Shown piece by piece: positions 1 through 64,000 of a stretch of DNA of 64,000 nt. Each line of letters opens with the position of its first letter. Within the stretch, counting starts at the first letter, position 1. The notes beneath the pieces were generated by a model that ran no database searches, was not told where the DNA came from, and worked only from the letters and a program-made list of their open reading frames with translations. Source of the stretch: Mobula hypostoma (taxonomy: Eukaryota); assembly GCF_963921235.1 (NCBI RefSeq), contig NC_086108.1, forward strand, positions 38,752,001-38,816,000, written 5' to 3'. The translations under genes were made by a program, and so were the position numbers.

Positions 1-1790
1 CAGGTGATCTATGACTGTGTGAAGAGTCATTGAGATTGCATCTGTCGTAGACCTATTGTGATAATAAGCAAATTGCAGTCGGTCCAGATCCTTGCTGAGG
101 CAGGAGTTCATTCTAACCATGACCAATCTCTCAAAGCACTTCATCACTGTATATGTGGGTGCTACGGGATGATAGTCATTAAGGTAGCTCACACTACTCT
201 TCTTAGGCACTGGTATAATTGTTGCCTTTTTGAAGCAGGTGGGAATTTCTGACTGGAGCATTGAGAGGTTGAAAATGTTCTTGAATATCCCTGCCAGTTG
301 GTTGGCACAAGATTCAGAGCCCTACCAGGTACTCCATTGGGGCCTGCCGCCTTGCAAGGGATCATCCTCCTTAAAGACAGCCTAACATCATCCTCCGAGA
401 CAGAGACACAGGGTCACTGGGTGCAGCATGGATCTGCGCAGCTGTAGTATTCTCCCTTTCAAAGCGAGCATAGAAGGCACTGAGCTCATCTGGTAGTGAA
501 GCATCACTGCCATTCATGCTATTGAATTTCACTTTGTAGGAAGTAATGCCTTGCAAACCCTGCAGAGTTGATGTGCATCCTATGTCGCCTCCAAACTCGC
601 TTGCAACTGACTCCTTGCTCTTGAAATTGCCCTCCACAAGTCATACCTGGTTTGCTTGTACAGATCTGGGTCACCAGACTTAAATGCCACACAGCTAGCC
701 CTCAGGAAATGACGTACCTCCTGGTTCATCCATGGCTTTTAGTTTGAGAATGTACAGCAAGTTTTCATAGGCACACACTCATCCACACAGGTTTTAACGA
801 AGTCAGTAACAAATGCGGCATACTCATCCAGATTCGAAGATTAATCCCTGAATACAGTCCAGTCCACCAATTCAAAGCAGTCCTGTAAGCACTCCTGTGA
901 TTCCCTTGTTCATACCTTCTTGCTCCTCACTACCAGCGTTGCAGTCTTCAGTCTCTGCCTATACTCAGGGAGTAGAAGTACAGCCAGGTGATCAGACTTT
1001 CCGAAGTGCAGGCGTACACGGTGGGTATTCTTCATGGTGGTGTAACAGTGAACCAGTGTGTTGTTTCCTCTGGTACTACAAGTTATTTGTTGATGGTAAT
1101 TAGTGATTTTTTTTCAAGCTGGTCTGGTTAAAATCTCCCACAATGACAGTGAATGCTTCAGGGTGTGCTGTTTCATGCCATGTTGACCCCTTTGCTCCGA
1201 TCATCTGACGCCTATTTGACATCAGCCTGAGATGGAATGTACACCACTACCAAAATGATCATAGAAATCTCCCATGGCAGGTAAAATGGACGGTAAAACT
1301 AATTGCAAGATATTCAAGGTCTAGTGAGCAGAACAGGGAAACACTGATAAATTTGTGCACCAAGAGGATTTGATCATGAGGCGTACACCTCCACCTCTGC
1401 TTTTGAGAGATTCAACAGCCCTATCCTGACGGTGTATACTAAACCTGTCAATCTGAATCACTGCATCCGGTACAGAAGGGATTAACCAGGATTCTGTGAA
1501 ACAAAGGATGTACAAGGTCTTAATATCCCTCTGATACTGCACCCTAACTCTGAGAACTTCGATTTTGTTTACCAGAGGCTGTATGTTTGCCAGCAAAATA
1601 ATCGGTATTGGGAATGTAAAACCATTTCCTTAAACACACTTATACCCCTGACCTGCAGCCACTTTTCCTACATGGAATCCAGCAAGAAGTACTGCCACAA
1701 TCACCATTGTTTCCACTGGTTTTAAGCAGTGAGTTTATTAACCATCCCCAAAAGCCCTTGAGGATGGCAGTAAGCTACTTTTGCGAAATA
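1..1790 (-). mobile_element. Degenerate non-LTR retrotransposon (Rex/Babar-like LINE): APE endonuclease and start of RT region
   Basis: Minus ORF 1321-1596 reads LANIQPLVNK...LCFTESWL...HRQDR...GGGV, an APE endonuclease N-terminus. ORF 371-637 has LPDELSAFYARFE. Positions 1-420 resemble the copy at 23800-24205. Boundaries approximate. Confidence 0.8.
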
Positions 1791-2582
1791 CTATTCCTCC
1801 ATGTGAAAGTACAACTGTTATGAACATAAAACTAATCAAAAGTAAAACTTGTGTATGTTTTTACTTTAGTGAATCCTGCACTTTAAATTGTCCCACTAAG
1901 GCCTGAAGATTTAATCCTGTGGAAGATTTCTTACTCTTGTGGGATAATGTCTTTCCTGACAAGGTTGGGGGGGAGGCAGTCACTCTTATTGGCAGATAAG
2001 ACTTTTGGCTATGAAACAATCTCAGGTTCTGCGCCCGACTCCATGTGGTTGTAAAAGTTGACCTTGGGACTACAGGAAGTGGTTTTGACTACTCTGGACA
2101 TCTTTTTTCTGTATATGTTGGCTTCCTGAACAGTGCAGCAGACAAAGCTTGAAGCCAATGCTTTCATGTTGACCACGCCCAGATGATCGGCATATAGTTC
2201 CTCAAACATTCAGCTTGAACGGTACAACAACTGTTAAATCCCCTCATAAGGCAACTCCCCTCAAAGGCAAATTCATTCCAGAACTTGTAAAATGGGGTAT
2301 CTGGAGGTTACAGATATCTGCTGCACATTCTAGTCAGCTTGAGTGACCACAGAGACCTGAGACACTGTGAGGTCTTTTCTGGATTCCCATTGGATCATCT
2401 CTGCTGTAATAGGGAGACTTTCAGTTTGCATTAGGGAGAATATGTCAAAAGTGTCCACTCTTGTAAAATTTTCAGGTATTTCCTTTTCCAAGGGTAAAGG
2501 GGACAATCCCTCAGCATTTCTATAATTATCCTCTTGGATTCAACCTTGTAATTGTGTCGCCCAAGAAATAGGGCCCATCTCT

Positions 2583-3200
2583 ACACTTAAGATTATGAAG
2601 ACACGCAGTCCTCTTTTATTGTCATTTAGTAATGCATGCATTAAGAAATGATACAATATTTCCTCCAGTGTGATATTACAAAACACAGGACAGACCAAGA
2701 CTGAAAAAACTGACATAACCACATAATTAAAACATATAGTTACACCAGTGCAACAATACCATAAATTGATGACGAAGTCCATGAGCACAGTAAAAGTTCA
2801 AAGTCTCTCAAATGTCCCACATGTCACGCAGACAGGAGAAGGAAGAACTCTCCCTGCCATGCCAACCACAGTCTGACTCGTGAGTCATCAGAAAACTTCG
2901 AGCTCTGATCAGCTCTCCGACACCGAGTACTGAGCACCATCTCTGTCCGAACGATTCGACCTCAATCTCGGTCGCCAACAGCAGGCAACGCCGGGGATTT
3001 TGAGGCCTACTCTCCGAAAGTTTCCCAACCACGCAGTAACGACAGCAGCGAACGAGCGTTTCAGAAATTTCTCCAGATGTTCCTCCGTGCTTTCACGTCC
3101 CTCTCCATCAAATCAGAATTGTCCACGACCCCTATTTAACGGATATGATATCATTTTTCACCGGAGGGCTGTGCACACGTGGTGCACTGCTCTCTCTCCT
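2583..3200 (-). mobile_element. Non-autonomous retroposon inserted in the Gypsy RNase H region
   Basis: Interrupts otherwise contiguous Gypsy pol sequence. The left end has a TTTTATTGTCATT tail signature typical of LINE-mobilised 3' ends read in reverse. No coherent ORF. Confidence 0.5.
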
Positions 3201-4474
3201 CCTGCCGAGTGGTGCTGGTGTCAGTGAAACACCCTTCCGTGAATTGAAAATGGACACTAGTGGTTGATGAACAGTAATGAAGGTCAACTCTCTCCCATAC
3301 AAGTACTGGTTAAAACATTTTATACCTCAAACCAGACTCAAGGCCTCACTGTCAATCTGTGTGTAACTTTTCTCTGCAGCAGTAAGGGAGCATGATGCAA
3401 AGCCTATGTGGCATTCACATCCATTACTCATACCATGTGACATGACCGCACCTATACCATAAGGCAAGATGCCACTGGCAAGCTTCCTGGGACGATGTAG
3501 ATCATAACATGTAAGTAAAGTGTCTGATGCCACCATTTTCTTTCACCTCACACTACTTAGTCCAGTGCCATTTCTTCCCAATTGGTAGTAATGAGTTCAA
3601 GAGGTGAAGCAAGTAGCTGGGTTTGGCAGGAATCTGTTATAATAACTGACAAATCCTAGAAGTGACCACAGTTGTGACACATCTTTGGCACTGCTTGAAT
3701 ATTCTCAACATACTTGCGTAATTTGTGTGCATCAATGGTGTCTCCGCAGTAAATGATGCTTGCTTTAAAGAATTCACACTTTTTAATGTTGTGCTCTGAA
3801 ACAACATTCTTCCTATATTTTTAACACTGTCTTGAGATTTAGGAGATGTTCCTTGTCGTACTGACTGGTAACAATGATGTCATCCGGGTAACACTGAGTG
3901 CCTTGGCAGCCTTGCAGCACCTGGTCCATAGCTTTCTATCAGAGTGCAGGTACAAATGCTATTCCAGAAATAAGCCTGTTATAGCGATAAAGCTCTTTGT
4001 GAGTGTTAATGGTGAGAAACACATTCTTCTTCCATCTCATCTGTAGGTAGGCTTCAACTAAGTCCACTTTGCTGAAGTGTTCCCCTCCAGAATGGTTTGC
4101 AAATATATTCTCTATCCTGGGCAGAGGATATTGATCTACTTTTAATACTGGGTTAACGGTGACCTTAAAATCACCAGATTCTGACAGACCCATTCTTCTT
4201 GGTTACTGGGACTACTGGTGTTGCTCATGTGTTGCACTCAAACTTGGAATGAATTCCTTCAGTTTCCATGCAATCTAGCTTACCATCTTTATTATGGATA
4301 GTACAAGGAACCAGACAGGCTTTAAAAAACTTCGGTGTGGCATTTTCAGTTAATACTATTTTCCTTTGATAAGTTTTAGTTTTCCAATGCCATTCTTGAA
4401 CACTGTTGTGGTATCATCCAATATTTTTCTTAATTCGCTTTCAGTTGACTCTATTGCAGGGGATGTCGCATGCA

Positions 4475-5213
4475 TGGACTTCAGGCATGCCAGGAGTCAC
4501 ACTCAGGTCCCCATCTACATCAACGGAACTTCAGTGGAGCGTGTATCAAGCTGCAAATTCCTTGGTATCCACACTTCTGAGGATCTCACCTGGTCCCTGA
4601 ACTCCTCCATCCTGATCAAAAAGGCGCAACAGCACCTTTATTTCCCGCGGAGCATGAAGAAAACTCATCTCTGTCCCAGGTTACTGTCGAACTTTTACCA
4701 CTGTACCACTGAGAGCATAGTCACCAACTGCATCTCAGTGTGGTATGGCAACTGTCCCGTATCAGACAGCAAAGCACTCCAGCGTGTGGTGAAAACTGCC
4801 CAGTGGATTATCGGCACCCAATTGCCCACCATTGAGAACATCTACCATAAACGCTGCCTGGGCAGGGCGAAAAGCGTTATCAGGGATGCATCTCACCATA
4901 ACCATGGACTTTTTATTCTCCTCCCACCCGGTAGGCGCTACAGGAGCCTCCGCTCCCACACCAGCAGGCACAGGAAGAGCTTCTTCCCTGAGGCTGTGAC
5001 ACTGATGAACCTCTCATCACAGCGCTAAGCAGTATTGCATCCGTATTGTACTGTCTCATACTTTTATATTTGTGTGCTGTAGCACTTTTTTTATTCACAG
5101 TTAGTTTGTAAATAACACTATCCTTTGCATTTCTGGTCAGATACTAAATGCATTTCATCGGCTTTGTATCTGTACTCGGCACAATGACAAGACAGTTGAA
5201 TCTAATCTAATCT
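4475..5213 (+). mobile_element. 5'-truncated Rex/Babar-like LINE 3' end
   Basis: C-terminal ORF2 motifs (KFLGIH...DLTWS...KKAQQHLYF...ESIVTNCISVWYGN...LPPGRRYRS) and a (TCTAA)n tail. It splits the Gypsy sequence ...GTCGCATGCA | AAATGATGGATGG... Confidence 0.85.
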
Positions 5214-5670
5214 AAAATGATGGATGGATCTCCAATCAAGTTGTACAGTCGCACACACAAGCCCATTGTGGCTTGTTGTTTGTTATATTTCACTGTTACA
5301 AATTTCATTCCACGGGAGTTATCTTTTATCCAGTATAAGATCTCCATTGGATATCAGCAGGCCTCATTACAGTATCTTTGAAATGCCGTTCAAACGTATT
5401 TTGTGAAATAACTAAAACAGCCGAGCCAGTGTCCAATTTCATTGGAATTAATTTGCCGTTCACTTCTGATGTAAACCATATTGCTTGTCTCTTGTTAAGT
5501 TTACACACTGTAAATCTGAAGGCTACCCAGTCATGTGTTACTCTCATCATTATTTGATTTTTCATCAACAGCATACAGATCAGTGCTCTTGTTGAAACCG
5601 CAAATTGACTTTTTATCTTTTTCCCTGTACAGTAAATTTATTTTTGTCTGCCTGATATGCTCTTTGTATG

Positions 5671-6337
5671 AATGAACTTTATCACTTATATCCTTCATAT
5701 ACATGAAGCATAAAAATCTTTACATTATGTCTCCGCCTAAATGTGCAATTTATAGTAATTTATAATAAATAATATGTACAACAGAATAGCCAATATAACA
5801 TAGAAATACAGTTGTGTCAGCATGAGTTAAGCAGTCTGATGGCCTGGTGGAAGAAGCTGTCCCAGAGCCTGTTGGTCCTGGCTTTTATGCTGCGGTACTG
5901 TTTCCCAGATGGTAGCAGCTGGAACAGTTTGTGGTTGGGGTGACTCGGGTCCCCAATGATCCTTCGGGCCCTTTTTACATAGCGGTCTTTGTAAATGTCC
6001 TGAATAGTGGGAAGTTCACATCTGCAGATGCACTGGGCTGTCCGCACCACTCTCTGCAGAATCTTGTGATTGAGGGAAGTACAGTTCCCATACAAAGCAG
6101 TGATACAGCCAGTCAGGATGCTCTAAATTGTGCCCCTATAGAAAGTTCTTAAGATTTGTGGGCCCACAGCAAACTTTTTCAAGCGTCTGAGGTGAAAGAG
6201 GTACTGTTGTGCCTTTTTCACCACATAGCCGGTATGTACAGACCACAACAGGTCCTCGATGATGTTTACGTTGAGGAAATTAAAGCTGTTCACCTTTTCA
6301 GCCCCAGATCCATTGATGTCAATAGGGGCTAGCCTGC
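5671..6337 (-). mobile_element. 5'-truncated Rex/Babar-like LINE 3' end
   Basis: ORFs 5817-6095 and 6123-6340 carry the same C-terminal ORF2 motifs. It interrupts the Gypsy gag zinc knuckle (CRKCN..GH). Confidence 0.85.
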
Positions 6338-6602
6338 GTCCTATTATGTTGCATTTTCTACAAGTTTTGCTTTCAAACCTGCATTGATCTGGTACATATG
6401 AGCCCCTGCCACAATGGCAAGACAATTTGTTTGGCCAGTCAGGTTTCTATTTAGACATTGCAATCCTGAACACGCTCACTTTCATTCCTGACTCCAATTC
6501 AATTGCGTCTCTGGCTGCTGTTTCCATTGATACAGCAATTTTAACTGCTCTTTTAAGTGTGAGTTGTGCTTCAGTTAGGGACTATTTTTGAATGCTTCTT
6601 TG

Positions 6603-7173
6603 TGTAATGTGCTGTAAGGTTTCACTGCTAATGTAATGGTCTCTCTGTAATGGTTCACTGCTAAGGTAATGGTTTCTCTATAGCAGCAATATTTGAGTTA
6701 TGACTAGAGATAACGGGGCTTTGGAATGTGCGCTATCCAATAAGAGGCATGTTGTTCTTTTTTGTGGGTCTGGGAGCAGGAATTTCACGGTCTTTTGTTG
6801 GTGAGAGATGAAGAGAGAAGACGCAAATGGAAAGAGTTGGTAGACTGGCGGATGGAGTGGGCATGGAGTGAAGGTCGACGGTCAGCGATGCTCAGAGGTC
6901 GATGGGGAACGAATGGACAAATCCAACATGCACATTGGACTGTTTCATTAAAATGGGCCCTTTTTCATTTTATTTTCTTTACTAACCACATAGTCAGATT
7001 AAGATTTATAATGTTCAATCATTAAACTGCATACAGTGTACAGTCTGATATTTTGCAGTTCAGATTTGTAACCGGGCAACACATCACGCATTACCCATGA
7101 GATCTTCAGTTTGGCTGGGCCAAAAGTTGTCTTCCCCGAGACAAATGCATGCTGGCCGAACCTGAGGGTTACA
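6603..7173 (+). repeat. 5' LTR of the PNMA-type Gypsy element
   Basis: Direct repeat of 11043-11578 with TG...CA termini. It has a short internal duplication near 6610-6680. Confidence 0.93.
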
Positions 7174-7177
7174 ATTG

Positions 7178-7196
7178 TGGGGGCTCGCTCCGGGAT
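7178..7196 (+). promoter_or_regulatory. Primer-binding site, tRNA-Pro type
   Basis: TGGGGGCTCGCTCCGGGAT matches the canonical tRNA-Pro PBS TGGGGGCTCGTCCGGGAT with a 1-nt insertion. It starts 4 nt after the LTR end. Confidence 0.85.
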
Positions 7197-10100
7197 TGAT
7201 TCGGTTGGATGCTGTGTGATTGCCCTGAGCATTGAACCAGTGTGAAGAGTGAGAATTCTGAGGTAGCATCGCCCCTTACCTCTCTGGCGAATAAACGGAA
7301 AAATGCCCAGGTTCAAAGTCCCAGCTATGGTAGGCTCTGCCTATTCTCTGGAATAACGCTCAACCCTAAAGGGGAAGAGAAGTATGAGACTTGGGTGGAG
7401 CAGACCTCTCAGTTGTTAGATGAGTGGCAGTGCTCTGATGACGTAAACCAACAGAGATTGGCTGATGCGGTGAGAGCTGTGAAAACACGCCAACCCTTAG
7501 CTAATATTGCTGATTATCTGGGCACATTGGAGAGTGCCTTTGGTATGATAGGGAGCCCACTGGGTTCATGGTGGGGTTTCAGAATATTTGTCAGGGGAAG
7601 TGGGAGAAGCTTTCTGCTACATTTTTCAGCTAGAGAGGCAGTTAAATTGCTTGCGGCGCAGAGGGGTCATTTAGGCGGCAGAGGTGGATCAGTTAAGAGT
7701 GGACCAGGTAACCAGGGGCGCCCAGTCCCAGGACCTGATTGCTTGGGGTCTCCAACAGTCTTGTAAGACGTGCTCCCCTCTCTCTTGTGTTGAGCTGATC
7801 AGAGAGGTACGGGAGGAGCAGGATGTGTCAGAGGCGCGGGAGGGCTCTGTCAGCAGGGTATAGTCCTCGATAGTAGCCCCTTGTGGTGACGTGACCACGG
7901 ATAGCCTGCCCTGGGGAGTGGTAGAGGAGACTGTGGCAGAGTTGAAAACTCAGATGTCTTGGCTGTTATCAGCAAGTGTGACCCCTCCCCCCCAATATGA
8001 TGGAGCTGATGGGGGGGGGGGGCGGATTCCCTAAGACGAAAAATATGGAGGGCTGCTACCAGCTGATGTCACGCGAGGAGAGTGAGCCCCCGGGTACGTA
8101 AGCAGAGAGAGTTGTTGGGAAAACTTAGAGGAGACTCAGTGAGGGAACGGTCTGGTGTCTCTGGGGAAACACGTTCCCAGCAATATGCCTAAGGAACATC
8201 TGAAAGCGAAAGACCCTACTCCTGAAGGTTTAGTGGGACCATGCTCCTGTGTGTCGCTATGGATAGAGGGTATTTATGCTAAAGCCATACCCAACACCGG
8301 GTCGCAAGTCAGTTGTTGTACCATTCGTTTTACAACTGGTATCTGAAGCATTTACCATTGACACCATTCGGGGCACTGGAGATCTGGGGTCTCAGTGCCA
8401 GTGATTATCCATACGACTGTTATTTGTCAATGAAGCTGGAGTGCTCGGAGGCCGATGTGGGAATGGCTGCATTGGGTTGGATACCAAATTTAGACAAGGG
8501 ACTGTGTGGTTCACCCAGTCGAAGCCAATGGTGGTACAGTCCAAGGAAGTGAGAGTGATGGGGACCCCCAAATTTCCCAGAGGCCCTGAGGGCAAGGCCC
8601 TCTTAGTGGACGCTCCGGAAGATCACAAGGGGGTGTCGGGATTTCCTGCTGGGGTACTGGTGAGGCCCAAAATGCAGAAGCCCTCGGTTGTACAGGCAAG
8701 CAGGATGGCAGTGATTATCAGGAACACTACGAAGAGGAAGGTCACCTTCAAGTGGGGGATGCCCCTGGTGCATTTGTTCCCAGTGACAGTAATGTCTAGT
8801 GTCCCTGTGAGGCACGCCGGGGAGAAACTATTGGAAAAAGGGGGAAAGTTGACCACTGAGTCGTTCAACTTTGTGGACTCTCTGGTTCCTGCGGGTTGAA
8901 AAAAGAGGTTGGTAGAGAAGATGTTAAAGCTGGAAGGTGTCTTTCCCAGTGATGAGTTTGATGTGGGTTGTTCCAAGAGCACTCATCACACTATCCGGGT
9001 GACCGAGGACACCCCGTTTAGAGAGAGGTCATGGTGACTGGCCCCTGCAGAGGTGAAAGACGTTCGGCAGCATTTGTGTAAGTTGAAGGAAGCTGGGATC
9101 ATCACTGAGTCCCAAAGCCTCTATGCGTCCCAACAGTAGTGGCCCGAAAGAAGAATGGGAAGGTACGGATGTGCGTGGACTATAGGACTCTGAACAGGTG
9201 CACCATCCCTGACCAGTATACAGTCCCGAAAATCAAAGACGCACTGGCCTGTATGAGTGGTGAGAAGTGGTTCAGTGTGCTGGACGAGGAGTGGATATTA
9301 CCAGATCGCTGTGAGTGAGGCCGACAAAGAGAAGACTGCATTTATATGTCCCCTGGGATTCTTCCAGTTCGAGAGGATGCCCCAGGGCATCTCGGGAGCC
9401 CCTGCAACCTTCCAGCGGCTCCTGGAGAAGACGGTGGGGGATATGAACTTGCTCCAGGTATTGGTGTATCTGTATGACCTCACAGTGTTTGGATCCACCT
9501 TGGAAGTGCACGAAGCGAGGCTACTGAAGGTGCTGGGCCGCCTGAAAGCTGAAGGGTTAAAGCTTTCGCTGGACAAGTGCCAGTTCTGCCAAACATCTGT
9601 TAGCTAATGAGATGGAGTAGTTACAGGTCTGGGTAAGATAGAGGTGGTTACCACTTGGCCAAGACCCCAGACTGTGAGCGCTCTACGTTGTTCCTCGGGT
9701 TCTGAGGTTACTATCGGAGGTTCATGAAAGGCTACACAAAAGTGACTCAGCCGTTGAATCAGCTTCTGTGCGGTTACCCTCCCTTGGGGAAGAAAGGGAG
9801 GGGAGAAAAGGACAGGAAGGTGGAGAGTATCTTAGCCCATTACAGCCCTTTGGACCAAGGTGGAATGCAAAACGTGAAGAGGCCTTTCAGTCGTTGAAGG
9901 AGCTGCTGACACATGCGCTGGTGCTGGCTTTTGCGGACCCCCGATTGCTGTGTACATTGCACACACAGGCCAGCCGAGAGGGCTTGGAGGGCAGCCTGCA
10001 TCGGATCAGGGCACTGGGTTGAGACCCGTTGGGTTTGTCACCCGGTGTCTGTCACCCTCCAAGAAAAACTATCCCACGCCCAAATTGGAATTCCTGGCGC

Positions 10101-11042
10101 TGAAATGGGTGGTGGTGGATAAGCTGAGTGACTACTTCTACAGGACCAAGTTTGAGGTGAGGACGGACAACAACCCCCTAACTTATATCCTGACCTCGGT
10201 GAAACTGGATGCCAGAGGCCATCAGTGGTTGGTGGCGTTGCCTATCTATGATTTTAGCCTGAAATACCAGCGGGGAAGCTGGAACATTGATGCTGGGGGG
10301 CTAAGCCCTATGTGGTGGGGAGTCAAATGCCAAACCTACCAGTTTTCTGGGTGAAACCTGAGGACGGGAATGGGCCTGTCAAGATTCTCCATCGGAACTA
10401 CCTGCTGTCCCTAGGACAAGCAGGTAGACACAGAGCCCGGCTAGGAGCCTACACCCAGTAAGAAAACTCTGCAGAAACGTGGGGCGACTGCAGGCCCACA
10501 GCAGGAGAGGTTAGGCCGGCCCCCACCCTGGAGAGGGATACCGATTCGGTGATTTGGAGGATGAGGACCTGGATGTGTGGTATATGCTGCCTTTTGCTTA
10601 CTCCCCACTGACTGAGGAAGAGACTTCCAGCCCTTCTCCCGTTGAGTCAGGTGAAGTTGGGGTTGGGAGCTGGGGTGCTATCTGTGGACAGCCTGGATTG
10701 CAGCAGGACCCTTCAAGGGATGAAGCAGGGCTTAGCCACAGGACCGAGTTGCAGGTTGGCACGAGTGATGAGTCGGGGGAGGCCTCGCCAGGTAGACTGG
10801 AAGTATCCACAGTAGTGTCTGAACCTGAAGAGTTAAGTGAGGGGGTATGGAGGTCTCAGAGAATTAGGAAACCCCCAGATAGGCTGGCCTATGTAGCACC
10901 AGGGGAACATAGTGTGACCCCTACTGTTTTGAGGAACTATGTCACTGCCTTTTACACCTGGATTGGACCTTGTGTTTTGCAGGAAGGGTTGACAAATTAT
11001 CTCAACATCATGAGGACATGACTAAATTTGGTGGGGGGAGAG

Positions 11043-11578
11043 TGTAACGCGCTGTAATGTTTCACTGCTAAGGTAATGGTTTCTCTGTAGCAGCAATGTT
11101 TGGGTTAGAGATAACCGGGGATTTGGAATGAGTGCTATCCAATGAGAGGCATGTTGTTCTTTGTGGGTCTGGGAGCAGGGATTTCGCGGTCTTTTGTTGG
11201 CGAGAGATGAAGAGAGAAGACGCGAATGGAAAGAGTTGGTAGACTGGCGAATGGAGTGAGGGTTGACGGTCAGCGAGGCTCGGAGGTCGACGGGGAATGA
11301 ATGAACAAATCTGTGAGCTCCAACGTGCACATTGGACTGCTTCATTAAAAATGGGCCCTTTTTCTTTTTATTTTCTTTACTAACCCCATAGTCAGATCAA
11401 GATTTATAAAGTTCAATCGTTAAATTGCATACGGTGTACCGTCTGATATTTTGTGGTTCGGATTTGTAACCAGGCAACACATCACGCAGCATCCACACAA
11501 ATGAGATTTCTCAGTTTGGCTGGGCCAGAGGCTCTCTTTCCCTAGACAAACTCATGCTGGCTGAGCCTGAGGGTTACA
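11043..11578 (+). repeat. 3' LTR of the PNMA-type Gypsy element
   Basis: Direct repeat of 6603-7173, preceded by a polypurine tract at about 11030-11042. Confidence 0.93.
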
Positions 11579-12229
11579 CTTGCAAAATTCCACAAACTAA
11601 ACAATCTCTCGGCAAATCATCAACAGCAGCACTGAACTGACAACAATCGGACAATCTTTTCAATTCAGCCATATAAGCTGAAGTGGACTCCCTGCCTTTT
11701 GATTTTGCTTACAAAACCTAACTCATTCTTCAATCAACAATGGTTTTGATTCTAAGAGTTCCTGCATTACTTTCATGACACCATCAAAGCTAACTTCAGC
11801 TGATTTAGTTGGAGCAGTCAAACTTCTAAGAAAACCGTATGCTTTTCCACCAACTGCCCTCAGCAAACCTGGCACTTGTTTCTCACTGCCTATTTCATTC
11901 ACTGCAAAATACTGTTCAATTCAGGGAAAACTCATGAACGTTTTGTTTTTACTTTAGTGAGGCACACATTTATTACCTGGTGGCACCCTGACATATGCCA
12001 TTCACGTGCTTTTACACATAACCCATAATGAATTTTGAAAACAACAAAGAATGCTTAATGAAACAATATATTTACAATATTGCTAAAAATTACTGAAATA
12101 TTAAATACACAATAGCTCCCATACTGGTTTCAGGGAGGTTCATGTTTTAGACACAGTAACAAAGAAGAGCTGATATTTGCATTATGCAGTCATGGGTGCA
12201 AACCCACTACTAATGGAAGGAATATCACT

Positions 12230-12490
12230 GAAGAAGTAGCTGAAGTTCGTTTGGCCTAGGGTACTGCCCTGACGAACTCCAAGAATGATATCTTGAGGCT
12301 GAGATAATTAACGTTTGACAACCACAATCACAGCTGTCTGAAGTTTGACTCCAGTGTTTTTTCCTCTAATGCCCAATGACTTCAAGTTTAACAGGGTGTG
12401 CCAATGCTACAGTCAATCAAATTCTACCCTAATGCAAAGGGAAGTCTCTCAGCACTTTGGCCTGTATTGGATCAAGGCTGCAATGAGGTG
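12230..12490 (-). mobile_element. Ancient LINE reverse-transcriptase fragment
   Basis: The minus strand shows a decayed GV(P/R)QGS.LGP-type RT motif (plus strand GGCCTAGGGTACTGCCCTGACGAACTCC). Confidence 0.4.
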
Positions 12491-12816
12491 CAGAGGAATG
12501 ATCCTTGGTGATGCTGTTCTGAAACTAATCTACCAGTTTTAACAGCCAAAATTACTGAGAAACAAAATCTAATTCTGTACCTTCTTTGAAGTAGTAACTT
12601 ATGAATGACTCTCAAATTATGTATAAAGATCCAGAATTCAGAACAGGATAATCTCAAAATACAAGTAGATTATAACTCATGTAAAAGTGGTACGGCTCAG
12701 GAATCAAGTACTCTAATTTTTTTTGGGCTTCAGGAATCCATGAGTATTGGCATGAAGGAAAGGAAATAGAGGGTCTGAGGAAAATGCACTTCTTATTCTA
12801 TACGTTATATTCTTAC

Positions 12817-12912
12817 CTGTATGAACTACCATGACGGAAGCTCTGTCCACAAATGCTGCAAAGATGAGGCTTTTCTCCACTATGGATTCGAAGATGTTCC
12901 TTTAATGTAGTT
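12817..12912 (-). CDS. ZBTB41: ZBTB41 coding exon 6 (C2H2 zinc fingers: [32 protein letters not shown])
   Basis: AG/GT boundaries, 96 nt, phase 2-2, in frame with the preceding exon. The following exon was not found in the window. Confidence 0.92.
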
Positions 12913-13132
12913 CTGTTTTTAAAAATGAAACAAACATCACTTTTATCAAATAAGATTTATTATAAAGGAATTGATTTTAAACTCACTCCCACTTTGTATC
13001 GTGCCATATTTGTAAAATAATTTGTGCTCTAGACTAATAAATAATGGTTTAGTTACGAAATAATTTTTAAAAGTTCAGTCTTCAATAGCAGATCCTTAAA
13101 CTTTCAAATAATCTGTGGGATCTTGTTTTTAC

Positions 13133-13262
13133 CTTTCCCTTACAGACTTGCCACAAATTAGACAAGTCCACTTTCTTTTTCCTCCATGAGTGCATTCAAT
13201 ATGTCGCTTGAGATTTCCTGTATCATTAAACTGACGACCACAAATATCACATGGAAAAGGGC
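13133..13262 (-). CDS. ZBTB41: ZBTB41 coding exon 5 (PFPCDICGRQFNDTGNLKRHIECTHGGKRKWTCLICGKSVRER)
   Basis: tttag/gtaaaa boundaries, 130 nt, phase 1-2, C2H2 finger sequence. Confidence 0.93.
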
Positions 13263-13691
13263 CTAAAAAGGTGATAAAATTTAAATTATAGCCTGTATCT
13301 AAAGTTCAGTACACCAGAGTCGAAGTTATTATCCATTAACAAAATGAAAAATGGAAATCAGTCCCAGACAAACCCCTAGACTAGATCACCTCATCTCAAA
13401 CACTGCATTTTTACATTGTAACACAAATATTTCTTGCAAATAGTTAACATTTACTATAGTGTTTGAGCAGTAACAATTAAAAGCTACATTTACTTTACTA
13501 ACTAATTAACTTCCAATGTTTTAAATACTCACTGAGATCACTGTGGCATCCAAGGGCTGTCTGAGAATGAACAAATAGTTCATGTGGAACTATGGTAACT
13601 ACTGCATTATTAACATGAACTTGTGCCCACAATTTGTTTGTACTACGGACTTCAAATTTCTTCATGCTACTGGAAGTTAATTTTTGCACAA

Positions 13692-14195
13692 TGGAAAGAT
13701 ATTAGTAAGATTGAAAGAGTTCAGAGAAAATTTACAAGGATGCTGCCAAGACTTGAAAACCTGAGTTACAGGGAAAGGGTGAGTAGGTGAGAACTTCACT
13801 CTCTGCAGCGTCAGAAAATGAGGGGAAATTTAATAGAGGTATATAAAATTATGCAGAGTACAAAAAAGGCAAATGCAAACAGAATTCTTTCACTGAAGTC
13901 AGGTGAAACGAACGAGAGGTCATAAGTTAAGGGTAAAAGTTGAAATATTTAACGGGAACCTGAAGAGGAACTTCTTCACTCAGAGGGTGGTGCAAGTGTA
14001 GAACCAGCTGCCAGTGGAAATGGCGGATGCAGGTTTGATTGCAACATTTAAGAGAAGTTTGGATAAGTACATCATTGGGAGGGGTATGGAGGCCTATGGT
14101 CCAAGTGCGTGTCAATGGGACTAGGCAGAATAACAGCTCGGCATGGACTAGGTGGGCCAAAGAGCCTGTTTCTATACTTTAGTGGTCCTTGACTC
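13692..14195 (+). mobile_element. CR1 LINE 3' fragment
   Basis: ERVQRKFTRMLP...RGNLIEVYKIM motifs, CR1-type 3' UTR and a short GACTC-type tail. Confidence 0.85.
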
Positions 14196-15270
14196 CGTGA
14201 CTCTAAATGTCTTTTCTCAAAGCTGTTATTTATTTCCTCCCCAGTCATATTGCTCATTCATAGAACACTTCTAACCAAATAGGTTGGAAATCCATCTCAA
14301 ACCTAATTAAAATCACAGCAGAACAAGTGCCTGTTCTTAATTAAATGCACTAATATTCCTATTACTGTTAATAAACGAGAAGCAAGCAAAACAAATTTTA
14401 GCAACCGCACTACTTTACTGCCTTCTCCACTATAATGAAAGGAAATCAGTAATTTAAAAAAGTTAACATATATATTATTACTTTTCATGTAAAATAACCT
14501 GAAAATATTAGTCTTAAGTGCTTAAGGTTTTCGTGTGTTCCTAATAGAAAGGCAGCCACTTCTAGTTACACAGCCAAGTGCAACTGCATTTATTTTCAAG
14601 GAGGTCAAAATCAGAAACTAAATCACTTCTTCAGCCATACCTTACAATGACTTAAAAACAGGTTGACTATCTTTCTGATAAAAAGTTCTTGTAATAATAT
14701 ACCCCATTCTCAATACTGCATAAGATTGTGCTGGAACTACCTGAATCCTAAGTGTTGACAATTCTACTCAACTGACAGTAATACCTAATGTAACAGGCTA
14801 AAAAAGTGATTTCTATCTGCTTGGCTGTACTCTATGGTCCATTATACAAAACCCATACAACTTTCATTTCTTTTGGAAGGATGAAGTTTTCTCATACTTT
14901 TGTCTGCATTTTGTGGCTAATATATCTATTTCATAAGATATATTGTGCATACTAGTATGTTAGCTTAGCATACATGGGCAACCATTGTCTACAAATCCAA
15001 GAACATGGTGGGGGGGGGGGAAGATTAGATTATATCAATCAAGATAAAGTTAACTACTTAATTTTACAATAAAGATTATACATGCTGAAATCAGACCAAG
15101 AACATTTTATAACCAACCGAAACTGTAATAGCTGCCAAATGAGAATTCCATCTAGAATCAAAAAAACCTAGGTACTAACTGGTATGTATTGGTATAATTA
15201 GTAACACAATCAATCAAGATTAGTTCTGAATGAAAATTTTTAAAAATCCAAAACATATGGCCATACATAC

Positions 15271-15418
15271 CCAGATGAAATTTTTCCTGATGTTTAAGCC
15301 TTGCAAATCTTGATTTGAAATGTTCTTCACAATAACTACATTTAAATGGTTTATCCTGTGTGTGAAGAATCATGTGCTCCTCAAGATGAGGTCTCCGTGT
15401 AAATGTTTTGTTACATAC
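15271..15418 (-). CDS. ZBTB41: ZBTB41 coding exon 4 (VCNKTFTRRPHLEEHMILHTQDKPFKCSYCEEHFKSRFARLKHQEKFHL)
   Basis: catag/gtatgt boundaries, 148 nt, phase 0-1. Overlaps ORF 15158-15373. Confidence 0.93.
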
Positions 15419-15586
15419 CTATGGCCAAAAAAAAAAATTGAGAATTGTCAAGAGTTCTAGAATTTCAAATACTGAAATATAAAAGGGGCATGAACAATTT
15501 AAATCAGCTACCATTTACATATTTAACTTTGCTAAGTAGTTTATGGAAGAGAGTCTAGATTGTAAAATGAAGGGGAAAAAACTTAC

Positions 15587-15656
15587 ATCACATCTCCATG
15601 CTTCACTCCTCTTCTTTCTAGCAGTAAAAAACTCCTGTATATTATCTGGATGGAAA
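15587..15656 (-). CDS. ZBTB41: ZBTB41 coding exon 3 (FHPDNIQEFFTARKKRSEAWRCD)
   Basis: tttacag/gtaagt boundaries, 70 nt, phase 2-0. It completes the preceding finger and starts the next. Confidence 0.9.
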
Positions 15657-16946
15657 CTGTAAATATCCTCAAATCAATAGGTGTAATGTTGCAAATCACA
15701 AATAAAGATGAAAGAGGACTTGAAAAGGCAAACATTTTCTCTTCTTCACCGTGAAAGCATTTCAGCAAGTTTCAAATCCTCAGCACAGTAAGATGTTGCG
15801 AATCTATGCATTGATAACCTATGAATTTTAATTTACACTCAAAGCTGCATTATATGTAGGAAAAACATTCTTCAGGCCCTCTCTTCACCAGTTAAAATAT
15901 AGATTATACTTTGTTTATCATCACTTCATTTCTCAGTGTAGTAATGCAATTTAAGGCCACCATACACACAACCTCTATTATTCAATACTGGCATAAAATG
16001 AAAGCTTTCACCTTATTGTACATGTTTTTCTTACTAGATTTCCTTGTCAAAATTAGCAAAGAGCATTTGGACTGTATTTGTTTTAAAAAGTATTTGTATT
16101 AATTTCAAGACCCTTAACAAAACATGAGTGAAGGAAGAACTATATAATTTTGCCGAAAGCTGAAGCAACTCAATGGTCCCCGCTTTGCTGGTCTATGCCT
16201 CTAGTTATAAACAGTTAGTGTTTAACACCATGAGTCCAGGTATTCTGTAAAATTCAGATGTCATAGAATTCCTGGAAGAAGTCTATTGCAGAACCTTTCA
16301 CTCTGCACCACCGTTAGATTCCACATGAAATCAAATTACAAAAGCCAATCTTTTTGAGATTCTCCAACATTTACTCTTCTGAACTTGCCTCGTGGCTACG
16401 GTGACAGTTTGGTGTTGTTCATTTGAAGTAATGTCTCCAGCTTGGTTTTAAACTTTGACTATTGAACCCTTTTTTAACTTTACAGTTTTTACTGAACATT
16501 TTCATTTTTTAATGATTTTTATCTTTCAATCCGCACTTCAGAAATTAATAAGTGACATTCATCATTTTTGCAGCAATCAAATTGATGGCTGGGTTTTGCC
16601 AGTTGGCTGAGACTTTTCAAATACACTTGTTGAACTCAGGTGTATCAAGTCATAATATCATCTCTCTCCATCAATTTGGGTAGAGTATGGGTTTAGATAG
16701 ACTGTGGGCAGTAATTCCAGTAGGACACTACGTCAGCAAGAACAGATGTTATTTATCACCACCTACAATTTCAAGTTTTTATTTTATTCCATCTGGTTAA
16801 TGTTGCCAGATAGCAATTTTATATTAATAGGACAGGTATGTTCAAAACAGAGAATACTAATTCATATTTTTTTCAAATACAATTTCTGTACTCAGTATGC
16901 TGAAAACAAGTATTAAAATAGGACATAAGTAATAGATGACACCTAC

Positions 16947-17154
16947 CGCTTCACATGCTTTGCTAATGTTTTTTTGCTTGCATGTAGCTTGTTGCAGAAT
17001 GGGCATTTTTGCTCCTTTCTTTGAAAAGCAGCTTGTGAATTATGCTTCTTCCTGTGGGCAGTTAAGTTGGATTTGGTGGAGTAGCGCTGATTACAAATAT
17101 CACATTCGAAAGGCTTTTCACCTGTATGTACACGTGTGTGGCACTCGTATTTTC
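16947..17154 (-). CDS. ZBTB41: ZBTB41 coding exon 2 (KYECHTRVHTGEKPFECDICNQRYSTKSNLTAHRKKH...CPFCNKLHASKKTLAKHVKR)
   Basis: ttacag/gtaggt boundaries, 208 nt, phase 1-2, C2H2 fingers with a TGEKP linker. Confidence 0.93.
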
Positions 17155-17664
17155 CTGTAAAAATCCAACGATACAAAGTTAAGATACATAAAAGTTTTTG
17201 GTGAACTTCTATATTGTGTCAGCTGTGCACAAGGAATGCAAAATTATACAGAACTTAAAATATGCCACATAGCCACTAATCTTCAATCACCAATGTGCTT
17301 CAAAGGAAGATTCAAGTATTTCTTCATTTATAGAAAGGACATGTGCAAGAATTAGATAGCAAGCCTTAAGCAATATTTAAAGAGGCTTGCCTAGTTTCAT
17401 AGCTAGAGAATGGATCGCGATGCAGAAACACATTTGCATTTTAGTATTGATTATGCAATTAAATATGACATAAAATGGAATTAAGCTTTGATGAATGTGT
17501 CAGATATTAGATTCTGTCACACTGCAGTACAAATATTTGCATATAATTAAAGCTGTTAGGTTAAAGTAATTTTAAATACCGATCTTGTTTGTAGAATTCA
17601 TATTCTACTAACTGGGAGCTAAAGACAGCTACTGTCCAAACAAACTAGTGTTGATCTTACCAAC

Positions 17665-18778
17665 CTATTCGGTCAAAACATTTATCACATTTTGGGCACT
17701 GGAGTGTCTTCTTGCTTCCAGTCTGTAAAATGACAGGAGGTAATTCCTTGGGAATATTTTGCTCAATCTCTTCTGCATCCAGAGAATCATTCTCATCATC
17801 CCCTTGAATTTCTTCCTCTCTTACCATCTCTTCAAGCTTTGCTTCAACTTCTTCCATTTCATCTTCACTTTCTAGACTTTCATGGGCATTATTGTTATTT
17901 TCAGTGTCACTACTATTTTTACTAGAGCATTCATCTTCAGAGACATCTGTGGTATCAATATTTTTACTACCAAATTTTGCTGGACATTTGCGTGTTCGCA
18001 TTGAACATCTTCTAGTAAGTTCAATTTTTGTTGCCTCAGAACTTTCTTCTTGTCCCAGGGAGCTGGCATTGTGAGCTTTAGTTATGTGGTTTTCTAAAGA
18101 TTTTTTGTAACAGAAACTTTTATTGCAGAAGGTGCATACATTGCTATGCTGGAATTTGGCAGTGGGTTCAAGGGAATCTGTTTCTTCCAAACACTGGTTA
18201 CTTTCAGTTAACAATTCTGTTTGGGTTGACCTGGACACATTTTCATTACTGGTCAACAATTTAACTGCATCAATAATGTCTAGAAACTGAGCAGCTTCCA
18301 AAATTGAAGGGATTTCACTTTCCTGAATGAAGAATTCAGAGGTGTATAAAAATTCTAATAAATGATGGAAAACATAATAACTAACATGGTCCAATTGGAT
18401 ACTATCCATATTTGGATTTTTACTTAAACAAGCATGGAAGTAACTGCTACCTACAGCAACAACCACTTTGTGGGCACAAAACTGCTTTCCTTCTACCATG
18501 ATAACTAAATCACAAAAAGGTGACTGCTTGAGTCGATCATCATTCATATATTTCAATAGATTCTTATTATGTAGCAGCGATCGCAGATGTACAATTGGTG
18601 TTGATTGTCCTAAAGGAACATCAAGATTGTCTGCAATATTTGAAATGCTTTGAATTGATCTTGGACCATAGTATAGATTTTCAAATTTTGCTGTTTGTAA
18701 ATCCAAGAAAACATCTTTGCATGGTGCTCCAGATAAACTTGATCCAGTTTTATAAGAATTGTCGATATTCTGAGACAT
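17665..18778 (-). CDS. ZBTB41: ZBTB41 coding exon 1: BTB/POZ domain, isolated C2H2 finger, acidic region and start of the finger array
   Basis: ORF 17657-18778 contains NKNLLKYMNDDR...FCDLVIMVEGKQFCAHKVVVAVGSSYFHACLSKNP...LLEFLYTSEFF, which I recognise as the ZBTB41 BTB. The ATG is in ACACCATG context with an upstream in-frame stop. The donor after 17665 (1114 nt, phase 1) joins exon 2 in frame. The exon acceptor is probably at 18958. Confidence 0.93.
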
Positions 18779-21089
18779 GGTGTTGATTAAGATTGCTGTG
18801 GATGAATATCCACTCTTCTCAGTCTGCAGTTACACAGTGGGCCATCATTGTGGATCAGAGGTATACAGTCTCAACATAAAATTTCCTTGCAATTTTCTTT
18901 GGTATCAGATAACCTCATACCCCACATCTTCTCGGGATGGTTGCAACATTCATCAAGCCTGCAAGATTATTCAAATATATGTTATACAAAACGTTACAAC
19001 ATGACTTACGCTTTACTTATGAATATTGACCAATTATTTGAAACATATGCCTAGTTGGCATTTAATGTCAAATTTCCAGTGTACTGCACAAAATAATTAT
19101 GCCAGTTGATAATCTGTTACCTAGAAATTGAATCAATTTTTGCACCCAAGTTTCAAAAGTGTGCTGGCAAGCTGACTGGCTACTGTAAATTATCCCTTAA
19201 AGTAGGCAAGTAGGAAAGAACAATACAAGGGAGTTAATAGCTACGTGTGACAGGATAAGTTGCAGGGCAAGAGAAAGAAAGGAAAGGAGACTGACAGAAG
19301 TCCACTGCTGAGATAGTGTGGACTGGGACCAAATGGCCCAAAAAAAATTGCCCAGTGACCAATATGCATCTAATGGTTTTATCCAATGCACAACACCCAT
19401 TTCCACACTTGTGAACAGAGGCTGGCTGCAAATCATGCACCTTATGATCTAAAGAATGTTAACACAAAGAAAAACAAGGAACAGATTCTGCCAAATCAGC
19501 AAGCAGGTAATTTAAGGGTCCACATGAGCCTTTGATACTTTATCCAATGACTCTGAAAGACTCAGTTTTTACTGCCCTAAATTTGTTCTATTGTCACATG
19601 TATTACTAGCATCATCTCTTTATGAATTATTTCAGTACGATGATGCAAATATTAGTCCTTTGATACGGCTGCACAGGTCTTCCCCAGCCAATGAATGCTC
19701 GATTTATGTAGACCCCCTACATACAAACAGGCTTTTGAGAGACAGGTAGATGAATATGCCAGCTGTTGCAGACAGCTTTGCTGTGTGGGAACTTGGTTCA
19801 GGTTAGGAACTCTTCCCAGGAAAAGAATTTGGGAACTCCTGGCACAGGGATTGTCAGACCATACTACTGCATAGAGTTTCTTTCATTTAACTGCATAGCC
19901 ACCCAAATATCGCCCATAATTAAACAAATTGAATATTTATTGCATTCAGTAATTGATACAATGAAACATGTTATTGCCAGATTTTAAATGATTTAAAAGC
20001 ATCAGGAAGAATTTGTGTGATGTCCAATTTCCTTTAGTCAGGTCATTAACTCTGGGAGCCCTTGCATTTGAATTACTTCAGAACAGATTAGTAGACTACA
20101 AGACAAAACAAGAATGTCAAGTACCTCAAATTAGAAAAAAAATTTTTGGATCTATAAGAAGTGTTAACCCAGTAACGTGCCCTTTAATATAGTTTAAATT
20201 TCTATCACATTTAGAGTCAGAAATAAGGAGTGTAAATGGGGAGAATTTTTGAGAATGTTAAAATCGAACAGTCCAAGCTTAGGCATAACCAAATAGAAAC
20301 TAACATCCAATGAAGCGTCCTTATCTCAATATCAACAAAGCAGTAGTTCCTGGCAAGGAAAGTGATATATTCAATGAGGTGATCCTTGTTGCCTGAAATT
20401 ATAACACTCCTATAAATGTACTGTGACATCTTTTGCTACAGCAGATCAGCAAAGCACTCTTTCCCACCCATTCACCTTTGTCATTTTCTTCCATTGTTTA
20501 AACATGGCCCCTCAATCATGCCCAGTTTTAAGATTTCTTCATTTCTAGTCTCTGAAATTGCTCTCTTAAATTTTTTGGTCTACATTTTTATTAAGCTACT
20601 CCTCCAAAGCTTACCTTCCTAGCCAAGATTTTGGTCACTATATAAAATTCATGTATGCAAAGTTACAATGAAACACTTAATGCTAAATGCTTGAGATACT
20701 GCTACAGGTAAGCGTTTCATCCCACTTGTCCAGATGTGAATTTGCACTTGTGACAACAAAACTGACTTTGACATGGTCTGGCTTGTCAATAGCGGGATGT
20801 TTTGCTGGGTTAAAGGCACAATATAAATGGAAGGTAACGATGCTCCCAACCAGTTGGAATCGGATGAGTTTCCAATTTAATTTCTGCCATCGGAGATTAA
20901 GGGCTTGGACTGGATTCAAAACAAGGCCAGAGAAGTTTAAAAAAAAGGTATGGTAACTCAGTGAGGCAGCGCATCCGAGTTTTATTAAGAACCCCCACCC
21001 CCCCCAACTCTTAACAGAAAATAGGTAGGATTACTTCTGACAAAATGATATTTTTGCTGAGCCTCCTTATGTCAAATAATTGATCTTGT

Positions 21090-21700
21090 ACTGGGCGAAC
21101 GGGGGCCCCAACTGTGGACTCCAGCACTGGAACTGGTGCAAGTAGCACTGGCCACATCAGCCCGGTGAACCCGGCGAAGTTAAGGAGGTCCCCGGCTGGC
21201 GCAGGCCGGGCGGAGGGGAAAGCTTCACTTTCCAACACCACTGATCGGATCGCATTACACTTGACTGCGGCCAAGCCCATGCCACATCCCAGCCTCGGGC
21301 AGCCGGCCCAGACCGGGGCCCATCTCCCGATCTCGATCCCGATTCACGCCGCCTCTCCCTCCGGCGCGGCCGCCTGCTCGCCGTACGCGTCGCAGCGAGA
21401 ATCGGACGCGGACCCCGAACCCGACGCTGGCACTTCCCTTCCACTCGCAAACCTTTGTTTCCGTTTTCCCGGACCTTACCATAAGCGGAGCCGGGCGCCT
21501 GCGCAGTGGACGGCCGGCGTCCAAGCGGGTTCCGGAGGATTGTGGGGTCGCGATGTCAGGAAGTGATGACGAACGCGGAAGTAGCGAAGTAGTTTTGGGT
21601 GATAGAAAAGTTGGGTGGAGGAAGGCGAGTGGCAGGTTTCAGGGAAACGGAAAAGTAATTGAGGATTGTAGTGGCTTATCATCTAGTGATAACGGAAGTA
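21090..21700. promoter_or_regulatory. ZBTB41: CpG island / ZBTB41 promoter with probable non-coding first exon (donor after 21480 on minus strand)
   Basis: Sharp GC/CpG enrichment against AT-rich flanks. NRF1-like GCGCCTGCGCA at 21495-21505, several ETS-type GGAAGT motifs between about 21559 and 21700, and a minus-strand ATG|GTAAGG donor at 21480/21479. Confidence 0.8.
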
Positions 21701-22579
21701 GACATAGTTTAAATTAAAGAAGGAATTGAAGAGTTAACCTTAAGGTATTGCTGTTGTGAACGTGGACGTATTTCTGATATTAGATTAATTAAGGATTTGA
21801 AAAAAAGCGTTAGGAAATGTAGTGGACGCAAAACCTTCAAAAGATAAGGCACTTCTGGCGTTTTGTAAAGATAGTAAGCAATGTGAGAAAGCTTTAGGGT
21901 GAAAAGCTGTGAGAAGAAGGGAAGTAACACTAATGAATTATATTGAGCGACAGTGGCTTTGGGGAGCAATGTCTGGAGTGCTTCTAGACCAGGTTAAAAA
22001 TAATTTAGTTGGAAGGGTTGTAAATACTGAACGTTTCAAAGTCGAGTGCGAACAGATAACTTATTACTGTTGATTAAATTTGATGGGGGAAAGAAGTTGC
22101 ATAATAGGGTTAACTTAGGCTATGTGAGTTATATGGTTTGAGTCTATGTGCTGCCACTTCTGAGATATTTTCAGTGTCAGTAGTTTGATCATGTAGCAGC
22201 TGTGTGTAGGAGTGAAAAACAGTGTTGCAGATCTGGTGGAAAACATGATTATGGTAATTGTGCAGCAGACATTATGCCAAAATGTAGCAATTGTAGACGG
22301 GAACATAGCTCCCCTTATGCAGGGCGTCTGTATATAAGAAAGCTGTAAAAGTGCAGCATGTTTGGGTAAAAATGGGTATATCATATGCAGAGGCTCTTCA
22401 GAAAATAGAGAAGGCAGTGTCAATCAGGCCTATTAATATTCAGAATACAAATAGATTAAAGCCAGCGTGTAAAAGCATGATTGTAGTACAGGATTTGTCG
22501 AATGTTGATAACTAAAGTTTGTCACTTTCATGGCAGATGTGGTAAATTGTACAATATTAAAGAGTAGGACAGGAAAAAA

Positions 22580-24207
22580 AAATCAGAATCAGGTTTATTA
22601 TCACCGGCATGTGACATGAAATTTGTTAACTTAGCAGCAGTTCAATGCAATACATAACCTGGCAGAGAAAAAAATAATAATAAATAAAATAAAACAAAAA
22701 TAATAAATAAGTAAATCAATTGCAGTATACGTATATCGGATAGATTTTTAAAAATGCAAAAACAAAATTGCCATTTATTTAAAAAAAAGTGAGGTAGTGT
22801 CCAAAGATTCAATGTCCATTTAGGAATCAGGTGGCAGAGGGGAAGAAGCTGTTCCTGAATCACTGAGTGTGTGCCTTCAGGCTTCTGTACCTCCTACCTG
22901 ATGGTAACAGTGAGAAAAGGGGATGCCCTGGGTGCTGGAGGTCCTTAATAATGGACACTGCTTTTCTGAGACAGCGCTCCCTGAAGATGTCCTGGGTACT
23001 TTGTAGGCTAGTACCTAAGATGGTGCTGACTAGATTTACAACCTTCTGCAGCTTCTTTTGATACTGTGCAGTAGCCCCTCCATACCAGACAGTGATGTAG
23101 TCTGTCAGAATGTTCTCCATGGTACAACTATAGAAGTTTTTGAGGGTATTTGTTGACATACTAAATCTTTTCAAACTCCTAATAAAGTATAGCTGCTGTC
23201 TTGCCTTCTTTATATCTACATCAATATGTTGGGACCAGGTTAGATCCTCAGGGATCTTGACACCCAGGAACTTGAAAATGCTCACTTTCTTCACTTCTGA
23301 TCCCTCTATGAGGATTGTTATGTGTTTCTTTGTCTTACCCTTCCTGAAGTCCAAAATCAGCTCTTTCGTCTTACTGACATTGAGTGCCAGGTTGTTGCTG
23401 TGGCATCACTCCACTAGTTGGCATATCTCACTCCTGTACGCCCTCTCGTCACCACCTGAGATTCTACCAACAATGGTTGTATCATCAGCAAATTTATAGA
23501 TGGTATTTGAACTATGCCTAGCCACACAGTCATGTGTATATAGAGAGTAGAGCAGTGGGCTAAGCACACACCCCTGAAGTGCACCAGTGCTGATCATCAG
23601 TGAGGAGGATATGTTATCATCAATCCGCACAGACTTGGTCTTCCGGTTAGGAAGTCGAGGATCCAATTGCAAAGGGAGGTACAGAGGCCCAGGTTCTGCA
23701 ACTTCTCAAACAGGATTGTGGGAATGATGGTATTAAATGCTGAGCTATAGTCGATGAACAGCATCCTGACAGAGGTGTTTGTGTTGTCCAGGTGATCTAA
23801 AGCCATGTGGAGAGCCATTGAGTTTGCGACTGCCGTTGACCTATTGTGGCGATAAGCAAATTGCAGTGGGTCCAGGTCCTTGCTGAGGCAGGAGTTCAGT
23901 CTAGTCATGACCAACCTCTCAAAGCATTTCATCACTGTCGATGTGAGTGCTACCGGGTGATAGTCATTAAGGCAGCCCACATTTTTCTTCTTGGGCACTG
24001 ATATAATAGTTGCCGTTTTGAAGCAAGTGGGAACTTCTGCCCATAGCAGTGAGATGTTGAAAATGTCCTTGAGTACTCCCACTAGTTGGTTGGCACAGGT
24101 TTTCAGAGCCTTCCCAGGTACTCCATCAGTACCTTCCACCTTGTGAAGGTTCACTCTCTTTAAAGACAGCCTAACATAGGCCTCTGAGACAGAGATCACA
24201 GGGTCAA
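22580..24207 (-). mobile_element. Rex/Babar-like LINE: RT domain and 3' end
   Basis: ORFs 23597-24199 (DYHPVALTS...DPLQFAYR...[12 protein letters not shown]), 23406-23672 (QGCVLSPLLYSLYT...KFADD) and 22860-23354, with a (GATTCT)n-type tail at about 22580. Confidence 0.93.
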
Positions 24208-25418
24208 TATGTTAATAGTTGCAATAAACCATCTAAAGTTAAGAATCAACCCTAGAAGCTATTAATGGTGCTTTACAAAAAAAAGGATAAATCACGTTGA
24301 GACTTCAAAAAAATGTTGTTAATGTTATGTTTCTTTTTTCTCTTTTGTTCACAATGGAATGTTAGAAGTTTGTTAGTTGATAGTCAGAGAAGGGTTGTCA
24401 ATATAATTTTCTTTCTTTTAATCCTATAATGGAATGTTTGAAGTTTGTTAGCTGATGGTCAGGGAATTTTCATGCTTATAATACTATGTGTGTCTAAAGT
24501 GACACCAATTTGAAAGGAATGGTGGAGGAAGACTTTCTGGAAGAGAAGTATTTGATGTGCTTGAATGATACTCAGTAGGTGGCAGTAATGCACCTTACAT
24601 TGAAGAAGCCATGGTTCAGGAACAGTTACTACCGGTCAACCTTCAGGCTCTTGAACCAAAAGGGATAAATTCACTCATCTCCCTTCATCACTGAAATGTT
24701 CCCACAACCTATGGATTCAGTATCTCATGTTCTCCAACCACGTCTTAAGTGTATTAGAGTTTCACTGTAGTTAAACGAAAATAAAGGGAAATACTGTAAA
24801 ATGTTTCACTCATTAAAAATAATGCAAATTAAGTAATATGCAGACAATTAAAGTTCATTGCAACGCATCTGCAGATGTGTGCTTTGATGGAGAATGCAGA
24901 TATAATACAAACAAAGAACGAGGTTCCTGGGGCACTGGAGACTTGTGTATCTTTGAGAGGCTAATACAATGGCGGAGTATGAATTTCCTAGAACTTACTG
25001 TTCTGCTTCCTGTGTACCCACTTCACACTTGTGGAATCTGTGGCCAAATTGTCTGATAAAACAGCCAGCTCCGAATTCAAAATCAAGAAAACAATTACAT
25101 TTATATTTGCGCAGTTTGATGACACAAGTTGAATCCAAGGAGAGTTTTCAAACACTATTTGACAGAACCCTGTGAAGAGGATGACTCGGCTTAGGCAAAG
25201 TCTGGGCCAAAGGTGTATACTTAAGGGATTCTCTTAAAGGAAAAGAGAAAGTCAGAGAGGTTAGTTGGGAAGTTGAGATTTAGCCTTGTTAATTGAAAGT
25301 GTGCTGGAAGAGTTTAATTCAGAGGTGATTAAAGACTAGAAGTGGAAAGACATAAATATCTCAGGAGGTTGAAGGAGTGGTTGGGGGGGGTGTTCTGAAG
25401 AGGAAGGAGCAAGGATAA

Positions 25419-25569
25419 ACAACAGAAATTCTGCAGATGCTGGAAATTCAAGCAACACACATCAAAGTTGCTGGTGAACGCAGCAGGCCAGGCAGCATCT
25501 GTAGGAAGAGGTGCAGTCGACATTTCAGGCCGAGACCCTTCGTCAGGACTAACTGAAGCAAGAGTGAGT
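25419..25569 (-). mobile_element. Short Penelope-derived (pLTR) insertion carrying a hammerhead-ribozyme motif, with 15-bp TSD
   Basis: Flanked by AAGGAGCAAGGATAA at 25404-25418 and 25570-25584. Homologous to the terminal region of the Penelope copy at 38580-38680. Confidence 0.85.
25514..25551 (-). ncRNA. Minimal type I hammerhead ribozyme motif (Penelope-associated)
   Basis: Minus strand reads TAGTC-CTGACGA-A-GGGT(CTCG)GCCT-GAAA-TGTC-GACTG: CUGANGA box, stem II, GAAA box, GUC cleavage triplet and stem I pairing AGTC/GACT. Confidence 0.7.
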
Positions 25570-25879
25570 AAGGAGCAAGGATAATTTCTTTAAAACAAAG
25601 GCATTGTTTAACTCAGAGAAAATGAGTAAATCTTAAACAAGTTGAGAAACATAGAGCTTTGTGAAGGATGATTTCAGGTTTATGGAAGGTAGATATTTAG
25701 GGTGGCATTGGTGAGGATATCTCAAGCAGATAAACAGAGGTAGGGATGGAGTCAGGAAATGCAATGATTCTCAAGAGGGTGAGCAGCCAGAGCTTATAGC
25801 ACACATTGACGTAGGTAGAAAGGGGGGAGAGCTATTGCACAGTGAGTATAGGCAGTGAGGGAAGAGCTGAAAAACAGGA

Positions 25880-27985
25880 CCTCCAAGGCAGAAATCTCTG
25901 GATTGCTGCTCAGGGCAGGAATAGGCTGATAGAACAGGTGAAGGAGAGGCTGAGGATGGGTTGCAGGGGGCAGGGTTTCAGATTTCTGGATCAATGGAAT
26001 CTCTTCTGGGAAAGGTATGACGTGTATGGAAAGGAAAGGTTACTCCTGAACCTGAGGGGGGAAGCAATATCCTTGCGGGCAGATTTTCTAGAGCTGTTGG
26101 AGAGGGTTTCAACTAAGTTGGCTAGGGTATGGGAACAAGAGTGATAGGGCTGAGGATGGGGCGGTTGGTATACAAGTTGATGCAGTGTGTAGTGAGACCA
26201 TGAGGATGAACATGCAAATTATAGGGCAAAATTGAAGCCAGTGGAGTGAGTTGAAGTAAATCATGGGGGTAAAATCGAAAAAGGTGATGAATACGGGCTG
26301 AAGGTGATAGATTTCAATGCGCCCAATATACGAAATAAAGTTGATGATCTGATAATGCAGTTAGAGTTTGGCAATTATGATGTGAGCATCACTGAGTCGT
26401 GGCTGAAAGAAGATCATAGTTGGGAGCTTAACATCCATAATATACCTTGTATCAAAAGGGCAGGCAGGTAGGCAGAAGGGGTGGGTGGCCTTGGTAAAAA
26501 AAAATGAAATCAAATCCTTGGAAAGAGGTGACATAGAAGATGTGGAATCCATGTGGGTAGATTTAAGAAACTGCAAAGATAACAGACACTGATCAGATTT
26601 TATATACAGGCCCCCTAACAGTAGCCAGGATATACATTTCAATGGAAAATAGATGGGTATGTAATAACGGCAATGTTACATACCATAGTAATGGGGGATT
26701 TCAGTATGCATGTAGTTTGGGAAAATCAGGTTGATGCTGCATCCCAAGAGAGGGAATTTCTAGAATACTTTGGAGATGGCTTTGCGAAAAGCTTGTGGTT
26801 AATCTCACTAAGGAAAAGGCAATTCTAGATTGGGTGTTGTGCAATAAACCAGATTTGATTTGGGAGCTTAAGGTAAAGGAACCCTTGGGAGATAATGATC
26901 ATAATATGATCAATTCACCCTGCAGTTTGAGAGAGAGAAAAACAAAGTCAGATGTATCAGTGTAAAAGTGGAGTAGAGGAAATATATAGGCATGACAGAG
27001 GAGCTGTCAAAGTTGGTTGGAAGGGAACTCTCGCAGAACAGAAATGGCTGGAGTTGTTGGGGGTAATTTGAATAGATACATGAAGAAGTATTCTAAAGGG
27101 AGAATGAGGCAACCCTGGCAGATGAGGGAAATCAAAGACAGCATGAAAGCAAAAGAGAAGGCATATAATACAGTACAGCAAAAATTAGTGGGAAGTTAGA
27201 GAATTGAGAAGCTTTTAAAAACCAACAGAAGGCAGCCAAAAAAACCATAGAGTGAAAAGATGAAGTTAAGCTAGCCAATAATGTAAAAGAGGATACCAAA
27301 TGTTTTTCAGTTATATAAAGTAGAGGCGAGATTGGATATTGAACCGCTGGAGAGGTAGTAATAGGGACAAAGAAATGGCAGTTGAGCTGCTTAAATACTT
27401 TGCATCAGACTTCACTGTGGCAGACAGTAGTAGAATACTCAAAATTCAAGCGTGTCAGGGAGCAGAAGTGACAGTAGTTGCTATTACGAAGAAGAAGGTG
27501 CATGGGAAGCTGAAAGGTCTTTAGGTGAGTCACCTGGATGAGATAGACTACATCCCAGGGTTCTGAAAGAGGAAGCTGAAGTGCTTGTAGGGGCATTAGT
27601 GATGATATTTCAAGAATCACTAGATTCTGGAATGGTTCAAGAGGACTGGGAAGTTGCAAATGTCACTCCACACTTCAAGAAGGGAGGGAGGCAGAAGAAA
27701 GGAAATTCTAGGTCAGTCAGCCAGGCTTCAGTGTTTGGGAAGTTATCAGGAGTCCATTATTTAGGATGAGATTTTGTGGTACTTGGAGGCACATGACAAG
27801 GTAGGCCAAAGGTAGCATGGTTTCCTTAATGACAAATCTGTTGGAATTCTTTGAAGAAATAATAGATAGGATAGATCTGGATTTTCTGAATGCCTTTCAC
27901 AAGATGCCACACACGAAGCTGCTTAACAAGAACCCATGGTATTACAGGAAAGGTTCTGGCATGGATAGAAAATTAGCCCATATGA
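25880..27985 (+). mobile_element. Degenerate CR1 LINE (ORF1 esterase-like remnant, ORF2 endonuclease and RT)
   Basis: GFRFLDQWNLFW...LNLRG ORF1 remnant, then EN motifs (YRPPNS, MGDF) and IFQESLDSGMV.EDW.VANVTP.FKKG. Many stops and frameshifts. Confidence 0.85.
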
Positions 27986-28011
27986 ACAGAATTAGGTGAT
28001 TTGGCCCGTCG

Positions 28012-28400
28012 AGTCTCATTGAAACCTATTGTATATTGAATGGCCTAGATGGTGTTGATATGGGAAGGATTTTTCCTGTGGTAGGGGAGTCCAGGACCAG
28101 ATGGCACGGCCTCGAAATAGAGAGGCGTGCATTTAGGGCAGAGATGAAGGGAAATGTGCTTAGCCAGATGGTAGTTAATCCATGAAATTCATTCCCACGG
28201 ATGACTGTGGAGGCCAAGTCATTAGGTATATTTAAAGCGGAGGTTGATGGATCCTTGGTTAGACAGGGTATCAGCGGTTATGAGGAGAAGGTAGGAGAGA
28301 ATGGGGTTGAGAGGGTTAATAAATTAGAAATAATGGAATGGCAGAGCAGAATTGTTGGGCTGAACAGCCTAATTCTGATCCTATTTCTTATGGTCTTATT
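28012..28400 (+). mobile_element. CR1 LINE 3' end fragment
   Basis: LIETY.ILNGLD...FPVVGESRTR.H.L motifs and a CR1 3' UTR ending TTCTTATGGTCTTAT. Confidence 0.75.
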
Positions 28401-28469
28401 TGGGATCTCACACTCCCGTCTCCTAACAAATTGTTCTCCTCTATCCTTGAGTTGTCCTGCCCTTGATGT

Positions 28470-29135
28470 ATGGTATTGGAATTGGTTTATTATCATCACA
28501 TGTACCAAGACAAAGTGAAAACTTGTCCTACATACTGTTTACACAGATCAAATCATTACACAGTGCATTGAGCTAGAATAAGATAAAACAACAATAATGC
28601 AGAAAGTAAAGTGTAAAATGCACTGAAAAAGTGCAGTTCAGGTAAATGATAAAGTTCAAGATCATAATGAGCTAGATATGAGTTCAAGAGTTTATCTGAT
28701 AGTATAGGAGTCCATTTAAGTGTCTGATAGTGGGAGAGCAGCTATCCTTGAGCCTGCTGCTATGCCCTTTCAGGCTTTTGGATCATCACCCGAAGGGAGA
28801 TGAAAGCAAAAAGAATGTGTGGGGTGGATGGGATCATTGATTATGCTGGCTGGCTCCTGTGAAGTGCTGAACTGTGTCCACAACTCTCTGCAGTTTCTTG
28901 CAGTCATGTACAGAAGCTGCCATACCAAGCTATTCTGCATCCAGACGGAATGCTTTCTATGGTGCCTTGATAAACATTGTTAAGAATGAATGGGTATATG
29001 CTGAATTTCTTTAGCCTTCTGAGGAAGTAGAGGTGTTGGTGACCCCTCCTGGCTGTGATATCAAAATGGTTTGGACCAGGACAGGTAATGTTCACATCTA
29101 GGAACTTGAAGTTCTCAACCCTCTCAACCTCAATA
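28470..29135 (-). mobile_element. Rex/Babar-like LINE 3' fragment
   Basis: ORF 28904-29329 C-terminal part: VERVENFKFLDVNIT...HLYFLRRLKKF...TIESI...AWYGS. Confidence 0.75.
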
Positions 29136-29139
29136 CACT

Positions 29140-30720
29140 GATCTAGACAAGACATCTCTTCCTTTCTGAAGATCATTACCTGTATACACAGTAATGTCCT
29201 GGGATTCTCTTTACTCTTACTTGTCTTGGACTTCTTTGCCCCTCCTGCCTCTCCTAATTTCCTTCTCGAGTGCTTCTCTATCTTTATATGCTTGACATCT
29301 CTGTTTGATTCGAGCTTCCTAATCTTCACAGATGCCTCCTTTTCTTTCTTGACTTAATTCACTATCTTTCTTGACATCCAAGGTTCCATAACCCTGCTGT
29401 CCTTCTTACTGGAGCAAATATACTCTCTGCGTTTGGTTTTTAAATAATCAGATATGGACTTCCCCAAAAACTGCTGTTCCCAATTAACTCTACCTAGCTC
29501 CTGCCTAATACTCTTCTAATTTGCCATCTGCCAATTTAATACTCTTCAACAAAGTTTTTTTCTTAACCTTATTTATAGCTGTCTTGAGAGTTGTGATCAC
29601 TGTTTCCTAAATGTTGCCCCATTGAAAGGTCAGTCGCACGGCTAGGCTCATTTAATTTACCAATACAATGTATAATATGGCCCTTCCTCTGGTTGGACTA
29701 ACGACATTTTGTTTTGAGAAGTTCTCCTGGATAGTTCCCTATCTAACCCTCTTGCACTAATGTCTCAGTCTATATCTGTGAATTTGAAGACCCTGACTAC
29801 AACAACCCTGTTGTTTTTGCACCCTTCCCTAACCCGGCTGCCTATCTGTTCTTCATTGTCCCAGTGGCTGCTGGGGGATCTCATTAAAGTGACTATATTT
29901 TCCTTACTTTTGAATTCTACTCAGTGGGTGAGCCTTCCGTAATGTCCCCTCTGACTGCAGCTGTAATATTGTCTGTAAGGCATGCAACTCTTCCCCATCT
30001 TGCACCTCACCCTCTGTTTCTTCTAAAACATTGAAATCTTGGAACATTAAGCAACCAGTCCGGTCCCTCTCTCAACCAATCTCTATAATCACCGATATTA
30101 TGGTTGCATGTACTGATTCATGCTCTAAGTTCCCTTAATACTCCTCGCATTAAAATACACACACTTCAACCCTTCTGTCCCATTGTGTATATCACCCTTC
30201 TTCTGTCTGTCTTCTTTTACTAACTTACTGGGTTTTTCTTCTCTGCATATTAGGTGTTTTGTTGTCGTCTGAACCCTTAGTGCCTAGATGGCACATGGGG
30301 CCTCATATTGGGTGTTTGATCGTCTTTTTTATGTTTTCTGCCATCTCCCATCTGCCTTCCTGCCTCTTTGAATGCAACACTCCACTCCCCAAATCAATCC
30401 AGTTTAAGTCCTCCCTACTATCACTATAAAGTCTGTCCAAAAGGATATTGGTCCACTGCAGATCAGGTGCAACCCATTCCTTTTGTACAGCTCGCCTCTG
30501 GTCCAGTAGAGAGCCCAATGGTACAAACATCTGAATCTGCCATATTCTCCTATTCTTACTCTCACTAGCATGTGGCACTAGGAGTTATCCAGAGATTATT
30601 ATTTTCAAGGTGCTTTTTTTTTAAACTCTTTCCAACTTCCTGATGTTCATTCTGCAAGCCCTCATCCCTTTTTCTATCTGTACCATTTGTGCCTTGTGCA
30701 CAACAACTTCTGGCTGCTCC
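29140..30720 (-). mobile_element. Highly degenerate CR1 LINE (ORF1/endonuclease region)
   Basis: Reverse-strand remnants such as GSLLDQ...GLHL.CSG.NIL (ORF1-like) and endonuclease-region sequence similar to the other CR1 copies. Confidence 0.55.
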
Positions 30721-31064
30721 CCCTCCCCCTCAGAATGTTCTGGAATGACTCAGAGTCATCCTCAACTCGGGCAGCAGGGAGTCAACACACCCTCCTGGTG
30801 TTCTTTTTGCAGCCACAAAATCTACTGTCTGTTCTTCTACCACAGTCACTACTGTGAGGATAGTCCAACACCCACCCCCATTAAACTGTGGCCTATCACT
30901 AATACAATTCTTTTTGGTCCCAAATTTCAATCACATTCAGTATGATAGTGTAAGTTTGGTAATCTCCTATGCAGCATCTGCTTACATCCTCACCAGGACA
31001 TTGAATCGTTTGACAAGTGCAAGAGTTAACAGTTCTCAAAAACAATTATCCGAATCCCCATACC

Positions 31065-32215
31065 TGTGAATGGTAGGGCACTGAGGAGTGTGGTAGGATA
31101 GAGGGATCTGGGAATACAGGTCCATAATTCATTGAAAGTGGCATCACGGTACAGTTACAGATACAGTTGTAAAGAAAGCTTTTGGTACATTGGCCTTCAT
31201 AAATCCATGTACCGAGTACAGGAGATTGGATGTTAGGTTGAAGTTGAATAAGACTGTGAGGCCTAGTTTGGAGTATTGTGCACAGTTTTGGTCACCTACC
31301 TATAGGAAAGATGTAAACAAAGTTGAAAGAGTACAGAGAAAATTTACAAGGATGGTGCTGGGTCTGGAGGATCTGAGTTAAAAGGAAAGATTGAACAGGT
31401 TAGGACTGTATTCTTTAGAACGTAGAAGATTGAGAGGAGATTTGACAAAGGTATAGAAAATTATGAGAGATATAGATAGGGTAAATGCAAGCAGGCTTTT
31501 TCCACTGAGGTAGTATGGGACGACAACCAGAGGTCATGGGTTAAGGGTGAAAGGTGAGAAGTTTAAGGGGGAACATGAGGGAAAACTACTTCACTCAGAG
31601 GGTCGTGAGTAGGGTTGCCAACTTTCTCACTCCCAAATAAGGGACAAAAGTAGCAGTCAAATACGGGACACTGGGGTTTACCCCGCAAAAGACTACCATG
31701 ACCATGAAGCCTTGCGTGGGCACCTGTGTGCACATGCGTGTATATGCCAATTTTTTTCTACAAATCGGTTTTGGCTAAATCTTCCTGATATTGCTTTTAC
31801 TATATGTTCGTGTTATTTCAGGTTATATGTGTTATTTGGTAGGTTATTTTTTGGGTCTGGGAACGCTCAAAAATTTTTCCCATATAAATTAATGGTAATT
31901 GCTTCTTTGCTTTAGGCCATTTCGGCTTCATAGGAACGCTCTACCTTAGTGGGGGAAATACGGGACAAGGGCGGTCCCATATGGGACAAACCAATTTATC
32001 CCAATATACAGGATGTCCCGGCTAATACAGGACAGCTGGCAACCCTAGTCGTGAGAGTGTGGAATGAGCTGCCAGCACAACTGGTGCATACATACAGGGG
32101 TATGGAGGACTATGGTCCCAGTGCAAGTCAGTGGGCATAAGCAGTCTAATATTTTCAGCATAGACTAGATGGGTTGAAGGGCATGTTTCTGTGCTGTACT
32201 TCTCGATGACTCTGT
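31065..32215 (+). mobile_element. CR1 LINE 3' part, interrupted by a hAT element
   Basis: ORF 31190-31381 has RPSLEYCAQFWSPTYRKDVNKVERVQRKFTRM. The CR1 3' UTR resumes after 32047. Confidence 0.88.
31610..32047. mobile_element. Non-autonomous hAT DNA transposon (Blackjack-like termini)
   Basis: TIRs TAGGGTTGCCA...TGGCAACCCTA and a perfect 8-bp TSD GTCGTGAG (31602-31609 and 32048-32055). Confidence 0.92.
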
Positions 32216-32454
32216 GACAGGATTTTGCTGGGCCTTGACCGTGCAAACTGAAAAATTACTGAGCAATGTAGTTGACAGAGGCTCAAATCATTGTCACATA
32301 AATTCACAACTACTGTGAAGATGACTATCAGAAGCAATAGGCATTATCTTATTTTGTATGGTATGGACTTACTGGCTGAACAGCCTTTTTCATTGATTTT
32401 GTAAAATAATTTTCTAGGAGATGTGCAAAGTCTTGGGGTTTTATTTTATTAATG

Positions 32455-34815
32455 TCCTGCCAGAGTGAAGGGCAAGACTGGTAAGGTTAGGGATCTCTGG
32501 GGGTTGATAAGCGATAGTGAAGCACTAGTCAGGAAAAAGAAGGAAGTGTTTGTCAGGTCTCTGCAGTAGGGATCAAGTGGATCCTTAAGGCACATTACAG
32601 ATGAAAAAATACACAAAAGGAGAGTCAGCAAGGCAAAAAAAAAGAATGTGATAGCTTTGGTGGATAAAGTATTGAAGAACCCTAAGAGATTCTACAGGCA
32701 CATTAAGAGCAAAAGTATATTGAGAGAGAACAGGTCCCATTAAAGATCAATATGGTGTTCTGTGTGGAGCCACACAAGATGGGTGAGGCGTTAAGTGAAT
32801 ATGTCACGTGTGTGTTCACCATGGAGAAAGTCATAGGGGCTAAGGCTACTTCCACACTACGCCAGATAATTTTGAAAACGCCGGTTTTGAGTGAAAACGA
32901 CAGGCGTACACACTAAGCGTTTTTCAAAATATCTCTGTCCACACTAACACGGATATTTGGGTAAATCTCCTCTACTGGGCACGTGCAGGACACACAGAAA
33001 ACAAGCGAAGAAGAAACGGTATACTTAGTGCGCGTTTGTCCAGTTACAGAGTAGAAAAACTTAAAAGGAATTGCTCTTGGCTCTCGCGCAGGAGGACTTA
33101 AAACTAAAAAAAACAAATACTGGAGCGTATGGAGGCAACCGACAGGGAGTTCACAGATAGTATGACCCAGCTGACGACGAACGTTGAAAAACTGACTAAC
33201 GCTGTTGCATTAATAAAGCACCTTGTTAAATGTATAAAACATGTCTGCATCAGTGTTATCTTGTATTTCCATACAATATTACATTAGGCTGTTACACATC
33301 TATTAACAGAGAAGTACTTGCATAAATAGGTAAACCACCTTCATACAAGCAAGGACAGAAAACAGGGCAAAGTAAGTATACTTATTTATTCAGTAAGCTA
33401 TGGGTCAAAGTATTTGGTGAGTACATTCCTAACTCTTCTGGCTTCAGTCTCATTGCCATCTGTTCTGAAATTGTTAGGTTCTGCGAAGCGCAGAATCAAA
33501 TATCGCTGTGATGATTGTATGCTCTAGTATCAATTGTTTGGCGACAATAAAGTAGTAATAATAATAATAAGAAGAAAGCAATGAAATGCCAGGCTGCCAC
33601 CATCTGTCCCGGCAAGTCATGACAGCGGTTTTAAACAGCTCCGGTTACCCCATACACACTGCAACGGGTATTAGACATTTTCAGACTTATTCACTCTGGA
33701 GACCATTTCTGAAAATCTCCGTTTTCGGGGGATGAAAACGCCATTTTAGTGTGGACAGAGGGTCAAAACGAAGAGAAAAAGCTTTGTTTTCAAAATTATC
33801 CGGCGTAGTGTGGACATAGCCTAAGATATTAAGAGGAATGAATAGTAATGTATTGAAATGTATCTTCATCTGAAAAGAAGTGTTGGTATTGTTAGGTGAG
33901 TTAAGATGAATAAATCCCTGGGGCCTGATGAAGTGTAGCCTAGAACATAATGGGAAACTATGGAAGAAATTGCAGGGGCCCTAGCAGAAATATTTGCATC
34001 ATCTTTAACTCCATGTGAGGTACTGGAGGACTGGAGGGTGGCTAATGTGTCTAACATCAATGGTGGGAAAATTACTTGAGGAGATTCCGAGGGAAGAGTC
34101 AACCAGCATTTCAAAAGGCAAGGGATGATAAGGAATGCTGCTTAACTTTGTGCATGGGAATTTATGTCTCATAAATTTGATTGAGTTTTTTGAAGAGGTG
34201 TTGAAGAGAATTGATGAGGTCAAGATAGTAAACATTGTATACATGGACTTCAGAATTCCTTTGACAAGGTCCCACACAGTCGGCTGGTCTGAAAGTTAGA
34301 TCACAAGGGATCCAGGGTGAGCTGGCTAATTGCATACAAAACTGGCTGAGTGGAAGGGGTCAAGGAGTGGTAGTAGCGGGTTTGTTATTCAGATTGGAGA
34401 CCTATGACCTGTGGTGTACCACAAGGTTCATCACTGGGTTCACTGTTACTCATCAATATTAAAGATATGGATGACAATGTTGTTAACTTAGTAAGTTTGC
34501 GGATGACACTAGAATTGTTGGGTTAGAGTACGGTGAACTGAGTTTTTCTTTGCACTTGTGCATACATGTACTTATGCATATAACAATAAACTTCACTTAG
34601 TAAGCGACTTCTTCACATAGTATACAGAACATTGCCAGAGGAAATAGGAGAGGTAGGTATAATTACAATCTTTAAAAGCCATTTAGGCAGGTACATAGAA
34701 CTGGCCAAGTGGGATATGGGCCAGATGCATCTACAGCTCATATAGACACCCTGGTCAGCATGGACGAATTGGGCTGAAGGGCATGTTACTATGCTGTATT
34801 ATTGCTGTGACTCTG
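32455..34815 (+). mobile_element. Degenerate CR1 LINE ORF2, interrupted by a Harbinger element
   Basis: KNPKRFY.HIKSK, EDWRVANV, YMDF...FDKVPH, GVPQGS.LG and KFADDT motifs, followed by a CR1 3' UTR. Confidence 0.8.
32844..33821. mobile_element. Non-autonomous PIF/Harbinger DNA transposon
   Basis: Long TIRs GGCTACTTCCACACTACGCCAGATAATTTTGAAAAC / GTTTTCAAAATTATCCGGCGTAGTGTGGACATAGCC and a 3-bp TAA TSD on both sides. Confidence 0.9.
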
Positions 34816-34842
34816 ACTACATGTTGTGCAATAAATTGGTAA

Positions 34843-35932
34843 TCTATATAGTACTAAAACTCTCATGCTCTGTTTGTCTGTTTGTGACCTCCAATTAGCA
34901 CAAACGATGCATTACAGTGGCATGGTTTTTGGCTAAATCAAATTAAAATGCGCTAACTTACAGAATGCAGGCAAAGTTCAGGGTTATATGTTCGTATAAA
35001 ATTGCTCATTCACCAAAATAAACATGCTCCCTTTTAACCCGAGACCTGATTGGCCATCATGGAAATCAGGACACAACAGCCCGATGCATGCGCATGACCA
35101 GTCTCAGCAGCGACACCTACCAGAGCAAAAGGACGGGGCAGCTCTATTTCGCAGAGTCACATTCCGCTAACAACAACCATCAGCATGTGCAGGATTGGGA
35201 CAGATCTAACTGCCACCCATCAATAAGAGATAATTAAATCTTATTGTAATGACGTACTTCGAGACACCCATAAAACCCTTTGCTACAATCAGTGGTGACT
35301 ATATCACGTCCATTTAGGAGAGCGCCAACCACATCATCAAGAATAATCAGCATCCTTTGGTGTTAGTGCTTCGTATCTTCTATCCAGCATTGGGGTGAAA
35401 AAAAAGGTCAGCCTAATTATGCCGCGTGGAAAGGGAAGGGGGTTATTATGGTCAAGTGATGACGCCAAACGTCATCGGGAAATGGCAAGGAGAGGGAGAG
35501 AACAAGAATTGGATGAGGCCAGGGCTGCATGACTCCAGGATCAAAGAATCTGGACAAAAAAAGATGAGAGAAGAAGAGACAGAGGAGGAGAGGCATGCAC
35601 ATCTCCAGGATCAGAGACAAACAACAAACAGCCGAAAAGATGAAGAGACAGGGGATGAAAGGGCTGCACGTCTCCAGATTGACAACGAGAGGCACAAGGG
35701 TGGCAGATAAACCAGAAATGATGCCATCAAAAGTGTCCTTCGTTAAATGAGGAGCAGCTATATTTGCTTTGCTACGCGTTGTTCTTCTTTAATAAACTGA
35801 GGTTTTCTACTTCACTTTCCAAAGTAAAGTGATACCGATAGCATTCAGGAAAATTTAATATTCATTCTGCTCACAGCAGACTGCAGTACCCTTCTGTCAA
35901 AGGGTGCCCCAATGGGTCACCCCGTTGTCTAG
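34843..35932 (+). mobile_element. Non-autonomous Helitron with STPR-like repeat remnant
   Basis: Starts TCTATATAGTACTAAAA after an A, ends CTAG before a T, has the subterminal hairpin GGGTGCCCC-AAT-GGGTCACCC (35902-35922) and no TSD. Internal 23-aa repeats ET.EER.A.LQ. Confidence 0.85.
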
Positions 35933-36714
35933 TATTAATTTGAAATGAAGCAAAGATTTAAAGGAAATGACATTGATGCATCCAAATTACATAAGTTTGT
36001 ACATTTTCCATAAATTTCCAGGCATATTCATGATGTAATGTAATACCTGCAATAGAAATAGGGATCCTACTGTACACAATGAAATCTAGGCAGTTAAGTA
36101 TTTGGATGAGAGAATTTGTGCAGGAAGCATACCAGTAATGTACCCAAACCTGAGGAGGCCATCTACAGAGTGTATTCCATACAATCAGCAGTGCTCATTA
36201 AAAATCAGCAAACTGATTTGACCAAACTGATTACATGACCAAGAAGAAAGGTTTGTATTTAAGGAACATTATGTTTAGTGCAGAAGGTTTAAACTTTTGA
36301 TATAATCACTGTGACTGAGATCACACTTAAAGTGATCGTGGCAGTAATTTCAAATCAGGACAAAGAATGAAATGCCAGAGACTGAGATGATTATACTCCA
36401 GCATGCCAGTTGTCATGGCGATACTCCTTGGCAAGAGTGACTTTCTGCTCTCATCTAGTTCAAGAGATTTATCCTGCAAATTAAGTATGTATTTTTTTAA
36501 AATTGAGAACAGACAGTGAGTTTAGGAAAGTAAAGGTAAATTAAGAAATTTTGAAACGGGTTTATATCGTTTTCAAAATGTGAGAAATCTATGTTGGGAG
36601 GTTAACACTTATATTTTTGACACCTGTTGTCTGATAGGCTAAGTGGCTGCTTAGATTGGGAGGAAGCATAAGTCAAGTTTACTGTCATATGTACAAATAA
36701 GATGAGGTTCAGGT

Positions 36715-38682
36715 ATTCTGATATCATTCTATCTCCCTTTGTACAGTCCCTTCTCACCTAGATCCACGACACATCACACGCCCTCGATCTCCCCAACAAC
36801 TTCAATTCCCTGACTCTGACCGCCTCATTTTCGCAATGGAAGTCCAGTCCTTATATGCATCTATCCCACATCAAGAAAGTGTTAAGGGTCTCCGCTTCCT
36901 GCTCAAAAAAGTTAACATCCTATGGTGTTACAGGAAAGATACTGGCATGGATAGAAGAATGGCTAACAGGCAGGAGGCAGTGAGTTGGAATAAAGGTTGC
37001 CTATTCTGGGTGGCTGTTGATGACTAGTGGTGTTCCTCAGGAGCCAATATTGGGGCTGCTACTTTACACATTGTTTGTCAATGATTTAGATAATGGAATT
37101 TATGGCTTTGTGGTAAAGATAGGTGGAGGGGTATGTAGTGCTGGGGATCCAATGAGATTGCAGCAGGACTTGAATGGATGGGCAAAAAAATGGCAGATGG
37201 AATACAGTGCTGGGAAATGTATGATAAAGCACTTTGGTAAAAGGAACAATAGTGCAGATTATTATCTAAGTGGGGAAAAAATTCAAACATTGTCTTGTAA
37301 GGGGACTTAGGAGTCCTCATGCAAGACTCCCAGAAGGTTAATTTACAGGTTGAGTCTGTGGTAAAGAAGTCAAACGCAGTGTTGGCATTCATTTCATGGG
37401 GAATAGAATATAAAAATGAGGAGATAATGCTGAGGCTTTATAAGGCACTAGTCAGGTCACACAGAGTATTGTCAGCAGTTCTGAGCCCCGTAGAAAAGGT
37501 CCAGAGGAGGTTCACGAGGATGATTCCAGGAATGAATGGGTTAACATATGAGAACCATTTGGCAGCTTAGGTCCTGTTCTCACTTGAATTTAGATGAATG
37601 AGTGGGAATCTCATTGAAACCAAGCGAACGTTGAAAGGACTAGATGAGGTGGATGTGGAGAGGATGTTTCCTATGGTGCGGATGCCCAGAATTAAAGGGC
37701 ACAGTCTCAAAATTGAGGGGCGACCCTTTAGAACAGAGGTAAGGAATTTTTTTACCCCTAGAGTGGTGAATCTGTGGAATGCTCGTCCACAGACTGTGGT
37801 GGAGGCCAAGTCGGTGGGTATATTTAAAGTGAAAATTAATAGTTTCCGATTGGTCTGGGCATTAGAGGATCTGGCCAGAAGGCAGGTGTACGGGGTTGAG
37901 TGGGATCCAGGATCAGCCATGACGGAATGGCGGAGAAGACTCGATGGTCCGAATGGCCTAATTCTGTTCCTTATGGTGAAGTGACACTTCAACTGCAAGT
38001 CCATTGTGGTCATCTACTGTATCCGGAGCTCCTGGTGTGGCCTCCTGTATATCGGTGAGCCCCAACGTACATTGAGAGGTCGCTTCACCAAGCACCCATG
38101 CTCCATCTGCCAGAAAAAGAAGGATCTCCCAGCAGCAACCCATTTCAATTCCACTTCCCATTCCCATTCCGACCTGCCAGACCACGGTCTCCTCTGCTTC
38201 CACACTAAGGTCACATCCAGATCGAAGGAGCAAGACCTTATATTTTGTCTGCGTAACCTCAACCTGATGGCATGAACATTGATATCTCAAACTTCTGGTA
38301 ATTGCACCGTCCTCCCACCTCCTTCTCCGTTCCCCATTCCTGTTTCCCTCTCTCACCTTATCACCTTACCTGCCTCTGGTGCTCCTCCCCCTTCCCTTTC
38401 TTCCATGGTCTTCTATCTTTTCCTATCAGACCCCCCCTTCTCCAGCTCCTTCTCTCTTTCACCAATCAATTTTCCTGCTTTTTATTTCACCTCCTCCCCT
38501 CTCCTGGTTTCACCTTTCACCTACCACCTTGTACTTCCTCCCCTTCCCCTACCTCTTTACTCTGACTTCTCCTCTTCCTTTTCAGTCCCGAAGAAGGGTC
38601 TTGGCTTGAAACGTCAACTGCTTATTCTTTTCTGTAGATGCTGCCTGGCCTGCTGAGTTCCTCCAGCATTTTGTGTGTGTTG
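36715..38682 (+). mobile_element. Penelope-like element (RT fragment, GIY-YIG endonuclease, pLTR), interrupted by CR1
   Basis: 36715-36905 reads RLIFAMEVQSLYASIPHQE (PLE RT D.SLYTSIP-type motif). 38006-38275 reads VIYCIRSSWCGLLYIGE...RFTKH...ATHFN (GIY-YIG). A pyrimidine-rich 3' region and pLTR with a decayed hammerhead follow at 38583-38620. Confidence 0.88.
36906..37976 (+). mobile_element. CR1 LINE RT C-terminal part and 3' UTR, nested in the Penelope element
   Basis: SGVPQEPILGLLLYTLFVNDLD, WAKKWQMEY, VQRRFTRMIPG and GHSLKI motifs. Confidence 0.88.
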
Positions 38683-39319
38683 CGATGATACCCACAGCAT
38701 GAGGTGGCACAGTAGAACCCTGAGTGATTGTACAATCTGGATGTTATATAGTGTTTACTTACGCTGAGAACTTGGAAAATTTTTTAAGTCCACAAGTTTT
38801 TTTTTAATGCAGTTTCCTATGACTTCTTTGCCGAAAGTGCTGGCCTCAAGCTCCTTTTTGGCTTTTTAACACTGCACTTAAGCTTTCTGGTGGTGTTGAC
38901 ATCATACTAAGCTTTTCATTCTATATAGCTGCCAGTTTTGTCTTCTGCAGGCTGTCCCTGTGATGTGTCACCCTGTGTCCTCTGCAACAGGACTGTTACA
39001 TCAATTCACCTCCCAGGAGCTGGATCCTGTGCTTTTTCAATGTGTGCCTTGGCTAGACCACTGCCTGCCCTGCCTGCTAACTCACCATATGATGTTCCTG
39101 CTGAACTAACGTCCAACGAATGTGCAATATCTGTACCTGAGCTGGTGAATCAAGTGTTGGAATGTCTTCATCTTCAGTGTCATTTTGAGTATCTACCACT
39201 GCCTTGCCAATGTATGAGAATGCAACTGATATACAAGCTTTAATTGATAATTGGTAGTTAAAAAGGGTACCGCTGGATTAGCATTATTTCAAAGCATGGT
39301 TCAGTTAATGGGATAGGGT

Positions 39320-40150
39320 TCAATGGTTCAATAGTTTAATTTAACGTTGGAGAAATGTGTACAATATAGGTCCCGAAATTCTTATTCAGAAGTGTGCCCC
39401 AAAGAATGAGTGACAGTAAAAACATTAGAACTACAAAGCCCCCATCCCCCTCCCACACACAAGTAGCAGCAAAGCAAAGTCCCTCCCCCTCCCCCACTGA
39501 CTTCAGCAAAATAAGCATCAGCTCCTCCACTTGCCAAGCAAGCAATTGCAAAGCCACTAAGAAAGACCACGATCTGCAATACAACAAAAACTAATCAGTC
39601 CTTCAAACAATTTGACTTACCACAGTATCCCTCTCTCCGTAATAAAGCGAAAAAGAGGTATCCCCTTTCACAGCGAGAGGGGAGACATAACAAAACAACT
39701 CACTGATTTACGGTGTTAAAAGTCCCTGTCATGCCCCTTTTTCCCCCGAACTCTCCGACTCGAGAACTGGCATCACTCTCCACCCACCACTGAGAGAGCG
39801 AGCAGGATTTGCTGAGTAAGAGCCTCTGACAGCTGACCTGCTGCTTCCTATGTTCCGTTTTCTCCTGCGATGTTTCAGTCCGCGGCACCGGCGTAGAGCC
39901 AGCCTATCCATAGGGCCGCGAAACCTCAGAACCCTGAAGGCATGCTCATCTTTTAGGCCGCATCCTTTGGATTTCAAAAAGTGGGCAGACATGAGCCCAT
40001 GGGAATGGGTCCCACCACCGCAGAGAGCCGAAGTCTGAGTCTAACTCCTGGGCAGGGTCTTCAGCAGAACCTCATCCACCCTGAAAAGAAAAAAAGAGAG
40101 ACATCAAAGGTCAGAATTGAACTATTTTCACAGATAAACTCAAAGGAGTT
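39320..40150 (-). mobile_element. Non-autonomous retroposon (unclassified)
   Basis: Left end with GGTTCAATGGTTCAAT tail-like repeats and a CpG-richer body. No coherent ORF. Boundaries approximate. Confidence 0.35.
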
Positions 40151-40870
40151 GCCATTGAGTGCCATCATAACTCTGCCTCCACCTATGAGATTTGTATTCA
40201 TTAAACACAGGTGTGGGATCTTTGAAGTTAATGCATGCATGCGCGCAGCCTCTTGGGTCCTGACTCCCACCTCCTATGTTCCCTCTGCCCAATCTTTTGG
40301 GGCATTTTGTCTCGCAAAACTTCAAATAAAACTCTCCTCATCACATCCCTCAGTTCAACATCAAGAAATCGAGGAGTTAAATCTTTTCAGAGTGGTGCAC
40401 TACTCAACTAGAAACTACATTTGCACTCATTGTGTCTTGCAATGCATTTCTATTTGACCCACACTGTGCTTAACAGTGTAAGCTATCTGTAGCTAGTGAC
40501 AGCCACTCTTAACTTCAGCCTTGTTGAACAGTTTGGGCACTAAACAAGCTCATGCAAATGAGAAGGGAGCATGAAATTGGAAACAAAAGGAATGCATTAA
40601 TATGGCTTCATGTTGCTGCCTTTGAGACTGCTAAATCTACCCCAATGATCTCACTGTTCAAAACCACACTGCAGAAATGAGTCTTTAGTGATATTAATTC
40701 AGGCAACAGATAAATGCAGATATCTGGTATATCTGAATATATTGTAGTCATCAATCTAAAGTGTATTGACTCTCCCCGATAGATTAAAATATGAAAATTT
40801 GGTGCAGTTTTCCTTTGACCATATAACATTTAATAGTTTGGAATATTTCTAACAATACTTTCACCACAGT

Positions 40871-41062
40871 AACGCATACAAAATGCTGGCGGAACTCAGC
40901 CGGCCAAGCAGCATCTATGGAAAGGAAGAAAGAGTCAATATTTTGGGTTGAAACCCTTCATAAGATCTTGCCCTGAAACGTTGATTGTTTACTTCTTTCC
41001 TGTTGAGTTCCTCCAGCATTTTGTTATGTGTTACCCTGGATTTCCACATCTGCAGAATCTAA
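40871..41062. mobile_element. Palindromic Penelope-pLTR derivative (inverted pair of terminal regions)
   Basis: Left arm CAAAATGCTGGCGGAACTCAGC is the reverse complement of right arm GTTGAGTTCCTCCAGCATTTTG. The centre contains decayed hammerhead halves on both strands. Confidence 0.7.
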
Positions 41063-41734
41063 CGTGCTTAACATTTTGACACTTTGGCTGCCTGAGATCT
41101 TTTAGTGGCTGGGTGCCAGGTTCCTAAAGCCACCCAGATCAACCAGACAGTCCGGGTGAGTGAGGAACATCTTTATTAAAGAGTAAAGTGTCTTTATTAT
41201 AGAGTAAAGTTGAGAGAAGAGGAGGAATTAACAGTGACCTTTACCAATTAATTAAATTTTGATCCTTATAAATCTTAAGCATGCATCTGTTTAAAGTGGC
41301 TGACATCTGAGCATACTCAAGTGGTCATGCAACTTGTCAGTAACATGGTTCCATCTATAGCAAGTTTACTTGTAAAGATGAAGGTTCTTTACCAATGTGT
41401 ATGAAGCAGTGAAACAAAATTATAATATGAACTTATTAATATTGTTAAAGTGTACAGACTAAATACCAATAAATGATACACAGTCATTTCTAACCACATA
41501 AAATGTACATTATTATTTTATACTACCAGCGTAATGTATTTCAAGCATAGTTTATCTCCTGTGTTTAGCAGATAGGGTGATTGTTACTGCCTTAAGTAAA
41601 TCAGAGTTGTAATATGTATTTTGGCTGTTTTTCATAGTATATTATTTCTATCATGGTTGTCATTTGAAATATTTTGAACATAATATTTGAATAATTTTTA
41701 ATAAAATAATACCATATTTTGCATTACTTGGATG

Positions 41735-41870
41735 TACAAATTAGTAGGTTAATTGATTATTGTAAGTTTCCCCGTGATTAGGCTGGGATTAAATCAGTGG
41801 GTTGCTGGTGACACAGCTCGAAAGGCCAGCAGGGCTTATTCCACACGTTACCTCTAAATAAATAAATAAA
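41735..41870 (+). mobile_element. SINE 3' fragment (HE1-like elasmobranch SINE)
   Basis: Reverse-complement homology to 44385-44520, with a (TAAA)n tail. Confidence 0.55.
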
Positions 41871-43271
41871 CGATCTGATTAACTTGTCAACTGCACAGAA
41901 CTAAAACTGATTGCCTTTTAATTGTTGCTAGCATTATTAGATTGCAAATCACTATATAATAAGAGAAGCGTGTTAAAATGATTCAGGTTTTCAGATAACT
42001 GAAGCATACTGTGACCTACTGCAACTTGTTGTAGTTGGATTTGTCATGTTATGGAAAAAGGTATCCCTTCTCACATCAGTCTTTTGAATGTTTTCTTCTC
42101 TGAGCAGAATAAACTGTTGAAATGTGGAAATATATGATTTTTAAAATGTAGGATTTTACAAGAATTATATCATTATATCTCTATACTATCTCACTCCTTT
42201 ACCATCGGGACATACCCACTGTGCAGTAGGCTGCAGCTATTGTCTTCGCCTTTGTTACATGATATTTAGACTGTTTTTAAACACTTGTTTTCTGATAAAG
42301 GTTTATGTCATGAGCCCTGTGGCTTGCTGTAGTAGAGCACTGACTTTCTGGGGTTTTTGAGCACCTGAATTTGTTAATCGATACCGTAACTAGAGTTGTA
42401 AAGCCCTTGTGTTTTTAGGTTTAATCTTGTCAAGTTAATTGTGGCTGGCCCATGTTTCCCTGATTATTTAAAGAGAATTCGTGTTCAGTGGCTTAGTGGG
42501 GGCCATTGAGTCAGAGAGGGTGAATTACTTTGTGGCGTTGCTTAGTCGCTCCTCCGAGGCTCCGATTTTGATGTTTATCCTCTTGTTTTCTGTCTCTTCC
42601 TGGGGATCCTTCTGTTCCTCCACACCTAGGTCCAGTCCTTCGTGAGCGCATCAGCTTAGCGGATAAGATCTAAGTATTTTGATTACCTTAAACCCAAAAA
42701 GAGACAGATGCAATCGAAAACACAGCAGTTGCATTTATAGGGAGAAGTAATCAAAAAATATTTTTGAATCACATGAAGTAAACATTCCCAAGAAAAGTCA
42801 TTTGCAAGGGGATCAGAAAAGCTCTGTGCTTTTTTGATAAGGTATATTTAAAAATGTACGTTTTCATGTCTTCTCTGTGCAGGTGTCACTTAATTCAATA
42901 CTTTTCCTTCATGCCCCATTTTGCTGCATTCAAAATGACATTTCTTTCTGCATTTCAACAAGTTTCATTTATCTCAGACAAATACTGATTCAAACTACTG
43001 TGATGGGATTTTACACCAGAGTGGTCCAAGCTTGGATAATGTCGGATTCCAAGACCACAGGTAACATTGCAAACACTAATGAACAAAACTAAAAAAAACT
43101 TTGGATGCTCTAGCTTCTGCAGTCTTCCAGTTACTATCATCCAATTTCAGCTCTCCTGTTTCAGCACTATGTTTGGGGTATTCCTATTTCCGTTCTGTTT
43201 GGGCACTACTTTTTGCATTATCCAGTTTCCTGTTTCTCTTCTGTGTGTTCATACTCCTGCACCCATATTCT

Positions 43272-43650
43272 GGCATGACTGTGGGTACTGTGGGTGGAAG
43301 GGTGGAGATAAGTCTCATCTAAAGGAGGGGCAAGACGCTCTTCCCTCCGCTAGCCTGTAGGTCACCCTTGGGCAAGTTGTATCACCTGCTTAGCCCCTCT
43401 GATCAGGGTCATGTGAAGCCAAGGGAGCAGGTGGTGAATGTTCATATGAACAGCTGGTGCATATCACAAGTCCTGGTTATGCGACCACTGACAGCAGTCA
43501 GTCTCTGAAGAATATTGATCATGGCTGGGATCGCCTGTCTTGTAAACACACAGCCCAGAAGAAGGCAAGGGCAAACCACTTCTGTGGAAAAACATGCCAA
43601 GAACAGCCATGGCCGACAATGTCATAGACACAGCACATGATAATGATGAT
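43272..43650 (+). mobile_element. SINE-like retroposon with RTE-type 3' end
   Basis: GAAGGCAAGGGCAAACCACTTCTG...TGCCAAGAA resembles the RTE/Bov-B-related tail of Sauria-type SINEs. It ends in a (TGA)n-like tail. Confidence 0.55.
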
Positions 43651-44194
43651 ATAGGATACTCATCTAGTTGATCCTACTTGGCAACACCTTTTTTGACATT
43701 CCTTTTAGTGATATCTTGTTTTGGCATTCCTGTTGACTGCCATATTTCAGCATATTTAACCGAGTACTACAACCTACACACACCCTGTTGGGTATCCTTG
43801 CTTCATACTCCTGTTTGGAACTTTTATTAACACTCCTATTTTGTTTCTTCAGACCTATTGCTCTTCAGTCAGCGTCACTCTCCCTGAACACCTGCTACTG
43901 CCCTCCATTTTGTGCACTTCTGTTCAAACTCTGACGCCTGAAATTCCTGCTTGAGAAATGCTGAATCAGCACTCCTGTTTTAACTCAGCTGCTGAGCTCA
44001 TGTGTTTCAACACACCTCGGCATTCCTGATGTGATGCTCTTATTTTGGCACCATATATTCATCACCGCTTCAGCAGAGCTGCTACCATACATTTCCAGTC
44101 GTCTTTGATGGAACTTTGTGCATATCTAATGAATCTTGCTCTCCACGATGGAAGTGATTGGTTGAGGTTGATTATTAAAAAAGGCATGAATGAA

Positions 44195-44362
44195 GATCAG
44201 AGAACTGCAGATGCTGGATATCTGAAGTGATAACAGAAAATTCTGGAAACACCCAGTGGGTTAGGCAGCATCTGTGTGGACAGAAGTAGAGTTAACATTT
44301 CAGGTCAAATAAGGATTCTGATAAGGGAACTTCAACCTAAAATGTTAAGTCTGGTTCACTTT
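44195..44362. mobile_element. Palindromic Penelope-pLTR derivative, left portion (continues at about 47667-47750)
   Basis: CTGCAGATGCTGG...GGCAGCATCTG on the left arm. The complementary arm resumes as ...GTGCTGCCTGA...CCAGCATCTGCAG after the Gypsy insert. Confidence 0.55.
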
Positions 44363-44384
44363 TATTTATCTATCTATCTGTCTA

Positions 44385-44557
44385 TCTATTTCTTTATTGA
44401 GATTCCATGCCAGATGGGCCCTTTCAAGCCTTCAAACCCTGCCGACCAGCAATCCCCCAATTTAATCCAGGCCTAATCACGGACAATTTACAATGACTAA
44501 TTAGCCTACTAACCGGTCCGTCTTTGGACTGTGGGAGGAAACCAGAGTTCCCAGAGG
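44385..44557 (-). mobile_element. SINE fragment (HE1-like), target of the Gypsy insertion
   Basis: GTCTTTGGACTGTGGGAGGAAACCAGAG..CCCAGAGG body motif with an adjacent (TATC)n tail. Truncated at the LTR start 44558. Confidence 0.6.
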
Positions 44558-47500
44558 TGTGGTAAACCATGTATATATGTTGTAACTCGGTTGCTTGTCA
44601 GGACACACCCCTCTGCTGACTGCCCCTGTGGCTCCTCCCACAGAGTCCTGTATAAAGGTGTTCGCCTTGCCCCTCCCCCTCAGTCCAGGGGCAGACACTC
44701 ACTGTGGAGGTCGTATTGTACAGCGAATAAAAGCCTTTCAGTATTTTACCAAACCTCAGTCTTTTGGAGTAATTGAAGGTGCTTCAATTTTATTCGCTCG
44801 ACCAACGGGTGCTCACGGGCCACCCCACCGCGCCAGACCAAGACAGCGACCCCACCCTGGCTTCCGTGACCCTCGACCAAAGCGCTCCCCACCAGCTCGC
44901 AAGGTCACTGATGGACATCCTGGTGGAGGGGCACAGGACAAGCTGCCTGTTTGACACAGGCAGCACGGAGAGTTTTATCCACCCAGCCACAGTGCAGCAT
45001 TGTGGACTGATGATACGGCTGATAAGTCAGAGGGTCACCATGGCCTCCAGGTCGCATACAACAGACATCTGGGGGGGTTGTGTAGCGACACTAGTGGTGC
45101 AGGGCACAGAATATCGCGACTTTAAGTTACTGGTCTTGCCTCAACTGTGTGCCCCTGTGCTGTTGGGGTTGGACTTCCAGAGCCACCTGAAAAGCGTGAC
45201 AATGAAGTATGATGGGCCCCTCCCGCCAATTACTGTCATAAATGCCCTGTTTTGTAGAGATATGTCACGTACCCCGCTACTGACCACACACACACACCGA
45301 CCCGCGCATCCCACCCAACATCATGCCAACTGCCACACTACTGACACCACTTGCGGCCTCTCCACCCTCAGGATCCCTCCCCCACCGCTGTTCGCCAACC
45401 TGACCCCCGACTGTAAACCTGTGACAACTAAAAGCAGGAGGTACAGCGCGGGGGACAGAGCTTTCATTAAGTCGGAGGTGCAGCTGCTGCTCAGGGAGGG
45501 GGTCACTGAGGCAAGCACAAGTCCTTGGAGGGCGCAGGTGGTGGTTGTTCGGAACGGGGAGAAGAATAGGATGGTCGTGGACTATAGCCAGACCATCAAC
45601 AGGTTCACGCAGCTCGACGCGTACCCTCTACCCCGCATCGCGGATATGGTCAATCAGATAGCACAGTACAAGGTGTACTCGACCATAGACCTAAAATCCG
45701 CTTACCATCAGCTCCCCATCCGCCGGGAGGACCGCCCTTACACTGCCTTCGAGGCGGACGGCAGGCTTTATCAATTCCTGCGCATCCCCTTTGGCGTCAC
45801 GAATGGTGTATCTGTCTTCCAGAGGGCAATGGACCGGATGCTGGACCAGTGCCAACTGAAGGCCACGTTCCCATATCTGGATAGCATCACCATCTGCGGT
45901 CACGACCAGCAGGATCACGACAACAACCTCCAAAAATTTCTCCAAGCGGCCAAATCTTTCAACCTCACCTATAACAAGGACAAGTGTGTATTTGGGACCA
46001 CCCGACTTGCTATCCTTGGGTGTGTTGTGGAGAACGGAGTCATTGGCCCTGACCCCGACCGTATGCGCCCCCTGTTGGAACTCCCTCTTCCCAATACCCT
46101 CAGAGCCCTCAAAAGGTGCCTGGGCTACTTTTCATATTATGCCCAATGGGTCTCTAACTATGCAGACAAGACCCGCCCCCTGGTCAAGTTCACCACATTC
46201 CCCCTCTCTGCCGAGGCCCGCGCGGCCTTCAACCGCATTAAAGGGGACATTGCCAAAGCAGCAATGCATGCGGTGGATGAGGCCATTCCCTTCCAAGTAG
46301 AGAGTGACGCCTCCGACTTTGCGCTGGCTGCTACCCTCAACCAGGCAGGAAGACCAGTGGCGTTCTTCTCCCGTACCCTTCAAGGCTCTGAAATTCGGCA
46401 CTCTGCGGTAGAGAAAGAGGCCCAGGCCATAGTGAAAGCTATAAGGCACTGGAGGCACTATCTTGCCGGCAAAAGGTTCACCCTGCTAACTGACCAGCGC
46501 TGAGTCGCATTCATGTTTAATAATCAGCAGCGGAGCAAAATCAAAAATGATAAAATTCTGAAGTGGAGAATCGAACTCTTCACCTACAACTATGACATCA
46601 TGTACAGGCCTGGGAAGCTCAACGAGCCCTCTGATGCCCTATCCCGGGGAACATGTGCCAGCGCGCAGATCGACCAGCTATACGCTCTACATGTAGACCT
46701 TTGCCACCCGGGAGTCACCCGGCTTTTCCACTTCGTGAAAGCCCGGAACCTGCCTTACTCTCTTGAGGAGATCAGGATGATGACCAGGGACTGCCAAGTC
46801 TGCGCAGAGTGCAAACTGCACTTCTACCGACCCGAAAAGGCACCACTCATCAAGGCCACCCGCCCCTTTGAGCGACTGAGCGTTGACTTTAAGGGCCCCC
46901 TTCCCTCCACCAACCGCAACGTGTACTTTCTTAACGTAATTGACGAGTACTCGCGGTTCCCCTTCGCCATCCCCTGCCCCGACACCACTACCACGTCAGT
47001 TATAAAAGCCCTGCGCAAGCTCTTCACTCTGCTCGGATACCCATGCTATATCCACAGTGACAGAGGGTCCTCGTTTATGAGTGACGAGCTGCGCCAATAT
47101 CTACTGGCTAGGGGAATTGCAACCAGTAGGACCACGAGCTATAATCCCCGGGGGAATGGACAGGTAGAGAAGGAGAATGGCACAGTGTGGAAAACCACAC
47201 TCTTAGCCCTCAGGTCAAAGGGACTGCTGGTCTCCCGCTGGCAGGAGGTCCTTCCCGAGGCACTCCACTCCATCCGCTCCCTGTTATGCACAGCCACCAA
47301 TGCCACCCCTCATGAGCGGCTCTTTTCTTTTCCCAGAAAATCGACCACTGGAACCACCCTACCATCTTGGCTGACGTCCCCGGGGCCAGTGCTGCTCCAG
47401 AAACATGCGAGGAGCAATAAATACTCCCCGATAGTCGAGAGGGTTCAGTTACTTCATGCGAACCCCCAGTATGCCTACGTGGTTTTACCTGATGGGCGGG

Positions 47501-47666
47501 AGGACACGGTCTCCATCCGCGACCTGGCGCCCGCAGGAGCTCCGGGCTCCTACCCTGAACACTCCGTGGTGACTATTGACCCCGTACCCACCAATGTATG
47601 TACCTACGAGACACCGTGCACTCCAAACCCTATACAGACACCACACGACACTCCCATACCCGGCCC
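44558..47666 (+). mobile_element. Ty3/Gypsy element: 5' LTR plus nearly intact pol; gag and 3' LTR missing
   Basis: LTR-like 44558-44786 (TG...CA, TATAAA, AATAAA). ORF 44773-46503 has protease LFDTGS, RT (YLDS for YLDD/N) and RNase H. After one in-frame TGA, ORF 46513-47685 has integrase (HPG..C..C..C, VDFKGP, HSDRG, GNGQVEK). Confidence 0.9.
44773..47666 (+). pseudogene. Gypsy pol (PR-RT-RH-IN) with a single in-frame stop at 46501-46503
   Basis: ORFs 44773-46503 and 46513-47685 share a frame (offset 1740 nt). The junction reads TDQR*VAFMF. Confidence 0.88.
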
Positions 47667-48343
47667 CTCCATAGGTGCTGCCTGAGCTACTGAGTTCTTC
47701 CGGCATTTTGTGTTTGTTACTCTAGATTTCCAGCATCTGCAGAATCATCTCTGTTCTGTACCTTTGTTCTACCTGCCCCTCTCTCATCTCTGCTGCTAAA
47801 AACTAACATTTTCTATCTGTCTCCATTCTGATAAAGGGTCTTAGTCTTAGTCTTAAAATTTTAATTGTTTCTCTTAACACAGACGCAGACAAACCTGATG
47901 AGCATTTCTAGCATTTTTTGGTTTTAAGATTTCAAGTATCTTTTGATTTCCATTTCCCTATTTGTGTGTATCTATTATATCACAGTAAGTGCTGGAAATA
48001 TTCAGCAGTCTAACATTTTCTGAAATACTGTGGAGAGAGAATTAGAATTATACAATGTTATAGCACATAAAATAATCAATTAATTGGTTGTGATTTTTGA
48101 AATAAGTTACCTATCACTAAATAATTGGGAAATTGTTTACTCACAGTGTTATACCAGCTTACTCAGTAATTCTGAATTATAGAAGCCATGGATACTTAAC
48201 AATCCCGCTGCCTTTTGGATGAGGTATCAGTAATGAATGAATTATAGCACACGTCCCCTTCTTAACAGTTCTGTTTCATTTTAGGATGATCTTTGATTTC
48301 TAATTTTCCTTTGTTCCTCTGAAAAGTTATCAGTCTGAAATGT

Positions 48344-48603
48344 TGTGGCGACCCACTCTCCAGCACACACGAACCGGCGCACACCGGCGGAGAGACCGGC
48401 CCCAAAAAGGGCGCCAGGCCATCTTCACCAGCAGGGGGAAAGAGTCTGTGATTATGCATTCCCCACAGCAGTCCCGCCCAGGGAGGGCAGGAACGGGAAG
48501 GCTTTAAAGCGGGCCGCGAAGTTTGAATAAAACTCTTTCATCACAACTCTAACTCACCGACTACGTATGGTTATTTTAGCGCTGTGTGTAGCACACCGCT
48601 ACA
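48344..48603 (+). repeat. 5' LTR
   Basis: TGTGGCGAC...GCTACA, a direct repeat of 52413-52688. It lacks an approximately 16-bp segment present in the 3' LTR. Confidence 0.95.
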
Positions 48604-48643
48604 ATTGGTAACCCCGAGGGCCCAAACAATATTTGGACCAGAG

Positions 48644-49330
48644 ATGATCGACGCTGCATCTGTTCACGCAGTTTCGTTAAAACTGCCAAGCTTTTGGGCG
48701 CTGCGACCCCATCTGTGGTTCGATCAAGCAGAAGCTCAATTCCACATTTGGCAGATAACCTCGGAGTCCACTCGCTACTACTACGTGCTGAGCTCCCTCG
48801 ACCAGGAGACAGCTGCACAAGTTGAGGAATTTATACAGTCGCCCCCGGAGGACGGCAAATACACAGCATTCAAAGCCCTGCTCATAAGGACTTTCGGACC
48901 CTCACGGCGCAAAAGAGCACGTCGCTTAATGTACCAGGATGGTTTGGGAGACAGGCTGCCGTCAGCATTAATGAACGAGATGCTGGCCCTGGCTGAAGGA
49001 CACAAACCCTGCCTCATGTTTGAGCAGGCATTCCTAGAGCAACTGCCCGAGCACGTATGCCTGCTGCTGTCCGACACAGATTTCAGCGACCCCCGGGAGG
49101 TGGTGGCCCGGGCAGATGCGCTGTGGAATGCCAGGAAAGAGAGAGGGCCGTCCGTCGGACAGATTACCAAGCCGCGTGCCCAATGGCAGACCAGACCAGG
49201 TCCGGCAGCACAGCCTACAAAACCCGGCGACAGGAGTGAGGAACCCAACGAACAATGGCGCTTCTACCACCAGCAGTGGGGCACAGAGGCCCGCCGCTGT
49301 AGACCACCCTGCAAATTCCCAGGAAACGCC
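48644..49330 (+). CDS. Gypsy Gag (capsid-like) up to the frameshift site
   Basis: MIDAASVHAVSLKLPSFW...FYHQQWG.EARRC.PPC inside ORF 48584-49498. Confidence 0.8.
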
Positions 49331-49366
49331 AGGGCCAGCCGCCGCCGATCGCTACGGCGGCTGGCC
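49321..49366 (+). promoter_or_regulatory. -1 programmed ribosomal frameshift cassette (gag/pol)
   Basis: Heptamer A-GGA-AAC in gag phase, 5-nt spacer and a perfect 12-bp stem GGCCAGCCGCCG / CGGCGGCTGGCC. Pol lies in the -1 frame. Confidence 0.8.
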
Positions 49367-49416
49367 ATTAGGACAGCCTCCTATACGTCTGGGTCAAGCA
49401 GTCGGGACGCCACTTT

Positions 49417-52330
49417 TTGGTTGACACCGGAGCGGAGATCAGCGTCTTACCTCCAACGAGTTACGGTACCCGCAACAGAGAACCGGGACCCACCCTGAGG
49501 GCCGCAAATGGCAGCACAATACGAACCTACGGCACCCACACAGTGCGGCTACAGTTCAGCTCCAGCCGGTTCACATGGGACTTCACACTGGCCGCCGTGG
49601 CCCAACCACTCCTGGGGGCGGATTTTCTGCGAGCCCACAGCCTGCTGGTCGACCTGCAAGGGAAGCGATTAGTCCACGCCAAGACTTTTCAAACGTTCTC
49701 CCTGGGTGAAGCGAAGTTGCCAGCCCATCACCTGGACTCCATCACGCTGTCCAACGATGAATTCACCAGGGTCCTGGCGGATCTCCCATCAGTACTGACA
49801 CCGCAGTTCACGGCAGCCATGCCCAGACACGGAGTACAGCACCACATCCCGACCCAGGGACCACCCCTCCACGCTCGTGCTCGAAGGCTTCCCCCCGACA
49901 AGCTCCGACTGGCGAAGGAGGAGTTCAAGAAGATGGAGGAATTGGGGATCATACGACGGTCCGACAGCCCATGGGCCTCCCCTCTGCACGTGGTGCCCAA
50001 GGCAACGGGGGGCTGGAGACCATGCGGTGACTACCGCAGACTGAATGAGGCTACAACGCCAGACCGCTACCCTGTGCCGCACATTCAAGACTTCGCAGCA
50101 AACCTACACGGCGCAAGGATCTTTTCCAAGATAGACCTCGTCCGGGGATACCATCAAATCCCGGTACTTCCAGACGACATCCCCAAAACAGCACTCATCA
50201 CCCCGTTCGGCCTTTTTGAATTCCTCCGAATGCCGTTTGGTCTAAAGCATGCCGCACAGACGTTCCAGCGGCTAATGGATGCGGTGGGACGCGACCTGGA
50301 CTTTGCATTCATCTATTTGGACGACATCCTCATAGCCAGCAGTAGTCGTCAGAAACATCTGTCCCACCTCCGCCAGCTCTACTCCCACCTGAGTGAATTC
50401 GGCCTTACTATCAACCTGGCCAAATGCCAGTTTGGACTCGACACCATCGACTTCCTGGGCCACAGGATTACTAAAGACGGGGCAATCCCTCTGCCCGCCA
50501 AGGTAAACGTGGTCCGCCACTTCCCCCGACCCAACACAATCAAAAGCCTGCAGGAATTCGTGGGTATGGTGAACTTCAACCACCGTTTCCTCCCCTCAGC
50601 AGCCCGAACCATGCACCCCCTGTTCACTCTGATGTCGGGTAAGGGCAAGAACATTACCTGGGACGAAGAGGCTGCAGCCACTTTTGTTAAAACCAAGGAA
50701 ACCTTGGCAAATGCCACGATGCTAGTGCACCCCAGAACAGACGCTCCTACTGCCCTCACGGTGGATGCATCCAACACAGCGGTCGGTGGAGTGCTGGAGC
50801 AGCTCATCGAGGGTCGCTGGCAACCCATGGCGTTCTTCAGCAAACATCTACGACTACCCAAACTCAAATACAGTGCTTTCGACCGGGAGCTATTGGCACT
50901 ATACCTGGCAATCCGGCATTTCAGATACTTCTTAGAAGGTAGGCCCTTCACCGCGTTCACAGACCACAAACCGCTTACCTTTGCGTTCACGAAAGTGTCC
51001 GACCCCTGGTTGTCCCGCCAGCAGCGCCATCTGTCCTACATCTCCAAGTACACAACGGACATCCGGCATGTCTCGGGAAAGGACAACGTCGTGGCGGACG
51101 CACCTTCCAGACGTACCATACAGGCCCTGTCCCAGGGGGTGGACTATGCAGCGCTGGCAGAGGCACAGCAGGCAGACGCTGAGATCCCCAGTTACAGGAC
51201 TGCAGTGTCGGGTTTGTAGCTTCAAGACCTCCCCGTAGACCCAGGTGAGAGGACCCTACTATGTGACGTAGCTACCGGCCAACCCCGCCCCGTCGTCCCA
51301 GTAGCCTGGCGTCGGCAGGTTTTTCGAATCCATTCACAACTTAGTGCACCCCTCCATCAGGACAACCGTCCGCCTGGTCGCCAACAGGTTCGTGTGGCAT
51401 GGACTTCGTAAACATGTCAGTGAATGGGCCAAAACGTGCATGCAGTGCCAAACGGCCAAGGTGCAGCGGCATACCAAGGCTCCGCCGCAGCAGTTCGAAC
51501 CCACCCGCCGGAGGTTCGACCACATTCATGTGGATATCGTGGGGCTCCTGCCAGTGTCACGAGGAGCGTGGTACCTCCTAACTATGATAGACCGGTTCAC
51601 CAGATGGCCAGAGGCAGTCCTGCTCACCGACACCACCTCCGAATCCTGTGCCCGAGCACTGATCACAACCTGGGTAGCCCGCTTCGGGGTACCGGCCCAC
51701 ATTACCTCCGACAGGGGCGCCCAGTTCACCTCCAGCCTGTGGTCGGCTATGGCCAGCCTTTTAGGATCGCAGCTACACCACACAACTGCCTACCACCCAC
51801 AGTCGAACGGAGTAGTGGAGCGTTTCCACCGTCACCTGAAGTTGGCTCTCATGGCCTGCCTGAAAGGGCCTAACTGGGTGGACGAGCTTCCCTGAGTCCT
51901 GCTCGGAATCCGCTCGGCGCCCAAGGAGGATCTGCACACCTCATCGCCCAAGTTGGTGTATGGGGCACCCCTGGTCGTCCCAGGAGAGTTCATAACAGCC
52001 CCAAGGGGGCAAGAGGAAGAACCTGCAGCAGTCCTGGACAGACTACGTGAGAGGCTCGGTAACCTGGCCCCCATACCCACTTCACAGCATGGACAGAGCC
52101 CGACCTGCGTACCCGAAGACCTGCAGAACTGTAATTTTCTTTTTGTACAACGGGGCGGACACCAGGCACCGCTACAGCGCCTACAAGGGGCCATTTAAGG
52201 TGATCAGGAACAACGGGTCCACGTTCGTGCTGGACATTGGCGGGAGAGAGGAGGTTTTCACAGTGGACCGACTCAAACCGGCCCATGTGGACTTGGCACA
52301 GCCGGTCCAGGCTCAGGCACCGCGGCGCAG
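49417..52330 (+). pseudogene. Gypsy pol (PR, RT, RNase H, integrase), disrupted
   Basis: ORF 49417-51219 (600 aa), TAG at 51217, a frameshift near 51320, then integrase ORF 51344-51895 ending in a premature TGA and a YKGPF tail at about 52180. Confidence 0.9.
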
Positions 52331-52412
52331 GGGCAGACCTCCCAAACAGAGGCCGATCCAGACTGTGGACATTGGGGGAGGTATTGCCGGTTCTGGAGGG
52401 GGGGGGACGTTA

Positions 52413-52688
52413 TGTGGCGACCCACTTTCTAGCACACACGAACCGGCGCGCGCCGGCAGAGAGGCCGGCCCCAAAAAGAGCGCCAGGCCGTCTTCACCAG
52501 CAGGGGGAAAATCCCGCGTGCGGAAAGAGTCTGCGATTATGCATTCCCCACAGTAGTCCCGCCCAGGGAGGGCGGGAACGGGAAGGCTTTAAAGCAGGCC
52601 ACGTAGTTTGAATAAATCTCTTTCATCACAGCTCTAACTCACCAACTACGTGTGGTTATTTTAGCGCTGTGTGTAGCACACTGCTACA
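52413..52688 (+). repeat. 3' LTR
   Basis: Direct repeat of 48344-48603, followed by TSD ATGT. Confidence 0.95.
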
Positions 52689-53014
52689 ATGTTACCTTTT
52701 TATCACTCCACAGATGCGTCCTGAACTCCAAAGTACTTACAGGATTTTCTGTTGTTGTTTCATATCTCCAAAATCTGCAGGTTCATTGCTTTTTACCTCC
52801 ACTCTTGTCTGCAGATATAAATGCTAACAGATCTCAGAATTCATTTTTCAACCTGTTCAACAAATTATTTCTATTCTTAGCCACTTTGTTGATCATTTAC
52901 ACCATGAAAACAGTCCTCCATATCAATCCCACCTTCGAGCACTTGGCCAATTGTCTTCTATGCTGAAGTGATTCCAGTTCTAGTCTTGATGCTCCTAAAT
53001 AATATTAATAAGTT

Positions 53015-53370
53015 CTCCCACCACTCTCTCAGACAATGTATTCCAGCTGAAAAAGGTACCCTTCAGATATTTTCTAAATCTGTTACTCTTACACTAAATT
53101 GATGTCCTCTGGTTTCAACTACCTCTGGCATGGGGGAAAGCTTATGCAACCTACCCAATCTATACACCTCATAATTTTATATAGCTCAATCATGTCCCCT
53201 CTTAACCTTCTCCACTCCAGGGAGAACAAACCTAACTTCTCTATAGTCTCTCCTCGAAACTGATAGGCTCGATCCCAGGCAACATCCTAGGAGATCTCCT
53301 TTACACCCTCTCCAGGTCTATCACATGCTACTTATTGTATGGGGATCAGAAGTGCATACAGTATGCCACT
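53015..53370 (-). mobile_element. CR1 LINE 3' fragment
   Basis: The reverse strand resembles ERV.RR..RMLPG...LRGDMIELYKIMR. Confidence 0.65.
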
Positions 53371-53849
53371 GAGGTGGCTGATTTTTGTGTTTGGTCAGTC
53401 TGTGAAACTATGTGCCTTATTTCCCATTGATGAACAACAGAAATGTGGCCCAGAGTTAGAATCAGAATCAGGTTTATTATCACTGGCATGTGACGTGAAA
53501 TTTGTTAACTTAGCAGCAGCAGTTCAATGCAATACATAAGCTAGCAGAGAAAAAAATAATAAATTTAGCTGTAACAGGCAGAAACGGGAATATTTAATCG
53601 TATCCATTGAGAGAACTGCTGCTACTCGAGTTGCGCATAGGCGCCCCGGAAATGTTCGTGCATTATTGCATTTCCTCATTTCCTGGCCATATTTGAAGTC
53701 AGCCAGAAAAGTCACTCCTCTTATTACCAGTACCCATTCTTCCTTTCTCTACATGACCCACATCAATTGATCTATTGTTTTCGAAGACTGGTGAAGTGTG
53801 GAACAAGTTCTCTCCTCAGCAGCCTAGTTTTCCAGTGAAATTATTAATA

Positions 53850-55114
53850 CAGTGGATTCTGGTTAATTGGGATACATCAGGACCCATACATATTGGCTTA
53901 ATTAAGTGGCTGACCTAATTAGCTGAAGTTTCGGGATAATAGTTAAAAAGGTATAAAAAAGACAAACTGCCATTTAACTGAGTAACAAATTACATATTTG
54001 AATGAAGTACAGAACAAATTAGAAGACTACCAATACTATTGCAATACTATAAAATTGTATATTAGTTCCTAATAGTTGACGATGGAGGAATTCATCAAGT
54101 GTACACTGCCTTGTTCTTTTGATTGACTGTAAATGAAGAAAATCTGTGCAGATAATGAACAGTCTTCATCGAACGCTGTCGACAGTTGCGTCTTCCAAAT
54201 CTTCATTTTCATTGTAACATTCAAGATGATTATCAATACTTTAAAATTATTTGTAGTTTCTAACTTGTTGAAGTAGTGAAATCATTTCACTTTCTTGGCC
54301 ATTTCTGGCATCCCCAAGCCTGATTGCTTGAAACCGCAGTGAGTGAGCTAAACAGTTCCGAATTGTCTTGCTGTGTATTTCTCAGCAACTATCAGTGACA
54401 AAAATCATTGCTCCTTAATCACAAATGAATGCAACTGTTGCTATTTAAAAACTGCTTGCTGTAGGCATGATGTAGTGTTGCATGAGTGCATGCATCTGAT
54501 GCTAGTTAGAAACCCTTTGGCAACAGCCTCCTGCCCCAATTAAACAGAATAGTGTCCTAAATAAATAAAGGGAATCTTGACTATTTTCTCAATTAGTTTT
54601 TGTTCCTTAAGAGTTTTTTTTATTTCAAAATATACTTTATTCAAAAATGAATATATACAATAAACCATTCAATAACTTTCCATCATTTACATACGTTTCC
54701 ATTATAGTCAGTACATATCCGTATTTATAGTCACCCATGTGGCACTCCAGTAGTTCAGCTTACCATATCATTGTTGAGGGGCATACTCCCCGCCCCCCCG
54801 ACCCCTCCCACTCCCACGGGTGGAGAAACCTATACTGTGGTCTTTCCCCACCGGGCCCTTGCTGTGGCTGCACCGAGTTTCAGTGCGTCCCTCAGCACGT
54901 ACTCCTGCAGCCGAGAATGTGCCAGTCGGCAGCATTCTCCCACGGACATCTCCATGTGCTGGTAGATCATCAAGTTTTGGGCCGACCAAAGAGCGTCTTT
55001 CACCGAGTTGATGATCTGCCAGCAGCACCAGATGTTGGTTTTTGTTCTTTAAGAGTTGTCCCAAGTAAGTGGCTGCCCCAATTAACTGATAGCCCAATGA
55101 ACAGGAATCCGTTA
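53850..55114. mobile_element. Non-autonomous TcMar-Tigger-like DNA transposon, interrupted by a Tx1-like LINE
   Basis: TA|CAGTGGATTCTGGTTAATTGGG left end and imperfect inverted CCCAATGAACAGGAATCC right end. Subterminal AAGTGGCTG..CC.AATTA repeats. Confidence 0.7.
54614..55037 (-). mobile_element. 5'-truncated Tx1/L1-clade LINE with poly(A) and TSD
   Basis: Minus strand encodes CWQIINSVKDALWSAQN...RLQEYVLRDALKLG...WG* then AATAAA and poly(A). Flanked by 18-bp direct repeats GTTTTTGTTC(C/T)TTAAGAG (54596-54613 and 55038-55055). Confidence 0.8.
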
Positions 55115-55487
55115 TCTTAACATGTTGATTATGCAAAACCTTTTCAACAGTTAACACTTCAAAAGGCCTGCTAATGTGCCATTGGTTATCTGGGGCCGGG
55201 GGGAGGGGGGGGGTGGAATGTGCAGAACACAAAATGTGGCTTGGACTAAACTGATCCTTAAATTGCTGGAGTGCTTTCATCTCTTCTATCAACAAGAAGT
55301 CCAGAATACAATCATTTAAAGAGTCGGTAATTTCTCAGCCATCTGTCAGTTCGGGTATAATGCTAGGTATTATCTTGAGTGACATATGCAGAGTGACGGG
55401 TGTATCGAAAGCCAGAAAGCCAGAGGGGAGTAACTAGACTCAAAGCGTGGCAGAATCAAGTTACGTTTGTAGATATTGCAGCTGTAA

Positions 55488-55657
55488 CTTACATCTGTTT
55501 AATAACATAAATCATCATATAGTGAATTATTAACAGAATATACTGCAATATACTACAATGTTCATATTTCTTCACATCTGTTTAATATTATATTCCAGTA
55601 GTAAAATATTAGCAGATTTTATTGCAATATACTACAATGTTCATATTTCTCATATCT
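55488..55657. repeat. Degenerate tandem duplication (two AT-rich units of about 80 bp)
   Basis: ACATCTGTTTAATA and TGCAATATACTACAATGTTCATATTTCT each occur twice. Confidence 0.7.
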
Positions 55658-56565
55658 TCCTTATATTTTAGATTGTAAAAGGATTTTTTTCTAAAAGATT
55701 ATCCATATACTATAAATAAATTATTCATCCTCCAACAATGACTATATGACAAAACTACTTTCCTAGCTGTAATATTCTGTAAAGAATTTAATGTTGTTAT
55801 ATAAATCTGGGTTATTTGGTGAATATCACAGTTGTCAAGCTTTTGGCAAAATATAATGAGGCAATGTTCAGCAACTGGGTTATTCTATTTTGTTAAAATA
55901 CTTTCAGTACATGGCGCTAATTTTCCACTCTACAACTCCATTGGAATCTTGTATTTAAAATTTTGGTCGTAATTCACACAGTGCCATTTTCTATTTTGAA
56001 TTGTGAATGTTTGAAAGTATATTTAAGAATATATACCAAAATATGCATTACAATTATTTCGTAATTTTAGTAATCAATTTAATTCAAGAAGAAACCTTAT
56101 ACCTCATTCTGTATTCACTGCAATCCACCATTAAACAAATACAAAACTTCTAAATCTGTATGCTTAGTAAGTAATTGTGGAAAGGTTACGAGTGATTACC
56201 CATAGTTGATTAACTGAAGACATTTTAACAACTGAGGTACAGGTTCAAATGGTAGAAGTTCGATTTGGAATCAGAATTAGAATCAGGTTTATTATCACAG
56301 ACATGTCATGAAATTTGTTGTAAAGAATGCAAAAGACCAATGATTAGGAATAATATCACAAAATAGGTCTTCAAAGCCAGCTTCATTTTAACAGTAAGTA
56401 TCAGGTTAGGCAAAATATGAGGTAATCATTTAAGCAATTACATTGGTCAAATGTTAAGATGTCCAAGTGTGGCATGATTATTCTTTTTTTTGTAATTTGC
56501 AGAAACAACTGCAAATCTGTGGGTTAATAATTGAACTTCAAAATTCCGATAAGTTATGAATCTCA

Positions 56566-58542
56566 AACAAGGGGCCATGAGAAGGCCTTGGTGGACAGGA
56601 TTAAGGAAAACTCCAAGGCATTCTACAAGTACGTAAAGAGCAAGAGGATAAGACGTGAGAGAATAGGACCATTCAAGTGTGACAGTGGAAAAGTGTGTAC
56701 GAAACCAGAGGAGATAGCAGAGGAACTTAATGAATACTTTGCTTCAGTATTCACTACGGAAAAGGATCTTGGCGATTGTAGAGATGACTTGCAGCGGACT
56801 GAAAAGCTTGAGCATGTAGATATTAAGGAAGAGGATGAGCTGGAGCTTCTGGAAAGCATCAAGTTTGATAAGTCATTGGGACTGAACGGGATGTACCTCA
56901 GGCTACTGTAGGAAGCGAGGGAGGAGATTGCTAAGCCTCTGGTGATGATCTTTGCATCATCAATGAGGACAGGAGAGGTTCCGGAGGATTGGAGGGTTGC
57001 AGATGTTGTTTCCTTATTCAAGAAAGGGAGTAGAGGTAGCCCAGGAAATTATAGACCAATGAGTCTTTCTTCAGTGTTGGTAAACTGATGGAGAAGATCC
57101 TGAAAGGCAGAATTTATGAACATTTGGAGAGGCATAATATGATTAGGAATAGTCATCATGGCTTTGTCAAAGGCAGGTCGTGCCTTACGAGCCTGATTGA
57201 ATTTTTTGAGAATGTGACTAAACACATTGATGAAGGTAGAGCTGTAGATGTAGTCATATATGGATTTTAGCAAGCCATTTGATAAGGTACCCTATACAAG
57301 GCTTATTGAGAAAGTAGGGAGGCATGGGATCCAAGGGGACATTGCTTTGTGGATCCAGAACTGGCTTGCCCACAGAAGACAAAAAGTGGTGGTATATGGG
57401 TTATATCCTGCATGGAGGCCGGTGACCAGTGGTGTGCCTGAGGGATCTGTTCTGGGACCCCTACTCTTTGTGATTTTTAAAAATGACCTGGATGAACATA
57501 GAACATAGAATAGTACAGCACAGTACAGGCCCTTCGGCCCACAAATTTGTGCTGACCCTTAAACTCTGCCTCCCATATAACACCCCTCCCCCCACCTTAA
57601 ATTCCTCCATGAGAAAGTGGAGGGATGGGTTAGTAAATTTGATGATGACACAAATGTTGCGGGAGTTGTGGATAGTGTAGAGGGCTGTCAGAGGTTATAT
57701 CGGGACATTGATAGGATGCAATACTGGGCTGAGAAGTGGCAGATGGAGTTCAACCCAGATAAGTGTGAGCTGGTTCATTTTGGTAAGTTAAATATGATGG
57801 CAGAATATAGCATTAATGGCAAGACTCTTGGCAATGTGGAAGATCAGAAAGACCTTGCAGTCCGAGTCCATAGGACACTCAAAGCTGCTGTGCAGGTTGA
57901 CTCTGTGGTTAAGAAGGCATACAGTGCCTTGACCTTCATCAACCATGGGATTGAGTTTAAGAGCCGAGAGGTAATGTTGCAGCTATATCCGACCTGGTCA
58001 GACCCCACTTGGAGTACTATGCTCAATTCTGGTCTCTCACTACAGGAAGGATGTGGAAACCATAGAAAGGGTGCAAAGGAGATTTACAACGATGTTGCCT
58101 GGTTTGGGGAGCATGCCTTATGAGAATAGGTTGAGTGGACTTGGCCTTTTCTCCTTGAAACAACAGAGGATGAGAGGTGACCTGATAGAGGTGTACAAGA
58201 TAATGCCAGGCATTGATCATATAGATAGTCAGAGGCTTTTTCCCAGGGCTGAAATGGCTGGCACAAGAGGGCATAGTTTTAAGGTGCTTTGAAGTAGGTA
58301 CAGAAGAGATGTCAGGGATAAGTTTTTTATGCTGAGAGTGGTCAGTGCGTTGAATGGGCTTCCGGCGGTGGCGGTGGAGGCGGAAATGATAGGGTCTTTT
58401 AAGAGAATCCTGATAGGTACACGGAGCTTAGAAAAATGGAGGGCTATGGATAGGCCTCAGTAGTTCTAAGGTAAGGACATGTTCGGCACAGCCGTATGTG
58501 CTGAAGGGCCTGTATTGTGCTGTATGTTTTCTATGTTTCTAT
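56566..58542 (+). mobile_element. CR1 LINE ORF2 (RT) through 3' end
   Basis: [57 protein letters not shown] and WQMEFN motifs, with a (TTTCTATG)n tail. Contains a short antisense CR1-tail insert at 57496-57608. Confidence 0.92.
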
Positions 58543-58689
58543 CTTGTATCTGATACCAATATTATATCTTTTTCCATTGTGGTGGGGAAATCAAAATCAT
58601 CCTATTTCCGGTGATGATAGATTAGTTTGGCATTAAAGCCTACCTTCTGAACTCTTCATTTGGACAATTCATGCCAAATTCTCAAATAA

Positions 58690-59790
58690 TGATTGAAGAA
58701 GAAATAGTGAGGCATCTGGAAAGAAATGGATCCATCATGCAGACTTAACGTGGATTCAGCAGGTCCTGTTTGACAAAGTTACTAGAGTTCTTTAGTGGAT
58801 AGAGTGTAACAGATGCATGTTATTTACTTGGATTTCCAGAAGGTGTTCGATGAGGTGTCACATAAAAGGCTTATCCATGAGATAAGGATGCATAGAGTTG
58901 GTGGTGCTGTATTAGCATGGATAGAGGATTGGTTAACCATAGAAAGCAAAGAGTTGGGATACATGGGTGTTTCTCCGGTTGGCATTCAGTGGTGAGTGGT
59001 GTGCCGCAGGGATCGGGGCTGGGCCCGCAACTGTTCACAATATACATTAACAATCTGGAAGAGTGGACCGAGTGACACTTTTCCGATGGAAAAGCAAATT
59101 GTGCAGAGGATACAGAGAGTCTGCAGAGATATATAGATAGGCTAAGTCAGTGGGCAAGGATCTGGCAGATGGAGTACAATGTTGTTCATCCACTCTGGAA
59201 GGAAAATAGAAGATCAGATTATTATTTAATTGGTAAAAAAATTGCAGCATGCTGCTGTGCAGAAGGACTTGGGAGTGCTTACGCATGAATCACAAAAGTT
59301 GATTTGCAGGTGCAGCAGGCTACCAAGAAGGCAAATGGACTGTTGGCCTTCATTGCTAAAGGGGTTGAACTTAACAGCAGGGAGGTTATGCTGCAATTGC
59401 AGAGAGTACTAATGAGGCTGCGCCTGGAGTACTGCACGCTGTTCTGGTCTCCTTACTTGAGAAAGGATATACTGGCTTGGAGGTGGTGCAGAGGAGGTTC
59501 ACCAGGTTGATTCCAGAGATGAGGGGGTTAGACTGTGAGGAGAGATTGAGCCACCTGGGACTGTATTTGCTGGAATTCAGAAGGATAAGAGGAGATCTTA
59601 TAGAAACATATAAAGTTATGAAAGGGATAGATAAGATAGAGGCAGAAAAGTTGTTTCCTCTGGTAGGTGAGACTAGAACTAGGGGACATAGCCTCAAGCT
59701 TTAGGGGAGTAAATTTAGGACAGAATGAAGAGGAACTGCTTTTCTCAAAAAGTGATGAATCTGTGGAATTCTCTGCCCAATGAAACAGTG
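58690..59790 (+). mobile_element. Degenerate CR1 LINE RT fragment
   Basis: YLDFQKVFDEVSHKRL, GVPQGSGLGPQLF, LEYCTLFWSPYLRKD and RGHSLKL motifs. Confidence 0.85.
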
Positions 59791-60385
59791 GAGTATACTG
59801 ACTGGCTGCATTACAGCCTGGTATGAGAACACCAATTCCCTTGAACGGAAAATCCCACAAGAAGTGCTGGATACGGCTCAGTCCATCAAGGTTAAAGCCT
59901 TCCCCGCAACTGGGCCCATCCACACGGAACGTTATCGCAGAAAAGCAGCATCAAGCGTACCCAGCACCCAATTCCTCTTCCCGCTGCTGCCACCTGGAAG
60001 AAGGCACAGGAGCCTCAGTACTCACACCAACAGGTTCAATAACAGTTATCACCCCTCAACCACCAGGCTCCTGAACCAAAGGGGAAAACTTCCCTCAACT
60101 TCACTTCCCTATCATTAAAATATTCCGACAACCTATGGTAAGGATTCACTTTCAAGGACGCTTCATCACACGTTCTCGATATCTGTGGCTTATTTATCTT
60201 TTATTTCTCTTTCTTTTTGTATTTGCAGTTCGTTGTCTTGCACACTGGTTTTTCGCCCTGTTGGTGTGGTCTTTCATTGATTCTATTATGGTTATTGGAT
60301 TTATTGAGTATGTCCGCAAGAAAATTAATCTCAGGGTTTTATATGGAGACATATATGTACTTTGATAGTAAACTTACTTTGAACT
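59791..60385 (+). mobile_element. Rex/Babar-like LINE 3' end
   Basis: SILTGCITAWY...LPPGRRHRSL...RFNNSY motifs and a 3' UTR ending in an ACTTTGAACTT tail. Confidence 0.8.
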
Positions 60386-60399
60386 TGGTACAAATTACA

Positions 60400-60748
60400 C
60401 CATACGTAGATCGTTTTGATTTCCCGTCGAATTGATACTGTGCTGTGGAGAAATAAGGAAACCTCTCCGTGCTCTATTCTTACACGGGAATATGAAAAGA
60501 CAGCGCTGGTCGGAGCAAACTCCAATCCGATTATCATTCAGATCTGTAGCGGGTTTGGAGAGTTGCCCGACTGAACTGGAAGAAGGTGGTGACTGCCGCC
60601 TCTGGGGTGAGAGCCCCACAACACTTGGCCCCTGAAAGAGCCGCGCGAGATGTCACTTGGCAAGTTGCGGCGTCCGCAGGTGAAGGAAGTGCCGGGCACA
60701 GAACGAAAACCTCGCTGATCGATCAGAGCTGCAGGATGATTTTAAATC
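60400..60748 (+). promoter_or_regulatory. CpG-enriched putative promoter / 5' UTR of the CRB1-like exon
   Basis: Non-repetitive, CpG-retaining sequence directly upstream of the ATG. CpG enrichment continues to about 61800. Confidence 0.45.
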
Positions 60749-60827
60749 ATGGCTTTGTGTAAAACCTCAAGAGTGGCCGCAGAGCCATCCTTTTCCCTGC
60801 GCCTGTTGCTTTTCATCGTCACTCAGA
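60749..60827 (+). CDS. CRB1: Probable CRB1 (crumbs homolog 1) first coding exon, signal-peptide-like: MALCKTSRVAAEPSFSLRLLLFIVTQ
   Basis: Strong Kozak context (ATCATGG), 79-nt phase-1 exon ending at a consensus GTAAGT donor, hydrophobic core and CpG-rich unique surroundings. It is divergent from ZBTB41 as in known vertebrate synteny. No EGF exons fall in the window, so identity rests on synteny and exon architecture. Confidence 0.6.
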
Positions 60828-62704
60828 GTAAGTTCCTCACTGTAATATTGTCTGTTGTACTTCTAATATTCTGCATTACCTCTACACGATTTGTGGATAT
60901 AAATTAATGAGATTTGAAATGCTAATTTGGGTCGATCTGTGCTGGCAACGTCCTTTAATATCATTTAAATCGTTCTTTCAAGCGCACGGAATCAATCGAT
61001 TGACTAATAAAGTTAATTTCACGTGTGTAGTGAAATTATCTTTACATGTGGTTTAGAATTTTATTTTAAATCTTAGCTAGAAGCGTTTGGGAACGTGCTG
61101 GGATGAATGGAGAGGCAACAATAGATAGAGGCAGGGGTCATATTGTATGCCGACAATTGCGAAACAGTCTTCTGAATCCGTCAAGATTTTGAATTAAGAC
61201 GATTTTTCAGGTTGAATTTACATGGGTCACAACCCGGCCACGAGGAATTTGAATTTTACCAAATCTATCTGAACGCCGCTTTCGAGGCAGTTAACGAGCT
61301 AGCTGTTTCTGACTGGGATTCCGCGAAGTTCTGCCTACAGTGTTTGTCTGATCTGGGTCACTTTATGCCGCCCAGATCTAGTAGATGCACACAGAAATCC
61401 AGTATTAGCTTTGTCCTTGTCCTTGTCACCCAGACAAAACTAATTGTCCGAAACAAAATGAACGCTTCTGAAGTAAAACTTGGATCATTCGTTTGCTTCA
61501 GATACATTATAATGTGATTTTGCTCGTCTAACTTGCTGCCTTCCAGCAGTTTAGCATAATAGGAAATGTTTCAAAAGACAGTTCTGATAGATTGTCAAAA
61601 TGATGAAGATGCGATCATTACGGAATTAACATGCATGCTAGATTTGTAAAGATATTCGTTTGCAATTGTGTATCTTGCGCCAATAGGCACTTCCGCGCCT
61701 TGTTTTCTAATCTTCCCAAACTAAACTTTAAGTGAAAATATTATAGCATTATATTTACGGGGGTCGATTATTTCGTCCAAAGTATTGACTGGCTAGCAGT
61801 CTTCAAAATTACGGAAAGTTCAGTTAAACATTTTCACGCCCCCTTGTGTACAAAATAATTGCATTTAAAGTAGCTTTTGCAGAGTTTAACGATTAATAGT
61901 CTTCGTTTTATTGGGGAAGTACCAGTCATAAGACTTTTTAAAAATTGAAGCCTATGTTTCTAAGTAACTTTGGAAGTCGAAAGCATTAAGTCTTCTCCCT
62001 CTAACTGTCCCAGAAACACCTTAAGGTCTTTATTTTAAAACCAATGAGGTATTTATAAAATGTGACTGTTACTTGTCGGAGAATAAGTAACTAATTTCAT
62101 TTGTTGTGCAATTTTGTTGTTTTGGGCAGCAGTACATTGCAAAACATAGTAATTACAATATTAATTAACTAGTAATTACAGTAAGTATATATAATTAAAT
62201 TAAGTAGTGCAGAAAGGGAAGGGATTTTGTTTCAAATGAGGTACACTGTCCATTCAGAAATCCGATGGTGGAGGGACAGAAGCTGTCCCTGAAACGACAG
62301 GCTCGTCTCACAAACAACAATGTGGTACTGCGATCACATGATGTCTGAGATGTAAATACGAGACAGCACACGTGGGAAGGATTAGGAAAAAAAAACGAAC
62401 GAACGAGAACTTTACCATTGTTTTTTTAAAATAATAAATACTATGGGATCTTTTACTACTGTAACCCAATTTAACATCTTCTCAAGCAGAGCAGTCCGAT
62501 ACTGCAACATGCAACTCTTTCACTGGTTGTGTTTAAGCTTCAAGAATGGGTCTTCAATCTGCAAATCATCCATTTTGAGCCACTTTCTGCAGCCTAAAAC
62601 AAACCAAGTTGTGTTTCTGCAAAGTCCAGCTGGAGTAGAAGAATCCCAAACGTAAAACACTCGTCGGGTGCAGTTTCTGAAAACAAATTAGACCAGACCT
62701 GTTT

Positions 62705-62842
62705 ATAAACGCAAGAGATTATGCAAATACTGGAAATCCGGAGCACCCCATAGAAAATGCTGGAGGAACTCAACAGGTCAGGCAGCATCTTTGGACAGGA
62801 ATAAACAGTTGACTTTTCTGGATGAGAGCCTTCACCAGGATT
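62705..62842 (-). mobile_element. Penelope-pLTR-derived short element (degenerate)
   Basis: AAAATGCTGGAGGAACTCAACAGGTCAGGCAGCATCT matches the 25419-25569 family. Confidence 0.7.
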
Positions 62843-62952
62843 TTTTTTATTGTTTAATTCTGAAAAATATTACTTTAACTCTTTTTCTATTTTTTATAAT
62901 TTTTCTTCCCCCCCCCCCATCCCACCCCTCTCTTCCCGGTAACCTTGCTAGT

Positions 62953-63203
62953 TTGTTATTTTTGCTATGTTTGTAACTCCAAAACATAAAAGCCAGTTTA
63001 AAGTAAAACATGGATCTGGGAGGTAATGCGTATCTAGTTTCATTTTTACTTTAAGCAAGGTGCATAAGTAATAACATGGTGTGATGATGTACACCATTCA
63101 TGTACTCTTACATATAACCTGTAATTAATTATTTAAACAAACAAGAGTGCTTAATCAAAGAATATATTTACAACATTGCAGTACTCAAATATTAAATACA
63201 CAA
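62953..63203 (-). repeat. Solo LTR related to the old Gypsy element at 1816-12113
   Basis: Shares TTTTACTTTA, CCATTCA.GT.CT, TGCTTAAT.AAA.AATATATTTACAA and AAATATTAAATACACAA with 11940-12113, and AACATAAAA...AAAGTAAAAC with 1816-1872. Confidence 0.65.
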
Positions 63204-63654
63204 TCATTTTCAGCAGTGTTTGATCCTTTTTCTGCAGCACTGTAGCACAGCACCTTCTGCTGACCCTTCAGCTGCAGTGAGGTGCCTGATTTTCAGCTTC
63301 CTCCACTTGTTTTTGGGACCTGGTTTGCTGACTGCATCTCCCTATTTCATTATCTATAAACCCACATTGCTAATACAATTAAAGTTAATAAAGCTGTTTC
63401 AAGGAAATGATGCTTGATGAGTCAGCCTCATCATCCAGTGTTCCAACTGGACAAACATGAGAGCTGATTTTGAAACATTTCTGGTATTAAAGGTGGTTAA
63501 TCTGTCTAATTTTAGGACATGATTAGGACCGTTTTAAGACAGTTCTGTGTATACATTTTAAAGGCAGAGTTTTGTTTTAATATGTATTTGCCTTTAATTG
63601 TATAACTTGAAAAATGTACTTTAGACAAACATTTCATTTTACACACACTATTTC

Positions 63655-64000
63655 ATTTTGCTCACAAGGCAGAGGGTGGTAGTAGATGGAGCATATTCTG
63701 CCTGGAGGTCAGTGACCAGTGGTATACTGCAGGGATCTGTTATGGGACCCCTGCTCTTTGAAATTTTTACATTTGGAAGCTTGCAGATGGCAAAAAGGTT
63801 GGTGATATTGTGGATAGAGTAGAAGGTTATAATGAAACATTGATTGGACGCAGAGCTGGGCTGAGAAGTGGCAGATGGAGTTCAATTGGGAAAAATGTAG
63901 AGTGATGCACTTTGGAAGGTTAAACTTGAAGGCCGAGTGCAGGGTTAATGCCAGGATTCTTAACAGTGTGGAAAAGCAGGGGGATCTTGGATTCTACATC
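63655..64000 (+). mobile_element. CR1 LINE RT fragment (runs off the window)
   Basis: VTSG..QGSV.GPLLF and WAEKWQMEFN motifs. Confidence 0.8.

Follow-up and report, generated by a model that had tools for sequence, protein, structure and literature searches.

Introduction

The minimal hammerhead ribozymes found in the pLTRs of Penelope-like elements (PLEs) have been described mostly as single motifs, ascribed to truncated PLEs, together with some close pairs on opposite strands (PMC4209133, Cervera and de la Pena 2014). Minimal type I hammerheads are present in the Xena, Poseidon and Neptune elements of fishes (PMC4209133), and minimal hammerheads are considered to be of low activity and dependent on dimers (reviewed in PMC6765202). 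PLE insertions are known to exhibit 5' truncation, inverted pLTRs, partial tandems, tails, target-site duplications (TSDs) of 8-10 bp and microhomology at their junctions (PMC8557442, PMC3846280, PMC8969392), and a C-x2-5-CxxC linker is a mark of the Neptune and Nematis groups (PMC8557442). In vitro, a PLE of the anole was shown to insert unprocessed RNA, to begin reverse transcription inside the tail and to prefer AT-rich targets; the ribozyme of this element cleaves only with the protein, and ribozyme mutants still insert (PMC11167929).

In this study, we examined a 151-bp insert located in the window, the whole stretch of 64 kb of DNA that was analysed. The original prediction had regarded this insert as a hammerhead-bearing, SINE-like unit, with extreme 5' truncation of a full element as an alternative reading. 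Our results strongly favor the latter: the insert is very probably a recent copy of a PLE 3' end (the end of the pLTR, a minimal hammerhead and a tail), extremely 5'-truncated and derived from a very high-copy EN+ element, probably a Neptune, in what is probably an elasmobranch genome.

Results

A 151-bp insert between exact target-site duplications

The insert occupies positions 25419-25569 and is bordered by two exact, unstranded copies of AAGGAGCAAGGATAA (left TSD copy, 25404-25418; right TSD copy, 25570-25584). This 15-mer occurs only twice in the 64-kb window, both strands counted, and the longest flanking repeat among 1500 random 151-bp intervals (with a slack of ±10) was 10 bp long, none of the 1500 exceeding that length. 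The coordinates and the perfect 15-bp TSD originally claimed for the 151-bp insert were therefore exact.

The family to which the insert belongs was followed in contigs of four DNA or unlabelled runs out of 24 (X1, X5, X9 and X10; one per organism, A to D), matched to positions 25150-25850 at 80% likeness; 24 of 1039 rows of loose ends and 15 of 60 joints were listed. Both TSD copies share bases with the element. The last two bases of the left copy (25417-25418) are also the sequence of the element 3' terminus, with loose ends before 25417 in all four runs, and this 2-base match is likely to be a priming microhomology. At the other side, the first three bases of the right copy (25570-25572) match the continuation of the family, which constitutes a 3-nt microhomology at the 5' junction. 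Family homology thus ranges from 25417 to 25572, including two bases of the left and three of the right TSD. The right junction is crossed by contig 8 of X1, which covers 25542-25850 with 0 differences, and the 20 bases to the right of the TSD have an AT content of 75%. In the contigs of the four runs, no empty site was found among the 15 of 60 joints listed, and no contig spanning the whole stretch among the contigs listed.

On the minus strand, the 5' part of the insert (25552-25569) is a pyrimidine-rich remnant of the upstream 3' UTR/pLTR that ends at the truncation point, the family continuing at 25572/25573; it aligns weakly, and with low complexity, to the upstream region of a long copy described below. 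The proposal that this short RNA was retrotransposed as a unit holds in so far as insertion by retrotransposition with a TSD is concerned, but not for a discrete 151-bp unit, since the family continues past the 5' end of the insert.

Some 300 bases downstream of the insert lies a decayed, moderately repeated coding stretch (25860-26100), whose translation presumably resembles the esterase-type ORF1 of CR1/L2 LINEs. Elsewhere in the window, an exon of a host BTB/POZ zinc-finger (ZBTB-type) gene was recognized at 17657-18829 on the minus strand (Pfam BTB, E 8.5e-23).

Minimal type I hammerhead of the insert

The sequence of the insert contains a minimal type I hammerhead at 25514-25551 (minus strand), with an architecture like that described in PMC4209133. 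It comprises stem I (UAGUC, 25551-25547, with GACUG, 25518-25514), the CUGACGA box (25546-25540), a bulged A (25539), a stem II of 4 bp (GGGU/GCCU, 25538-25527), the GAAA box (25526-25523), a helix III of sequence AUGU (25523-25520) and the GUC site (25521-25519), all on the minus strand, with predicted cleavage after C17, between 25519 and 25518. The catalytic boxes, both stems and the GUC site that had been predicted were all found, and they could be assigned to a strand, which the earlier description had not specified. The motif has the attributes of a type I PLE hammerhead, i.e. CUGANGA and GAAA boxes, an NUH site, helices I and II and a bulge after A9. The insert is the sole match in the 64 kb to a strict core pattern, and a looser pattern of the boxes, with no stem required, arose in 116 of 20000 shuffled versions of the insert. 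Rfam did not detect the hammerhead in the window at the gathering threshold, nor in 25200-25800 at E<=10; a match to PrrB/RsmZ with an E of 1.7 was taken as chance. Pattern scans of prokaryote genomes yielded 0 matches, and those obtained in 1 viral and 27 metagenome loci were attributed to chance, all 28 being alike only over 20-29 bases around the pattern.

The very short palindromic stem III attributed to this hammerhead is a property of the family rather than of the focal copy. Helix III is the non-palindromic AUGU in the insert, whereas the majority base at 25522, which accounts for 74-82% of the depth in all four runs, restores the palindrome ACGU. Position 11.1 (25527) also varies among organisms. 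It is U in the focal copy, and the canonical C at this position is the minority base in organisms A (20%) and B (28%) but the majority in C (74%) and D (70%); a subfamily with U11.1, and hence with an altered closing pair of stem II, has expanded, being in the majority in A and B and not in C and D.

Pairing of the stems was assessed in an alignment of six decayed copies of the window, from which partial copies and a split copy were left out. In this set, 75.9% of the stem cells were paired, compared with 18-53% in slid controls, and two-sided changes were present at three pairs of stem I; the values were reached by 69 of 500 shuffles for pairing and by 133 of 500 for covariation.

N7 is C in this hammerhead, and the catalytic box (25541-25544) is complementary to the cleavage-site strand (25519-25522), so that a rod-like fold, with the core concealed, is predicted for the monomer. 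Folding did not favor a stable hammerhead in the 156-nt RNA, where the pair probabilities of stems I and II were about 0.02; in the isolated 38-mer both stems were predicted to form, but with a self-paired core. Such a rod might possibly represent an off state, relieved by a dimer or by protein. Considering the AUGU helix III and the predicted sequestration of the core, the ribozyme of the focal copy is probably inactive. Moreover, the cleavage site is located inside the insert, and thus the ribozyme did not cut the unit out.

The 3' tail

Downstream of the hammerhead, the insert continues into a 3' tail with a predicted stem-loop (25419-25513, minus strand), a type of structure already known from PLEs (PMC11167929, PMC8557442). 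The tail (92 nt) folds modestly better than its shuffles (z -2.12; 6 of 200 as stable), while neither the whole insert (z -0.21) nor the hammerhead region (z +0.40) is more stable than shuffled sequence. The 3' ends of the family pile up at 25417, although the consensus beside the junction suggests that some copies may run a few bases beyond this position. No open frame is conserved in the tail between the focal and the long copies. Pol III box patterns found neither an A nor a B box with up to one mismatch on either strand of the insert, which likewise gave no tRNA and no match in Rfam. No tandem repeat was present in 24000-27000.

A long copy linked to reverse transcriptase and GIY-YIG remnants

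The decayed copy previously noted near 38583 is real, but it is not a short one: it forms the 3' end of a long element with remnants of a reverse transcriptase (RT) and of a GIY-YIG endonuclease, all of them on the plus strand. The part homologous to the insert (38584-38683) is 78% identical to it over 102 columns and belongs to a stretch (38303-38683) composed of a 3' UTR, with approximately 280 pyrimidine-rich bases between the GIY-YIG remnant and the 38584 copy, the hammerhead (~38583-38620) and the tail. It is preceded by the decayed GIY-YIG endonuclease, at the end of the ORF (37976-38302; Pfam GIY-YIG, E 0.009, below the cut-off), and by an RT motif remnant of 46 residues (36773-36910) which shows 38% identity over 29 aa to an RT-GIY-YIG protein, P0112 (pairwise E 2e-6). 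Both remnants are separated by a LINE-like RT fragment (~36912-37975) that replaces most of the RT region.

The GIY-YIG remnant has 748 relatives at E values up to 0.001, the closest of the ten named among them being proteins of Hypanus sabinus (about 53-54%, E 2e-27), Rhincodon typus and Leucoraja erinacea. In the longer relatives, RT and GIY-YIG are found in one ORF, and the closest ones (P0003, P0005 and P0020) carry a C-x2-5-CxxC linker before GIY-YIG, a region that is lost in the long copy of the window. Judging from this cysteine linker, which is also present in Nematis, the element is probably of the Neptune type. One of these relatives, the Hypanus sabinus protein P0003, bears the name 'mucin-2 isoform X2', and its C-terminal end is the GIY-YIG domain of this element; this 'mucin-2' is probably a transposon read as a gene.

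The position of the hammerhead and tail behind GIY-YIG and RT remnants identifies the module as the 3' end of an EN+ PLE, the host of which is probably an elasmobranch, and the 78% identity of the insert to this copy bears out the Penelope-like origin that had been proposed for it. The ORF-linked copy, with its 78% identity, belongs to an older subfamily; for the focal subfamily itself, no copy linked to an ORF was encountered.

Other copies in the window

BLAST revealed five related stretches in the window. A profile built from eight stretches gave ten matches with E below 1e-4, corresponding to the eight inputs and two new ones (47825-47941 and 52688-52794). All five related copies that had been reported, near 38583, 40950, 44315, 47825 and 62810, were recovered as real by BLAST or the profile. 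A further, weak profile match (48321-48345, E 8) is the other half of the copy at 52688, and altogether the window holds nine copies besides the focal one.

Their arrangement is diverse. Two head-to-head inverted pairs of older copies, both unstranded, were located at 40875-41065, with the junction at the start of the hammerhead, and at 44200-44358. On the plus strand, two successive older copies at 47665-47945 form a probable partial tandem, the first having lost its 5' part at LTR-retrotransposon sequence, and another older copy (48315-52794, plus strand; 52688-52794 with E 1.5e-9 and 48321-48345 with E 8) is split inside the hammerhead by an LTR retrotransposon (~48344-52688) with a 4-bp duplication. 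Finally, in a short older copy on the minus strand (62705-62846), homology seems to end some 2 nt short of the CUGA box. The 5' end of the focal insert is visibly common to none of these nine copies, being hidden or unclear in two; their own 5' ends vary, some ending elsewhere and some running into the ORF. When flanking repeats were searched at seven intervals, only the focal one exceeded 9 bp, none of the six others having a TSD above that length.

Two Gypsy-like LTR retrotransposons with long pol ORFs were observed among these copies. The LTRs of the element at 48344-52688, lying inside the old hammerhead copy with its 4-bp duplication, are 87% alike, and the one at 44558-47665 adjoins another hammerhead copy.

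Clustering of both 5' ends and inversion junctions seems to occur where stem I begins (25547-25551 family-wide; 62846, 40970 and 44315 in the window). In addition, the focal and the long copies have a pyrimidine tract followed by AG just upstream of the core, resembling a splice acceptor.

The family in contigs of four organisms

The region of the hammerhead and tail is very abundant in all four runs. In X1, the depth summed over the insert reached 4e6-1.6e7 against approximately 14-22 in the unique flank, giving a ratio of 4-8 x 10^5 which is not a copy number. This ratio presumably fits, in order of magnitude, ten copies per 64 kb if the genome is of a few Gb, and a rough estimate places the copy number of the family very high, on the order of 10^5.

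Loose ends at 25417 were found in the four runs (697, 568, 235 and 386 contigs) with an agreement of about 0.4, and the flanks past this position are long, heterogeneous and A-rich; this sharp edge is the 3' end of the family. A different situation was found at the opposite side, where loose ends behind 25572 (141 contigs in X1, 186 in X5 and 29 in X9) exhibited an agreement of 0.64-0.71 and median lengths of 11-16, with further ones at 25573 (73 and 56 contigs). For X10, no row at 25572 appeared among the loose-end rows listed. In these three of the four runs, one common, purine-rich sequence lies past 25572, known for about 30 bases, which means that the family extends beyond the focal 5' end.

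Another class of loose ends was detected in all four runs at 25550, the start of stem I (in X1, 579 contigs with a median of 107 nt and an agreement of 0.41). Its consensus is purine-rich and resembles the UTR of an older subfamily, like that of the long copy. Joints to the opposite strand occurred at 25546-25550 in X1, X5 and X10. Furthermore, the X1 depth dropped about sevenfold after 25557, from 8.4e6 (25534-25557) to 1.2e6 (25558-25581), although edge effects lower the depth. Either a discrete short class or other subfamilies could be behind this drop and the 25550 class. The 24 loose-end rows listed, of 1039, included none at the cleavage site, a number too small to weigh.

In the X1 rows listed, the base of the window is the minority at only two places (25501 and 25522), indicating that the focal copy is young.

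Discussion

Origin of the insert

The different comparisons make extreme 5' truncation, mentioned in the original prediction as an alternative, the better reading: the family continues past the 5' end of the insert, the junctions show microhomology, the ends of the copies vary and the cleavage site is internal. The family also displays known marks of PLEs, namely a fixed 3' end (25417, four of four runs), continuation at the 5' side (three of four runs), and copies arranged in two inverted pairs and a probable partial tandem. As for the ribozyme, it travels as a passenger of the pLTR and sets neither end of the insert.

The likely course of events would start with read-through transcription of an element arranged in tandem or partial tandem, giving an RNA that comprises ORF, UTR, hammerhead and tail. 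By analogy with the biochemistry of the anole Poseidon, the RT/GIY-YIG protein would nick the AT-rich target on the plus strand after 25418, and the freed 3' AA, as the microhomology present at this junction suggests, would pair with UU of the tail and prime reverse transcription internally. The RT would then copy about 156 nt through an uncleaved hammerhead, the state of the template being indicated by the location of the cleavage site inside the insert. The cDNA might be joined to a second nick 15 bp away through the three bases in common at the 5' junction, and fill-in would finally generate the 15-bp TSD. We infer in this way the positions of the nicks, the priming, the state of the template and the inactivity of the focal copy, which was most likely dead on arrival.

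It seems quite unlikely that most short copies derive instead from a discrete short template, with reverse transcription starting in the tail of a 5' pLTR and running off a fixed 5' end of the transcript at stem I (a start site or a splice acceptor). This would produce a defined class of hammerhead-plus-tail copies of about 135 nt, and the focal copy would either slightly exceed this length or fall outside the class. Such a class would account for the joints at 25546-25550 (X1, X5 and X10), for the loose ends at 25550 in all four runs and for the three of nine other window copies that appear to start at most ~5 nt from the CUGA box (62846, 40970 and 44315); the pyrimidine tract and AG preceding the core in the focal and long copies are in agreement with it, as is an intron of D. 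virilis Penelope with its end on the 5' side of helix I (PMC4209133). However, the focal copy reaches about 20 nt past the stem I point and its subfamily goes further, and the consensus at 25550 is the UTR of an older subfamily, neither random flank nor a common exon. Besides, two of these three starts coincide with inversion junctions, which are known from PLEs, and the ends of the three copies are uncertain because all of them are old and decayed. It is likewise doubtful that elasmobranchs harbor a hammerhead family that would be among the largest in vertebrates (on the order of 10^5 copies or more) and in which many copies form a discrete class of ~135 nt fixed at stem I.

A non-autonomous SINE-like family that has master copies of its own and propagates itself, with units of exactly 151 bp mobilised in trans by the PLE enzyme, would be consistent with the clean TSD, the short length and the great abundance in all four runs, and non-autonomous PLE derivatives are known in Chlamydomonas (PMC8557442). 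Nevertheless, we consider such a family very improbable: there is neither a tRNA nor a Pol III box, the family continues past the 5' end, this end sits in microhomology, and it is visibly present in no other copy of the window. What stands of the SINE-like proposal is the abundance of the family and an RT/GIY-YIG element as its likely mobiliser, and not the discrete 151-bp unit. Even less credible is a monomer from a non-LTR retrozyme, in which a circular RNA running from cleavage to cleavage would have been reinserted singly. Retrozymes, which are related to PLEs and leave solo monomers, are present in one sampled chondrichthyan genome (bioRxiv 10.64898/2026.07.22.740005), but 24000-27000 contains no tandem repeat, the single hammerhead is minimal and lacks a canonical loop 1, neither end lies at the cleavage site, and the upstream sequence is PLE 3' UTR, connected to an ORF in the long copy. 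Furthermore, no same-orientation joint of the tail end to upstream sequence stood out among the joints listed (15 of 60).

Significance

In all likelihood, the insert is a young truncated PLE insertion produced in the ordinary way by a known process, not a new kind of mobile element. Its value resides in junctions that are clean and readable, with microhomologies of 2 and 3 nt, a 15-bp TSD, an AT-rich target and an uncleaved ribozyme, in agreement with the in vitro finding that insertion needs no hammerhead cleavage. With about ten copies per 64 kb and a very high depth in four species, the family offers unusual statistical power to map the 3' and 5' ends of PLEs, and the same abundance would allow selection on the ribozyme core to be addressed between subfamilies. 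An expansion of the U11.1 variant in one lineage would be a natural experiment on the relevance of ribozyme activity to the spread of PLEs. If the class at stem I were true, short hammerhead-plus-tail insertions and head-to-head inversions would be a regular by-product, a promoter-less analogue of SINEs, and the profile of 5' ends would map the start of the element's transcript.

Comparison with known systems

In listings of the literature, we found no description of the hammerhead of this family in sharks or rays, and none of the focal family among non-autonomous forms; the supplements of PMC4209133 and bioRxiv 10.64898/2026.07.22.740005 may list chondrichthyan motifs. In the portion of PMC4209133 considered here, cartilaginous fishes are not named among the hosts of hammerheads, and organisms A and B of this study differ in being dominated by U, not C, at 11.1. 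The abundance of the family, although a rough estimate, appears far above the 4,000 motifs of the coelacanth and the 9,000 of Xenopus given in that work.

The non-LTR retrozymes of animals resemble the insert in being non-coding, hammerhead-bearing, related to PLEs and of a similar size range, but they form tandem arrays, typically have canonical hammerheads and give rise to circular RNAs (PMC7229834; bioRxiv 10.64898/2026.07.22.740005), whereas the insert occurs singly, its hammerhead is minimal and its ends bear no relation to the cleavage site. More features are shared with PAc (Poseidon, Anolis carolinensis), in which a hammerhead is also followed by a tail of about 100 nt, with internal and multiple 3' ends, an AT-rich target and an uncleaved template. 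PAc belongs, however, to another clade, and its reverse transcription starts in an AC-rich stem-loop that has no homology to its target (PMC11167929), while the end of the focal copy is a U-rich stretch that matches the target over 2 nt. As to the Neptune EN+ PLEs, the focal copy encodes nothing and the long copy of the window is devoid of the linker region. Nevertheless, these elements coincide with the family in the C-terminal GIY-YIG after RT, the cysteine linker (present in the closest relatives), the hammerhead in the pLTR and the tail, as well as in 5' truncation and in the occurrence of inverted and partial-tandem copies (PMC8557442).
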